This document shows, in pieces, positions 1 through 64,000 of a DNA stretch of 64,000 nt. Position numbers and translations under genes: made by a program. Within the stretch, counting starts at the first letter, position 1; each line of letters opens with the position of its first letter. This stretch comes from Bdellovibrionales bacterium (lineage in GTDB: Bacteria; Bdellovibrionota; Bdellovibrionia; Bdellovibrionales; UBA1609): the NCBI GenBank assembly GCA_022450595.1, contig JAKUPT010000004.1, positions 5,019 through 69,018 on the forward strand, given 5' to 3'. A model generated the notes under the pieces. The model ran no database searches. It saw only the letters and a list, made by a program, of their open reading frames with translations, and had not been told where the DNA came from.

Positions 1-561
1 CTGGCTGGGTGTTTAAATATTGAAGCCAGCATTAAATCCGCTCGATTTGTTCGTTTTTGTGATGCCTTTAATATTCCCATTGTGACTTTTGTTGATGTGC
101 CTGGATTTTTACCTGGAACCGATCAAGAGTGGAACGGGATCATCACACATGGAGCAAAACTTCTGTACGCCTATGCCGAAGCCACCGTTCCTAAAATCAC
201 TTTGATCACAAGAAAAGCCTACGGTGGCGCTTATGATGTTATGAGCTCTAAGCACTTGCGCGGTGATGTGAACTTGGCTTACCCAAGTTCAGAAATTGCC
301 GTTATGGGAGCTGAGGGTGCTGTTAATATTATTTTTAGAAATCAAATTAAAGAGGCAAAAGACCCTGAAGCCGAACGTCAAAAACTGATTGCAGAGTACG
401 AAGAGCGTTTTGCCAATCCATATGTTGCCGCAGAAATTGGCTACGTGGATGAGGTTATAGAGCCTGCAATGACTCGTAAGCGTATCATTGATTCTTTAGA
501 GATTTTGAAAAACAAAAAAGACACGAACCCGCCAAAAAAACATGGCAACATTCCTCTATAA
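1..561 (+). CDS. pccB: acyl-CoA (propionyl-CoA) carboxylase beta subunit / carboxyltransferase, C-terminal part (5' end lies outside window)
   Basis: The frame is open from nt 1 ([81 protein letters not shown]...). This is the conserved carboxyltransferase core of the PccB / 12S family. Biotin carboxylase, BCCP and mutase genes follow. Confidence 0.85.
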
Positions 562-572
562 AGGGAGAGTTA

Positions 573-2075
573 ATGATGTTTAAAAAAGTTTTAATAGCAA
601 ACAGAGGCGAAATAGCCGTTCGGGTGATTAGAAGTTGTCGGGAAATGGGCATTCAAACCGTGGCTGTGTTTTCAGAAGCCGACCGTAACAGCTTACACGT
701 AATGCTTGCTGATGAAGCCTACCATATTGGTCCAGCTCCAAGTGTAGACTCTTATTTAAGAATTGATAAAATTATTGATGTGGCTAAAAAATCTGGAGCT
801 GATGCGGTTCATCCTGGTTACGGCTTTTTAAGTGAAAAGGCTGATTTTGCCCGCGCCCTTAAAAAAGCAGGAATTGTTTTTATCGGTCCGACCGCTGAAA
901 ACATCGAAGCCATGGGTGATAAACTCGCCTCTAGAGAGCTTATGAAAGAAGCCGGAGTTCCAACAGTTCCTGGATCACCTGGGTCCATTCGTGATGCTGA
1001 TGAGGCGGTAAAAGCTTCTAATAAAATTGGATTTCCAGTGATTATTAAAGCCTCTGCTGGCGGTGGCGGTAAGGGCATTCGTGTGGTTCATGATCCCAAA
1101 GACTTGCCCAGTGCTTTCAGAGCCTGTCAGTCTGAAGGTAAAAACTATTTTGGCGACGACCGAGTTTTTATTGAACGATTTATCCAAAATCCAAAGCATA
1201 TTGAAGTGCAAGTTTTTGGAGACACTCACGGCAACGTCATCCATTTGTTTGAACGAGAGTGCTCTGTGCAAAGGCGTCATCAAAAGTTAATTGAAGAGGC
1301 TCCTAGTATTTCGGTACCCGAAAAGGTTCGACAACAACTTGGTGCTGTGGCCGTAAAAGCTGCCCAATCTATTAGCTATATTGGTGCTGGAACCATTGAA
1401 TTTATTTTTGATAATAACACTAAAGAGTTCTTCTTTATGGAGATGAACACTCGCCTTCAAGTGGAACACCCGGTGACAGAAATGATTACCGGTGTAGACC
1501 TGGTTCGTGAACAGATTCAGGTGGCTCAGGGAGAAAAGCTCTCTATCACACAAGATGAGATTCAAAAAAACGGGCACTCTATTGAACTAAGAATCTGTGC
1601 TGAAGACCCTATTACATTTATTCCCTCTCCTGGAAAAATCAGACTCTGCCGAATTCCTCAGGGCTCCTTTGTCAGAATGGACAGCTATGCCTATCCTGGC
1701 TATGAAATCCCTATTCACTATGACCCAATGATTGGCAAACTCATTGCCTGGGGTAAAAACCGTGAAGAATGTGTGGCAAGACTTCAAAGAGCTTTGGCCG
1801 AGTTTATGCTCACGGGTGTGAAGTCCAATATTGTTTTACATAAAAACATCTTAAACCATAAAAAATTCTTAGATGGCAGCTACACCACACAGTTTATTGA
1901 TCAAGAGATTGCCGACCGAGATCAACAAGAACTTTTTATGTTTGTTGATGAAAAAGTATTTTTAATCTCAGCGGCTATCACCGCTTTTAAAGACAATCAG
2001 TCTCGAGATATTCCGCAATACAACACTTTTAGTCGTTGGAAAAATTTAGCCCGTCGTGACGGATTAAGAAGATAA
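573..2075 (+). CDS. biotin carboxylase (ATP-grasp) subunit of an acyl-CoA carboxylase, equivalent to the BC + linker part of PccA
   Basis: 500 aa. N-terminus MFKKVLIANRGEIAVRVIRSCREMGI; motifs GYGFLSE, ASAGGGGKGIRVV and EMNTRLQVEHPVTE are typical of AccC/PccA biotin carboxylases. SD AGGGAGAG lies upstream. Confidence 0.9.
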   Translation: MMFKKVLIANRGEIAVRVIRSCREMGIQTVAVFSEADRNSLHVMLADEAYHIGPAPSVDSYLRIDKIIDVAKKSGADAVHPGYGFLSEKADFARALKKAGIVFIGPTAENIEAMGDKLASRELMKEAGVPTVPGSPGSIRDADEAVKASNKIGFPVIIKASAGGGGKGIRVVHDPKDLPSAFRACQSEGKNYFGDDRVFIERFIQNPKHIEVQVFGDTHGNVIHLFERECSVQRRHQKLIEEAPSISVPEKVRQQLGAVAVKAAQSISYIGAGTIEFIFDNNTKEFFFMEMNTRLQVEHPVTEMITGVDLVREQIQVAQGEKLSITQDEIQKNGHSIELRICAEDPITFIPSPGKIRLCRIPQGSFVRMDSYAYPGYEIPIHYDPMIGKLIAWGKNREECVARLQRALAEFMLTGVKSNIVLHKNILNHKKFLDGSYTTQFIDQEIADRDQQELFMFVDEKVFLISAAITAFKDNQSRDIPQYNTFSRWKNLARRDGLRR

Positions 2076-2087
2076 AGGAAGACATTT

Positions 2088-2612
2088 ATGCTTTTTGAAG
2101 CCGAAGTAAATGGTAAAAACTATGAAGTAAAAGTTAACGAAGCTCGTCAGCACTGGAAAGTGTCCATTAAAGAAGAGGATGCGGATTGGGTAAACTACGA
2201 GATTTCTAAAGAAGATTATCAATCTCTCGATAATACGATCAGTTTTATTTTTGAAAACAGCTCCTACCTTGTAGATGCTGTGGGCTCGGGCACAGAATAC
2301 ACCGTGTACACGCGAGGCGCTTACAGAGAGGTTAAAATTTTCAACGATGAAATGCTTTTACATGAAAGCTTAAAGTCTGGAAGTGCGATGGGAGACTCTG
2401 ACAGTCTGACCTCTGGTATGCCTGGAAAAATTGTAGAAGTTTTTGTTAAAGACGGTGAAGAAGTCACTAAGGATCAGCCGCTAATTATTATGGAAGCCAT
2501 GAAGATGGAAAATGAGATGCGAGCTTCTGCGGACGGAAAAGTCAAATCCGTGAATGTAAAGCCTGGAGATAACGTGGAGTCCGGGCAAACACTTATAAAT
2601 TTCGAACAATAA
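2088..2612 (+). CDS. biotin carboxyl carrier protein (biotinyl/lipoyl domain)
   Basis: 174 aa. C-terminal biotinyl domain with [12 protein letters not shown] (the AMKM biotinyl-lysine motif). SD AAGGAAG lies 7 nt upstream of the ATG. Confidence 0.8.
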
Positions 2613-2625
2613 AGGATCGTTTTTT

Positions 2626-4221
2626 ATGCAAAGAAAAGAGTCATTTAAAAATTCCAGTGGTGTTGAGCTAAAAGCTTTTTATGACAACAACGATTGGTCT
2701 GAAAAAAAAATGCAAGACTCTGGACTTTCAGATCCTGGTACTTACCCCTTCACGCGAGGGGTACAAGAAACCATGTACCGCGGCCGGCTTTGGACCATGC
2801 GACAGTACGCGGGCTTTGGCTCTGCAAAAGCCAGTAATGAACGATACAAAATGCTTCTTGAAAAAGGCACAACAGGCCTCAGTGTGGCTTTCGACCTACC
2901 CACACAAATGGGCTATGACTCCGACCATGTGATGTCTACAGGCGAAGTGGGTAAAGTTGGCGTGGCCATTAGCAGCATTGAAGACATGGAAATTTTATTA
3001 GATGACTTGCCCTTAGATAAAGTCTCTACCTCTATGACCATCAACTCTACGGCCGGGATTTTATTAGCTCTGTACGCCACTGTGGCGAAACGCCGTGGTG
3101 TGGATATGAAACAGCTTCGAGGCACCATTCAAAATGACATTTTAAAAGAGTATATTGCTCGAGGCACTTTTATTTATCCGCCAAAACCTTCTATGAGGCT
3201 CATTACTAATATCTTTGATTTTTGCACCGACAACATTCCAAGTTGGAACACAATTAGTATTTCTGGCTATCACATCAGAGAAGCTGGAAGTACAGCCGTT
3301 CAAGAAGTGGCCTTCACCCTTGCCAACGGAATCACTTATGTGCAAGCGGCGATTGATAGCGGGCTTGACGTGGATCAGTTTGCTAAGCGCTTGAGCTTTT
3401 TCTTTAATGTGCACAACAACTTTTTTGAAGAGACAGCTAAGTTCAGAGCCGCCCGAAGACTCTGGGCTAAAATCATGAAAGAACGATTTGGCGCTAAAGA
3501 CGAAAAGTCTATGAAGCTAAGATTTCACTCACAAGTGGCCGGCAGCACACTGACCGCACAACAGCCTGAAAACAACATTGTGCGTGTGTCTCTGCAAGCT
3601 ATGGCTTCAGTGCTTGGTGGAACTCAAAGCTTACACACAAACTCTATGGATGAAGCCTTAGGGCTTCCCACAGAAAAGTCCGCCACCATTGCCTTAAGAA
3701 CTCAGCAAATCATCGCCCACGAAACAGGAGTGGCCGATGTGGTTGACCCTCTAGCTGGCTCTTTTTATGTAGAAAGCCTCACTGACGAGATTGAACGCCA
3801 AGCTCAAGCCTACATTGACCGCATTGAAAACATGAATGGTGTGATTGCTTGTATTGAAAACGGCTGGATACAAAACGAAATACAATCTGCCGCTTACAAA
3901 TTTCAAATGGACCTTGAAAAAGGTGAAGAAATTGTTGTGGGTGTTAACCAATTTGTCGATAGCAAAAGTGAGCCCTTTGAAACATTAAAAATTCCTGAAG
4001 ACACGGCCAAAGAACAAATTCAACGCCTTAAAGCTTTTAAACAAAAACGTGATGACAAGCTTGTTCAAAAACAATTAGAAAAGCTCACCAATGCCGCTCA
4101 GTCGGACGACAACCTTATGCCACTTTTTATCGAAGCCGTTGATAACGACGTCACTTTAGGCGAAATCAGCGATGCACTTAGAAAAGTTTTTGGGCTCTAT
4201 AAAGAAAAAATCACACTTTAA
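2626..4221 (+). CDS. methylmalonyl-CoA mutase family, catalytic (substrate-binding TIM barrel) subunit without a B12-binding domain
   Basis: 531 aa. [65 protein letters not shown] is the hallmark MCM N-terminal domain. The protein ends before any DxHxxG cobalamin domain. Confidence 0.9.
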
Positions 4222-4239
4222 ATATATAGCCTTTTTGTT

Positions 4240-4411
4240 GGCTTCGAGTTCTTTATGAACTCCCTTTAAATTTCTGACTGCGCCTCTCAGGGCACGGCCT
4301 CCATGCCTCGCGGCCCGCGGCCCGCCGTGCACCGCGAGCAGCGAGGCATGGAGGCCGTGTCCTGAGAGGCAAAATCCTTCAGCAAAAAGGATTAAAAAAG
4401 AACTCGAAGCC
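4240..4411. repeat. nested GC-rich palindromic intergenic element (probable bidirectional terminator / REP-like element)
   Basis: Outer perfect 14-bp inverted repeat: GGCTTCGAGTTCTT (4240-4253) / AAGAACTCGAAGCC (4398-4411). Inner 30-nt arms are 4282-4311 and 4341-4370 (29/30 complementary) around a 29-nt GC-rich loop. The element sits between the convergent mutase and tatC genes. Its local GC is far above the flanks. Confidence 0.8.
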
Positions 4412-4415
4412 CCAA

Positions 4416-5162
4416 CTATTCACTCTGTTCAAGGTTTTGTTTTTTCTCGATCGCTTTTACTAAGTAAATGGAAAATTCAAAAAGTAGATATAAAGGTATT
4501 ATTAATAAGATTTGGCTGATCAGGTCCGGTGGCGTCACAATGGCTGAGACCAGGGCTATGATCACAATTGTGTAGCGACGACTGGCTTTTAGCATGTCGG
4601 AGCTCACGATTCCAAGGCGGCCAAGCACAGCTAAGATTAAAGGCATTTCAAAGGTTAAACCAAAAACTAATGTGGTGGTTGTGATAAATGAGAGGTATTC
4701 ATCGATTTTTATCATTGGCGTGTCTTTGTCTCCGCCGAAGGTCATTAAAAATTCAAAGGCTAAAGGGTAAACCACAAAATATACAAAGCTCACACCGGTT
4801 AAAAATAAAAACGTTCCAAATAAGATAAAGGCCACACCGTATTTACGCTCCTCTTTATAAAGTGCTGGAGAAATAAAAAGCCACAACTGATGCATCCAAA
4901 AAGGAGATGAAATAATAAAGCCTGAGAAAAGGGCCACTTTAATGTGGGCCATGAATTTATCCATGGGAGCTGTAAAAATTAAACCACCAGAGTCGGTTTT
5001 TAAAAAGGGAGAAATGGGTTGTCTTAAAAGATCAAAGATTTGGTCGGTGTACATCCAACTTATAGCAAAGCCAATGGCAATGAGTATAATGGAGCGGATC
5101 AAACACTTTCTAAGCTCTGTGAGGTGGTCAACAAGGGGTTGCTCTTGATCTTCAGGAGTCAT
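4416..5162 (-). CDS. tatC: twin-arginine translocase subunit TatC
   Basis: 248 aa, six hydrophobic segments. N-terminus ...PLVDHLTELRKCLIRSIILIAIGF matches the TatC HLxELRxRL signature. It overlaps the upstream tatA by 11 nt. Confidence 0.95.
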   Translation of the reverse strand: MTPEDQEQPLVDHLTELRKCLIRSIILIAIGFAISWMYTDQIFDLLRQPISPFLKTDSGGLIFTAPMDKFMAHIKVALFSGFIISSPFWMHQLWLFISPALYKEERKYGVAFILFGTFLFLTGVSFVYFVVYPLAFEFLMTFGGDKDTPMIKIDEYLSFITTTTLVFGLTFEMPLILAVLGRLGIVSSDMLKASRRYTIVIIALVSAIVTPPDLISQILLIIPLYLLFEFSIYLVKAIEKKQNLEQSE

Positions 5163-5445
5163 GAGTTGGCTCCTTTTTGTCCTCTTTTATTTCTTTCTTG
5201 GCATCATCTACAGAGGACTCCACTTGATGAATGTGTTTTTGCAAAGAGTCTTCTGTTTCATAAAAAGCTTTTTGAGTTTCGTTTTTCACGTCTTTAAGAG
5301 AGTCTGTAAGGTCTGAGGTTGCGTTTTTGAACTCATTTAAAGTCCTAGCAATCACCCTTGCCACTTCCGGCAGTTGCTTTGGGCCAATAAAAATCAGGGC
5401 CACCACACCAATTACAATAAGTTCAGGAAATCCTAGGTTAAACAT
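5152..5445 (-). CDS. tatA: twin-arginine translocase TatA/TatB/TatE-family subunit
   Basis: MFNLGFPELIVIGVVALIFIGPKQLPEVARVIARTLNEFKNATSDL is the canonical Tat TM helix plus amphipathic helix (FGPxKLPE...FK). I prefer the ATG at 5445 over the longest-ORF start at 5484, because Tat subunits begin directly at the MF..G motif. Confidence 0.85.
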   Translation of the reverse strand: MFNLGFPELIVIGVVALIFIGPKQLPEVARVIARTLNEFKNATSDLTDSLKDVKNETQKAFYETEDSLQKHIHQVESSVDDAKKEIKEDKKEPTHDS

Positions 5446-5518
5446 GCTGTAATTATAATTGGCTTTAGATAAAAAGCCAATCAATCTCTTTTTTGTGATT
5501 TATTTGGACTAAAGTTTA

Positions 5519-6136
5519 TTAGGCTTTTTTACGTTTTTCGACCTCGGCGTTGAGCAAGCCCTGTTTTTGAAGCTCTTCTTTTGCAAGCTCTGAACCGGTG
5601 AGCATATAGCGCTCATACAATCTTAGTAAGTCTTTGTTTGAGCTCTGTACACTTTCTTGGCTGATGATTGTAAGTACATCTACAAAATCCACAAATTTTT
5701 CACTAAACTCTTCAAAAATGCGAGCGTTTATATCTTCACTTGTAGTGGCAGCCAGTGTTCCGTAAGCCGTGCCCCCCATGTCGATGTAATAGTCTAGGTC
5801 GATAATTTTTCTTTTTAAAGAGTCACTAAAAAAACCACTGATGTATAAGCTTGTGTCTCCAAGTTTTTTTAACATCGAAATTCTTTTTTCTGGAGGTTGT
5901 TCGGCTTGTTGAGCGGTTAAATACATTTCAGCTAAAGTTTGTTTTTTGTGCTTACCGTCTTCTTGATCTTTTTCAAACAGGTTTTCAGTGAACATATAGT
6001 ACTCAAGTAAATCGACTAAGTAATTCACCGCCTGAGGAATAGTTTTTATCCCCCTACGATCAACTGCTGTTTGTACTTTTTCTTGAAAATAGTGTTTTGA
6101 AGAAACCAATAGTGTGTCAAATTCTTTAGCACTCAT
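5519..6136 (-). CDS. hypothetical cytoplasmic, acidic, helical protein (205 aa), first gene of a putative hyp-tatA-tatC operon
   Basis: Long ORF with no competing frame, on the same strand and 73 nt upstream of tatA (34 nt to the longest-ORF tatA start at 5484). It has no signal peptide and no motif I recognise. Confidence 0.6.
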   Translation of the reverse strand: MSAKEFDTLLVSSKHYFQEKVQTAVDRRGIKTIPQAVNYLVDLLEYYMFTENLFEKDQEDGKHKKQTLAEMYLTAQQAEQPPEKRISMLKKLGDTSLYISGFFSDSLKRKIIDLDYYIDMGGTAYGTLAATTSEDINARIFEEFSEKFVDFVDVLTIISQESVQSSNKDLLRLYERYMLTGSELAKEELQKQGLLNAEVEKRKKA

Positions 6137-6446
6137 ACTAGATCAACCCTCCTATTACACATATCGGAGTAATACATAGTATATTTTAACAGACACAAGC
6201 CGGATCTCTGTCAAACATGCATGAATTCTGTATTTTAGGCGAGGAAAATGTCTCAAAACAAAACAATAAGTAAAGCCTGATTAATAAGTGCTATAAGTAT
6301 CTTTTTGATAGCGGCTGAGAGCTGATTAAAAAGGCCATTTATAAAAATACAAATGACCCATGTGAACTTTTTATTTAATACTTTAAATCTCTAGTTTAAG
6401 AGTTTTTAAATCAAAACATAAAGTGTGAGAGGGGCTACTTTTAATT

Positions 6447-7652
6447 TTAAAGTGACACTCTCAACACAGCATAAAAAGCATCATCATCCGCGTATTTGGA
6501 ATTAATGTTTTTTATCGCATTATTGGCATTTTCGTAACGAAGCTGAACATTAATTGAGCTTGAAAAATAATGTTTAATGCCAAAACCATGTCTTTCAATA
6601 TAAGAACCTCTAAATTCTCTGTCTGGTAAAAAACGATCGTACTTATATTGTAATTCTGTCGTTGGATTTACGTTAATTGTAGTTAACCCAAACCAGCCTT
6701 CAGATCTTGATTTTGCAAACTCAGATGGGCTTGATCCTTCGAAGATTTTTGGTAATACTTCGGGATTCCAATATTTAGCCTCAGAATATTCCAATTGAAT
6801 AGAGCCTGTTGTTAAATCAAACAAAATTGGATCTAACAAAACAACAGAATAAACACTTCCAGCTACAGGTTGATCACGGTCTGTTGTAGAGTTTTTATCA
6901 AAAGAATGTTGCGAGTAACTTGCCCCTAAAACAATTGGGAGACTAATTGGAGTCCACCTTGCGTTCAATGACCCTCCCCACTCAATGGCATTGCCTTTAT
7001 CAAAATTTGCTTCGGTGGCTATTCCGTTAATAATCCCTAAATCGTAATGAAGAGTTGAATATGGATTGGCTGAAAACACGACGCCGGTTTCTTGAGTGTA
7101 CCACTCTGATTTTGTCATCATTTTTGTATATGTACGATGCTCATCGGTCATTAATCCAAATGGACGTTGAAATCGTCCAAGCATAATATATTGGGGCTTC
7201 CAAGAGGCTTCATAGTCTTCACGCATTTTAAAACGCAAATAAACATTATGACTATCAATTCCTGTAAAGCCCGCAATATTGTGTGTAGCGACTAATCTTG
7301 TTTCTACATCAGAGGTCTCATCGCCACCAGCCATTGGAGTAAGATTTAAGTTGGCTCCAACATTTAAGGCCATCAATCCCATACCACCACGAGCACTGCT
7401 TGCTTTTTTAGGATGGTAATATATGCCTCTCATGTCGACAGCGAATTTGTCTTGTGTAGCAAATTGATTAAGCTTTAGTCCACGACCACCAAAGGCTTTT
7501 CCTGTAACGGTTTTTAATCCACCGCCAAGTGGACTTACGTGGCACATGGTGCAGCTGTTAGATTTTGCACGAGCGGCATAGTGTGGCCTTGCATAGGTGT
7601 GTATTGAAAACAAAATAAGTAATATTGAATAAATCAATACTGTTTTAAGCAT
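6447..7652 (-). CDS. Cyc2-like fused monoheme c-type cytochrome / outer-membrane beta-barrel porin (architecture-based call)
   Basis: Signal peptide MLKTVLIYSILLILFSIHTYA. A single heme-c motif CTMCH at residues 34-38 (nt 7539-7553) sits in PHYAARAKSNSCTMCHVSPLGGG. About 360 aa follow with amphipathic beta-strand-like alternation, rich in Gly and aromatics, with no further Cys and no TM helices. The C-terminus is ...FYAVLRVSL. SD GGAGAG lies upstream. Confidence 0.6.
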   Translation of the reverse strand: MLKTVLIYSILLILFSIHTYARPHYAARAKSNSCTMCHVSPLGGGLKTVTGKAFGGRGLKLNQFATQDKFAVDMRGIYYHPKKASSARGGMGLMALNVGANLNLTPMAGGDETSDVETRLVATHNIAGFTGIDSHNVYLRFKMREDYEASWKPQYIMLGRFQRPFGLMTDEHRTYTKMMTKSEWYTQETGVVFSANPYSTLHYDLGIINGIATEANFDKGNAIEWGGSLNARWTPISLPIVLGASYSQHSFDKNSTTDRDQPVAGSVYSVVLLDPILFDLTTGSIQLEYSEAKYWNPEVLPKIFEGSSPSEFAKSRSEGWFGLTTINVNPTTELQYKYDRFLPDREFRGSYIERHGFGIKHYFSSSINVQLRYENANNAIKNINSKYADDDAFYAVLRVSL

Positions 7653-7741
7653 GGGGGACTCTCCTTAAAATGTGTACTCACCCCATTTGTATGGTATTTG
7701 ATTTGCAACGTCAAATTGCAGAAGTTGTAAACGACGATATT

Positions 7742-7763
7742 TCCTTCTTAAGTGTAAGAAGGA
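7742..7763 (+). promoter_or_regulatory. perfect 9-bp inverted repeat (hairpin or operator) just 5' of the cytochrome gene RBS
   Basis: TCCTTCTTA (7742-7750) - AGTG - TAAGAAGGA (7755-7763). It lies directly before the SD GGGAAGG and 17 nt before the ATG at 7780. Confidence 0.3.
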
Positions 7764-7779
7764 TAGGGAAGGTCATAAA

Positions 7780-8799
7780 ATGAAACTTAAACGGTTTTTA
7801 GGTATTATATTTCTTTCATTGTTTGGAATAATTTACTTTACAGCCTGTAGCGGAAAAAAGGTTAATTTGCAGCCATCCAGTGAACCTGCAGGTGCACAAA
7901 CTACTGATGGCGAAATCTCCTTTGCTGCTGTGAAACCACTTTTTAACCAATACTGTGTTCAGTGCCATATGAGCAGTGGTATGCCTGATCTGTCTGACTA
8001 TGAAAAGGCCAAGTCTGTCTCAACTAAAATCAAAAACTTTGTATCCTCTGGGTTTATGCCTCAACAGGGTTCTGAAGAAGCTCAAGCCATCTCCGATGAA
8101 GAGCGCAGTAAGATCATTAGCTGGGTCAATGCTGGTGCCCCTCTGGAAGCTGTTCAGGCGGCGCCTGAAGGTTCGGCTGGTATGAGTGCGGCCATTGAGT
8201 TACCACCATTATTGAATACAATTAACCAGTGCATGAACTGCCATGGTAACAATGGAGTGAGTTCTTCAGAAAACAATCCGAATCTTGCAGGACAGGATGA
8301 GCTGTACTTAAAAAAACAACTGCTTCACTTTAAAGATGGTCGTCGCAAAAACCAAACTATGAACGGCATTGCAAAAGATTTATCCAATGCCGAGATTGAT
8401 ATGCTGGCAAGCTTTTTTGGATCGCTTCAACCGAATGATCCGGAACAAGCCTTGGAAGAAACCTATGTGAAAATTTATGAATCTAAAAACATGCCCCAAG
8501 GAACAATGTCTTGTGTGGGCTGCCATGCCAATCCTACGTTTAAGGGCCAACCACTTAAAACTATCACTGATGACAATGGAGCTCCGATACCGGTTCCCGC
8601 TATTAGTGGGCAAAAATCTAGCTACATAGTGAGCCAGTTTCAAAACTACTATAATGGTGACCGTAAAATTGCGATCATGCAACAGATTGCCATTCAACAC
8701 CCCTTCGTGAACAAAGAAACCGGTGAGCTTAATGTGGATGAGATTCAACCGATCGCTGATTTTTTTAGTGAACTTCCAATAATCAATGTGAACGACTAA
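7780..8799 (+). CDS. tri-heme c-type cytochrome lipoprotein (N-terminal PSCyt1-like monoheme domain + c4-like diheme module)
   Basis: Signal/lipobox ...IIYFTAC-SGKK. Three CxxCH motifs: CVQCHM, CMNCHG and CVGCHA. Domains 2-3 carry NLAGQ..Y..KQL..FKDGRR and ISGQKSSYIVSQFQNYYNGDRK, typical of class I / c4 cytochromes. Confidence 0.8.
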   Translation: MKLKRFLGIIFLSLFGIIYFTACSGKKVNLQPSSEPAGAQTTDGEISFAAVKPLFNQYCVQCHMSSGMPDLSDYEKAKSVSTKIKNFVSSGFMPQQGSEEAQAISDEERSKIISWVNAGAPLEAVQAAPEGSAGMSAAIELPPLLNTINQCMNCHGNNGVSSSENNPNLAGQDELYLKKQLLHFKDGRRKNQTMNGIAKDLSNAEIDMLASFFGSLQPNDPEQALEETYVKIYESKNMPQGTMSCVGCHANPTFKGQPLKTITDDNGAPIPVPAISGQKSSYIVSQFQNYYNGDRKIAIMQQIAIQHPFVNKETGELNVDEIQPIADFFSELPIINVND

Positions 8800-8909
8800 A
8801 CTTTTTGCGGCTTTTTACTTCAGAAAGCTGCAAAAAGATATCCTTAATCTTTTAAAGATTTTTAAGGCAGCGACTATATTTCGAAATTTTTTATGTGCAT
8901 AAAACTATG

Positions 8910-8992
8910 ATGCTTTTTGTTGAGCCAAAAACAAGTTCCGCACAAGCGAGCGCGGAGGACTGTCCGAGCTTTTTGGCTCTGTAAAAAAGCAT
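8910..8992. repeat. imperfect palindromic intergenic element with a GC-rich core (probable terminator between convergent genes)
   Basis: Arms ATGCTTTTTGTTGAGCCAAAAA (8910-8931) and TTTTTGGCTCTGTAAAAAAGCAT (8970-8992) are complementary, 9 + 10 nt around a 3-4 nt mismatch. The core is TTCCGCACAAGCGAGCGCGGAGGACTGTCCGAGC. It lies between the cytochrome gene (+) and the M16 peptidase (-). Confidence 0.6.
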
Positions 8993-9014
8993 AATAGCGT
9001 TTACAAGCAAAAGT

Positions 9015-11615
9015 TTATTCAACGCTTTCCGAGCCCACACAAGTGACCACATGGTTTTGCGAGAAGATCTCTTGAGCCAAAGCCATCACTTGTTCTGCGG
9101 TGATGGATTGAATTTCGTCTGAGTATTTTAAATAGGCATCATGTTTTAATCCGTAAAGGTCATCAAATAAAATTGTGGCTGCAACACTGCTGTTTTTTTG
9201 TAGATCAATATCATGTCGCCCAATTAGGTATCTTTTTGCACGATCTAATTCTTCTGGTCCTACAAGTGTGTCTTGAAGTTTTTTAAGCTCATCGCGCATC
9301 ATTTGTAGAGCAAGCTTTCCTTTTTCAGGGGAACAGCCAATGTAGGTTCCAAAGTATCCTTTTTCAATGCCCTCCATACGAAGAGGTGCCACAGAATAGG
9401 CTAAAGATTTTTTATCTCTTAGTTCTATAAACAGTCGACCACCTTGACCGGCCAAGATCGATTGAATCATTTGTAATGTATTAACCTTTTTGTCATCAAA
9501 CACTAAGCCTGGGTAAGCTAAAATGATATGACTTTGCTCTTTTTTGGACTCCATATAGTTGTACACGTTTTTAGTCAGTGGAGGCACAATGTGTTTTTGC
9601 TCAGGCTTTTCAAAGCCTTTAAGACCTTTTAAATTGTTGTTTAGTTTTTCCACACACTTATCAACATCAACTTGACCAACAAGTGAAAAATTTAAATCAC
9701 CTTTTGGTGTTAAGGATTTAATATAATCCACCACATCTTTTGTTGTGATCGACGAAAGACTTTCCGCATTGCCTCCAAGCTCTCTGGAGTAAGGGTGCTT
9801 TCCATAAAGGCTTCTCATTGTGGCCTGCATAGCTTGCATGGTTGGGTTGTCATCCTTTCTGCTTAACTTTTCTTTCATAATGATTTTTTCACGCTCAACA
9901 ATATCTTCTGAAACGTGTGGGTCTTTTAAGACATCAAAGAAAATATCAAGAGTTGGATCAAAAAAAGCGGTTAAGGTGTTTAAGTTTAAACCTACTGTGT
10001 TTCTTCCGCCAAAGGCCGAAAAACTAGAAGCTAAGTGATCCAACTTTTGATAAAGCTCAACCTCAGTTAAGTTTTTTGTTTGGTTGGCCCACACTCTTGA
10101 GGCCAGCTCCGTAATGCCTGACTTTGAATCGGGCTCATATCGAAGTCCACCAAAGGTGGCCATTCTTAAATTGATCACTGGAGTTTCATAACTTGGTTTT
10201 ACAAGCAGTTTGGCTCCGCCATTGAGTTTGATATTTTCAATAGGGGCCTCTTTCCGTGAAGAAAGAGTCTTGCCCCACTTCAAGGGTTTTACTTTTTGGG
10301 GCTCAACACGAGGGGCTTTTGAAGACTCATAGATTTTTTTATATTTTGTAGTCCATTTTTGAATTTGCTTTTTAGCCTGCTCTTTATCTCCTGTTGTCAT
10401 ATAGGTAAAGGTCATTGTTTCAGGCTTTAAATACTTTCTTGCCACTCGTAATATATCTTTTGTAGTAAGCTCTCTGATTTGCTTTAAAAATTCTTTAAAG
10501 TAAGCGTAATCATCAAACAAAAAGTCAAAGGTTCCCACCTTTCTGGCTAAACCCTCCACCGTTTCAAGGCCATAAAACTCATCACTTTCCATATTGATCA
10601 CAGACTTTTCCAACTCATCAAGATCAGGGGCGGAATTTAATACATGCTCTAATTCTTCTAATAAAATTTCTAAACTTTTTTCTAAGTTCTCATGATTTAA
10701 TGAAGCTGAAATGGTGAAAAAACCAGGATCTTTGGGAGTGTAAGTGCTGGCTCCAATATAGTTTACTAAGGGTTGTTCAATTCTTAATTTTTTTAACAGC
10801 CTAGAACTGTCACCTTGGCCTAAAATTAAAGACAGAACATCTAAAGCTGGTATGTCTTTGTGTCTTACACTTGGAACGGGCCAAGAGATATAAAACAGAT
10901 TTTCTTTAAAATCTGTTTTTTCAACTTTAATTCTTTTCTTTTCTTGTTTGGGCTCTTTAATTCTTTTTATTTTTCTGAGCTTATGATCTTCAAAGTTTTC
11001 AAAGTAACTTTTTATTTTTGGCTTGATGTCTTTAGCTTTAACATCTCCAGCAATCACTAAAGTCATATTTGTAGGCACGTAACGGGCATTAAAATACTCT
11101 TTTAACTTTTCAACACTGACTTTTTTAATCACCTTTTCATAGCCAATAACAGGTAAACCATAGGGGTGGTTTTTATAAACTGTAGAAAAAAGCATGCGGC
11201 TGGCTTGCCTGTGAGGGTTATCTTGAGTTCTTTTTATTTCTTCTAAAACCACTTCACGTTCGTTATCCACCTCTGTTGGGTCAAAAATAGGATGTCCCAT
11301 CATTTGACTGACAACATCCATGGCCGTTTCCACATAATGGCTTGAAATTGTGACATAAAACACCGTTTGGTCAAAGGATGTGTAAGCGTTAAGCTCCCCT
11401 CCTGAGCTTTCAACCTTAGAGGCAATCTCTCCTACATTGTACTTTTGTGTGCCTTTAAACACTAAATGCTCAATGAAATGACTGATGCCCTCTTCCCCTT
11501 TTTGCTCATCAGCACTTCCTGTTCTCACCCACATTTGAACTGAGACCACTGGGGACTTGTGACTCTCTACAAGAACTACATTCATACCATTTTTTAATTG
11601 AAAATTTTTAAACAT
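9015..11615 (-). CDS. M16 (pitrilysin/insulinase) family zinc peptidase, tandem double-unit form
   Basis: 866 aa. Inverted zinc motif HFIEHLVFKG (HxxEH) near the N-terminus, and a second M16-like half (residues ~470-866) that lacks the motif. Confidence 0.9.
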   Translation of the reverse strand: MFKNFQLKNGMNVVLVESHKSPVVSVQMWVRTGSADEQKGEEGISHFIEHLVFKGTQKYNVGEIASKVESSGGELNAYTSFDQTVFYVTISSHYVETAMDVVSQMMGHPIFDPTEVDNEREVVLEEIKRTQDNPHRQASRMLFSTVYKNHPYGLPVIGYEKVIKKVSVEKLKEYFNARYVPTNMTLVIAGDVKAKDIKPKIKSYFENFEDHKLRKIKRIKEPKQEKKRIKVEKTDFKENLFYISWPVPSVRHKDIPALDVLSLILGQGDSSRLLKKLRIEQPLVNYIGASTYTPKDPGFFTISASLNHENLEKSLEILLEELEHVLNSAPDLDELEKSVINMESDEFYGLETVEGLARKVGTFDFLFDDYAYFKEFLKQIRELTTKDILRVARKYLKPETMTFTYMTTGDKEQAKKQIQKWTTKYKKIYESSKAPRVEPQKVKPLKWGKTLSSRKEAPIENIKLNGGAKLLVKPSYETPVINLRMATFGGLRYEPDSKSGITELASRVWANQTKNLTEVELYQKLDHLASSFSAFGGRNTVGLNLNTLTAFFDPTLDIFFDVLKDPHVSEDIVEREKIIMKEKLSRKDDNPTMQAMQATMRSLYGKHPYSRELGGNAESLSSITTKDVVDYIKSLTPKGDLNFSLVGQVDVDKCVEKLNNNLKGLKGFEKPEQKHIVPPLTKNVYNYMESKKEQSHIILAYPGLVFDDKKVNTLQMIQSILAGQGGRLFIELRDKKSLAYSVAPLRMEGIEKGYFGTYIGCSPEKGKLALQMMRDELKKLQDTLVGPEELDRAKRYLIGRHDIDLQKNSSVAATILFDDLYGLKHDAYLKYSDEIQSITAEQVMALAQEIFSQNHVVTCVGSESVE

Positions 11616-11632
11616 TTCTAGATAACCTTTCC

Positions 11633-12781
11633 ATGGACCAATTCGGGATTTACATTCACATTCCCTACTGTTTACAACGATGCATCTACTGCGACTTTAC
11701 AACTTTTGAGTTTAACAAAATTATGCCTCCAGAGCAGTACGTGGAGTATTTAAAAAAAGAGATTCAAACAAGATCAAGGTTTGTTCCCTTTAAATCATTA
11801 ACCAGCATCTATTTTGGAGGTGGAACTCCAAGCTTAATTGATGCTGATCATATTGTATCTATTCTTCAAGAACTTAACAACGCTGGTTTTGAAACTAATG
11901 AAAATACTGAAGTGACTATTGAAATCAATCCCGCCACTGTGAGTAAAGACAACTTACAGACTTATTTACAGGCTGGAATCAATCGCTTTAGTGTTGGAGC
12001 TCAAAGTTTTGATAATGAGCTACTAAAGGCTTGTGGTCGTCGTCACAATGCTGATGACACGGTTAACACATTAGAGCTTTTAAAAGACTATAACTATTCC
12101 TTTGATTTGTTATTTGCTTTACCAAACCAAAGCTTACAACAGCTGCAACGAGACTTAGATCTTGTAAACAAATATAAACCACCTCATTTAAGCGCCTATT
12201 GTTTAACTGTTCCCGAGGGCCATCCTATGTCGTATCATCGCCCAGAGGAAGAAGCCCAAGTTGAGATGTTTCATTTAATTGAGAATGAGCTTAAAAAGTC
12301 TGGACTTTTAAAGTATGAGATTTCTAATTTTGCAAGACCTGGATATGAGTCCAAACACAATATGCTTTATTGGACTTATAATAATTTTTGGGGACTTGGT
12401 TTAAGTGCCCATTCTTTTTTTAATGTTCCTGATTATGGCACTCGTTTTTGGAACCCAAAAAAATTTGACGACTATACAGATCAAATTAACTCAGACCTTC
12501 TGATCAGCCAACTTCCCTCTTCACAAAAAGAACACCTAAAGACCCATGAAGCCCTTACAGACTTTATCCACACCCATCTTCGCACCACTCGTGGTATGAA
12601 TATTGTTCAACTAAAAAATATGTTCCCTGATCAAAACGACCAGGTTATTGGACGACTTAAAAAACTAAAAAAAGATGATCTTATTTGCTCAGATAGCAAT
12701 AATTTTAAGCTCACATCAAAAGGCTTTTTACTCTCAAATTTTGTCTTTGAATATATGGCTTTTTTTGAAGACTGCATTTAA
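11633..12781 (+). CDS. hemW: radical SAM heme chaperone HemW (HemN-like, oxygen-independent coproporphyrinogen oxidase family)
   Basis: YIHIPYCLQRCIYCDF (CxxxCxxC radical-SAM cluster), GGGTPS, 382 aa. Confidence 0.85.
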   Translation: MDQFGIYIHIPYCLQRCIYCDFTTFEFNKIMPPEQYVEYLKKEIQTRSRFVPFKSLTSIYFGGGTPSLIDADHIVSILQELNNAGFETNENTEVTIEINPATVSKDNLQTYLQAGINRFSVGAQSFDNELLKACGRRHNADDTVNTLELLKDYNYSFDLLFALPNQSLQQLQRDLDLVNKYKPPHLSAYCLTVPEGHPMSYHRPEEEAQVEMFHLIENELKKSGLLKYEISNFARPGYESKHNMLYWTYNNFWGLGLSAHSFFNVPDYGTRFWNPKKFDDYTDQINSDLLISQLPSSQKEHLKTHEALTDFIHTHLRTTRGMNIVQLKNMFPDQNDQVIGRLKKLKKDDLICSDSNNFKLTSKGFLLSNFVFEYMAFFEDCI

Positions 12782-12797
12782 CTTAAGCTATGTTATA

Positions 12798-12827
12798 TTG
12801 ACATTTTCTTAATGCGCCTCATATTAA
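12798..12827 (+). promoter_or_regulatory. candidate sigma70-type promoter for grpE
   Basis: TTGACA (12798-12803) - 18 nt - TATTAA (12822-12827), about 35 nt upstream of the grpE GTG. Sequence resemblance only. Confidence 0.3.
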
Positions 12828-12862
12828 TGACGTGTGTGAATTTGAAGCTAAAGGAGATAATT

Positions 12863-13459
12863 GTGGCCAAAAAGCCTGAGGACAAAAATAATAATGAAGA
12901 AAACTTGGACACTAGCGATTTTTCTACAGACGGCAGTGAAATCTCTATTGAGGACAATGACAACGTAACTCCCATTGAAGAAGGGAAATCCGCCGCTAGT
13001 GAAACGGAAAAATTAAAGGCTGAGGCTGAAAAATATAAAAATGAGTATTTATATTTAATGGCCGATTTTGAAAACTATAAAAAGCAAGCCATTAAAGAGC
13101 GCTCTCAGTTGATTAAATTTGGCTCTGAAAGACTAGTTGTGTCTTTACTAGAAGTTTTAGACAACCTTGAGCGCGCTCTTCAAACCGAGGTCACACCTGA
13201 TAACTTAGATTCTTTTGTTGATGGTGTGAAAATGACTCGCACTGAGCTTTCTAAGGTTTTAAAAAACTTTGGAGTCGAAGAAGTTCCCAGCGAAGGCGTG
13301 GCCTTTGATCCAAACGTCCATGAGGCACTCAGTAGTCAACAAACAGAGGACGTGCCTGAAGGGCATATCGTGTCCGCTTATAAAAAAGCCTATAAATTAC
13401 ATGATCGAGTGGTAAGACCTGCACAGGTGATTGTGGCCACACCACCAAAAGAGTCTTAA
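12863..13459 (+). CDS. grpE: nucleotide exchange factor GrpE
   Basis: YLYLMADFENYKKQAIKE...LLEVLDNLERAL...FDPNVHEAL...GYKLHDRVVRPAQV is the GrpE signature. I prefer the GTG at 12863, preceded by AAGGAG at a 7-nt spacing, over the ORF-track ATG at 12812. Confidence 0.9.
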   Translation: MAKKPEDKNNNEENLDTSDFSTDGSEISIEDNDNVTPIEEGKSAASETEKLKAEAEKYKNEYLYLMADFENYKKQAIKERSQLIKFGSERLVVSLLEVLDNLERALQTEVTPDNLDSFVDGVKMTRTELSKVLKNFGVEEVPSEGVAFDPNVHEALSSQQTEDVPEGHIVSAYKKAYKLHDRVVRPAQVIVATPPKES

Positions 13460-13465
13460 GGAATT

Positions 13466-14506
13466 ATGGAAAGAAAAGATTATTACAAAATTTTAGGTGT
13501 AGAGCGCGGAGCTAGTGCTGATGAGATCAAAAAAGCTTATCGCAAACTGGCCGTTAAATATCATCCAGACAAAAACCCTGATGACAAAGGTGCAGAAGAT
13601 AAGTTTAAAGAAGTAACTGAAGCTTACACGATTTTATCTGATCCAGAAAAAAGAAGAATGTTTGATCAGTTTGGACAGGCCGGAAGCTATTATAACCCAG
13701 GGGGCGGGCCCGGATCTACCAGTGCCCAAGGGCCTTTTGGTGGCGGTGGCTTTCATCAAGGCTTTGATCCTTTTGCTCAAGCTGGAGCTGGTTTTGGCTC
13801 AGGTTTTGGTGCTGGATTTAGTAGCGCTTCTGCAAAAGACATCTTTTCTGAAGTCTTTGGTGATCTTGGAGATGTGTTCGGCGGCGGTGGACCAAGGCGT
13901 GGCCGTAGTCCACAAAAAGGTTCAGATTTAAAATATAATCTTTCTATTACTCTAGAAGATGCCGCTCATGGCACCGACAAGTTGATTTCTTTTGTACGTA
14001 AAAAAGGCCCCTCCAATGAAACCGCCAAACTCTCGGTCAACATTCCTCCTGGAGTGAAGCAGGGGCAGCGCTTAAAGCTGCGAGGTGAAGGAGATATTCC
14101 ACCAACTGGAGGCCCTGCCGGCGATTTATATGTGGTCATTCAACTTATGCCACACCCTCTGTTTGTACGCTCTGAACTAGATGTTCAAATGGAACTGCCT
14201 ATTTCTTTTGTTGATGCCATGATTGGTACGGACATTGAAATCCCCACCCTGTCTGGCAAAGCCAACTTAAAAATACCAAAAGGCACTCACTCGGGACAGG
14301 TGTTTAGATTAAAGTCTAAGGGCTTTCCCTCTTTAAAAAGTAGTGAGCGTGGCGACATGCTAATACGCGTTATTGTTGATGTCCCTACGGAATTGAGTAA
14401 AGATCAATTAGAGCTTGTAAAAAAGCTGAAATCTGTCGCTGACCAAGCACCAAAAGTGCGCGACTATAAAGATAAACTCAACATGGTATTAAAGGCGAGA
14501 ACATGA
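13466..14506 (+). CDS. J-domain co-chaperone, DnaJ class II / CbpA-like (no zinc-finger domain)
   Basis: J domain DYYKILGV...[13 protein letters not shown], a Gly/Phe-rich linker, and the two DnaJ C-terminal beta-domains. There are no Cys residues at all, so the CxxCxGxG repeats are absent. Confidence 0.85.
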
Positions 14507-16458
14507 TTCGATTTTTTCAACTTAGTTTACTCACAGCTTTATTTTTAATTTTAAACTCTTGCTCCTTTGCTCCTAAAAAAAGACCCCCTCAAAAAGCCAC
14601 AGTGACTGTTGAAAAGCTTTATAAGTCGGCCCGAGTTGATATTAAAAAAAACCGAATCACCCGTGGACGAAAAAAACTAAAAACTTTGATTGAGAAATAC
14701 CCACACACAGATGTGACCGACGACGCTTACTTACTACTTGGTAAGTCTTATTATGACTCTAAAAACTTTGAAGCAGCCTTTAATGCTTATATTTCCATTG
14801 TTAACGCCCAAACAATAAGCCCAGAGGAAGCCTATGCCTTGTATCGTGCGGCGAAGTCTTTATCTCATTTAGGACGTTACGATGAGGCTTTAGGACTCAC
14901 AGAGCGTAGCATGAAAGAGATGAAACTCAATCAAGCCTCTTTAGTTCGTATTCATGAACTCAGATACTATTTATTTACTCAGCTCGGAGATCGCCTTGAT
15001 GCTTTAAAATCTTTGATCTTTCTCGCTAAAAATAAAACAGATAAAAATCAAAAAGATCGCTATGAGATTCAAGTCATTGACTTTATAGAAACCCAGTTAA
15101 GTGATGAAGAGTTAGAAAAGGTGGCCTCTGACCGAGATTACGGAAACTACAGAGCTTATGCCCAGTTTAAAGCCGGAACTTTATTTTTTGAGGCCAGCGA
15201 CTTTGGCCGCGCCAATTACTACTTAGAAGAAGTGATTGATATTATGCCTAACTCTGATTTGTCTGAGCGGGCTCAAAACATGATCAATCAAATTCGAGCT
15301 CGAAGAATTGTAAATGCTAAAACCATTGGAGTGGTCTTACCTTTAAGTGGTCGACATGAAAGTGTGGCCTATAAAACGCTTCGTGGGCTGCAATTAGGTC
15401 TTGGTATATTCGGTGACAATAAAAGCTCATTTCGATTGGCGGTTGTCGACAGTGAAGATAACCCGGATGTGGCTAGGCGTGCTGTAGAAAAACTTGTCAC
15501 ACAAGATCATGTGATTTCTGTTGTTGGCAGTCTTTTAAGTAAAACGGCTGTGGCTGTGGCCTCTAAATGTAATGAGCTGGGAGTTCCCAATATCACATTG
15601 TCTCAAAAAGCTGGACTGACTGACATTGGTGATTACGTTTTTAGAAGTGCATTAACCAGCGACATGCAGGTGAAGGCCTTAGTTCGAACCGCTATGCAAA
15701 AGTACAACATGAGAAAGTTTGCCATCCTTTACCCCAATGATGCCTACGGAGTTGAGTACGCAAACTTGTTTTGGGATGAGGTTAAAAACAACGGTGGACA
15801 AATTACAGCCGTTCAGCCTTACGAAAGTGGCGCCACAAGTTTCAGTCCATCCATACAAAGACTGTCTGGAACCTTCTACACTGAAAGCCGGATTGATGAG
15901 TACAAATCACTTTTAAAAGATTGGTTTAAAGAGCAAAAAAGACTTACCTCAAGAACATCTCCTCCGTCGGACATCCTTCCTCCGGTGACAGACTTTGATG
16001 CTATTTTTATTCCTGACTCTATTAAAGCTGTTGGGCAAATTGCTCCCACATTGGCCTATCATGATATTAAAAAGCCTAGACTTATTGGTACAAACTTATG
16101 GAACTCTCCAGCTCTTGCCGCCCGCGCAGGACAGTATGTAGAAGGCGCTCTATTTGTGGATGGTTATTTAAAGTCGGACCAGTCCTTTACCCAAACTGAG
16201 TTCTATAAAAACTATGTTAAAACCTTTAATGAAAAACCAAGTCTGTTTGAAGCTCAAGCCTATGACGTTGGTCTGTTGCTAAGAAAGCTGATAGAAGAAG
16301 AGGGAGAAAGCTCACGTGTAGGCCTTGCAAGAGGGCTAGTGAATTTAAGATCTCTTAATGCCAGCCTTGGCTCTATTGATATGACTCCTAAAAGAGAACT
16401 CAATCGCCCAATGTTTACCTTAACTATTGATAAAGGCAAAATAACTTTAATTGAATAG
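14503..16458 (+). CDS. lipoprotein with an N-terminal TPR-like domain and a C-terminal type-I periplasmic binding fold (LpoA-like penicillin-binding-protein activator architecture)
   Basis: Signal/lipobox LILNSC. The TPR-like helical N-terminal half carries [19 protein letters not shown]. The C-terminal half ([25 protein letters not shown]...[10 protein letters not shown]...) resembles Leu/Ile/Val-binding-protein folds. The start overlaps the J-protein stop (ATGA). Confidence 0.6.
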
Positions 16459-16487
16459 TTTTTACTATAAAAGCTTTGTTTTTTTAA

Positions 16488-17543
16488 TTAGAGAAGAAGT
16501 CCTAATGCCCAGTAAATTGCTGACACATCGAAACCTATAATTGTGGGATCATAAATTGGGTTCGAATATGCAATATAAAAGTTCAGAAGAAAGTTATTCA
16601 TTAAAATAAATCTTGTCATCATATTTGAAAAGGCCGGTTTATTAATAAGACCATTATATTTTGAATAATTAATACTATGTTCGCTCATAGCATCCGAAAT
16701 AATTTGCTTTAAAAACAGATGCATTGATACTTCAGATCTATTATTAAGTTCAGACCGCTGCATTTTTGCATCTAACTCAGCAGATATTGCTTCAAGAACT
16801 TCTTTTGGAAGCTGGCGTGTGAAATCTACTGTGTCTTTAATTGCTTTAGATATTTGGCGCTCCATCATTAATTTTGAACCGAACTGACTCATGTTTATAA
16901 ACACCATTAATGCTTCGGTCGCTCTCACTGAGGAATATTGTAGAAAGTTTAGATTGGGGTTTTTAGCCCTCATTGCCTGACTTAAATGAAAGACTTTTAG
17001 TATCTCACCGATAGACTCAGACGCAACTGATGATTCTACTCCTTTAAAACCCAGCTGAGTTTTAACTCTCATCAATTTATTTAAGGATTTTAAAACTATA
17101 TTTAACCCTGGACTTACATTTTGTTTGCCACGCATTATTGTTTGTATTTCGGCCTGAATTTTTTCTGCTTTTTTTGGTTTTATATTCTGAAAACGAAAGG
17201 CAAAATAATCACCCGTTATTTCTTGTAATTTTTGTTGAGGTGTATATTCAGAATTTTTTAATAATGCTTCTACTTTTTCAGCATTCGGCTTCCAATGGTT
17301 TGATTCAAAACCTTTCTCTGGATAAGCACGAAATTCTAAGGGTGTCCCAAAAGTTGCAAGTTCTTTAATATTTTTAAAGTATGAAGAGTTCAAACTTGCT
17401 TTTTTAGAGCGACTTAGCCAGTTTAAAGGTGTTTTTAAAGCTGCAAATCTAGATTTACTAACGAAGATATCTTTGCACTGTCCATTAGCAAGAGCACTTG
17501 TTGGCAAAAACAAAAATGTTAAAATTAAAATCTTATACTTCAT
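16488..17543 (-). CDS. hypothetical secreted protein (351 aa)
   Basis: Signal peptide MKYKILILTFLFLPTSALA. Mostly helical, Lys/Ser/Asn-rich, with an uncharged hydrophobic C-terminal tail ...AIYWALGLLL. No motif recognised. Confidence 0.55.
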   Translation of the reverse strand: MKYKILILTFLFLPTSALANGQCKDIFVSKSRFAALKTPLNWLSRSKKASLNSSYFKNIKELATFGTPLEFRAYPEKGFESNHWKPNAEKVEALLKNSEYTPQQKLQEITGDYFAFRFQNIKPKKAEKIQAEIQTIMRGKQNVSPGLNIVLKSLNKLMRVKTQLGFKGVESSVASESIGEILKVFHLSQAMRAKNPNLNFLQYSSVRATEALMVFINMSQFGSKLMMERQISKAIKDTVDFTRQLPKEVLEAISAELDAKMQRSELNNRSEVSMHLFLKQIISDAMSEHSINYSKYNGLINKPAFSNMMTRFILMNNFLLNFYIAYSNPIYDPTIIGFDVSAIYWALGLLL

Positions 17544-17552
17544 AAATCCTCA

Positions 17553-18500
17553 TTAAATTAAAAATACTAAATAACCAAATATATCGTCTTGGTTTTGCAT
17601 AAGCTGTTGCAAACTTAAAATTTCAAGTGAATGTAGTACACGCTCTTCATTGTTATAATAAAACAAGGGAATCATTGTCTGAAAAATTCCCCTTTGATGC
17701 TTCTCTACACAGACCCTTATGCTTTCAATGGAAACTCCTAATGCCATCGACAACTTGATATACTTAAAGGTCTCTGTGCTAGAACCTTTCAAAATATTAT
17801 AAAATTCGTCATTCTCTGAATCGTTAATAAACTTCGTGATATGTGTATAAATGGAAAGTTCCGATGAGCTCGTACTTGCTTTAAACATTTCTATGAACTG
17901 TCTGGCTATTTTTACCTTATCTATCTTGTATATAGCTTCTATTTCCGTTAAAAAATACGCAAGCTTTCCTAAATAATAATTGGAAGGCCGTGATACTCCC
18001 ATCTCAGAATATAAAGCAACTGTGTTTTCAAGTGTTTGTATGTAGTTAGCAGTTTCTGAACTTGCCGTGGCTAAGTACACAAAAAACATTTTGCCATCTG
18101 GACCTACCTTGAGTGGTAAGCGCTCTTCTAATTGTCTATAATTACTATAAAGCTGATTTCTTGCCTGCTTTGGTGTTATTTTTTTTATTGTTGCAAGTTT
18201 GTAAAAAGCTGATTGATTTAACAGGTCATTTTCACGATTTAAATCGTTTATTAATGGATTCTCCGCCATTTCTTTACTAAGTTTTTTTATTTTGCTTAGA
18301 GTCTCACCAGAATCGCCTTCACAAAGTGAATTAAAAACGCTCTCAGCTTGTTGTTTTTTTATATCCTGGCCTAAACTGATGTCTTCTTTTATTTGATTTA
18401 AAGCCTTTTGCTCATTTGATATATTTGGGCCAGCATCTTTTCTCTGGCCGCAACCCCATATAACCCCAAAAACTAATATATATAGACTTACTTTTTTCAT
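17553..18500 (-). CDS. hypothetical secreted protein / possible lipoprotein (315 aa from MKKVSLY...)
   Basis: MKKVSLYILVFGVIWGC-GQRK is a signal peptide with a lipobox-like Cys. I prefer the start at 18500 (longest ORF starts at 18536). Hydrophobic C-terminal tail ...FGYLVFLI. It lies 9 nt upstream of, and on the same strand as, the 16488-17543 gene. Confidence 0.55.
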   Translation of the reverse strand: MKKVSLYILVFGVIWGCGQRKDAGPNISNEQKALNQIKEDISLGQDIKKQQAESVFNSLCEGDSGETLSKIKKLSKEMAENPLINDLNRENDLLNQSAFYKLATIKKITPKQARNQLYSNYRQLEERLPLKVGPDGKMFFVYLATASSETANYIQTLENTVALYSEMGVSRPSNYYLGKLAYFLTEIEAIYKIDKVKIARQFIEMFKASTSSSELSIYTHITKFINDSENDEFYNILKGSSTETFKYIKLSMALGVSIESIRVCVEKHQRGIFQTMIPLFYYNNEERVLHSLEILSLQQLMQNQDDIFGYLVFLI

Positions 18501-18847
18501 AAACAGCATATGGAGCAATGTTTGTACCATGTACAAACTTATTGTGTTTTGCTTTGACCATTAAAAAGTGACAATATTTGTGAGTTTTCTTGAAAACATT
18601 ACTATGTTTCTTTTCATGACCTAAATTATTAACAATAATTGTATCACCTAATTTTCCAGAAACTTCTAAATCTCTGTATTCATTGTGCTTTAAATTTTAA
18701 TTACCTGATTATGGCTTCTATAAAATAATATGATCTACATTTTTTAACCCAAGTCTTTACCTTACTGGTCTGTACTACACCAGCCTAACAGCTGGGCAGG
18801 CCAGGAGGGCCGCAATCACTAGGATGGTGTGACTCAAGGGGGATAAA

Positions 18848-19222
18848 ATGACAAAACTCAACAATACACTCATTGATCAATGTAAAGAGAAGTTGATAAA
18901 TGCAAAAGCGGACGTGTTAAATCAATTGTCGATGTTGAGGGAGTCATTTGTCACTCGAGAGAAAGGCGGCGATGAAGTAGATCAGTCCATAAATAATCGT
19001 GCAGAAACTGAGTTTCTTGCCTCTAACGCCAGACTTCGCCGCCAAATTTTTGAAATTGAATCCGCACTCAATCGTATACATTCAGGTACATATGGAGTGT
19101 GTGAAATTACAGGAGAGCCCATAGAGTCGGCTCGATTAAAAAGCCTTCCTTGGACACGTTTAAGTGTAGAGGGAGCTGAACTTCTTGAACAGCAAGCTAA
19201 ACGTCAAGTGGTTCACTATTAA
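18848..19222 (+). CDS. DksA/TraR-family RNA-polymerase-binding protein lacking the 4-Cys zinc finger
   Basis: 124 aa. Coiled-coil tip GGDEVDQSINNRAE (DxxDx[A/S]). The C-terminal region YGVCEITGEPIESARLKSLPWTRLSVEGAE aligns with [28 protein letters not shown] of DksA but keeps only 1 of 4 Cys. SD AAGGGGGA lies upstream. Confidence 0.75.
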   Translation: MTKLNNTLIDQCKEKLINAKADVLNQLSMLRESFVTREKGGDEVDQSINNRAETEFLASNARLRRQIFEIESALNRIHSGTYGVCEITGEPIESARLKSLPWTRLSVEGAELLEQQAKRQVVHY

Positions 19223-19256
19223 TTACGGCGATAAAACGCAAACCCCTTCTTTTTCT

Positions 19257-19290
19257 GGGAGCCTTCGGGCTCCCTTTTTTATTTTTTTTC
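19257..19290 (+). terminator. rho-independent terminator after the DksA-family gene
   Basis: GGGAGCC-TTCG-GGCTCCC hairpin (19257-19274), followed by TTTTTTATTTTTTTT. Confidence 0.85.
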
Positions 19291-19507
19291 TTTAGTTTTC
19301 TAAAGATTTTGTTGTGTTCTCCTAGACCTAAGTGTTTATCAACATCATCAAAGGTCCTAACTACTTGTATAAATTATCTATATGGTACAAAGCGACTCAA
19401 AAACCGGACCTGTTTTTTTGATTTTTTCCTTAATACTCTGCAACCATTCACCGAATCAAATGTGTAAGAACAACAGCAATCAACATTGTGCCTAAGTGGA
19501 GGCTTGC

Positions 19508-21913
19508 ATGAGTTTTGACGATATGATCTTGGAAATACCTGAAAAGTTACCGATGTTACCTGTGAGAGATATTGTGGTCTTTCCCTACATGATCTTACCT
19601 TTATATGTTGGTAGAGATGCATCTATAAGAGCAGTTGAAGAGTCGCTTTCAAAAAGTCGACTGATCTTCTTGGCATCACAAAAAGATATTGCCGAGGAGA
19701 ACCCAACAGAAAGCAGCATTTATAAAATTGGAACCATCGCTCGCATCATGAGAATGAGAAAGTTAGCAGATGGAAGAGTTAAGATTTTAATTCAAGGTGT
19801 GGCAAAAGGTGAAATTAAAAAGTTCACAAACACTGACCCTAACTTTGAAGTAAATGTGGACCGCATTGACGAACTCAATGAAACATACTCTGATATTGAG
19901 TGTGAAGCCGTTGTGAGAAACGCCAAAGAGCAGCTTGAAAAAATCATTGCTCTTGGAAGATCACTATCTCCAGATATCCTATTGGTATTAAATGACCTAA
20001 CTGATCCAGGAAGACTGGCTGATTTAATTGCTTCTAATTTAAGACTAAAAGTTTCTGATTCCCAAAAAGTTTTAGAAATCAGTAACCCTCTTGATAAATT
20101 AAAACTAGTTAATGAAATTCTTGAAAACGAGCTAGAAGTTTTACAAATGCAGGCTCGCATTAGAAACACTGCTAAAGACGAAATGTCTAAAAGCCAAAGA
20201 GAGTATTTTTTACGCGAACAAATGCGTGCTATTAAAAATGAACTTGGCGAAAATGACTCTAAGTCTGACGAGGTTGATGATTTAAGAGAGCGCATTCATA
20301 AAGCCAATATGCCTGAAGATGTTTTACAGGAAACCTTAAAACAGCTTCAAAGAATGGAACGCATGCATCCAGATGCCAGTGAAGCTTCAATGCTTAGAAC
20401 TTATCTTGACTGGATGGTTGATCTTCCATGGAGCAAAGCCTCTAATGACAGTTTAGATTTAGATCATGCTAAAAAAGTATTAGATGACGATCACTATGAT
20501 CTTGCAAAAGTTAAAGATCGCATTCTTGAATTCTTAGCTGTTAGAAAGCTTAAAGATGATATGAAGGGGCCAATACTTTGTTTTAGTGGACCTCCAGGGG
20601 TTGGTAAAACTTCACTTGGTAAAAGTATTGCTCGTGCCATGGGTCGTGAGTATCACAGAATTGCCCTTGGTGGTGTAAAAGATGAAGCAGAAATCCGTGG
20701 ACATAGACGTACATATGTTGGTGCAATGCCCGGTAAAATTATTCAGGCTTTAAAGTCCGTTAAAACCAACAACCCTGTTATTGTTTTGGATGAAATTGAT
20801 AAGCTTGGTTCTGACTTCCGTGGTGACCCAAGTGCTGCCATGCTAGAGGTTTTAGATCCAGAACAAAACTCTACTTTTAGAGATAACTACCTAAATGTAG
20901 ACTTTGATTTAAGTAACGTTTTGTTTATCGCAACTTCTAACGTATTTGAGAATATTCCTCCGGCATTACGTGACCGTATGGAAACCATTCACCTTACTGG
21001 TTATACCGAAAGCGATAAACTTTTAATTACTAAAAAACATGTTATTCGTCGTCAGCTTGAAAACAATGGTCTTAAGCCAGATCAAGTGGAGTTTACAGAT
21101 GAAGGCGTTAAATTTTTAATCTCTCACTACACTAGAGAGGCTGGTCTTCGTAACTTAGAAAGAGAAGTCGGCTCTGTTTGTAGAAAAATCGCTAAGAAAG
21201 TTGTTTTAGATGAAGGAGATCACTTTGTTGTTGATAAAGAGGTTATCACCGACTTACTTGGCGCTCCTAGATTCTTAAGAGACGATGCTCTTAACGAAAG
21301 CCAAATTGGAATTGTGACCGGTCTTGCTTGGACTCAAGCTGGTGGTGAAACACTGTTTGTAGAATCACTAAAAATGAAGGGCACTGGCCAATTAAAACTT
21401 ACAGGACAACTTGGTGACGTGATGAAAGAGTCCGCTCAAGCAGCCATGAGTTATGCCAGAAGCCACTCTAAAGAGCTTGGAATAAATGATGAATGGTTTG
21501 AAAAAAATGACGTGCACATTCACTTTCCTGCTGGCGCTATCCCAAAAGATGGGCCTAGTGCAGGGATCACCATTGCCTCAGCTCTTATAAGCCTTATGAC
21601 AGACACACCGGTTCGTCATGATGTGGCCATGACTGGTGAGGTGACATTGGCTGGACGTGTTCTGCCAGTGGGTGGAATTAAAGAAAAGGCCCTGGCTGCA
21701 TTAAACCAAGGTATTGAGAATGTGATTATCCCAATGGCCAATAAAAAAGACATTTCAGATATTCCTGAAGAGTTTAAGCAAAAGATCAACTTCACCTTTG
21801 TTGAAAATTTAGATGAAGTTTTTGCTGTGGCCTTTGATAAAAAGACTCGCAAAAAGTCTACATCAAAAGGTGGGCGCAAAGGTAAGTCTGCTGCTGCCGC
21901 TTCAGCCGCCTAA
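19508..21913 (+). CDS. lon: ATP-dependent Lon protease
   Basis: LPMLPVRDIVVFPYMILPLYVGR (Lon N domain), GPPGVGKTSLGKSIA (Walker A), DGPSAGITIASALISL (catalytic Ser). I chose the ATG at 19508 because GGAGG lies 5 nt upstream; the ORF-track GTG at 19496 is itself part of that SD. Confidence 0.95.
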   Translation: MSFDDMILEIPEKLPMLPVRDIVVFPYMILPLYVGRDASIRAVEESLSKSRLIFLASQKDIAEENPTESSIYKIGTIARIMRMRKLADGRVKILIQGVAKGEIKKFTNTDPNFEVNVDRIDELNETYSDIECEAVVRNAKEQLEKIIALGRSLSPDILLVLNDLTDPGRLADLIASNLRLKVSDSQKVLEISNPLDKLKLVNEILENELEVLQMQARIRNTAKDEMSKSQREYFLREQMRAIKNELGENDSKSDEVDDLRERIHKANMPEDVLQETLKQLQRMERMHPDASEASMLRTYLDWMVDLPWSKASNDSLDLDHAKKVLDDDHYDLAKVKDRILEFLAVRKLKDDMKGPILCFSGPPGVGKTSLGKSIARAMGREYHRIALGGVKDEAEIRGHRRTYVGAMPGKIIQALKSVKTNNPVIVLDEIDKLGSDFRGDPSAAMLEVLDPEQNSTFRDNYLNVDFDLSNVLFIATSNVFENIPPALRDRMETIHLTGYTESDKLLITKKHVIRRQLENNGLKPDQVEFTDEGVKFLISHYTREAGLRNLEREVGSVCRKIAKKVVLDEGDHFVVDKEVITDLLGAPRFLRDDALNESQIGIVTGLAWTQAGGETLFVESLKMKGTGQLKLTGQLGDVMKESAQAAMSYARSHSKELGINDEWFEKNDVHIHFPAGAIPKDGPSAGITIASALISLMTDTPVRHDVAMTGEVTLAGRVLPVGGIKEKALAALNQGIENVIIPMANKKDISDIPEEFKQKINFTFVENLDEVFAVAFDKKTRKKSTSKGGRKGKSAAAASAA

Positions 21914-21933
21914 TTATTCATAAAATTTAAAAC

Positions 21934-21966
21934 AAAAAAGCCGGTCCTGATCAGGACCGGCTTTTT
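21934..21966. terminator. bidirectional rho-independent terminator between lon and the convergent HTH gene
   Basis: AAAAAAG-CCGGTCCTGA/TCAGGACCGG-CTTTTT. This is a perfect GC-rich palindrome flanked by an A-run and a T-run. Confidence 0.85.
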
Positions 21967-22008
21967 ATTTGGGTATTTTTGGGTCTTAAAACAATTGGGG
22001 CACAATTG

Positions 22009-22476
22009 TTAAAATTTAAAATCTTGGTCTTTCATGGACTCAAACAAACGATCTTCTGTAGATAACCTTTTTAATCGATCATTTTCTTGTTCCAACACCT
22101 TTATTAAGGTTTTTAAATCAGCAATCTCTTCTTTCAAAGTGTTAATATGCTCATCTTTGGTTTGGAGATTCTGGCTGTATGTAGCCTTCAGCTCCTCTAG
22201 TATTTTAGACGCAGCAACAAAGGCAGATGGTTCATTTGAGTTTTTACTCTCAACTTTCAACTTTGGCTCATCGTCCTTTTGTGGGGGGGCGATCACCTTG
22301 TTGGAACTCACGGCCACATCTTGCTGCTCTAGATCTATGTCTTTGATCCAGTATTTGCCATCATCAAAAACATACTCGATCGCATCTTTTTTGATTCGGC
22401 GGCGCAAAGTGGAGACACTCACATCATACTTAAGTGCATATTCATTTAGTGATAACAAGTTCTCATCCGCTTTCAA
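22009..22476 (-). CDS. small DNA-binding protein: N-terminal MerR/excisionase-type HTH + C-terminal coiled coil
   Basis: LSLNEYALKYDVSVSTLRRRIKKDAIEY is HTH-like. The C-terminal heptad-rich segment is KDEHINTLKEEIADLKTLIKVLEQENDRLKRL. The full-length antisense ORF (22034-22480) is Ser-rich, as expected for the mirror of a Lys/Glu-rich gene. Confidence 0.65.
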   Translation of the reverse strand: MKADENLLSLNEYALKYDVSVSTLRRRIKKDAIEYVFDDGKYWIKDIDLEQQDVAVSSNKVIAPPQKDDEPKLKVESKNSNEPSAFVAASKILEELKATYSQNLQTKDEHINTLKEEIADLKTLIKVLEQENDRLKRLSTEDRLFESMKDQDFKF

Positions 22477-22736
22477 CTGATCGCCTCCTCAATGACTATT
22501 CAAATTTAGCACAGCTTTTCTGCTTGTAAAGACCTAGTCATGAATATGTAAAAAAATGGGTTAAAGTCCAGTTCAACTGCCTATTCAAGGGGTGTTCACT
22601 AGACCTTCATCTGAATTGAACAGGGTGTTTCATCCCTCTGATCAGGACCTTGATCCTGAGCAACTCAGTTAGAATAGGATTTAACAAACAGCCATAAGTT
22701 TTGTCATAAATTTTAATCAAAGATAAACCCACAAAT

Positions 22737-22780
22737 TTATCCACATAGTTTTACAGTGTTTTTCCACAGACTTATCCACA
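22737..22780 (+). promoter_or_regulatory. cluster of three co-oriented DnaA boxes
   Basis: TTATCCACA (22737-22745, perfect), TTTTCCACA (22760-22768, 1 mismatch), TTATCCACA (22772-22780, perfect). They lie 20-64 nt upstream of the patatin ORF start. Confidence 0.7.
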
Positions 22781-22800
22781 ATCCTTTTCTTTGACGCTTT

Positions 22801-24063
22801 ATGAAAAGCCGCAGTAAAATAATAAGCATGGGACAACAAAACTACTCACACAAACAGAAGCCTTCACTTGTATTAAGCGGTGGGGGCATTAAAGCCGCAG
22901 CATTTCATATTGGAGTTTGTCTAGCACTAAGAGAAAAAGGTTTCCGCTTTGCCGGAGGCTCTAAAGTGCATGTTCAAGATCAATACTCTGAAGATGCATT
23001 AACATTTAAAAATTATGTAGGATCCAGTGCAGGGTCTGTCATTTGCACCTTTTTAGCTGCAGGATATAGTATTGAATCTATAGTCGAAGCCTTTGCTCTT
23101 GGTGCCGCAGGCCTTACCGATGTTTCAAGACGCAGAAATAAAAACCAAAGAGAGCCAAACATTAAGCTAAAGCCCTTAAATTACAAAGATATTTTTGGAC
23201 TAAACATTGATGCAAGCCTGGCAACACGTCTTATGCCTAACTTCTTTAAAAAGAAACCTCTTATTTCTGGTGGCTTTGAAGTTTTATTGAAACAGGGCTT
23301 TAAGGTCAATGGACTGTTTAATATGAAAAACCTTGAACGCTATATGCGTGAGAACGTTTTAGACGACAACCACTTTAAATCTCTTGGTGTTAATTTAAAT
23401 ATTGTTGCCACACAACTAAATCACTCTCGGAAAGTCGTTTTTGGTCCCTTTGATCAAACCACCAAGACCAAAGACATAAAATACGCAAGCTATGCAACCA
23501 TCAGTGAGGCTGTGGCCGCCTCGGCCAGCCTTCCGCCAGCATTTGCTCCGTATGGTATTAAAAATGAGAAAAATAAGACCATTTTCTTTTTTGATGGAGA
23601 GATTAGAGACACCCTTTCCACTCATGTGGCCTCTGATGCTGGCTCTGATTTAGTGATTTCGTCTTACTCTATACAGCCCTATCACTTTAATAAGGAAATT
23701 GGCTCGTTACATGAATACGGAATTCCTGCGATTTTTAATCAGGCCCTTTATCAGCTCGTGCAGCAAAAAATTGATAAACATATTGATCATCAAAAAAGAA
23801 TCAACAGCCTAATAAATACAGTGAATGGCTATCTTAAAGAGATTCAACTTCCTCAGGACCAAAGAGAAAAGCTTATGGATATTTTAATTGAACGAACTCA
23901 ACATCAAAAAGATGTTGATTACATATATATTCATCCAAGCCCTCAAGACTATAAGATGTTCTTCTATGATCACTTTAGTTTAAATCCAGTGGTGCTTGAG
24001 CAGATAGTCAGAACAGGCTTCAAGGCTGCCATGACTACTCTTCGAAAGATAAAATTTCAATAA
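22801..24063 (+). CDS. patatin-like phospholipase
   Basis: LVLSGGGIKAAAFHIG (oxyanion GGGxK), VGSSAGS (GxSxG nucleophile), FFFDGEIRD (catalytic Asp in DG[AE]). The start is ambiguous (22801 or ATG 22828) and neither has a clear SD. Confidence 0.85.
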   Translation: MKSRSKIISMGQQNYSHKQKPSLVLSGGGIKAAAFHIGVCLALREKGFRFAGGSKVHVQDQYSEDALTFKNYVGSSAGSVICTFLAAGYSIESIVEAFALGAAGLTDVSRRRNKNQREPNIKLKPLNYKDIFGLNIDASLATRLMPNFFKKKPLISGGFEVLLKQGFKVNGLFNMKNLERYMRENVLDDNHFKSLGVNLNIVATQLNHSRKVVFGPFDQTTKTKDIKYASYATISEAVAASASLPPAFAPYGIKNEKNKTIFFFDGEIRDTLSTHVASDAGSDLVISSYSIQPYHFNKEIGSLHEYGIPAIFNQALYQLVQQKIDKHIDHQKRINSLINTVNGYLKEIQLPQDQREKLMDILIERTQHQKDVDYIYIHPSPQDYKMFFYDHFSLNPVVLEQIVRTGFKAAMTTLRKIKFQ

Positions 24064-24080
24064 TTTCAATTAGTTAGCGT

Positions 24081-24104
24081 GGCTATTCAGCCAACTGAAT
24101 AGCC
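24081..24104. terminator. 10-bp perfect hairpin between convergent genes (possible terminator, no U-tract)
   Basis: GGCTATTCAG-CCAA-CTGAATAGCC. Confidence 0.35.
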
Positions 24105-24114
24105 TGTGACTAGG

Positions 24115-24510
24115 CTAGATATTCACCTTATAGTTTTCATTACAAGGTGTTCTAAGATTGGTTTGATAGTTGTAGTTTTTAACCTCTTCAAGGCCTGTTA
24201 ACATAAATTCTACGTCTACTTTGATAACCATATTGGTGATTTTCACAGGACTTTCAACTGTACAGTTTTCGTCATTTTGCCACTCAACAGTTTCGATGAG
24301 CATTTGGTAGTTTAAGACCTTTACTTTAGAAAACTCTGTTAGATCATAACTTATTAAGTAATTTCTGGTATTTGCATCATTAAATAATGCCTTTTGTATT
24401 GTCTGTTTGTCGCTTGTTTTAGGAACTTCATAGAATGAGTCTATAACATTCCAGGCTGCTAATAGATTTGATGAAACCAATAAAGCAGTTAGTAAGACTA
24501 AATATTTCAT
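24115..24510 (-). CDS. small secreted hypothetical protein (131 aa) trailing the nuo operon
   Basis: Signal peptide MKYLVLLTALLVSSNLLA. AAGGAGAGGGGA SD lies before the ATG at 24510 (longest ORF starts at 24546). Two Cys in the mature part. It starts 59 nt downstream of nuoN. Confidence 0.6.
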   Translation of the reverse strand: MKYLVLLTALLVSSNLLAAWNVIDSFYEVPKTSDKQTIQKALFNDANTRNYLISYDLTEFSKVKVLNYQMLIETVEWQNDENCTVESPVKITNMVIKVDVEFMLTGLEEVKNYNYQTNLRTPCNENYKVNI

Positions 24511-24569
24511 GCTCTCCCCTCTCCTTGAGCGTATTTTAATAGTCACCCCTATTGCTTTTTAACTACAGG

Positions 24570-26069
24570 CTAAAATAATGTCATAACTGAGTGACCAATT
24601 AAATCATAAAACAGCTGAGAGAGAAGTCCAGCAATAATCACAAAGAGTGATGCAAAAAACACAGTAAACTTAGTTGACTGCGCATCATCTCTTAACATGC
24701 TTTGTTGCCCAAAATCAGCTTCTTTCATGTACATATACACAACTGGTCTTAGGTAATAATAAACACTCACCACGGAGCTTATAACACCCCAAATTGTAAT
24801 CCAATATAGCCCCTGCTTGATGGCTGATGAGAAGACAAAGAACTTTCCAAAGAAACCAATTGTTGGCGGTATCCCAGCAAGGCTGATTAAAATGGCAGTT
24901 AAGCTAAAAGCCACATAAGGGTTTGAAGTGGCTAGTCCTTTTAAGTCATTAATATTTACTTGAGTGTCATGTTGTTTTTCAAACAAGGCCACAACAGCAA
25001 AAGATCCTATAGTCATAACAGCATAACTTAATGAATAAAATAAAACTGCACTCACGCCTTCTACTTGGCTTCCGGGAAGACTGGCCGCGATGAGGCCCAC
25101 AAGAATATAACCTGAATGTGAGATACTAGAATATGCAAGCATACGCTTTAAATTGTCCTGCTTGATCGCCACAAAATTACCAACAACCATAGTAATTACT
25201 GCCAACCACTGTAGCACTTGAGAAATAATAGAATCCGGAGTTAATACAAAGTCGGTGAGCATAAACCGGATCAGAGCGATAAATACGACCACTTTTACTC
25301 CAGTAGCCATAAATGCTGTAATAGAAGTCGGAGAGCCTTGATACACATCAGGGGTCCAAGCATGAAAGGGCACAATAGCCACTTTAAAAACAAAGCCCAC
25401 TAAGGTGAAGAGAATACCAATAATAAATATTCTGTGAGTTAAAACCATCTCAGCGGCCATCTCGCTAATGTCTGGCAAATAAGTGCTGCCAGTTGCTCCA
25501 TACAAAAAGGCCATGCCATAAAGTAAAATGGCAGAAGCAAAGCTTCCTAACACAAAGTACTTAAAGGCCGATTCTTTTGAAAAGATGGGCTCGTGACTCA
25601 TAGCAATCATGATGTATAGACACAATGACATCATCTCAATTCCTATAAAAGTTAAGATAAGATCATTGGACCAAGCAACCACCATCATCCCGACAGCTGC
25701 ATTTAATAGTAAAAAACAAAATTCAGAAAAAAGTTCCCCTTTTAAGGCAAGACTGTCTCTAGAAAGAAGAAGTGCAAAAATAGAAATTACTATAACCATT
25801 AAACTTGCAAAAGATGACAGGCCGTCCATAACCAAGGCATCAGAAAAAGCTAACTGTGAGCCGCCTTCAAGAATTTGTCGAAATACCACAGCAACACTAA
25901 AGCCTGCTGCTACAAAAAGACCAATTAAGCTCACTCCATAGCTAGTAAATAAAGAGTCTGCTTTGTTGCCATTTATTACTTTTAAAAAAACAGGCAAAAG
26001 ACTAAATAGAAATAAAACTATTGCTGGAGATACTAAAAATACGTCGTTCCATCCAAATGACAATTCCAT
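24570..26069 (-). CDS. nuoN: NADH-quinone oxidoreductase subunit N
   Basis: 499 aa polytopic antiporter-like protein with the typical NuoN/ND2 pattern (..PFHAWTPDVYQGSPT..). It is last in the nuo gene order. Confidence 0.9.
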   Translation of the reverse strand: MELSFGWNDVFLVSPAIVLFLFSLLPVFLKVINGNKADSLFTSYGVSLIGLFVAAGFSVAVVFRQILEGGSQLAFSDALVMDGLSSFASLMVIVISIFALLLSRDSLALKGELFSEFCFLLLNAAVGMMVVAWSNDLILTFIGIEMMSLCLYIMIAMSHEPIFSKESAFKYFVLGSFASAILLYGMAFLYGATGSTYLPDISEMAAEMVLTHRIFIIGILFTLVGFVFKVAIVPFHAWTPDVYQGSPTSITAFMATGVKVVVFIALIRFMLTDFVLTPDSIISQVLQWLAVITMVVGNFVAIKQDNLKRMLAYSSISHSGYILVGLIAASLPGSQVEGVSAVLFYSLSYAVMTIGSFAVVALFEKQHDTQVNINDLKGLATSNPYVAFSLTAILISLAGIPPTIGFFGKFFVFSSAIKQGLYWITIWGVISSVVSVYYYLRPVVYMYMKEADFGQQSMLRDDAQSTKFTVFFASLFVIIAGLLSQLFYDLIGHSVMTLF

Positions 26070-26079
26070 GAATACCCTC

Positions 26080-27642
26080 TTATTTACTCTTCGTCTGTGC
26101 TGTTACAGCTGATTTTTGATCACTATTTAAAACTTGCAACTGGTAGCTCGTCTTATTTTTAACAAGATGATTGATGCTTACCTCTGACCAACTCAGAAAA
26201 TGGTTTGGAAAAAGTCCCATCCAAAAAATAAGAACAATTAAAGGCGCCATTACAGCAAACTCTCTTTTGCTTATATCTAAACTCTTATTTTTTTCAGCAA
26301 ACTCATTAACGACTTTGCCTGGAGCCCCAAAGAAAACCCTCTTAACCATCCATAACATATAAGCTGCAGCTAAGATCACCCCAAGTACTGCCACATAAGC
26401 AAAGGCTTTGTTGGCCATAAACGTACCTGTTAAAATTAAAAATTCTCCCACAAATCCATTGGTCATAGGAACGGCAATAGAAGACATTGTTACAATAATA
26501 AATAAAATCGTAAATAATGGTGCTGCTGGTGCAAGCCCACCATAGTCTTCAATTTTTCTGGTGTGAGTTTTTTCATAAATCATACCCACTAAAAAGAATA
26601 AAGCACCTGTGCTAATACCGTGGTTGAGCATTTGATAAATACCCCCGGATATACCCTGAACATTCATGGCAAATATACCTAAAATAATATACCCCATGTG
26701 TGACACCGAGGAATAAGCCACAAGTTTTTTTATGTCCGGCTGAACCATTGCAACTAGGGCTCCATATATGATTCCAATCACCCCTAAGCTAAAAAACAAC
26801 CAAGCCCAGTATTCTGTCGCCTCAGGAAAGATTGGCAAAGCCATTCTCACAAAACCATAGGTCCCCATTTTTAACATCACACCGGCTAAAATCACTGAAC
26901 CCGGCGTGGGAGCTTCCACGTGAGCATCTGGAAGCCAAGTATGAAATGGAAAAAGCGGAACTTTAATGGCAAAGGCAATACAAAAGGCAAAGAACAACAA
27001 GCTTTGGGTAGAAAACATTGTTCCAGCCACAAATGGAATATCTAAGTTATAAAAATCTAAGAGTGAGGCGGACATCTGGCCCGTTAGCTGCTTGGTCATC
27101 CCCATTAAAGTGATAATGGAAACTAGCATTAAGACTGATCCTAACATAGTGTAAATAAAGAACTTCATACTGGCGTAAATTCTACGAGCACCACCCCATA
27201 TGCCGACCATATAATACATGGGAATAAGTGAGGCTTCAAAAAACACATAAAACAAAATGGCGTCCATAGCTAAGAAAGTACCAATCATTGTTGTTTGAAG
27301 TAAAAACAAGCAAACATGAAAGCCCTTTACTTTTTTATCTATAGCTGTCCAACTTCCTAGAATAATTAAAGGCACTAAAAAGGTTGAGAGCATTACTAGC
27401 CACAAAGATATTCCATCAATACCCATAAAGTAATTGATTCCGGCAGATCTAACCCACTCGGTTTTTTCTACCAACTGCAGAGCCGCTGTTGTTGGATCAT
27501 AGTCTTTGAACACCAAAAGGCTCAGTAAAAACTGTCCAACACCCAAAACAAATGCTGTTGGGCGAACATACTTTTCTTCTGGCACTGCAAGTATGACTAA
27601 GGCAAACACCACTGGCAAAAATGTAATTAGACTGAGCAACAT
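26080..27642 (-). CDS. nuoM: NADH-quinone oxidoreductase subunit M
   Basis: 520 aa; ...PFHTWLPDAHVEAPTPGSVILAGVMLKMGTYG... is the NuoM/ND4 signature. Confidence 0.9.
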   Translation of the reverse strand: MLLSLITFLPVVFALVILAVPEEKYVRPTAFVLGVGQFLLSLLVFKDYDPTTAALQLVEKTEWVRSAGINYFMGIDGISLWLVMLSTFLVPLIILGSWTAIDKKVKGFHVCLFLLQTTMIGTFLAMDAILFYVFFEASLIPMYYMVGIWGGARRIYASMKFFIYTMLGSVLMLVSIITLMGMTKQLTGQMSASLLDFYNLDIPFVAGTMFSTQSLLFFAFCIAFAIKVPLFPFHTWLPDAHVEAPTPGSVILAGVMLKMGTYGFVRMALPIFPEATEYWAWLFFSLGVIGIIYGALVAMVQPDIKKLVAYSSVSHMGYIILGIFAMNVQGISGGIYQMLNHGISTGALFFLVGMIYEKTHTRKIEDYGGLAPAAPLFTILFIIVTMSSIAVPMTNGFVGEFLILTGTFMANKAFAYVAVLGVILAAAYMLWMVKRVFFGAPGKVVNEFAEKNKSLDISKREFAVMAPLIVLIFWMGLFPNHFLSWSEVSINHLVKNKTSYQLQVLNSDQKSAVTAQTKSK

Positions 27643-27657
27643 AGTATTAATCCCTTA

Positions 27658-29574
27658 TTAAAAAATAAAACTTAAAATAACAACGACACCCAATGTGATA
27701 TACATCGCATAGGATTGCATGTTTCCGTTTTGAGTTGATTTAAAAGCATCTGCCGCAGAGCGAACAAAGTCTGAAATCCAATAGGTGATCTTATCAATAA
27801 AGTTCACATCCACATAAACCCATAAGTCTTTTGATAAACTAATGAGTGGATTAATTATTTTTCCAAAATAAAACTCATCGACAAAATACTTTCCTTCAAC
27901 AGCACGGTAAAGCTTTGGAAATTTACTTGTGAACTTATCAATACGTTCTTGTTTTTTAGTATAACTGTCATATGCAAAGGCAGCTGAGATGCCAGCCAAA
28001 GCTACAGAAATTCCCATCAATCCAAACTCTAGTGCTTTTGAGTGCTCAACATCTAAGTTCACTAAACGTGGATCCAACCAGTGCTCTAACACATTTGGTA
28101 GGTGGCCAAACAAATCTCCAATGGCGTGAGGAATTCCAATAAAGCCTGCAACAGCCGACAACACACCAAGCACAATTAATGGAATTGTCATTGTGGCAGG
28201 AGACTCATGAGGGTGTACGTCGCTTGGTACACGGCTTTTTCCCCAAAACACTAGAGCCATTAGTCTTGTCATATAAAAAGCTGTCATAATTGCGCCAGCA
28301 ACTCCGATCAGCCATAGAAAGGACGATCCATGGGGGCTGACAAAGCTGTAATATAAAATTTCATCTTTACTAAAAAAACCTGAAAATGGAGGCATACCAA
28401 TAATGGCCAACCATCCGATTAAAAAAGTGATATGAGTGATTGGCATATATTTTTTAAGCCCACCCATTTTGCGAATGTCTTGTTCTTCATGCATGGCATG
28501 AATAACACTTCCAGAGCCTAAGAACATAAGTGCTTTAAAAAAGGCATGAGTCATAAGGTGAAACAAGGCCGGCATAAAGGCGCCCACGCCCACGCCTAAG
28601 AACATGTAACCGAGTTGTGAAACGGTTGAGTAAGCGAGCACTTTTTTAATGTCCCATTGGGTCATGCCAATGCTTGCCGCAAAAAAGGCGGTTAAAGCTC
28701 CAAACACAGCAATCACCATCATGGCGTTTGGTGCTAATATAAAAACCTCATTCATTCGCACAATCATGTACACACCAGCTGTCACCATTGTTGCTGCGTG
28801 AATCAGTGCCGACACAGGCGTTGGACCCGCCATAGCATCTGGTAGCCATACATAGAGTGGAATCTGGGCTGACTTACCCATTGCACCAATAAATAAAAAC
28901 AAACAGGCTAGAGTGATTGGTCCACTCCAAAGCGTTTCCGCCTCTGCTGGCATTCGAGCCGCCAGTTCACCGAACTCAACGGTGCCGAAATAAAAGAACA
29001 GAGTAAAAATACCCAGTAAAAATCCGGCATCACCAATTCTGTTGGTAATAAAGGCCTTCATCCCCGCTGAGGCTTTAGCTGGGTCATGAAACCAAAAGCC
29101 AATTAATAAGTATGAAGCTAAGCCGACACCTTCCCAGCCCACAAACATTACAAGTAAGTTGTCACCCAGAACCAACAGCAGCATGTTGAAAATAAAAAAG
29201 TTTAAATAAGAAAAGTACTTTGCTGGGCGCTTGTCATGAGACATATACCCCATGCTAAAAAGATGAATAAGCGCCCCAACCCCTGTAATGATTAAAATCA
29301 TTACGGCACTAATTTGATCCACTAAAAATGCGGCATTGGCTTGAAAACTTCCAACGTGTATCCACTCAAAAAAGTGAGCTGTAAACTGCCTTTCCCCTTC
29401 TGGCAGCTGAATAAGCTTGGCCACTAAAGTCACGGCCGCTATAAAAGAGATAAAGATGGCTGAGGTTGCAATCGTCCCTGCAAGTTTACAATTTTCACTC
29501 TTCCAGCGAAGTCCATTTATAAAAAAACCAACCAAGGGTGTAAGAATAAGTATTGATATTAATGTTTGTTCCAT
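27658..29574 (-). CDS. nuoL: NADH-quinone oxidoreductase subunit L
   Basis: 638 aa; ...GWEGVGLASYLLIGFW..., PLYVWLPDAMAGPTPVSALIHAATMVTAGVY (NuoL/ND5), and a C-terminal lateral-helix region. Confidence 0.9.
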   Translation of the reverse strand: MEQTLISILILTPLVGFFINGLRWKSENCKLAGTIATSAIFISFIAAVTLVAKLIQLPEGERQFTAHFFEWIHVGSFQANAAFLVDQISAVMILIITGVGALIHLFSMGYMSHDKRPAKYFSYLNFFIFNMLLLVLGDNLLVMFVGWEGVGLASYLLIGFWFHDPAKASAGMKAFITNRIGDAGFLLGIFTLFFYFGTVEFGELAARMPAEAETLWSGPITLACLFLFIGAMGKSAQIPLYVWLPDAMAGPTPVSALIHAATMVTAGVYMIVRMNEVFILAPNAMMVIAVFGALTAFFAASIGMTQWDIKKVLAYSTVSQLGYMFLGVGVGAFMPALFHLMTHAFFKALMFLGSGSVIHAMHEEQDIRKMGGLKKYMPITHITFLIGWLAIIGMPPFSGFFSKDEILYYSFVSPHGSSFLWLIGVAGAIMTAFYMTRLMALVFWGKSRVPSDVHPHESPATMTIPLIVLGVLSAVAGFIGIPHAIGDLFGHLPNVLEHWLDPRLVNLDVEHSKALEFGLMGISVALAGISAAFAYDSYTKKQERIDKFTSKFPKLYRAVEGKYFVDEFYFGKIINPLISLSKDLWVYVDVNFIDKITYWISDFVRSAADAFKSTQNGNMQSYAMYITLGVVVILSFIF

Positions 29575-29588
29575 ACAGCCAGTGTCCT

Positions 29589-29912
29589 TTAACCTCTAAG
29601 ATGCTCAAAAAATGAAATTTTAACGTCTTTAAATTTTTTAAATACAGTTACTGCAAGAGCTAAACCCACGCCGGCTTCCGCCGCAGCAATTGTCATAACA
29701 AAAAAGGCTAAAATTTGTCCGTTCACATTGTTTGAAAAATGACTGAAAGAAACGATCGTTAAGTTCACAGCATTTAGCATCAACTCAATGCCCATTAAAA
29801 TGACGATCACATTTTTGCGCATCAAAACAGTCAGCATTCCAATTATAAAGATCGCGGCTCCAACAAAAAGATAGTGGCCAAGACCAACTTCCATCATCAT
29901 ACTACTTAGCAT
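29589..29912 (-). CDS. nuoK: NADH-quinone oxidoreductase subunit K
   Basis: 107 aa, three TM helices, ...ILMGIELMLNAVNL...AAAEAGVGLAL (NuoK/ND4L). Confidence 0.9.
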   Translation of the reverse strand: MLSSMMMEVGLGHYLFVGAAIFIIGMLTVLMRKNVIVILMGIELMLNAVNLTIVSFSHFSNNVNGQILAFFVMTIAAAEAGVGLALAVTVFKKFKDVKISFFEHLRG

Positions 29913-30417
29913 GTGTGCCTCCGCGAATTCTTGAAATTGTCACAGCACCAATGGCCACAACAAGTAAGATTATGCCTAAAACTTCAAAAGCAAAAAAGTA
30001 ATCGGTAAAAAGAAGGGCTGCCAACTGCTTGGTGGTTATGGGTTCCGCTTTTTCAGCCCCCTCAGTCATTAATCCCATAGACATTAAAGAGGCCCCAGAA
30101 ATCATAAACAATAAGGCTCCTGCTGAAAAATACTTTAAAAGCGAAGAGAACAATCCCTTAGTAAAAGCCTGCTTTTCTTTTTTGAGATCAAACAGCATCA
30201 GTACCATCACAAAAAGGACTGTGACGGCTCCGGCATAAACAATGAGCTGAACGCCACCAATAAAATAAGCCTCAAGATTGAAAAACATTAAAGACATCCC
30301 AATCATTGTAAGCACTAGATATAGTGCCGAAAATATCGGGTTGGGGTTAAACAAAACCCCCAAGGCAAAAACAATTGAAACTACAGACAAAAGATAAAAT
30401 AGAACTGTAGACGTCAT
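29902..30417 (-). CDS. nuoJ: NADH-quinone oxidoreductase subunit J
   Basis: 171 aa; ...NPIFSALYLVLTMIGMSLMFF...GVQLIVYAGAVTVLFVMVLML (NuoJ/ND6). Confidence 0.85.
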   Translation of the reverse strand: MTSTVLFYLLSVVSIVFALGVLFNPNPIFSALYLVLTMIGMSLMFFNLEAYFIGGVQLIVYAGAVTVLFVMVLMLFDLKKEKQAFTKGLFSSLLKYFSAGALLFMISGASLMSMGLMTEGAEKAEPITTKQLAALLFTDYFFAFEVLGIILLVVAIGAVTISRIRGGTHAK

Positions 30418-30430
30418 AACACTTCCTTAC

Positions 30431-31582
30431 TTACATTCTCATTACAAAAACAACAATGGCTGTAATAATGGTGTTCGCCAAAGCCCATGGCAACATCGTT
30501 TTCCACCCAAGGTCCATTAGTTGATCATACCTAAATCTTGGCAAAGTCCATCTTACCCAGATAAAAACCCATAAAAAGAAAAGAATCTTTAAAAACATGC
30601 ACAAATGTAACAAGAACGAGGTCATAAGGCTGTTTGTTGTGCCCACATATCCAAAGCCTTCTAGAAAACCACTGAGCTGCTCCGGGGTCACAAAAGGAAT
30701 ATTGTATCCGCCAAAATAAAAAATGGCCATAAGAGCACTGGCCACCAACATGTGCCCATACTCACCAATAAAAAACATGTTAAACTTCATGCCACCATAC
30801 TCGGTGTGATAGCCGGCAACTAGCTCAGACTCGGCCTCTGGAAGGTCAAAAGGCAGTCGGTTAGACTCAGCAAAAACCGCGACTAAAAATAAAACCGCAC
30901 CTAGTGGTTGATAAAATATTCCCCAGTTTGGCAAGAAGGGGATTGTGACCATCTCTCCAAAAAAATGAAAGCTAAGAGCTCCTTGCTGAGCTGCAATCAT
31001 AGTTTTAAAGTCAAAGGTTCCATATAAAATCAAAATTCCAACAATAGACAGACCAAGTGCCAACTCATAACTGATCATCTGAGCACTAGCTCTTAAGCCC
31101 CCAAACAATGAAAACTTATTCGACGAACTCCACCCAGCCATCAACATGGAGTAGGTGGCTAGCGAAGACACACCCAAGACATAGACAATTCCTAAACCAA
31201 AATCAAAGCCTTGAAACTGGAACGTATAAGGCCCCCAGCTCTGACCAAACATTTCAAAGGTCTCAACATTGACTGGGGCTGAAAGCGGCAGGCTCACAAA
31301 GGCCAATGTGGCCGGCAAAAGGGCCACCACCGGTGCTGCATAGAAGATAAAAGCACGGCCTTTTTCAGGAATAAACTCTTCTTTAAATATAAATTTTACG
31401 GCGTCAGCCAGAAGCTGAGTTAAACCAAGAGGTCCCACTCGGTTTGGGCCAAAACGGTTTTGAATAAAAGCAGAGCCACGTCTTTCAACCCATACCAGAA
31501 GAGGTACAATTTGCACCATAAGTAAAAACAAAGCGACAATTTTAACAGCATTCACACTGATTTCAAAAATATCTGAGCCCAT
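30431..31582 (-). CDS. nuoH: NADH-quinone oxidoreductase subunit H
   Basis: 383 aa; ...WVERRGSAFIQNRFGPNRVGPLGLTQLLADAVKF..., ESNRLPFDLPEAESELVAGYHTEYGG (NuoH/ND1). Confidence 0.9.
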   Translation of the reverse strand: MGSDIFEISVNAVKIVALFLLMVQIVPLLVWVERRGSAFIQNRFGPNRVGPLGLTQLLADAVKFIFKEEFIPEKGRAFIFYAAPVVALLPATLAFVSLPLSAPVNVETFEMFGQSWGPYTFQFQGFDFGLGIVYVLGVSSLATYSMLMAGWSSSNKFSLFGGLRASAQMISYELALGLSIVGILILYGTFDFKTMIAAQQGALSFHFFGEMVTIPFLPNWGIFYQPLGAVLFLVAVFAESNRLPFDLPEAESELVAGYHTEYGGMKFNMFFIGEYGHMLVASALMAIFYFGGYNIPFVTPEQLSGFLEGFGYVGTTNSLMTSFLLHLCMFLKILFFLWVFIWVRWTLPRFRYDQLMDLGWKTMLPWALANTIITAIVVFVMRM

Positions 31583-31585
31583 AGT

Positions 31586-31957
31586 TTATTCCCACTCTAA
31601 TGCTTTAGACTTAATTTCCCAAAATAACCCAAAGATGAACACCAACAAAAACAAACCCATAGCAATGAGCATTTGAAGTCCATAGCCCTGAGTGATGGAG
31701 TCTGCAAATTGAATCGCCCAAGGATACATAAAGATGATTTCGATATCAAAAAGAATAAACAAAATGGCCGTGAGATAAAATTTTACCGGCACTTTGGAGG
31801 AGCCAGATTCCTGTGCTGGAAGTCCGCACTCATAGGCCTCTTTTCTGAGGTCCGATTGTTTTGGTTTTGGGCCCAACTTAGACGTTACAAAGACCAAAAA
31901 CGCGCCAAATAATACGACAAAAACCGTAATAAATAATATAGGTACAAGAACAGACAT
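31586..31957 (-). CDS. nuoA: NADH-quinone oxidoreductase subunit A
   Basis: ...YECGLP......KFYLTAILFILFDIEIIFMYPWA (NuoA/ND3). I prefer the ATG at 31957, preceded by GGAG at 6 nt, which gives 123 aa. The 30-aa N-terminal extension of the longest ORF (to 32047) is atypical. Confidence 0.85.
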   Translation of the reverse strand: MSVLVPILFITVFVVLFGAFLVFVTSKLGPKPKQSDLRKEAYECGLPAQESGSSKVPVKFYLTAILFILFDIEIIFMYPWAIQFADSITQGYGLQMLIAMGLFLLVFIFGLFWEIKSKALEWE

Positions 31958-32189
31958 TTCTCGCTCCGCTATGTTGTTGTTTCTAATATTTATACAGATA
32001 GGATGGCGAGATTCCAAGCAGTTTGAACAAAAGCTTTTTTTGTTCAACTCAAAAATTGAACTTCTTAGAGATTTTATGAAACAGATTGCAATTTCTTTTC
32101 TTCGTGCTTAGAGCTCTTGCACTGAAACACAGAGTCAGGCATATGTTAATTTTACCGATGAACCCTTTGAGAAATAGGCCTTTTGCTTT

Positions 32190-35100
32190 ATGAGCCAGCA
32201 CTTTACTGTTGAGAATATTAATTTTCCAATTGAAAACAGAATCGCAAGACTCTTAGAAAAAAAAGACTCAACGGCAGAGGTTTATGGCACTACGTCTCTT
32301 TTGGCTCAAAGCTTTCTTGCTGCGAAGCAGCACTCTGATGTGCACAAAAAGGGGCCTCTGCTTCTAGTTACACCGACAAACAAGGAGGCCGAACAGCTGT
32401 TTGGTTTTATCAACTCCATTGATCCGACCACTCCCGTTGAGTTTATGAACTCTTTTGATGTGAGTCCTTATAGTGGTTTGTACCCTAACTCACGCATTGT
32501 AAGCCAAAGACTCCGTTGGTTACATAAAGCACAATATGCAGATAAGGGCTCTGTGTTTATTGCCAGCATTCAAGCCTTGCTGCAAAAAACCTTACCCTTT
32601 GAAGTTTTAGATCAAAATACTTTTAACTTTAAAGCAAACGATGAACTCTGGAGTGACTTTCATCAAAAGATGCAATTTCTTGGATACAATCAGGCCCCTT
32701 TGGTTGAAGATGTTGGCACTTATTCATATAGAGGGGGTATAGTTGATGTATTTTCTCCTGCTCATCGCCGCCCAATTCGAATAGAACTTTTTGGCGACAG
32801 CATAGACAGTCTTCGATTTTTTGACCCTGAAACACAAAGAAATGAAGAAAGCTTTGATGAACTTACAATTATCCCCTGTAAAGAGACTCTTTTTAGGGAA
32901 GATTATAAACAAGAAATTGTTCTTAATTATAAAAAGCACAATCAAGGCACTAAAGCGGACCCCTCTGAAGTTGACCACCATGTTTCTTCGCTTTTACACA
33001 AACAGTACTTTCATGGAACAGAGTTCTTACTACCTTGTTTTTATGAAAAGCTAGAACAACCCCTTCAACACTTTTCCGCCAGCCCCACGCTGTGGCTTAC
33101 CGACTCGCTGGATGTTTTAAGACAGTTTGATCAATTTTATTCTGAATTAAAGTCTGATTATGAACAATCTGAGTTTATGTCTATTCGCCCTCATTACGAG
33201 TCTTTATTTAGTGTTTATGATGAAATGGCTTTAGATAAAAACAGCCCTGTTGTTAAGTTTGATAAAGTTAAAATTCATGACCAGGTAGAAGAGGACCAAG
33301 ACGATCAAACCGCTGAATGGAGAACTCAGTCTTTAATAGAAATTCAAAGTCGATGGCAAAGCTTTCATTCTGATTTAGATCTACAAACAAATTTTTTAAA
33401 AGAAAAGCTGGAACTCTGGAAGCAAGACAGTGGCGTGGTTTTTATCTGCGCTTCCAGCCAAAGTCATGTTGAAAAAATTAAACTCTTACTTGAAAACTCT
33501 GGCTTTAATTATAGTCTTGAGTCAGAAAATCAGAGGCTTTGGAGTTCGTGGTTAGAACAACAACGGCAAGATCAAAATTTAATTCATGTTGTGCCCGCTA
33601 AAATTTCAGAGTCTTTGCGTTTTCCTGAAGACAGAATCACTATCTTGTCTGACAGTTTGTTTTTTAATAAAAAACAACAGTCCCGCGCGCAATCAGATTC
33701 TAAGCGGCTTCAAAAAAAAGCCCATGCTTTAAGCTTTGCAGACCTTAAACCTAATGATTTTATTGTGCATAAAGATCACGGTGTAGGAGTTTATAAAGGC
33801 TTAAAGATGATGCCCATCAGTGGCATTGATTCTGAATTCATTGAGCTTCAATACAAAGATAACGATAAACTCTATTTGCCTGTTTATCATATAAATCAAA
33901 TTCAAAAATACTCTTCAGCCGGATCTCACAAAACACTAGATAAGCTTGGAGGAACTCAGTGGCATAAAACACAAGTTAAGGTTAAAAGTCATTTACGTGA
34001 TATCGCCTCAGATCTTTTAAACCTGTATGCTGAAAGGGCCCAACTTAAGCGTAAGGCTTATTCCTCTCCCGGCAAAGATTTTGAGGCTTTTGAAAATGCC
34101 TTTCCTTATGAAGAAACCACAGATCAACTTCAAGCCATCAACGGTGTACTTTCTGACATGCAAAAAGATCACCCTATGGATCGACTCATTTGTGGGGACG
34201 TTGGTTTTGGAAAAACAGAAGTGGCCATGCGTGCAGCTTTTAAAGCTGTGGAAGACGGTAAACAAGTGGCTATTATTGCCCCTACCACAATTTTAACCTT
34301 TCAACATTTACAAAATTTTCAGAAAAGATTTTCTAAGTGGCCGGTTGAAATAAAAGCTTTGAACCGCTTTGTTACAAAAACAGAACAACGCAACACCATA
34401 CAAAAACTAAAAGATGGTAAGGTTGATATTGTTATTGGCACTCACAGACTATTCAGTCGTGACATTGATTTTCAAAACCTTGGGCTTTTGATTATTGATG
34501 AAGAACAAAAATTTGGCGTTAAACATAAAGAAAAACTTCGACAACTCAAACACAGTGTAGACACACTGGCTATGTCCGCCACTCCCATACCTCGAACATT
34601 AAACATGTCCTTAATAGGTGTACGAGATTTAAGCCTTATTAACACTGCCCCCATCGACAGGCTTCCCACTAGAACCTTTATCACACGCTTTGACAAAGAG
34701 ACTATTCGCAAAGCCGTCAACAGTGAGGTTGATCGTGGGGGACAAATATTTTTTCTACATAATAAAGTTCAAAGTATATACTCCATTTATGATGAATTAA
34801 GGGAGTTTCTTCCTGATGTAAAAATGGCTGTTGCACACGGACAAATGCCTGAGGATCAGCTGGAAAAAGTTATTGTTAAATTTTTTAATCACGAAATTGA
34901 TATGCTTATCTGCACAACTATTATTGAATCTGGAATGGATATACCAAACGCGAACACTATGTTTATCGACAATGCACACCAGCTTGGCCTGAGCCAACTT
35001 TATCAGCTGCGTGGTCGGGTTGGAAGAAGTAAGGAGCGCGCATACTGCTACCTTTTAATTCCTAAAAATCGTCAAATTGATTCCCTCGCACAAGAACGTT

Positions 35101-35738
35101 TAAAAGTTATCCAAGAAAATACATCTCTTGGAAGCGGCATTCAGGTGGCTCAGTACGACTTAGAACTACGTGGGTCGGGAAATATATTGGGAGAAAACCA
35201 AGCTGGACATGTAAATGCTGTCGGGCATGAATTGTATTTAGAATTATTAGAAGATGCGATCCGCGAATCTAAAGGCGAACCACCTAAGCAAGATGTTGAT
35301 CCAGAGATCAATTTAAAAATACCAGCATTGATTCCAGATAATTATATTTCAGACATTCGTGTAAGACTGTCTTACTACAAAGCTCTTAGTGAAATTGATA
35401 ATGAAGACGAATTACAGGTTATCGAAGACGAACTACAAGATCAATTTGGTAAACCGCCTGAGCCGGTGATTAATCTTATGGGCATTATGCTGATCAGAAA
35501 GCTCTGTAAAGAACTAAAAATAAAAGACCTCTCTTCCGGCAAGCTCGGAGTGTCTTTAATGTTTTTAGATGATCCTCCATTAAGTGTGGAAAAAGTTATT
35601 GAACTTACAACAAGAGAAAATAAAAAATACACTCTGACTCCAGACAATCGATTGATTGTTAGAATGAAAGAAGTGACCTGGCCACGGGTTGTTGAAGAGC
35701 TTGTGTATTTGAAAAGCCTATGTCCTAGTTTGAATTAA
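32190..35738 (+). CDS. mfd: transcription-repair coupling factor Mfd
   Basis: 1182 aa; CGDVGFGKTEVAMRAAF (Walker A), LIIDEEQKFGV (DEEQ), RGRVGRS, plus a UvrB-homology N-terminus and the TRG region. Confidence 0.95.
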   Translation: MSQHFTVENINFPIENRIARLLEKKDSTAEVYGTTSLLAQSFLAAKQHSDVHKKGPLLLVTPTNKEAEQLFGFINSIDPTTPVEFMNSFDVSPYSGLYPNSRIVSQRLRWLHKAQYADKGSVFIASIQALLQKTLPFEVLDQNTFNFKANDELWSDFHQKMQFLGYNQAPLVEDVGTYSYRGGIVDVFSPAHRRPIRIELFGDSIDSLRFFDPETQRNEESFDELTIIPCKETLFREDYKQEIVLNYKKHNQGTKADPSEVDHHVSSLLHKQYFHGTEFLLPCFYEKLEQPLQHFSASPTLWLTDSLDVLRQFDQFYSELKSDYEQSEFMSIRPHYESLFSVYDEMALDKNSPVVKFDKVKIHDQVEEDQDDQTAEWRTQSLIEIQSRWQSFHSDLDLQTNFLKEKLELWKQDSGVVFICASSQSHVEKIKLLLENSGFNYSLESENQRLWSSWLEQQRQDQNLIHVVPAKISESLRFPEDRITILSDSLFFNKKQQSRAQSDSKRLQKKAHALSFADLKPNDFIVHKDHGVGVYKGLKMMPISGIDSEFIELQYKDNDKLYLPVYHINQIQKYSSAGSHKTLDKLGGTQWHKTQVKVKSHLRDIASDLLNLYAERAQLKRKAYSSPGKDFEAFENAFPYEETTDQLQAINGVLSDMQKDHPMDRLICGDVGFGKTEVAMRAAFKAVEDGKQVAIIAPTTILTFQHLQNFQKRFSKWPVEIKALNRFVTKTEQRNTIQKLKDGKVDIVIGTHRLFSRDIDFQNLGLLIIDEEQKFGVKHKEKLRQLKHSVDTLAMSATPIPRTLNMSLIGVRDLSLINTAPIDRLPTRTFITRFDKETIRKAVNSEVDRGGQIFFLHNKVQSIYSIYDELREFLPDVKMAVAHGQMPEDQLEKVIVKFFNHEIDMLICTTIIESGMDIPNANTMFIDNAHQLGLSQLYQLRGRVGRSKERAYCYLLIPKNRQIDSLAQERLKVIQENTSLGSGIQVAQYDLELRGSGNILGENQAGHVNAVGHELYLELLEDAIRESKGEPPKQDVDPEINLKIPALIPDNYISDIRVRLSYYKALSEIDNEDELQVIEDELQDQFGKPPEPVINLMGIMLIRKLCKELKIKDLSSGKLGVSLMFLDDPPLSVEKVIELTTRENKKYTLTPDNRLIVRMKEVTWPRVVEELVYLKSLCPSLN

Positions 35739-36496
35739 AGTTCTAATAAAAGCCCGGCACTTATACTTGGGTCTGAAGAAAAATCTGGATCTTGCTCTTG
35801 TCCAGATGCAAGGTACTGCTTTGCCTCTATGTAAACAAATGAGTTTTGTAAACCGTACTGCATAAAGGAAACTCTTGAGGCTTTTGGGTCTATCCAATTT
35901 AATTGAAAAGCAAGGCCTGCACTATAATAACCAGCGACACTGGCATTTCCATCGGATGTGCTAGAATTTAACTGTTCTTCATACACCATAATATAGCCTC
36001 CAGCGGAGACATAGGGCAAAACATAAGGCTCACTAAACAAAGAATTAAAGCTTAATCTTGCCCCTAATTTAATAGGAATAAGAGTGAGACTTGGTTTGTC
36101 AGACAACCCCTCTAAAGCATCAGACTCTAAAAAACCAACACCTGTTTCAAACCCTAATGCTAAGTAATCAAAGTTTCTGTTCATGCCATATTGTAATTCA
36201 TAATACGGCACCTTTTCCCCATAAACTTGAGTGAAGTTTTCTACTAAAAAGTTGGTTTCAAAATTTGGCAAATTAATTTGACCATAACCAAGACTAAAGA
36301 CAGTGCTCCATTTAGTTTTTCGTTCATTGTAGTCTACCAGTCTGTAAACAGAATTATTTGTTTTTGTTTTTATGGGTATTGGATCAACAATAATCATATC
36401 TTTGTCTGCATTAACGTCTAGGTTTTCTGCCAAACAATATATATGTATCAAAAAAATACCGATAATAATTTTAAGATGCTTTTTATAAACAAACAT
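35735..36496 (-). CDS. putative outer-membrane beta-barrel protein (253 aa)
   Basis: N-terminal hydrophobic signal-like segment LKIIIGIFLIHIYCLA. Alternating amphipathic strands rich in Tyr/Gly (..VSAGGYIMVYEE.., ..VAGYYSAGLAFQLNW..). No recognisable enzyme motif. Confidence 0.5.
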   Translation of the reverse strand: MFVYKKHLKIIIGIFLIHIYCLAENLDVNADKDMIIVDPIPIKTKTNNSVYRLVDYNERKTKWSTVFSLGYGQINLPNFETNFLVENFTQVYGEKVPYYELQYGMNRNFDYLALGFETGVGFLESDALEGLSDKPSLTLIPIKLGARLSFNSLFSEPYVLPYVSAGGYIMVYEEQLNSSTSDGNASVAGYYSAGLAFQLNWIDPKASRVSFMQYGLQNSFVYIEAKQYLASGQEQDPDFSSDPSISAGLLLEL

Positions 36497-37675
36497 ATTT
36501 TTTCTTTATCTTTTATAGTTACTGTTTTGCTTTATACTAATGCTGGCTTTAGTGTAACAGTAGAACAAAAAATAGGACAACTTTTAGTTCTTGGAACTCC
36601 TGAATCACAAATGAACCACAGACTTATGTCGCATCTTTCTTCAATAAAACCTGGTGGCATTATTCTTTTTAAAAGAAACATTAAATCCCACAAGCAAGTT
36701 ATTGAACTTAATAAGGCCCTACATAAATTAAACGATCTCAACTCAGAACATCCGCTTTTTGTTATGACAGATCAAGAAGGTGGTTCTGTTACCAGAATTC
36801 ATATTGAAAACCACAGCATACCAAGTGCTGCTGAACTTGGTCAGATGAATAATTATAAATTAACGGCATCAATGGGATACTTCACCGGTATATTGCTTGA
36901 AACATTGGGTTTTAATATGAACCTAGCTCCTGTTGTGGATTTGTCTGGATCTTATAAAAATTTTATTGGAAGTCGCTCTTTTGGGAGTGATCCAAACCTT
37001 GTGTTTAACCACGCTATGGCTTTTTCTAAAGCTATGAAAAAATATAACGTGCTTTCAACCCTTAAACTTTTTCCGGGGCATGGGAATACTGAGGTCGACT
37101 CACACTTAGAGACACCCGAAAAATCCGAGTCTTTAAAAGAGCTTTTGTCATCTGATCTGTTTCCTTTTCACTTAGCTTCGAAAAGTAAATTTCCATACGT
37201 TATAATGTCTTCTCATATTCGACTTAGCAATGTGGATAAGTCTAGAATGCCAGCAACCTTTTCAAAAAAAATTATTAATGATTTGTTAATAGAAAAACTA
37301 AAATTTAATGGCTTAGTAATTACTGATGATCTTTTAATGCAAGGGACTTCCATTGAAAGTGTTGGTCGAAAGGCAGAGCTTGCTTTGCGTGCAGGTAATC
37401 ATCTTATAATGTTTGCTTGGAGTCCTAAAAAACAACATGAGGCTTTTCGTTATTTGGTCAACTTAGCCCATGAAGATCCGCAGTTTTTGAATATTATTGA
37501 GCATCGATATAATAAAGTTGTTGCCTTTAAATCATCCTTTTTAAAATCAAATGAATTTTGGAAAAGACCCACTGGAGCTCAAATAAAAAAAATCGGCTTT
37601 ATTAAAAGCCGATTAAATCATTTACTTAAAAAAATTAAAAAATACCAAAGCCAAAAACAGGCTCTAAACTTTTAG
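36476..37675 (+). CDS. nagZ: exported beta-N-acetylhexosaminidase, glycoside hydrolase family 3 (NagZ-like)
   Basis: MTDQEGGSVTRI, KLFPGHGNTEVDSHLETP and GLVITDDLLMQG are GH3/NagZ motifs. Signal peptide MLFINKHIFSLSFIVTVLLYTNA. The alternative upstream ATG at 36443 is less likely. Confidence 0.8.
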   Translation: MLFINKHIFSLSFIVTVLLYTNAGFSVTVEQKIGQLLVLGTPESQMNHRLMSHLSSIKPGGIILFKRNIKSHKQVIELNKALHKLNDLNSEHPLFVMTDQEGGSVTRIHIENHSIPSAAELGQMNNYKLTASMGYFTGILLETLGFNMNLAPVVDLSGSYKNFIGSRSFGSDPNLVFNHAMAFSKAMKKYNVLSTLKLFPGHGNTEVDSHLETPEKSESLKELLSSDLFPFHLASKSKFPYVIMSSHIRLSNVDKSRMPATFSKKIINDLLIEKLKFNGLVITDDLLMQGTSIESVGRKAELALRAGNHLIMFAWSPKKQHEAFRYLVNLAHEDPQFLNIIEHRYNKVVAFKSSFLKSNEFWKRPTGAQIKKIGFIKSRLNHLLKKIKKYQSQKQALNF

Positions 37676-38067
37676 TTTATAAGATCTTTTCTGTTTTCTG
37701 CTCTTTGCAGTTTTCTTTGTAACTTTTCAATCTCTCCAACAGTTAAAGCTTCTTGGTCGAGCATACTTAAAGCTTTGTCATAAGCTATTTGAATTCGTTC
37801 AGCATCTAACTCTTCGGCAGTTTCCGCCGTTTCAGCCAAAACAATCACTTTGTCGTTAATGACTTCTAGATATCCCCAACTCACAGATGCTTTTTTAACT
37901 TCGCCGTCTAATTTGTAAGTTACGATACCTGTGGTCAATGTTGTCATTAAGGGAGAGTGGCCAGGTAGGATCTCTAACTGTCCTTTGAAGGCCGGAATTG
38001 TTACCTCTTCAACTTCCACTTCATTTAGAATTTTTTTTGTCGGTGTAACAAGAGTTAAGTTTAACAT
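37672..38067 (-). CDS. atpC: F1 ATP synthase epsilon subunit
   Basis: 131 aa, ...VTIPAFKGQLEILPGHSPLMT..., located directly after atpD. Confidence 0.9.
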   Translation of the reverse strand: MLNLTLVTPTKKILNEVEVEEVTIPAFKGQLEILPGHSPLMTTLTTGIVTYKLDGEVKKASVSWGYLEVINDKVIVLAETAETAEELDAERIQIAYDKALSMLDQEALTVGEIEKLQRKLQRAENRKDLIN

Positions 38068-38093
38068 GATCTCTCTCCTAAAATGAAAGACTC

Positions 38094-40393
<2,300 letters not shown>

Positions 40394-40403
40394 GCGTTAT
40401 CCT

Positions 40404-41927
40404 TTATTTTTCAGTTGGCTTAAATATCGCCTTAAACTCATCAAGTGCTGTAACAAGAGCAGACTTTACATCGTCGTTTAGTTTTTTCTGTTCTCTTATA
40501 AGATCTAAAACATTTTTGTGTTTTGTTGTTAAGAACTCAACCAGCTCTTTTTCATAGCGCTTAACATCTGCTTCTGGAACAACATCTAAATAACCGTTTG
40601 TAGCGGCATAAATAATACAAACCTGCTCTGCTACTCCATATGGAGCATATTGTGGCTGCTTAAGAACCTCTACAAGTCTTCGCCCACGAGCCAACTGGTT
40701 TTGAGTGGCTTTATCTAAATCAGATGCAAAGGCAGAGAAAGCTTCAAGCTCTCTAAACTGTGCAAGCTCAAGCTTAAGTGTACCGGCCACTTGTTTCATG
40801 GCTTTAATTTGTGCAGCACCACCCACACGAGATACTGATTTACCAACGTTAACCGCTGGGCGAATCCCTTTGTGAAATAGGTCTGCCTCTAAAAAAATCT
40901 GACCATCAGTAATTGAAATCACGTTGGTTGGAATATATGCAGAAATATCTCCGGCCTGTGTTTCAATAATTGGAAGTGAAGTTAATGATCCACCACCTTG
41001 CTCATCACTTAATTTCGCCGCTCTTTCAAGAAGTCTTGAGTGAATGTAAAAAACATCACCAGGGAAGGCCTCACGACCTGGAGGACGTCTTAAAAGAAGT
41101 GAAAGCTGACGATAAGCCTGCGCTTGTTTTGTTAAATCATCATAAATGATTAAGGCATGCTTGCCATTGTCTCTAAAATATTCAGCCATCGCACAACCGG
41201 CATATGGAGCCAAGTATTGAAGAGGAGCTGCATGAGATGCAGAAGCGACAATAACTGTTGTGTACTCAAGCGCTCCGGCTTGGCGAAGCTTTTCAACAAC
41301 CTGAGCCACTGTAGATTGCTTTTGCCCAATGGCTACATAAAAGCACTGAACATCAAGCCCTTTTTGGTTGATAATTGTATCTACAGCAATTGCTGTTTTA
41401 CCTGTTTGGCGGTCACCAATAATAAGCTCACGCTGCCCTCTGCCGATGGGGATCATAGAGTCTATAGCTTTAATGCCTGTTTGCATTGGCTCAGACACCG
41501 GCTGCCTTTCAATGATACCAGGGGCTTTAACGTCGACCACTCTGTGCTCTTTGGCCTCAATTGGGCCACGGCCATCAATAGGGTTACCTAAAACGTCAAC
41601 AACTCGGCCAAGCAAAGCTTCACCTACGGGCACTTGAACAATCTTGCCTGTTCTTTTAACTGTGTCCCCTTCTTTGATGTCTCTGTCTTCACCAAAGATC
41701 ACAACACCAACAGAGTCTTGCTCAAGGTTTAATACCATTCCCGTGATAGAGTTTGAAAACTCAACAAGCTCACCTGCCATTGCATTTTCAAGACCGAAAA
41801 TACGAGCCACACCATCACCCACAGAAAGAACCGTGCCCGTCTCTGTGACTTCTATGCTTTTGTTATAGTTTTTAATCTGTTCTTTTAGAACTTTACTAAT
41901 TTCATCTGATCGAATTTGGATATCCAT
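40404..41927 (-). CDS. atpA: F1 ATP synthase alpha subunit
   Basis: [18 protein letters not shown] (Walker A), [33 protein letters not shown]. Confidence 0.97.
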
Positions 41928-42476
41928 TTAGTGTGTTCTCCTCTTTATGTCTTCTTTAAGTCTTCTTAAATGATTTTGTAATGTATCGTCGAATCTAAAG
42001 CCGTCTACCTCAGCAACCAATCCACCAATTATTGCCGGATCTTCTTTATAAGTTAGGATCACCTTCTTATTTGTGACCTCTGAAACTTTAGATTCAATTT
42101 TGCTTCTTTCTTCTGGAGATAAAATTGTCGCGGACCGAACCACGCCTCTTGTTACCCCGTGAGCTAAGTCACTTTTTTGTTCATAAGCATAGAGAATTTG
42201 TTCAAACAAGGAGAGGCGCGACTTCTCAGCCAGCACAAGCATAAGATTTAGAAGCTCTTGGCTCACCTTTTGGTCTTTTAATGCTTTTTTTAGCGCTTCA
42301 GATTTTTTTTCCGCAGAAACAAGGTTTGAACTAAAAAACTCTTTTATTTCCGGGCTAGATGTTGTTGCTTCAGAAATCACTCTTAACTCGCCAAACACCT
42401 TTTCTTGGTTTCCGCCCTCAGCCGCCAGATCATATATTGCGGACGCATATCTGTTTGCAACTTCTGACACTCTCAT
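41928..42476 (-). CDS. atpH: F1 ATP synthase delta (OSCP) subunit
   Basis: 182 aa, ...VANRYASAIYDLA..., located between atpF and atpA, C-terminal ...IIGGLVAEVDGFRFDDTLQNHLRRLK. Confidence 0.85.
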   Translation of the reverse strand: MRVSEVANRYASAIYDLAAEGGNQEKVFGELRVISEATTSSPEIKEFFSSNLVSAEKKSEALKKALKDQKVSQELLNLMLVLAEKSRLSLFEQILYAYEQKSDLAHGVTRGVVRSATILSPEERSKIESKVSEVTNKKVILTYKEDPAIIGGLVAEVDGFRFDDTLQNHLRRLKEDIKRRTH

Positions 42477-43030
42477 TACTGCACCACCTGAATTTTACTC
42501 ACAAATTCTGATCTTAACTTTTCCTGTTCTGCATCACCGACTTTTTGCTGAAGAGCCTTGTCGGCCGCCTTAATCGCCTCTTCCAACAACACGTCTTTAA
42601 GTTGAGCTTTTGCTTTCTCAACTTCATACTGAGAGGCTTTTTTTGCATCTTCAATAAGTTTTTCAGAAGTGGCCTTTGCCTCTGATACAAGTCTTTGCTT
42701 TAACTCTTCGGCGTCGGCTCTTGCTTGCGCCAAAGTTTCCTGCTCACTTTGTTTTAGATTGTTTAATTTATCTTCATACAGCTTCTTTTGCTCTTCAGCT
42801 TCTTTCATCGCTCGTTCGGCGCGACTCATAAACTCTGTGTATGAGGCTCTTCTTTCTTTAAAATGCTCTACAACTTTTGACTTTAAGAGGTAAACCAATA
42901 GCCCACCTGCTAATAAAAAGTTAATCACCTGAGCAATTACAAAGTCTGTTGGAACACCATCAGAGCTTCCGCCAGCGGCCCACGCTGCTTTATCAAGAAT
43001 TATAACTAGTAGTATTAGTAGTGCGCGCAT
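42476..43030 (-). CDS. atpF: Fo ATP synthase subunit b
   Basis: 184 aa with a single N-terminal TM segment followed by a long Ala/Glu/Lys-rich helix, located directly 5' of atpH. Confidence 0.8.
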   Translation of the reverse strand: MRALLILLVIILDKAAWAAGGSSDGVPTDFVIAQVINFLLAGGLLVYLLKSKVVEHFKERRASYTEFMSRAERAMKEAEEQKKLYEDKLNNLKQSEQETLAQARADAEELKQRLVSEAKATSEKLIEDAKKASQYEVEKAKAQLKDVLLEEAIKAADKALQQKVGDAEQEKLRSEFVSKIQVVQ

Positions 43031-43043
43031 TGTTTCCTCTTAA

Positions 43044-43481
43044 TTATCCAATTAGTTTTTTAACAATTTCGTTAGCCACAGCAGGAGCCTCAGCTTGAAG
43101 CTGTACTTTTGCCTTTTCAAACTGTTCGCTAACATTAGCTTTTGACTCTTCTAGGATTTTTTTAGCCTCGCTTCGAGATTCGGCCATCATTCCTTCATAA
43201 TTTTTTACGGCTTGATTTTTAGACTCATCAAAAATTGATTTGTATTTCTCGTTGATTTGCTTTGCTTGCTCTTCATACTGAGTTTTAAGCTCTTCTGCTT
43301 CAACCAGGTAACGCTCAGAGTTTTCTTGATTGCCCTCAGTGTTTTCTAGTCTTTTTTTGTAAGCTAAAAAATATGGTTTAAATGCAAGCTGATATATAAG
43401 GATATATACAACCATAAAAATGATTAATTGAATTGGTACATGAGTTAAATCAACACCAAGAGATTTGAGCAATCCCATCAT
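43044..43481 (-). CDS. Fo ATP synthase subunit b' (second b-type stator subunit)
   Basis: 145 aa with one TM segment (IQLIIFMVVYILIYQLAF) followed by a charged helix. It lies immediately upstream of atpF. Confidence 0.7.
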   Translation of the reverse strand: MMGLLKSLGVDLTHVPIQLIIFMVVYILIYQLAFKPYFLAYKKRLENTEGNQENSERYLVEAEELKTQYEEQAKQINEKYKSIFDESKNQAVKNYEGMMAESRSEAKKILEESKANVSEQFEKAKVQLQAEAPAVANEIVKKLIG

Positions 43482-43587
43482 GAGCCTTCCGTAGATTTAA
43501 TTATATTTAATCTGGCACTCTCAGGTATCATTTTTAATGACACCAGGCAAGCTCAAAGCTGTAGTTTTTTATAGGATAATAAAAGCT

Positions 43588-43974
43588 TCATGTTTTCGGC
43601 ATATAAGAGGCACCCTCAAAAACAACCCCCTCATCAATTCTCAAGCTGGGAGTTGTTACAGTGCCAACAAATACCGCCGGCGGATGCATGACAACGCGAC
43701 GCCTAGCAAAAATATTGCCTTTAACAAAGCCACTAATAATAACTGTATCGGCCTCAATTTGAGCTTCTACTTTGGCTCCGGGGTTTATAACAAGGGTGTC
43801 ATTTGTAAATATCTCGCCGGTAAAGTGTCCGCCAATCCTTACTGTGCCCTCAAATGTAAGCCGGCCATCAAAAGAAGCTCCTTGGTCCATTAAGGCTGTT
43901 ATTTGTCCCGCCTTAATATCATCACTTTCTTCTTCTGCCACAAGATCTGCGAGTTGCTCTGTTATTTCTGACAT
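43588..43974 (-). CDS. bactofilin (DUF583 polymer-forming cytoskeletal protein)
   Basis: FDGRLTFEGTVRIGGHFTGEIFTNDTLVINPGAKVEAQIEADTVIISGFVKGNIFARRRVVMHPPAVFVGTVTTPSLRIDEGVVFEG shows the repetitive beta-helical bactofilin pattern. The start overlaps the parB 3' end by 13 nt. Confidence 0.85.
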   Translation of the reverse strand: MSEITEQLADLVAEEESDDIKAGQITALMDQGASFDGRLTFEGTVRIGGHFTGEIFTNDTLVINPGAKVEAQIEADTVIISGFVKGNIFARRRVVMHPPAVFVGTVTTPSLRIDEGVVFEGASYMPKT

Positions 43975-44984
43975 GCGGTCCTCATGTTTTCTACAAGTTG
44001 ATTTAGCTCATCATCGGAATAGAAGTTAATTTTTAATTGCCCTTTTCCACCACTATATTTTATTTGCACCTTTGTGCCCATCACTTTTTGTAAGTCCGCG
44101 GCTAAGCCCTTTACTAACTTTTCAGACATACTCAACTCTGACTCAACTGTTTTTTTAGGCCCATCCAACAGCTGTGGGTTTTTACTAAAACGCTCCATTT
44201 CTTTAACGGTTAGCCCGTCTTTTACAGCTTTTAAAGCTATGCGCCTTTGAAGTTGAGCGTCTGCGATTGATAAAAGGATTTTTGCCTGACCTATAGAAAT
44301 TTTGTCTGACAATACAAGTTTTCTCACCTCGGGCACTAAATTTAATAATCTCAAGCTGTTTGCCACAGTTGCACGCTCTTTACCAACCTTGGTGGCTACT
44401 TGCTGCTGAGTAAGACTGTAGGTTTTCATTAAATAGTCGTAGGCTTCAGCCTCTTCCATAGGGTTTAAATCACGCCTTTGAATGTTTTCAATAAGAGCCA
44501 ACTCAAGGGTTTCTTGATCGTCGACCTCTTTTAATATCACCGGAACTTCATGAAGACCTGCTTGCTGAGCCGCTCTCCACCGTCTTTCACCAGCAATAAT
44601 TTCAAAGCTGTCAGCTGACTTTTTTCTTACGACGATGGGCTGAAGCACGCCTTTTTGTCTGATTGAATCCGCCAGCTCCTTAAGAGCTTCTGTTTCAAAA
44701 TATTTTCTGGGCTGTTTTTCATTTCCCTTGAGTTTATCAATAGATACACTCCATATACGCATTGCGTCTGGTATTTTAATCTCAGCCTTTTGTTTACTTT
44801 CTTTTTCTACAAATCCTGCCTGTAAGCTTTTACTTTTGTAAGCCTCAAACTCTTCTGTTGGCAGCTCTACCTCATCTGGGCCAGCACTTGAGCTTGGTCT
44901 AATGTTTTCACCCAACAAGCTTCCTAGACCTCGGCCTAATCCTGTTTTTTTTGCCACTCTTTTTTCATTTTTTTGATTAGACAT
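43962..44984 (-). CDS. parB: chromosome partitioning protein ParB
   Basis: GLGRGLGSLL, QPRKYFETEALKELADSIRQKGVLQPIVVR, IIAGERRWRAAQQAGL, and an HTH LTQQQVATKVGKERATVANSLRLL. I prefer the ATG at 44984 (GAGGG upstream, ATGTCTAA overlap with the parA stop) over 45002. Confidence 0.95.
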   Translation of the reverse strand: MSNQKNEKRVAKKTGLGRGLGSLLGENIRPSSSAGPDEVELPTEEFEAYKSKSLQAGFVEKESKQKAEIKIPDAMRIWSVSIDKLKGNEKQPRKYFETEALKELADSIRQKGVLQPIVVRKKSADSFEIIAGERRWRAAQQAGLHEVPVILKEVDDQETLELALIENIQRRDLNPMEEAEAYDYLMKTYSLTQQQVATKVGKERATVANSLRLLNLVPEVRKLVLSDKISIGQAKILLSIADAQLQRRIALKAVKDGLTVKEMERFSKNPQLLDGPKKTVESELSMSEKLVKGLAADLQKVMGTKVQIKYSGGKGQLKINFYSDDELNQLVENMRTACQK

Positions 44985-46014
44985 TGCTTTCGCCCTCACC
45001 ATTTATATCGTTAAGTTTTAATGGAACAAAGTCCGCATCCACGGGGCTGTGTTGTTTTTCTGCTTCTTCTGACGGGGCTTTTTCTTCTTCTTTTGGTGCT
45101 TCTAAGATTTTTGTAACCTCTGGCTGAGCCACAACCTCTGGAACCACCTCATTGTGTTCAACTTCAGAGGCCTCTTCAGCTAAAGTCTCTGCTTTTATCT
45201 CTGACTTTACTTCTGCAGTATCAGCAGGCATGTCTTCTTTTTTTTCAGCCTCAACTCTTTCATCTAACTCTTTAGCTAATTCGTTATATTTTTTAGCCCC
45301 AATAGATTTTGAGTCGTATTCAAATATGGAAAGTCCATGGCTCGGGGCCTCGCTAAGCCTTACTGTTCTAGGAATAATGGATTTAAAAACCTTGTCTTTA
45401 AAGTGCGCTTGTATTTCAGAAACCACCTGATGGCTGAGATTGTTTCTTGTATCAAACATTGTTAAAACAATGCCCTCTATTTTAAGCTCTTGATTTAAGT
45501 TCTTTTTAATAAGCCCAGCAGTGTTTAGAAGTTGGCTCAAGCCTTCTAAGGCATAGTATTCGCACTGTAGAGGAACTAAAAATGTATCTGCTGCAGATAA
45601 GGCGTTAACGGTCAGAAGCCCTAATGATGGCGGGCAATCTATAATACAATAGTCAAAGCTGTCTTTCATAAGTTTTAGCTCGTCTTTAAGTCTATACTCA
45701 CGCCTTTCAACCTCAACGAGCTCAATCTCTGCCCCAACAAGGTCAGGGTTTGCGGCTACCACATATAAGTTTTCCTCATTTGATTGCTGCATCACGTCAT
45801 TTATGTTTTTTTCACCTATAATCACGTGATAGGCGTTGCCAGCTTCTTGATCGTATCTTTTTACACCTAACCCGCTTGACGCGTTGCCCTGTGGGTCCAT
45901 GTCAAAAATAAGAACTTTTTTTCCCCTTCTAGCAAGAGCTGCAGCTAAGTTCACAGAGGTCGTGGTTTTACCCACACCGCCCTTTTGGTTTGCCACACAT
46001 ATTGTTCTTAACAT
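44977..46014 (-). CDS. parA: chromosome partitioning ATPase ParA/Soj with a ~92-aa acidic C-terminal extension
   Basis: ICVANQKGGVGKTTTSVNLA (deviant Walker A), the IIDCPPSLG motif, a core ending near ...YNELAKELDERV (aa ~253), then a Glu/Lys/Ala/Pro/Val-rich tail to aa 345. Confidence 0.95.
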   Translation of the reverse strand: MLRTICVANQKGGVGKTTTSVNLAAALARRGKKVLIFDMDPQGNASSGLGVKRYDQEAGNAYHVIIGEKNINDVMQQSNEENLYVVAANPDLVGAEIELVEVERREYRLKDELKLMKDSFDYCIIDCPPSLGLLTVNALSAADTFLVPLQCEYYALEGLSQLLNTAGLIKKNLNQELKIEGIVLTMFDTRNNLSHQVVSEIQAHFKDKVFKSIIPRTVRLSEAPSHGLSIFEYDSKSIGAKKYNELAKELDERVEAEKKEDMPADTAEVKSEIKAETLAEEASEVEHNEVVPEVVAQPEVTKILEAPKEEEKAPSEEAEKQHSPVDADFVPLKLNDINGEGESNV

Positions 46015-46057
46015 TGTTACCCCCAGGCACCTTAAATTTTTTGTTTATATTCCGATA

Positions 46058-46073
46058 TGTTCCATGTGGAACA
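46058..46073. promoter_or_regulatory. parS-like site 1
   Basis: TGTTCCATGTGGAACA, a 15/16 match to the parS palindrome TGTTCCACGTGGAACA. It lies 44 nt upstream of the parA start codon. Confidence 0.8.
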
Positions 46074-46089
46074 ATGGAGCAACAATAAG

Positions 46090-46584
46090 ATGCCGCATTT
46101 TTTTAAAACTATCAATTTTTATATTTTGTTTTTATTATTTCTCTCAATTATTGGGTGCAAGTCTAAAAACCCTAACCCCGAGTTTTTAGATCCTATTTTT
46201 TTGGATTACCAGTCTCAATACAAAGAATTCTCTAAAGAGGCAGAATCTCTTCCTAAACAGATAGAATCAGCTCAAGAGGAGTTGAAAGAGGCGGCTCCCC
46301 GATCCACGGAAAAAGTTGTAGCTCGAAGGGCCCTAAAAAAACTTAAAAGCCAACATGAGACAGCCAAGCAAAAAGCCGAGTATTTTAAGATTAGAATGGA
46401 AAAAAGGCGTATTCACAGTAAAATCGCCTACGAAAAGGCTTTTTATAACGATGAGCCGTGGCCAGACCCTAAAGAGTATAAGGCCTATCAGCAAAATAAA
46501 AAGCTCAGAAGCGCGAATATGAACTGGAATTCACGAGTTCCTAAGCTTTTTAAAGACAATCCAAATTATGAAAACAAAGAATGA
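46090..46584 (+). CDS. small lipoprotein, hypothetical (164 aa from MPHFF...)
   Basis: Signal/lipobox FLLFLSIIGC-KSKN, with a Lys/Glu-rich mature part. The longest ORF starts at 46057, inside parS site 1. The ATG at 46090 places the signal peptide at the N-terminus. Confidence 0.55.
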   Translation: MPHFFKTINFYILFLLFLSIIGCKSKNPNPEFLDPIFLDYQSQYKEFSKEAESLPKQIESAQEELKEAAPRSTEKVVARRALKKLKSQHETAKQKAEYFKIRMEKRRIHSKIAYEKAFYNDEPWPDPKEYKAYQQNKKLRSANMNWNSRVPKLFKDNPNYENKE

Positions 46585-46600
46585 TGTTCCACGTGGAACA
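46585..46600. promoter_or_regulatory. parS site 2 (perfect 16-bp palindrome)
   Basis: TGTTCCACGTGGAACA fills most of the 23-nt gap between the convergent lipoprotein gene and rsmG. Confidence 0.9.
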
Positions 46601-46607
46601 TCACCTG

Positions 46608-47282
46608 TTACTCTGTTCTTTTGGTAAGAATTAAGTGCATACTGGCTAAATTTGCCGGCAATGTGTACTTTTTAACAAGTTGAGGCTGCCAATAAGAGCA
46701 TATCTGAGGCGGTATATCCGCCGCCTCGGTCACCCAAGACTCAGATTTCATGTGATAATACTCCATTCCTGGGGCTGCAACCTTTCTACAAGCCACTAAT
46801 GCTTTGCCAATTGAGGCAAAACCACGAGAAATAGCACACTTAACAGAAGTCTCTGGTAAGTCTTCTATGCGTGAGTGAACAGGCAGGGCGTTTTTAAGGT
46901 TTAATTTACCTGCTACATGTTTTAAAAACTCAATTTTGCGAGCATCCTTGTCAATCATGACAATTTTTCTTGCGGGGTCAAGAATGGCTAAGATAATTCC
47001 TGGCAACCCGTTACCACTGCCTATATCGTATATTTCTTGTTCTGCTGTAGAAGCCAAGAGAGCCTCGCCTGCAGATATACAGTCAGCAAAATGCATTATA
47101 TCTGCATTTCTTTCTGATCTTGGAGAAATTAAATTAATTCGACCGTTAAAACTTATAAGTTCCACGTGGAACACTCTTAATTGTTCTAATTGTAGGTCTG
47201 ATAGGTGAGCAAACCACTCAGGCACTCGCCATTGTGTTTTGGACTCTTCATCAACCAACGTCCCGCTATGATTTGGTAACAC
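46608..47282 (-). CDS. rsmG: 16S rRNA (guanine527-N7)-methyltransferase RsmG (GidB)
   Basis: [18 protein letters not shown] (SAM-binding), located after mnmG. I prefer the GTG at 47282, preceded by AAGGAG at 7 nt; the longest ORF (to 47381) would overlap mnmG by 116 nt. Confidence 0.85.
47158..47173. promoter_or_regulatory. parS-like site 3 (inside the rsmG coding sequence)
   Basis: AGTTCCACGTGGAACA, a 15/16 match to the parS palindrome. Confidence 0.75.
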
Positions 47283-49158
47283 TGTGCATCTCCTTAAATT
47301 TGCGTTTTTTTCCTTTAAGGTGAATAAGCAAAGCTTGAATTGCTGATGGATTAACACCGCTGATTCTCTTGGCTTGACCAAGCGTGATGGGTTTTATCTG
47401 TTTTAGCTTTTCTATCTCTTCAAGCGATAGCCCCTTAACCTCTTCATAGTTTATATCGGTAGGGATATCTAATTTCTCAAGCCTTTGGGCCTGTAAAATA
47501 ATTTCACACTGTCTTTTAATATAACCTTCATATTTGATCTCTATTTCGACCTGGTTTTTAACAATTTCTTCATGTTCTTCGATTGAAATGAAACGCTCCA
47601 TTTTAGAACAGCTCATTTCGACACGTCGCAGTAGTATGCTGAGATCAGTAGGTTTAGTTAAAACTGGAGTTCCTAGAGATTTTAACAAAGAATTTGTTTC
47701 CGCATTAGGGTAGAGAGTCTTAGACTTAAGTTTAGTCAGCAATTTTTCTCGATCATCTCTTAAAGCCAATATTCGATCATATTTTTGCTGAGGCAAGCTT
47801 CCCACTGAAAAAGCCAGATCAGACAAGCGATCGTAAGTGTTGTCCTCTCTTAAGGCCAAGCGGAATTCAGCACGAGAAGTCATCATTCTATAAGGTTCTT
47901 TTGTGCCTTTAGTGACTAAATCATCTATTAAAACCCCTATATAGGACTGGTCACGGCCTAAAATCATAGATGGTTTTTCAATGATTTTTAAGCCAGCATT
48001 AATTCCGGCCACTAATCCTTGTCCTGCAGCCTCCTCATAGCCACTGGTGCCGTTAATTTGACCGGCCAGATAAAGACCTGAAATCATTCTGGTTTCAAGG
48101 GTATGGTGTATTTGTGTCGGCTCTATAAAGTCATATTCGACAGCATATCCTGGTTTCAGCATTTTTACGTTTTCAAGCCCAGGAATAGTTTTTAAAAAGT
48201 CATATTGAACCTCTTCTGGAAGGCTCGTTGAGATGCCCTGAAGATAGATTGAGTCCGTTGATAGGCCTTCTGGCTCAAGGAATGTTTGGTGACGATTTTT
48301 TTCATGAAAACGGGTGATTTTATCTTCAATGCTTGGGCAATAGCGAGGGCCAATGCCTTCTATAACTCCTGTAAACATAGGTGACTTATCTAAATTATTG
48401 CGAATAATCTCATGAGTTTTTTCATTTGTGTAAGCCAAATAACAAGCCACCTCAGGAAGTTGCATTTTATTTTCACTAAAAAGGCTAAAAGGCATAAATG
48501 TTTTATCACCATACTGTTCCTCCATTTTACTCCAATCAATGCTTTGCTTGAGCAAACGGGGAGGCGTGCCGGTTTTAAGTCGATTTACAGAAAAACCAAA
48601 ATCTTTCAGTTGATTTGAGAGACCAAAACTAGAGCTGTCGCCAATTCGGCCGCCTTCAATACGCTTTAAACCAAAATGCATAACGGCATTCAGAAAAGTG
48701 CCCGTAGTTAAAATTACCGCTTTCGAAGGAACTAAAGATCCATCTTTTAAATAAACACCCTTACATTGATCTTTTTCCAGATACAGACTTTCAACTTCAG
48801 CAGCTAATATTTCTAGGTTAGGGTGGTTTTCAAGTTCTGACTGAACCGTTTGACAGTAAAGATCTTTATCACATTGAGCTCTGGAACCGCGAACCGCAGG
48901 ACCTTTGCTAGAATTTAATCGTTTAAACTGAATACAATTTTTATCGGTTGCCTCTGGCATTACACCACCAAAAGCATCAATTTCTTTAACAATATGACCT
49001 TTACCCAAGCCACCAATAGAGGGGTTGCAGCTCATATAACCACTGCGATCCAGGCGCAACGTCACCAAAAGGGTTTTGAGTCCCATTCTTGCCGCAACTG
49101 TACAAGCTTCTACTCCTGCATGGCCACCGCCAACAACAATGATGTCATATTGATTCAT
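47266..49158 (-). CDS. mnmG: tRNA uridine-5-carboxymethylaminomethyl modification enzyme MnmG (GidA)
   Basis: [15 protein letters not shown] (FAD fold), [21 protein letters not shown], 630 aa. Confidence 0.95.
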
Positions 49159-49233
49159 AAGGTCTCCTTATCTGTATAGGACAAATAATGCTGCAGGGCA
49201 AAAAGGTCAAGTTGAAAACAAAAAGTGAAGTTA

Positions 49234-50622
49234 CTACTTACCGAGGCAAAACTCTTTAAAAACACGGTCCATGATTTCGTCATCGAACTGTTTTCCTAGA
49301 ATCTCTTGGATCTTATATACAGAAGATTGAAGCTCAAAAATGGTAAATTCGGGGCTGTCAGCAGCAGAAAGGCTCTGTTTTGCGCGATCAATGTCTTCAA
49401 GGCTCGCTTTTAAAAGCTCAAAGTGTCGAAGTTGAGTGACGAGGGCAGAAGATTCAGATGATCTTGGTGAGGTCTTTTGAAAGATAAGCTCTAAAAGTTC
49501 ATCCACCCCTTGGTTAAGCTTTGCGCTTATATATAAAACACGGTCTTTCTCTGGCAAAAAAGATTTTAAGCTTTTAAGATGTGTGTTTGTAATTAAGTCT
49601 TTTTTGTTTACAACATATAACGTGTTCATTGAGCTTTGAATGTTAAAACGTTTTAAATTTTCAACTTGATTTTCAATCGACTGATTTGGATCCAAAAGAA
49701 CAACAATAAAATCGGACTGGTTCACAACATTTATGGTTCTTTGAATGCCAAGACTTTCAATGGTATCTGAGGTTTCACGAAGGCCTGCTGTGTCTGTCAG
49801 TATATACTTTTGGTTTTTATAATAATAAGTCTCTTCTATAAAATCACGAGTTGTACCCTCTATATCTGTAACAATAGAACGCTCTTGTTTTAAGATTGCA
49901 TTTAAAAGACTCGACTTACCAGCATTAGGTAGACCAATTAAACTGATTCGAACGCCTTCTTTGACTCTACGACCATCGTCAAAGGACTCTACAAGTTTTA
50001 TAATTTCACTTTCAGCAGAAATTAATTTATTTAACAACAAAGATTCTTCAGCAACTTGAATGTCTTCTTGAGCATAGTCTATGTTTGCTTCTAAGTGAGC
50101 TAATATCCAAACAAGTTGATCTTCAATGTTTTTATAGGTTTTAGAAAGCTCACCCTCTAAATGGCTTAAAGACAACTGCGAGGCTTTTTTCGTTTCACTT
50201 TGAATTAAAGATAAAATACTTTCGGCTTGAACTAAATCAATACGGCCATTCATAAAAGCCCGAAAACTAAATTCACCCTTTTCAGCAATACGAACACCAG
50301 TTTCTACAACTCTAGAAAGCACTGCCTGCGTAAGATATTCGCCACCGTGACACGAAATTTCTACGACAGGTTCTCCCGTAAAAGATCGACCTGAAGCAAA
50401 ATAAGTGCAAAGCACTTCATCTATTTTTTCATTATTTTTATCTACAAGAAAGCCATAATAAACGCGGTGGGACTCAGGGTTTGATGGAAGAAAGGGACAA
50501 CATTTTTTAGCACTCTGAATAGCATCATCCCCGCTAATTCGTATTACAGCAATTCCTCCGTGGCCGGGAGGAGTTGCTGTTGCACAGATAGTGTCACTTT
50601 CATTGTCTAAATAAACCGACAT
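49234..50622 (-). CDS. mnmE: tRNA modification GTPase MnmE (TrmE)
   Basis: TICATATPPGHGGIAVIRISG, GLPNAGKSSLLNA (G1), DTAGLRE (G3), C-terminal FCLGK. Confidence 0.95.
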   Translation of the reverse strand: MSVYLDNESDTICATATPPGHGGIAVIRISGDDAIQSAKKCCPFLPSNPESHRVYYGFLVDKNNEKIDEVLCTYFASGRSFTGEPVVEISCHGGEYLTQAVLSRVVETGVRIAEKGEFSFRAFMNGRIDLVQAESILSLIQSETKKASQLSLSHLEGELSKTYKNIEDQLVWILAHLEANIDYAQEDIQVAEESLLLNKLISAESEIIKLVESFDDGRRVKEGVRISLIGLPNAGKSSLLNAILKQERSIVTDIEGTTRDFIEETYYYKNQKYILTDTAGLRETSDTIESLGIQRTINVVNQSDFIVVLLDPNQSIENQVENLKRFNIQSSMNTLYVVNKKDLITNTHLKSLKSFLPEKDRVLYISAKLNQGVDELLELIFQKTSPRSSESSALVTQLRHFELLKASLEDIDRAKQSLSAADSPEFTIFELQSSVYKIQEILGKQFDDEIMDRVFKEFCLGK

Positions 50623-50624
50623 AA

Positions 50625-51167
50625 TTATTCCGCCGGTTTTGATGCCTTTTCTGACTCTTGACGATTAGGATAAATTTTTATCTTTTTATAAAGACCATCG
50701 CCAACAGAATGGCTTTTTACACGTCCGTCTTCCGCTAAATACTGATGTATTACTTTACGGTCTTTTGGTGGAAGAGCTCTAAAATAAACAGACTTTTGCT
50801 TTTTTAGTGCAATATTTTTGAGCTTATCTGCTAATTTAATAAGTGACTCATTGGCTTGCTCTCTATAGCCATCACAGTCAACAGTGATAGAAACTCTCGT
50901 TTCTGGCAATTGATGTTGAAGTACTCTTGTCATAAAAAGCTGTATAGCATCGAGCATTTGACCATCACGCTCTTTTAAGATCTCTTCGTCTTCACCAAAA
51001 AGCTCTATATCAACAGTGCCTTTGCTGTCATCTATTTTGATCTCGTAAGAAAGTAAAAAGTTTCCTTTTTCTAACAAGCCAATGATGACATCTTCCACTA
51101 AATCATCAATTATTAATTCTGACTTTTTATCGTTTTTTCCAAATATTTTTGATAACAATCCCGCCAT
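50625..51167 (-). CDS. jag: Jag/KhpB-like RNA-binding protein (KH + R3H domains)
   Basis: 180 aa. C-terminal R3H-like ..LPPKDRKVIHQYLAEDGRVKSHSVGDG. It occupies the conserved position between yidC and mnmE. Confidence 0.75.
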   Translation of the reverse strand: MAGLLSKIFGKNDKKSELIIDDLVEDVIIGLLEKGNFLLSYEIKIDDSKGTVDIELFGEDEEILKERDGQMLDAIQLFMTRVLQHQLPETRVSITVDCDGYREQANESLIKLADKLKNIALKKQKSVYFRALPPKDRKVIHQYLAEDGRVKSHSVGDGLYKKIKIYPNRQESEKASKPAE

Positions 51168-51178
51168 TCTTATATCTC

Positions 51179-52834
51179 CTAGTTAAGAACTTCTACTTTT
51201 GATTTTTTTTCTTTCTTATCATTAATAAAATACACCTGCTGAAAATAACCAAACAGAGTACTAACAAACATATATAAGTTTAAACCACTGGGAAGACGCA
51301 CAAAAAATAAGATCATCACAAGTGGCATTAACATCATCATTTTTTTCTGAGCTGGCTGCATGTTTTCATTGCTCGGATTAGACTTCATTTGAAAAAACAT
51401 GACCACACCTGAAAGCACAGGAAGAACATAGAACTGGTCAATTTCACTTAAATCATTGATCCACAAATAAAATGGAGCCTGATACAAGTCGACACTTTTA
51501 CCAAGCACCTGAAATAAAGCAAAAAAGATGGGAAGCTGTAAAAACATTGGTAAACATCCACCTAAGGGGTTTACCTTGTGGTCTTTATAAAGCTTCATAA
51601 CTTCTTGACCACGAAGCTGTGGATCATCTTTATATCGCTCTTGAATGTCTTTCATGAGCGGAGCCAGCTTCGACATTTTTTTCATATTACGATAAGAGGG
51701 AAGTATAATTGGAGTTAATAAAACACGAACCAAAAGTGTTAGCAGTATAATCGCCAAACCCCAGTTTCCTGTTAAGGAGTGGAACATTTGAAGCCCCATA
51801 TGAAGAATTTTTGCAATCCCTCCAAAAAAACCAAAGTCGACAGTTTCTGTAAGCATTGGGTCTACAGTTTCAATAATATCAACGTCTTTTGGGCCAAGAT
51901 AATTAACATATTCTAGAACCATATTGTTTTTTCTAGAAATCATTTTGTAATCTATGATACCAAGAATCGTATTCGTTTCTTTTACTACCATAGGAACAAA
52001 GTCTGGATAAATAGAAGACTGATTTAAAAAAGCAAAGGTAAAGTATTGCGAGCCAATGCTAGCGGCCTCAACGGTAGAAAAGGCTACTTTTTCTACACTG
52101 TCTGGAGGCAGCATTAGGTGGTCTTCTTGTCCAACAATAAAGGTTTCTTGATCGTTTGATTTTTTAACAAATATATCTTGTACATTGTATTGATCCGCAG
52201 AAAACATTCCACCTGAAGACAAGTCTTGTAGATCTTCAACAAGATAAGTTCTAATCCCCTTAAAGCTATCGTTTAAATTTTTAACTTCAATAATGGTTTT
52301 AATGGAATAGTTTTTAGAATTAACTTTTATGGTCTTTATAACCTCAAGGCCAGACTGTTTCGCTGTGCCCTTATAAACACCAGGGTTGGTTTCTTTGATA
52401 TCAAAATAAAGAGGGCTCTTAGAATCAATAAGAGCTGTTTCTAAGGGTAAGTACTCTTTTTTGGATCCAATTTTTTTGTTTTCTTTTTTTCTGTTAAAGT
52501 GATCGTGCAGTTGATAGTCAGTAACACCCATTCCTTTGGAATGAATTTTAAATTCTACTTTTTCATCTGAATATTGAATCTGTTGATCTAAAACCTTAAC
52601 AGGAGCTTGTTTTTTTGCCGTTTTAATTTCAGCGACACCATCGGGCTCTACCGCGGACGTTTCTTGTTGTGTTTTTTGTTCATTTTGACCCTGAACAACC
52701 TCTTGCTTTTTTGTTTCATTGAAGTGCTCTGGATATCTTTTTTGCATCCAATATGACCACCCCATAAAAATTAATGCTGAAAAGGCGATAGCTAATAGAG
52801 TTTTTGAGTCCATAAAGTTTTGGTTGTTATTCAT
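51179..52834 (-). CDS. yidC: membrane protein insertase YidC
   Basis: 551 aa with an N-terminal TM helix, a large periplasmic domain, and the C-terminal 5-TM core ...GNWGLAIILLTLLVRVLLTPI...KVNPLGGCLPMFLQLPIFFALF. Confidence 0.95.
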   Translation of the reverse strand: MNNNQNFMDSKTLLAIAFSALIFMGWSYWMQKRYPEHFNETKKQEVVQGQNEQKTQQETSAVEPDGVAEIKTAKKQAPVKVLDQQIQYSDEKVEFKIHSKGMGVTDYQLHDHFNRKKENKKIGSKKEYLPLETALIDSKSPLYFDIKETNPGVYKGTAKQSGLEVIKTIKVNSKNYSIKTIIEVKNLNDSFKGIRTYLVEDLQDLSSGGMFSADQYNVQDIFVKKSNDQETFIVGQEDHLMLPPDSVEKVAFSTVEAASIGSQYFTFAFLNQSSIYPDFVPMVVKETNTILGIIDYKMISRKNNMVLEYVNYLGPKDVDIIETVDPMLTETVDFGFFGGIAKILHMGLQMFHSLTGNWGLAIILLTLLVRVLLTPIILPSYRNMKKMSKLAPLMKDIQERYKDDPQLRGQEVMKLYKDHKVNPLGGCLPMFLQLPIFFALFQVLGKSVDLYQAPFYLWINDLSEIDQFYVLPVLSGVVMFFQMKSNPSNENMQPAQKKMMMLMPLVMILFFVRLPSGLNLYMFVSTLFGYFQQVYFINDKKEKKSKVEVLN

Positions 52835-52835
52835 T

Positions 52836-53123
52836 TTATGAGCGTCCTTTTAAAGTTTTTGATTGAGGAACAGGGTCGTAGCCAAAAGGTCCAAGAGGAT
52901 GACATTTTAATAATCGCTTTAAAGTGAGATAAAAAGCCTTGTGACAAGGAAAAGCTCTAAAGCTTTCTACAGCGTAATGAGAACAGGTTGGCGAAAAGCG
53001 ACAGCTTCTACCAATATAGGGCGACAATAATAACTGATAAATTTTAATCAACGAAATAGCCACGAAACGAAGCACATCATTTATGGTATTTATTAATCCT
53101 TTTGCAGGCTTTCTCCAGCTCAT
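52836..53123 (-). CDS. yidD: membrane protein insertion efficiency factor YidD
   Basis: IKIYQLLLSPYIGRSCRFSPTCSHYAVESF...LKRLLKCHPLGPFGYDPVP (YidD signature). The longest ORF overlaps rnpA by 47 nt. An alternative GTG start at 53075 lies immediately after the rnpA stop. Confidence 0.85.
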   Translation of the reverse strand: MSWRKPAKGLINTINDVLRFVAISLIKIYQLLLSPYIGRSCRFSPTCSHYAVESFRAFPCHKAFYLTLKRLLKCHPLGPFGYDPVPQSKTLKGRS

Positions 53124-53445
53124 TTTTCAACTCTTCAAAACTCAAGTTTTTGTAAAGCCCCGGATCTCTTTTTTTAAAAACAAAATTTACATCTACCGGG
53201 GGAAGACTTTTGCAGACTTCGCTTTTGTTGAAAACTTCTCTGCAAAGTCTTTTTACTCTGTTTCTTACTACCGCGTTTCCCACATACTTGGGAACTGTAA
53301 GGCCGTACCTATAGCTCTCCGATTTGTTGTTTTTAAAATTAACAACAATCCATGAGTTTGGATAAACTCGACGGCCCGCTTTATATAAATTCTTGTAATC
53401 TTCTGTTTTTGTTAAACGACAGGATTTTTTATTTTCCGCCAACAT
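53077..53445 (-). CDS. rnpA: ribonuclease P protein component
   Basis: 122 aa, basic, ...[23 protein letters not shown] (the RNR box). It occupies the canonical position after rpmH. Confidence 0.9.
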
Positions 53446-53578
53446 TCACTGTAAGTCTCTTACGACCCTTTGCTCTGCGTCTTGAAAGCACCTGTTGACC
53501 ATCTTTTGTTGCCATACGGCTTCTAAATCCATGACTTGTTTTACGTTTTTTACGACTAGGCTGATATGTCCTTTTCAT
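53429..53578 (-). CDS. rpmH: 50S ribosomal protein L34
   Basis: Not in the ORF track (49 aa). My manual translation is [53 protein letters not shown] lies 6 nt upstream of the ATG at 53578. The 3' end overlaps the rnpA start by 17 nt. Confidence 0.9.
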
Positions 53579-53729
53579 TTTCCACTCCGCTTTATATATT
53601 ACGACAAATATTACGTCTTTTTATCCAGACTAGCTTTTGAGGGCCAAATCTGATGCGCCATAGAACCACAACATTTTATGGTCGTCAAGTTGTTGAATCT
53701 TTTAATCGACCATGATAATCCATTTCCAG

Positions 53730-53767
53730 TTATCCACATTTACACTATGTAAATGATGCAATAATAA
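53730..53767 (+). promoter_or_regulatory. DnaA box abutting a candidate dnaA promoter
   Basis: Perfect TTATCCACA (53730-53738) is followed directly by TTTACA (53739-53744) - 17 nt - TAATAA (53762-53767), about 50 nt upstream of the dnaA GTG. The promoter call rests on resemblance only. Confidence 0.4.
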
Positions 53768-53817
53768 GCAAACAAATCAATTATAGCTTAAGTTTTGAGC
53801 GAAATGGGGATGAGCTT

Positions 53818-55254
53818 GTGAGTAATGCTCAAGAGTTTTGGTCGCAGATCAAGTCTAATTTAAAAGACAAGAATTTACACAATAAACCACTACAAATGTG
53901 GTTTGAACCCACCACTTTATTGTCTGTAGAAAATACTGAAAGTGGATCTATGAACTTCAAGCTTGGTGTGCCTACTGAGCTTCATAAGTATTGGATTTCA
54001 CAGAACTTATTGGATAATATCTGTGGGGAAATCTCAGCGATTTTTGAAAGCCCCTTTAATATTGAGTTATTTGTGACAGGCGACACTCCTGACATCAGTC
54101 AGTACACCACTGAACCGCCATCAGACCTTTTTGAAGCGGCTAAAAAAACCCACAGCCATAATCCAAGTCATGCCAACGCCTTTGAAACGGCAAAGCAAGT
54201 TTATGAAACAGAGGCAAAAGTGGTTGAGGGCCTGAATCAAGACTATCAATTTTCAAGTTTTGTTGTGGGCAGAAACAATGAGTTTGCTCATGCTGCAAGT
54301 TTTAGTATTGCTGAAAACCCAGGGGTTGAAAACTACAACCCTCTTTTTATATGTGGACCCACTGGTATGGGTAAAACCCACTTATTACATGCGGTTGGAA
54401 ACCATATTGCTCACTCACATCCGAGATTAAAAATTTGTTATGTGTCTGCTGAGCGCTTTTTAAATGAATGTATTTCTTCAATCCGGCGTTCTGAAATGGA
54501 CAAGTTTCGCCTGCGCTTTCGTGAACAGTGTGATGTCTTGCTAATGGACGATATTCAGATCTTAGGACGCGGTGAAGCTGTTCAAGAAGAGTTTTTTCAT
54601 ACCCTGAATGACTTCTTTGAAAAAGGCCAACAGGTAGTTGTGGCCAGTGATCGCATGCCTAAAGACATTAAGGGTCTTGAAGACAGAATAAGAACGCGGC
54701 TTGAGTGGGGCTTAATTGCTGATATTCAAATGCCTGATATTGAAACTCGAGTGGCTATTTTAAAGTATAAAGCGGAAAAGCGTAATATTAGGCTTCCCAA
54801 TGAGGTGGTAAATTACATTGCCCGGATTTCTAAAAGATCTATTCGTGAATTAGAGGGAAATTTAAACAAAGTTAAGATGTTTTCTGAGCTTCAGGGTTTA
54901 GACATTTCTATGGACCTTACAAAAAAGGTTCTTAACAACCATGATGACACTACAAGTATCACTGTTGATGAGATTATGAAGCTGGCAGCCCAACATTATA
55001 ATGTGCGTGTGACCGACTTAAAATCCAGAAATAGAACCAAACCTCTTGTCACTGCGCGACAAGTTTCAATGTATTTAGTAAAAAAACACCTAGATAAATC
55101 CCTTGTAGATATAGGTAGAGCCTTTGGCGGCAAAGACCATACCACTGTCATGAGTGCGCTGCGTAGAATACAAGATCAACAGACAAAAAATTTAGATTTA
55201 AAGAGAGATATTGAGGAGTTAGAAGGACGAATCCACAACATCACAGGGGTGTGA
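53818..55254 (+). CDS. dnaA: chromosomal replication initiator protein DnaA
   Basis: NPLFICGPTGMGKTHLLHAVGN (Walker A), LLMDDIQ, and the domain IV sequence ...RQVSMYLVKKHLDKSLVDIGRAFGGKDHTTVMSALRRI. GTG start with GGGGA upstream. Confidence 0.97.
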   Translation: MSNAQEFWSQIKSNLKDKNLHNKPLQMWFEPTTLLSVENTESGSMNFKLGVPTELHKYWISQNLLDNICGEISAIFESPFNIELFVTGDTPDISQYTTEPPSDLFEAAKKTHSHNPSHANAFETAKQVYETEAKVVEGLNQDYQFSSFVVGRNNEFAHAASFSIAENPGVENYNPLFICGPTGMGKTHLLHAVGNHIAHSHPRLKICYVSAERFLNECISSIRRSEMDKFRLRFREQCDVLLMDDIQILGRGEAVQEEFFHTLNDFFEKGQQVVVASDRMPKDIKGLEDRIRTRLEWGLIADIQMPDIETRVAILKYKAEKRNIRLPNEVVNYIARISKRSIRELEGNLNKVKMFSELQGLDISMDLTKKVLNNHDDTTSITVDEIMKLAAQHYNVRVTDLKSRNRTKPLVTARQVSMYLVKKHLDKSLVDIGRAFGGKDHTTVMSALRRIQDQQTKNLDLKRDIEELEGRIHNITGV

Positions 55255-55480
55255 ATTAGTGATGTGGATAACCACGTGGAAAAAAATGTGTTTAAGTTGG
55301 GGACACTGAGATATCAACAATTTGCGATTTTTTATGTACACAGTCGTCCCACAAGTTTTCCACATGGATTAAAAAGTAAAATCAATGACTTAGATAGTAA
55401 ATTGAGATAATAACACCCCTACTACTATTACTATATTTAATTATATATAAATTAGTATTTTATAGGGCCTTGGAGGGCAC
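55255..55480. other. candidate chromosomal origin of replication (oriC) in the dnaA-dnaN intergenic region
   Basis: DnaA boxes: TGTGGATAA (55263-55271, perfect, reverse), CGTGGAAAA (55275-55283), TTATGTACA (55332-55340), TTTTCCACA (55356-55364). They are followed by an extremely AT-rich stretch, CTACTACTATTACTATATTTAATTATATATAAATTAGTATTTTATAG (~55420-55466), as a possible unwinding element. Confidence 0.65.
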
Positions 55481-56602
55481 ATGAAAATTGAAATAGAAAA
55501 AAAAGATCTTTTAACCTTGTTAAGCAAAACACAAAACATTGTTGAAAAAAGAAATACAATGCCTATATTGGTAAATGTTCTTTTTGAAGCTGACCAAGGA
55601 AATCTAAAAGTTTTTGCAACAGATCTTGAAGTTTCGTTAACAGATCAAATGGAATGTGAAGTTCATGAAAAGGGAAGAGTTGCAGTAAATGCTAAAAACT
55701 TTTTTGATATTATTAAAGAATTACCAGACGGGAAAATTTTGTTAGAAAAACAAGAAAATAATTGGTTACGCATTCAACAACAAAGCTCGGAGTTTAATCT
55801 TGTAGGCATAAGCCCAGATGAGTACCCAGTGTTTCCTTCATACAACACCAATGACTTTATAAAAATGCAGTCATCAGTGTTTTCAGAAATGATTGAAAAA
55901 ACAATTTACAGTGTTTCAACTGATGAAACTCGTTACCACTTAAACGGTGTTTATTTTGAAAAAATACCTCAAGAGGCTGGAACAACTTATCGAATGGTAG
56001 CCACAGATGGGCACAGACTCAGCTTAGTAGATCGTTTCAGTGAAGTTAAAGATGAAAAAGCCACACAGCCCGTTGGTGTTATTATTCCTAGAAAAGGCCT
56101 GCAAGAGATTCGTAAAATGCTTGAGGCCATTGATGGTGAATTTGAGATGGCTATCGAGGGAGCACAGCTGATCGTAAAACACAACTCCACGGTATTAATG
56201 ATTCGTTTGATTGAAGGAAAGTATCCGAATTATCAACAGCTTATTCCACAAGTGTTGCCTCAAAAATTAAAAGTCGATAGAGATATTTTATTTTCTTCGC
56301 TAAAGCGTGTGTCTTTGCTTTCTAATCAAAAATCAAAAGGCGTTACGTTTGAATTTTCCAATGGAAAAATGGAGATTTCATCTAACAACCCAGAGCTTGG
56401 TGATGCCAAAGAGGAAATCCCTGTTGAGTATAATGGAAACGAATTTAAAATTGGTTTTAATGCAAAATACATCATTGATGTTTTAAGCAGTATCTCAGAT
56501 GAATCAGTTGATATTTCTTTAAATGATCAATTATCCCCAGGTTTACTCACACCCACATCGGATAAAGCCTACACTTGTGTTGTGATGCCCATGAGAATTT
56601 AA
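55481..56602 (+). CDS. dnaN: DNA polymerase III beta sliding clamp
   Basis: 373 aa; MKIEIEKKDLLTLLSKTQNIVEKRNTMPILVNVLFEA..., ...ETRYHLNGVYFE..., C-terminal ...CVVMPMRI. GGAGGG SD. Confidence 0.95.
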   Translation: MKIEIEKKDLLTLLSKTQNIVEKRNTMPILVNVLFEADQGNLKVFATDLEVSLTDQMECEVHEKGRVAVNAKNFFDIIKELPDGKILLEKQENNWLRIQQQSSEFNLVGISPDEYPVFPSYNTNDFIKMQSSVFSEMIEKTIYSVSTDETRYHLNGVYFEKIPQEAGTTYRMVATDGHRLSLVDRFSEVKDEKATQPVGVIIPRKGLQEIRKMLEAIDGEFEMAIEGAQLIVKHNSTVLMIRLIEGKYPNYQQLIPQVLPQKLKVDRDILFSSLKRVSLLSNQKSKGVTFEFSNGKMEISSNNPELGDAKEEIPVEYNGNEFKIGFNAKYIIDVLSSISDESVDISLNDQLSPGLLTPTSDKAYTCVVMPMRI

Positions 56603-56710
56603 TGTGTATAAATTTGAGGAAATCTTTAAGTTTATTATGGCTTAAGGCTATTGGCGTTTAGTTAAAGAAATAGCGAAGTTCTAGTTTAAAACGTTTTGGA
56701 TCATCTTCTT

Positions 56711-60294
<3,584 letters not shown>

Positions 60295-60297
60295 TCA

Positions 60298-62754
60298 ATG
60301 GGTGAAAATATGCAAACAGATAACGGTGTTGTTTCAGTTGATATTAACAAAGAAATGAAAGAAGCGTACTTACAGTACTCAATGAGTGTGATTGTAGGTC
60401 GAGCGCTTCCAGATGTAAGAGATGGTTTAAAGCCGGTTCATCGCAGAATATTGTATGCAATGAACGACTTAAACAATACTCACAACAAGCCTTATAAAAA
60501 ATCAGCACGTATTGTTGGTGATGTGATCGGTAAGTATCATCCACATGGTGACGCTGCTGTATACGATACCATGGTGAGAATGGCTCAAGACTTTTCCTTA
60601 AGATATCCTCTTGTAGATGGGCAAGGAAACTTTGGTTCTATAGATGGTGATAGCCCGGCAGCCCAGCGTTATACCGAAGTGCGCATGACAAAACTTGCCG
60701 AGGAAATCTTAGAAGATATTGAAAAAGACACAGTTGCTTTTCAGCCAAACTATGATGACTCCTTAATGATTCCAACAGTACTGCCAGCTAAATTTCCAAA
60801 CCTTTTAGCCAATGGTAGTAGCGGTATTGCGGTGGGGATGGCTACAAACATTCCTCCTCACAACTTGCTTGAGCTGATTGATGGGTGTGTGGCTTTAATT
60901 GATAATCCAGACATCTCAATTGATGAACTCATGGGACACATTAAAGGTCCAGACTTTCCAACAGCTGGTGTTATTGCGGGAACTAATGGAATAAAGTCTG
61001 CCTATAAAAAAGGACGTGGGATTATTACAGTGAGAGCTGTGGCAGAGGTTGTTGACAGTAAAGACCGAGAAAACATTGTTGTAACGGAGATTCCTTACCA
61101 AGTAAACAAAGCAAAATTAATTGAAAGTATAGCCGGCCTTGTAAGAGATAAAAAAATAGAAGGTATTTCAGACATCCGTGATGAATCTTCACGTGAGGGA
61201 ATGCGCATTCTTATTGTTTTAAAGAAAAACGAAAATGCTCAAGTCATTCTAAATAGACTATACAAGTACACTCAAATGCAAACAAGCTTTGGGATTATTA
61301 TGCTTGCTTTGGATTCTCGTAACCAGCCACGAGTGTTTAATTTAAAATCAATGCTTGAGGCTTTTGTTGAGCACAGAAAAGACGTTGTTACTAAACGTTG
61401 TATTTATGAACTGAAAAAAGCAGAAGCAAGAGCTCATATTTTAGAGGGTCTTAAAAAAGCTTTAGATCAAATTGATGAAGTGATTAAAACCATCAGAGCC
61501 TCTAAAGAAACTACAATAGCCAAGAAAAGCTTAATTGAACAGTTTGATTTTACAGAGCATCAAGCCCAAGCCATCTTAGAGATGAGACTTCAAAGATTGA
61601 CAGGACTTGAAAGAGAAAAAATTCAAAATGAACTGACAGCTCTTATGGAAAAAATTGGCTGGCTTAAAAAAGTTTTGGCTGATGTAAAAGAGATTTACAA
61701 AATCATAAGTGAAGAGCTTCAAGACATTAGAGAAAAATACAACAGCCCAAGACGCACACAAATAACATCAGACAGTGAAGAAACAGACGACGAAGATCTT
61801 ATTGCTGATGAAGACATGATTGTGAGTATGACTTACTCTGGAACAATTAAGCGTATTCCTGTTGAAGAGTACAAAGTTCAAAAGCGTGGTGGAAAAGGCC
61901 TTAAAGGTGGCGGTGTAAGAAATGATGAAGACTACGTTTGGAAGATTTTTTATGCCAGCACGAAAACCACAATATTAAGCTTTTCTGACAGAGGAAAGCT
62001 GTACTGGTTTAAAGTACACAAACTACCTCAAGGGTCTCGTACTTCAAAGGGAAGATCTATTTCTAACATTGTTCAAATTAGCAATGGTGAAAACATAAGA
62101 GCCATTTTGCCGATCAACGAGTTCAACAAAGAGTATTTTGTGGTTCTTTTAACAGAAGGCGGAACGATTAAAAAGACTTCGTTAGAGCTTTTTTCTAAGC
62201 CTCGACCAAGTGGAATTATTGCTTTAACTATAGATCTTGAAGACAACCTAACTGAAGCTCGAGTGAGCAATGGCTCTAGTGATGTGTTTATTGCCACGCA
62301 AGAGGGCATGAGCATACGTTTTAGCGAAGGCGGCGTAAGAGCTATGGGTCGAAGTGCCCGCGGTGTTAAAGGCATCACTTTAGGTAAAAACGACAAAGTG
62401 GTTGGGATGGAAGTTATTCCAAAAGACTGTAAAGACACCATTTTGATTGTAACTGAAAAAGGTTACGGCAAAAGAACCGCTGTTGAAGAGTACAGAACTC
62501 AAAGCCGCGGTGGTGTTGGTATTATCACTCAAAAAGTTTCTGACAAAGTTGGAAAAGTTGTAACAGCCAAACGAGTGGCTGAGACCGATCAAATTATGAT
62601 CACCACAAATCAAGGTCAAAACATTCGTATGCAAACTACAGATGTGTCTTGCCTTGGTAGAAACACACAAGGTGTTCGTTTAATTAACTTGAACAAAGAT
62701 GAGTACGTCACCGGAGTTGCCGTTATTGGCGTTGATGATGAAGACGAAGAGTAA
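60298..62754 (+). CDS. gyrA: DNA gyrase subunit A
   Basis: [65 protein letters not shown] (catalytic Tyr), C-terminal beta-pinwheel repeats and an acidic tail. Confidence 0.97.
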
Positions 62755-62759
62755 TCTCA

Positions 62760-63557
62760 ATGCGTTTAACGCTTATAAGTTTAATCGCTTTATTGATATT
62801 TGGATGCACCTCTAGTTTAGAAGAGGAACTAGAGCGTGCCCACTCACTAAGAGAAAAAAAAGATTTTACGCAAGCTCTTAGTGTTTATGACAAAATTATA
62901 AAGCAAAAACCCAATTCAAAGCTAGCTGCAAAGGCCGCGATTCATGCGGCGAAGATATCAAGAGATGAAAATCAAAATTATTCCCAAGCCATTAAGTATT
63001 ATGAGTATGTGATTTTATTTTCTGAAAAAGCTAAGGCTCGTGAAATGGCTCAAATTAGTATTGCCGATTTGTATTTTGACAAACTCAACGATTATCACAA
63101 ATCAATAGAGGCCTACAATAAACTCCTCCAAACCACCACAAACGACACTAAACGAGTGAAGTACAGGTTGGCCCTAGCTCGTAGTAATTTTTCGCTGAAT
63201 AATTTTTATCAAGCGTTGATTGAAGTAGATAGTTTGTTAGATATGAATCTGGACCAAAAAACTTTATATGAAGTGTTGGTCTTTAAGGGCAATATTTTGC
63301 TGACCACAAAAAAAATTGAGGACGCCATCTCAATATACAAACAGGTGATTGAAGAGTTCCCAGAGCAGTCTCGAAAAGACAACATTACAATGAATTTAGC
63401 GCTTTGCTATGAAGAGCTTAATGACTTCGATGAGGCGATAAAAATCTTAGAAGAACTTAAAAAAGACTATCCAATGCCTGATTTTATAGAGATTACTATA
63501 AAAAAATTGAAAAAAAGAAAAGAAAACCTGCCAGGAGCCAGAGGCTTAAGGAGGTAG
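62760..63557 (+). CDS. TPR-repeat lipoprotein (BamD/YfiO-like size and architecture, not verified)
   Basis: Signal/lipobox LIALLIFGC-TSS. Repeated TPR-like helices (..ALSVYDKIIKQKP.., ..AIKYYEYVI.., ..SIEAYNKLLQ.., ..AISIYKQVIEEFP.., ..AIKILEELKKDYP..). Confidence 0.6.
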   Translation: MRLTLISLIALLIFGCTSSLEEELERAHSLREKKDFTQALSVYDKIIKQKPNSKLAAKAAIHAAKISRDENQNYSQAIKYYEYVILFSEKAKAREMAQISIADLYFDKLNDYHKSIEAYNKLLQTTTNDTKRVKYRLALARSNFSLNNFYQALIEVDSLLDMNLDQKTLYEVLVFKGNILLTTKKIEDAISIYKQVIEEFPEQSRKDNITMNLALCYEELNDFDEAIKILEELKKDYPMPDFIEITIKKLKKRKENLPGARGLRR

Positions 63558-63558
63558 T

Positions 63559-63783
63559 ATGAAAAACCCAGGAGTAATGTTTATTGGAGTGGGGTTTGAG
63601 CTTTTTGCTTTGGTCCTAGGGGGCATGTACTTTGGCGAGGCTGTGGATAGCTACTATCAGCTTGGTGGCTGGGGAGAAAAAGGAGTTCTGGCGGCCGTGT
63701 TGCTTAGCTGGAGTTTTCATTTTTATATCTTAATTCGTCGGTATATGAGGTTTTTGGAACAAGAAGAAAATAAGCAGAAATAA
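63559..63783 (+). CDS. AtpZ/AtpI-family small membrane protein (ATP synthase gene-1 type)
   Basis: 74 aa with two TM helices; GVGFELFALVLGGMYFGEAVDSYY fits the G.E(L/V)...V..G...G..(L/V)D pattern of AtpZ-type proteins that precede atpI/atpB/atpE. Confidence 0.5.
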   Translation: MKNPGVMFIGVGFELFALVLGGMYFGEAVDSYYQLGGWGEKGVLAAVLLSWSFHFYILIRRYMRFLEQEENKQK

Positions 63784-63839
63784 CAAAAAATCAAAATTCT
63801 TCTAGACATACTGCACATAAAAATTTATGAGTAGCACCA

Positions 63840-64000
63840 ATGGTATTAGATGGTGTTTTAAAGCTTTATCGGGGCTATCAATTCTCGTTGTCACATTGGT
63901 TTATTGTTGGGCTGTTTTACTTAATTTCAAGTGGATTTGGCCATCAAAACCCTGTTCTCTATTCTGCGTATTTATCAAGTGCCGTTTTAGGTATTAGCTT
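63840..64000 (+). CDS. 5' part of a further hydrophobic ORF running off the window (possibly atpI-like)
   Basis: My manual translation is MVLDGVLKLYRGYQFSLSHWFIVGLFYLISSGFGHQNPVLYSAYLSSAVLGIS..., open to nt 64000. A competing 55-codon Cys/Trp-rich frame from 63826 looks less protein-like. Confidence 0.25.
   Translation, partial: MVLDGVLKLYRGYQFSLSHWFIVGLFYLISSGFGHQNPVLYSAYLSSAVLGIS

Follow-up and report, generated by a model that had tools for sequence, protein, structure and literature searches.

A divergent gene pair in Bdellovibrionota encodes a remote Cyc2 relative and a tri-heme lipoprotein cytochrome, a candidate outer-membrane electron conduit

Analysis of the window, the whole stretch of 64,000 nucleotides under study, revealed two divergently oriented ORFs, located at 6447-7652 on the reverse strand and 7780-8799 on the forward strand and separated by 127 bp, as the original prediction had placed them. 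The first gene and its flanking regions contain the following features.

6447..7652, (-): Cyc2-like fused monoheme cytochrome-porin gene, 401 aa (ORF; the 100% identical database entry is NCBI MK008_00740 from a Bdellovibrionales MAG)
7590..7652, (-): signal peptide MLKTVLIYSILLILFSIHTYA, aa 1-21 (translation and alignments; cleavage site predicted from the sequence)
7539..7553, (-): heme-c attachment motif CTMCH, aa 34-38 (translation, alignments)
6453..7445, (-): 16-strand beta-barrel porin domain, aa 70-400 (DSSP on the AF2 model; Foldseek)
7371..7373, (-): Met94 in strand 2 (97% conserved; also kept in a sister group)
7128..7178, (-): family-specific motif GRFQRPFGLMTDEHRTY, aa 159-175, between strands 5 and 6 at the position of porin loop L3 (translation, conservation)
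6332..6359, (-): terminator-like hairpin approximately 90 bp downstream of the cytochrome-porin gene (consensus scan only)
7653..7779, no strand: divergent intergenic region of 127 bp, the presumed site of both promoters (ORF coordinates)

The terminator-like hairpin suggests that the cytochrome-porin transcript is monocistronic. A promoter scan of the 127-bp intergenic region found 9 sites compared to 8.5 expected in a shuffled background, none of them above background, and no obvious Fur-box-like palindrome was seen in this region by eye.

The N terminus of the cytochrome-porin (MLKTVLIYSILLILFSIHTYA followed by RPHY) combines an h-region resembling those of signal peptides with a T-x-A cleavage-type site (T-Y-A|R) and is kept in the family alignment. 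Predicted cleavage would leave R22-P23 as the mature N terminus, which parallels the A-x-P found after the cleavage site in canonical Cyc2. The signal peptide and the single CTMCH described earlier were both recovered: this motif is the sole CxxCH of the protein, and its two cysteines are the only ones present. It is embedded in a conserved heme peptide of the form A21-R-P-x-Y-A...CxxCH-x-x-P-x-GGG-x-[RK]. Residues C34, C37, and H38 are 100% conserved in the 142 full-length family members, and every family sequence without CxxCH is an N-terminally truncated fragment. The motif, whose conservation among homologs had been in question, is therefore not a chance feature.

The barrel had previously been surmised from the sequence pattern only. 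The AlphaFold2 model (mean pLDDT, 87.2; pTM, 0.85) has 16 strands in residues 70 to 400 according to DSSP, and the heme peptide, residues 31 to 70, is modeled with a pLDDT of 84 to 90 in the absence of heme. The Foldseek neighbors of the model are 16-strand porins, namely, VhChiP, BpsOmp38, PorB, OmpF, and OprO/OprP, with E values of 6e-12 to 1e-8. OprO (4rjw) and OprP (2o4v), which are among these top matches, have also been reported as structural neighbors of Cyc2 (PMC8406198). At the sequence level, the cytochrome-porin had no match in Pfam, NCBIfam, or the PDB, and a Pfam search with 46 members (alignment A1) gave only subthreshold matches to generic OMP barrels (best E = 0.003). Significant similarity to a characterized nonheme porin family, which would have contradicted the original prediction, was thus not found by Pfam, and the best profile-level relative is canonical Cyc2. 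The product of the first gene is a secreted protein of approximately 380 mature residues in which an N-terminal one-heme peptide of approximately 48 residues is fused to a predicted 16-strand barrel.

Two elements of the barrel might take part in the heme site. In the GRFQRPFGLMTDEHRTY motif, G159 and G166 are conserved in 100% of the family alignment, H172 in 99%, and D170 and E171 in 94%; residues D170, E171, H172, and R173 are a candidate distal heme ligand or metal-binding site. Met94 is an alternative candidate for the sixth heme ligand. A conservation comparison revealed no counterpart of the GRFQRPFGLMTDEHRTY motif in canonical Cyc2.

The second gene encodes a lipoprotein with three CxxCH motifs, as predicted from its translation.

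7780..8799, (+): tri-heme lipoprotein cytochrome c gene, 339 aa (ORF, Pfam and PDB matches)
7837..7848, (+): lipobox FTAC, aa 20-23 (lipidated Cys23 conserved in at least 85% of 29 tri-heme homologs)
7954..7968, (+): heme 1 motif CVQCH, aa 59-63 (candidate Met ligand M93, nt 8056-8058, conserved)
8230..8244, (+): heme 2 motif CMNCH, aa 151-155 (candidate Met ligand M194, nt 8359-8361, conserved)
8512..8526, (+): heme 3 motif CVGCH, aa 245-249 (candidate Met ligand M300, nt 8677-8679, conserved)

The domain assignment of this partner was upheld in part. The proposed PSCyt1-like first domain was not borne out by Pfam, which assigns residues 50 to 116 to the monoheme class-I domain Cytochrome_CBB3, and the proposed c4-like diheme module was found in residues 146 to 304 (PDB matches 8uf3, E = 3e-20, and 1h1o, E = 1e-16). 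This region consists of two tandem class-I domains with conserved C151/H155 plus M194 and C245/H249 plus M300, an arrangement of CxxCH and Met that is shared with the two-domain diheme c4 cytochromes 8UF3, 1ETP, and 1H1O, the last of which is Cyc1 of Acidithiobacillus ferrooxidans. Compared to Cyc1 and other c4 cytochromes, the partner carries an extra N-terminal class-I monoheme domain, giving three hemes, and a lipoprotein anchor with a linker of approximately 35 residues. Like the partner gene, cyc1 of A. ferrooxidans adjoins a Cyc2-type gene. Judged by sequence, all three hemes of the partner are His/Met class-I hemes, because each domain keeps a candidate Met axial ligand. Such hemes usually have high potentials. 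Assignment of the partner to CcoP, subunit III of cbb3 oxidase, was ruled out (37.3 bits against the TIGR00782 cutoff of 179.95), as was assignment to PdsA (49 bits against a cutoff of 330); no cco genes were found in the neighborhood of the two genes.

The cytochrome-porin family is compact and comprises 183 clusters in a set of 1.84 billion representatives. Its 48 genome matches were all Bdellovibrionota MAGs, and no cultured Bdellovibrionota genome was among them. Members with 30 to 40% identity keep CxxCH and its flanking motif. Going by the MAG names, the habitats include the marine water column, wastewater, groundwater, and lakes and are not restricted to iron-rich sites. Analysis of the gene neighborhoods revealed a class-I cytochrome c as the only recurrent neighbor, which accompanies the cytochrome-porin gene in 46 of 54 loci (median distance, 72 bp). 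By this measure, the partner is linked with the cytochrome-porin and not with an oxidase operon, in line with the original prediction. An ORF with CxxCH was located within 1 kb in 39 of the 41 loci with adequate flanks, compared to a background of 3.1% of ORFs and to 63% of canonical Cyc2 loci, and the linkage persisted whether the cytochrome gene was divergent from, upstream of, or downstream of the porin gene. Throughout the family, the two gene types hardly ever occur apart; homologs of the tri-heme partner itself adjoin the cytochrome-porin gene in about 28 of the 54 loci. Oxidase genes were observed in locus L001 only (caa3-type COX1/COX2, SCO1, and three cytochromes c) and iron-related neighbors in locus L004 only (FeoAB, a multicopper oxidase, and a cytochrome c). 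Recurrent ResA-like thioredoxins were observed in 5 loci, and their presence is more easily accounted for by cytochrome c maturation. The neighborhoods of the family contain no recurrent regulator or stress gene.

The Cyc2 proteins of A. ferrooxidans and Mariprofundus PV-1 and the Leptospirillum protein Cyt572 are reportedly Fe(II) oxidases (McAllister 2020; Keffer 2021). Such oxidases are the only experimentally characterized homologs of the family (PMC8406198). Cyc2 has been defined by a signal peptide, a single N-terminal CXXCH with AxPxFAR[Q/K][T/Y] upstream and PxL approximately 4 residues downstream, a C-terminal porin of 16 strands, and a length of at least 365 aa (Keffer et al. 2021, PMC8406198). 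The signal peptide, single CxxCH, predicted 16-strand barrel, and length (401 aa) of the cytochrome-porin agree with this definition. The two flanking motifs do not. Upstream, the protein reads A-R-P-H-Y-A-A-R-A, and P.FAR[QK][TY] was found in none of 188 family sequences; the family has P-[EQH]-Y-A-x-[RKQ] instead, retaining only the A-x-P-x-aromatic-A core, with the spacing to Cys longer by one residue. Downstream, the protein reads CH-V-S-P-L-G-G-G, so that Pro is one residue nearer the heme motif and is followed by an invariant GGG, not by x-L-N-x-F-G. Across the family, P-x-GGG-x-RN stands in place of the PxL and FGxxFKxxGY of Cyc2. What both groups have in common is a single N-terminal CxxCH approximately 12 residues past the cleavage site, the A-x-P-x-[F/Y]-A core before the heme, a length of approximately 400 aa, and an adjacent periplasmic class-I or c4 cytochrome. 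In contrast to Cyc2, the family proteins are shorter (median, 403 aa versus 467 aa in canonical Cyc2) and occur in Bdellovibrionota MAGs, which are not known iron oxidizers.

For profile comparison, the canonical Cyc2 set comprised 66 motif-defined sequences from a degenerate DNA motif scan of metagenomes, and the HMM built from them stood in for the FeGenie cluster 1-3 models. This HMM gave the cytochrome-porin 2.6 bits and the best family member 30.7 bits, and the best blastp match between the family and canonical Cyc2 had an E value of 0.04. Alignment of the 142 family members with the 66 canonical sequences in hhalign gave a probability of 98.2% (E = 3e-14, 334 columns). The heme peptide alone reached 97% (E = 8e-11) and the barrel alone 72% against their canonical counterparts, compared to 0.1 to 0.2% in swapped-half controls. 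By these comparisons, the cytochrome-porin is remotely homologous to Cyc2, the Fe(II) oxidase, in the heme peptide as well as in the barrel. Its family is, at the profile level, a remote sister clade and not Cyc2 sensu stricto, with a divergence far larger than that of canonical subgroups among themselves (E = 2e-36). A phmmer search of the 1.84 billion representatives retrieved only the family plus a small number of intermediates and did not reach canonical Cyc2, and a tblastn search for Cyc2-like genes in plasmids and chromids returned only a spurious Klebsiella match (E = 3). The Cyc2 interpretation originally proposed for this protein is supported, with the qualification that it holds as remote homology and not as recognition by published motifs or the HMM. 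Because these failed, Cyc2 function is not simply transferable. Many barrel residues, including M94, PFGxxTDEHRTY, H202, D204, N230, R232, and E288, are strongly conserved in the family, whereas canonical Cyc2 conserves almost solely the heme peptide, which suggests that the active site of the family differs or is more specific.

The analysis also revealed a sister group of about 90 unnamed PRFAAR...CxxCHVNPTGGGMRN cytochrome-porins in other phyla, from uncultured Bacteroidota, TA06, Poribacteria, and "Deltaproteobacteria" MAGs and from Persicimonas caeni. These sequences are the nearest relatives of the Bdellovibrionota family (hhalign, 100%, E = 2e-50) and also align with canonical Cyc2 (E = 3e-21). 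With the barrel alone, the sister group reached 99.9% against the family and 95.4% against canonical Cyc2. It shares with the family CH-x-x-P-x-GGG-x-R-N, the L3 motif GRFxPx[FY]G...[DE][DE]H (GRFxPxYGLRxDDH as the counterpart of GRFQRPFGLMTDEHRTY), and the strand-2 Met. Its upstream motif, ALPRFA[AS]RTG, has the same P-to-Cys spacing as canonical Cyc2, so the sister group appears intermediate between the two. A cytochrome c gene lies immediately downstream in all 4 sister-group loci examined; in place of a tri-heme lipoprotein, the partner gene usually encodes a small PSCyt1 or a diheme cytochrome. In P. caeni, genes for a cupredoxin, the Cyc2-like protein, and a cytochrome c stand in a row, the same protein types as those encoded by cyc2, cyc1, and rus of the rus operon.

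The association of a heme-porin remotely related to Cyc2 with a periplasmic cytochrome that almost always stands beside it makes electron transfer across the outer membrane probable. We favor, with moderate confidence, the interpretation of the two genes as a two-component outer-membrane electron conduit of the Cyc2/Cyc1 type. The most likely function would be electron uptake, with Fe(II) as the leading candidate donor. The heme peptide would lie inside the barrel lumen or at its periplasmic mouth, with D170-E171-H172-R173 of loop 3 and Met94 either completing the heme pocket or binding substrate. A soluble reductant small enough to enter the pore, most likely Fe2+ by analogy with Cyc2, would give one electron to the porin heme, from which it would pass through the membrane-anchored tri-heme cytochrome in the periplasm to a terminal oxidase. 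We infer uptake as the probable direction of flow solely from the His/Met hemes of the partner. For a heterotroph or predator, the payoff may be extra respiratory energy or Fe(II) detoxification and not autotrophic growth. The concept of hemes carried through an outer-membrane barrel for electron transfer is common to MtrAB, MtoAB, and PioAB. In those systems, a separate heme-free porin of approximately 26 strands sheathes a decaheme cytochrome, whereas the 16-strand porin described here carries its own single heme and is paired with a cytochrome of three class-I hemes and not ten; neither protein had a significant Mtr-family match in Pfam or NCBIfam.

The same anatomy might instead serve another substrate, such as Mn(II), reduced sulfur or iodine species, humics or quinones, or redox metabolites of the prey, or might export electrons. 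This reading is consistent with the distinct barrel and lumen residues, which have no canonical Cyc2 equivalents, with the gap between E values of 3e-14 and 2e-36, and with MAG names that point to no specific iron-rich habitat. We consider it unlikely, however, as the Met ligands of the partner are typical of high-potential carriers that feed oxidases and not of bis-His export multihemes, the oxidase, cupredoxin, and Feo neighbors suit uptake where they occur, and the only characterized homologs oxidize Fe(II).

Less probable still is a protective or nutritional role of the heme, in which the protein would be a peroxidase or ROS-detoxifying porin fed by cytochrome c or a redox aid to iron uptake. 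The invariant His-Arg pair and the acidic residues within D170, E171, H172, and R173 may resemble a distal acid-base pocket. In bacteria, diheme peroxidases usually receive their electrons from class-I cytochromes c. FeoAB adjoins one homolog, and the ResA-like thioredoxins could be read in the same direction, although cytochrome c maturation is the simpler explanation for them. Against these points, Pfam and NCBIfam revealed no similarity to a peroxidase family, the homology is to an electron transfer protein, the Feo linkage is confined to a single locus, and no regulator or stress gene recurs nearby.

An ordinary diffusion porin with a chance CxxCH, next to an unrelated c4 donor of a nearby cbb3 or aa3 oxidase would agree with the structural resemblance of the barrel to general porins and with the standard c4 fold of the diheme module, but it is very improbable and effectively refuted by a cytochrome c adjacency in 95% of loci (background, 3%) that survives rearrangement, by a partner scoring 37 bits where CcoP calls for 180, by the invariance of the motif and its flanks in 142 sequences at 30 to 40% identity, and by the homology of the heme peptide to that of Cyc2.

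Returning to the electron conduit of the Cyc2/Cyc1 type, Cyc2 is the main marker gene for inferring microbial Fe(II) oxidation from genomes and metagenomes. The family and its sister group fail both the motif filter and HMM detection, and surveys therefore probably undercount outer-membrane redox proteins of the fused heme-porin type. Literature searches revealed no paper that ties Cyc2 or cytochrome-porins specifically to Bradymonadales or predatory bacteria, and for Bdellovibrionia and Bdellovibrionota only passing survey-level mentions. To our knowledge, the accepted physiology of Bdellovibrionota and Bradymonadales does not include extracellular electron uptake, and these lineages, known as predators or heterotrophs, are unexpected hosts. 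We raise only tentatively the wider possibility that the Bdellovibrionota proteins, together with the sister group of Bacteroidota, Bradymonadales, TA06, and Poribacteria, make up a deep, unrecognized branch of the Cyc2 superfamily with its own active site (the lumen Met/His and the D-E-H-R loop), perhaps another substrate, and an electron route in predators that surveys have missed. If so, motif filters and FeGenie-type HMMs in iron-cycling surveys would miss the branch systematically, and predators of the Bdellovibrionota and Bradymonadales could possess a lithoheterotrophic or prey-linked electron route across the outer membrane. The many conserved lumen residues would offer more mechanistic handles on substrate oxidation by a single-heme porin than canonical Cyc2 does, and the cultured carrier P. 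caeni, with its cupredoxin-porin-cytochrome operon, makes the function directly testable. Some bacteria of predator lineages probably move electrons across their outer membrane by a route that current gene screens do not see.

The original prediction had proposed a Cyc2-like porin and a cytochrome as a candidate outer-membrane electron conduit, and both open reading frames were found at exactly the following positions, on opposite strands and 127 bp apart.

6447-7652, minus strand: gene 1, cytochrome-porin ORF of 401 aa
N-terminus of gene 1, minus strand: signal-peptide-like segment, MLKTVLIYSILLILFSIHTYA followed by RPHY (translation)
7539-7553, minus strand: CTMCH of gene 1, residues 34-38 (translation)
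7780-8799, plus strand: gene 2, cytochrome ORF of 339 aa
Residues 20-23 of gene 2, plus strand: lipobox FTAC (translation)
Residues 59, 151 and 245 of gene 2, plus strand: three CxxCH motifs (translation)

The whole 401-aa product of gene 1 contains two cysteines, both inside CTMCH, and is 100% identical to NCBI entry MK008_00740. Genes 1 and 2 encode the only heme-c proteins in the whole 64 kb. The window represents the origin region of the chromosome in a Bdellovibrionales MAG, as it also contains dnaA-dnaN-recF-gyrBA and parAB along with nuo genes and the atp operon. An origin-proximal location had been predicted, and the cumulative GC skew minimum at approximately 52 to 54 kb fits oriC. 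This minimum falls between an rnpA/yidC block and a dnaA-like ORF at 53818-55254 (window 52000-55300; names read from N-terminal sequences). A 205-aa ORF (5519-6136, minus strand) is positioned between gene 1 and tatA/B-tatC (4416-5484). It lacks a heme motif and matched nothing significantly in Pfam or NCBIfam, and no family matching it recurred beside the cytochrome-porin in other loci. A HemN/HemW-like radical-SAM protein, a possible heme chaperone by sequence, is encoded approximately 3 kb from the pair (11633-12781, plus strand). This adjacency was not repeated in other loci and is therefore probably coincidental.

The gene 1 product had zero matches in Pfam, NCBIfam or PDB sequences. A word-index search retrieved 46 homologs, none of which attained a family in a Pfam scan, and only 183 clusters emerged at an E value of ≤1e-3 when phmmer was run exhaustively over 1.84 billion representative proteins. 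The 142 full-length family members share 30 to 40% identity with the window protein. Conservation of CxxCH among orthologs had been named as a check of the prediction, and C34, C37 and H38 were invariant (100%) in these 142 members; every family sequence without CxxCH was an N-terminally truncated fragment. The heme peptide of the family reads A-R-P-E-Y-A-x-[RKQ]-x5-CxxCH-x-x-P-x-G-G-G-x-R-N. M94 is kept in 97% of the members, and the barrel conserves G159, P164-F165-G166, D170-E171-H172-R173-T174-Y175, H202, D204, N230, R232, E288, R354 and R372. A non-exhaustive scan, which covered each GTDB species by one genome and used the single peptide pattern [TDN]DEHRTY[VTI][RK], yielded 48 loci, all in Bdellovibrionota MAGs and none in isolates. 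The hosts belong to Bdellovibrionaceae, Pseudobdellovibrionaceae, Bacteriovoracaceae, Halobacteriovoraceae and Oligoflexia, and their MAG names suggest varied habitats that are not specifically iron rich. In one complete MAG chromosome (OZ251471.1, L160:5914-7211), the family gene shifts frame after "...SIVNGEQTQG" and resumes in another frame, which reflects either pseudogenization or an indel error of long-read sequencing. One Halobacteriovoraceae MAG, SI075_bin7, carries two cytochrome-porin paralogs on separate contigs (L150 and L168).

An AlphaFold2 model of the gene 1 product, built on a 46-sequence alignment, bore out the predicted barrel, with a mean pLDDT of 87.2 and a pTM of 0.85. 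DSSP assigned 16 beta-strands to residues 70 to 400. A short, partly helical heme-binding segment lies ahead of the barrel, with residues 31 to 70 at a pLDDT of 84 to 90. Searching the PDB with Foldseek revealed only 16-strand porins (VhChiP, BpsOmp38, PorB and OmpF) as top matches. OprO (4rjw) and OprP (2o4v), which Keffer et al. 2021 (PMC8406198) list as the structural neighbors of Cyc2, appeared lower in the list (overall E values of 6e-12 to 1e-8). Sequence searches of the PDB detected no solved Cyc2-type structure.

In the definition of Keffer et al. (PMC8406198), Cyc2 combines a signal peptide and a single CXXCH with a porin of 16 strands and 365 aa or more, and two motifs flank the CXXCH, AxPxFAR[Q/K][T/Y] just upstream and PxL just downstream; the recognized clusters are mutually only 17 to 23% identical. 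The canonical reference comprised 66 full-length proteins from metagenome contigs that carry these motifs, with the consensus A[IV]P[AS]FAR[QK][TY]xxxCxxCHxxxPxLxxFGxxFKxxGY. The window protein has neither published motif, and P.FAR[QK][TY] occurred in 0 of 188 family sequences. Its best blastp match to canonical Cyc2 had an E value of 0.04, and it scored 2.6 bits against the HMM of the 66 sequences. Profile-profile comparison of the family with canonical Cyc2 gave a probability of 98.2% (E value of 3e-14) over 334 columns across the heme peptide and the barrel. The heme peptide alone reached 97% (8e-11) and the barrel alone 72% (3e-5), versus 0.1 to 0.2% for mismatched-half controls. The FARK-type and FARQ-type canonical subgroups matched each other at an E value of 2e-36; the Bdellovibrionota family therefore lies well outside the sampled canonical diversity. 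In contrast to canonical Cyc2, this clade keeps a lumen signature. The Cyc2-like interpretation of gene 1 thus holds as homology, although not as Cyc2 sensu stricto, and the product is a remote, HMM-invisible relative of Cyc2.

The weakest phmmer matches of gene 1 bore "LPRFAAR...CxxCHVNPTGGG", and a profile search seeded with such proteins retrieved approximately 90 additional proteins from uncultured Bacteroidota, TA06, Poribacteria, "Deltaproteobacteria" MAGs and the cultured Bradymonadales species Persicimonas caeni. This sister group resembles canonical Cyc2 in the upstream ALPRFA[AS]RTGxxC and in an equal proline-to-cysteine spacing. It resembles the Bdellovibrionota family in the downstream segment CHVNPTGGGMRN and the loop motif GRFxPxYGLRxDDH. 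In profile-profile comparison it matched the family at 100% (E value of 2e-50) and canonical Cyc2 at 99.4% (3e-21; barrel alone, 95.4%). Because of the spacing, the shared motifs and the match to both, the sister group is intermediate between the two. This bridging argues that the window protein very likely belongs to the Cyc2 superfamily and shares its architecture, on a distinct "GGG-type" branch that is missed by the published motif filter and the surrogate canonical HMM. In one sister-group subclade (P0237, P0239, P0240, P0241, P0250 and P0253), PRFA before the heme is replaced by a His- and acid-rich stretch, e.g., YGDHMHGHEEDSMTMDCSACHVNPTGGGMR, which looks metal binding, lies beside the heme and could be relevant to the substrate.

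A cytochrome c gene was positioned directly downstream in 4 of 4 sister-group loci examined. P. caeni (CP042468.1, L174:7328-10071, plus strand) carries in a row a cupredoxin gene (PF00127), directly upstream of the Cyc2-like porin gene, the porin gene itself and a gene for a multidomain cytochrome c. The rus operon of A. ferrooxidans includes cyc2, cyc1 and rus, and P. caeni therefore has the three protein types encoded there; being cultured, it represents an experimental handle. In another sister-group locus (L177:2901-5002), the cytochrome-porin gene is immediately preceded by genes for DUF3570 and DUF4266, and the diheme cytochrome gene by its side is followed by two unannotated ORFs, each of approximately 400 aa; these genes may form a larger operon.

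Gene 2 encodes a class-I monoheme domain (residues 50 to 116, Pfam Cytochrome_CBB3) and, as predicted, a c4-type diheme module (residues 146 to 304), which matched solved c4 cytochromes at E values of 3e-20 to 1e-16, including the Cyc2 partner Cyc1 of A. ferrooxidans (1H1O). Assignments as CcoP (37 versus 180 bits) and PdsA (49 versus 330 bits) were rejected. Among 29 tri-heme homologs, the lipoprotein Cys, the three CxxCH motifs and the candidate Met ligands M93, M194 and M300 were each at least 85% conserved, which implies a membrane-tethered chain of three putative His/Met hemes, usually of the high-potential type. Class-I cytochrome c was the sole recurrent neighbor, found in 46 of 54 family loci (77 ORFs, median distance of 72 bp); each remaining neighbor family occurred in at most 5 loci. 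Of the 41 loci flanked by 1 kb or more on both sides, 39 had a CxxCH ORF within 1 kb of the cytochrome-porin, compared to 3.1% of more distant ORFs and 63% of canonical Cyc2 loci. Porin and cytochrome genes are found paired divergently as well as in upstream and downstream tandem, which suggests that selection acts on the pairing itself. The tri-heme type is present in about half of the loci, and many add a monoheme cytochrome of approximately 100 aa. The locus of homolog P0017 (L001:1-10963) has caa3-type COX1/COX2, SCO1, three cytochromes c and ResB/CcsA nearby, and that of P0038 (L004:1-11009) has FeoAB, a multicopper oxidase of approximately 800 aa, cytochrome c and ResB/CcsA; ResA-like thioredoxins occur in 5 family loci. 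These occasional contexts, together with those of the sister group and P. caeni, support a respiratory role, with iron-related neighbors in only one locus and oxidase neighbors likewise in only one.

Gene 1 encodes a secreted Cyc2 homolog in which one invariant heme-attachment site is fused to a predicted 16-strand barrel, and it is genetically tightly coupled to a periplasmic, lipid-anchored His/Met cytochrome. The two proteins probably form a trans-outer-membrane electron conduit. The predicted outer-membrane electron pair is upheld by the homology and the 39/41 linkage, with the reservation that the porin is not Cyc2 sensu stricto. The heme peptide would fill the periplasmic half of the barrel lumen, where it would meet the invariant loop between strands 5 and 6, which corresponds in position to the porin constriction loop L3. 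The sixth heme ligand would be H172 or M94, and a substrate site would be shaped by D170, E171 and R173. A soluble one-electron donor, by homology most likely Fe2+, would enter the pore and reduce the heme, and the tri-heme lipoprotein would pass the electron on to a terminal oxidase. Fe(II) as the physiological substrate has slightly less than an even chance. A different substrate, or the reverse direction of electron flow, is unlikely for this conduit; such a reading would retain the cytochrome linkage and agree with the varied habitats, and the homology to Cyc2 favors Fe2+ as the donor. Less likely still is a peroxidase-like protective function or a function in iron uptake, with FeoAB beside one homolog on its side and the homology to an electron-transfer protein against it. 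An ordinary porin carrying a chance motif, as the Foldseek matches taken alone might suggest, is effectively excluded, the heme site being invariant.

In literature searches, neither Bradymonadales nor predatory bacteria turned up in any specific connection with Cyc2 or cytochrome-porins; survey-level statements report only that genes for "EET" or "iron oxidation" are present in some Bdellovibrionia or Bdellovibrionota MAGs. The published screening criteria (PMC8406198) would have excluded this branch. The gene 1 branch is therefore classed as a deep sister branch of Cyc2, belonging to a mechanism class that is not new and having its own signature and host range.
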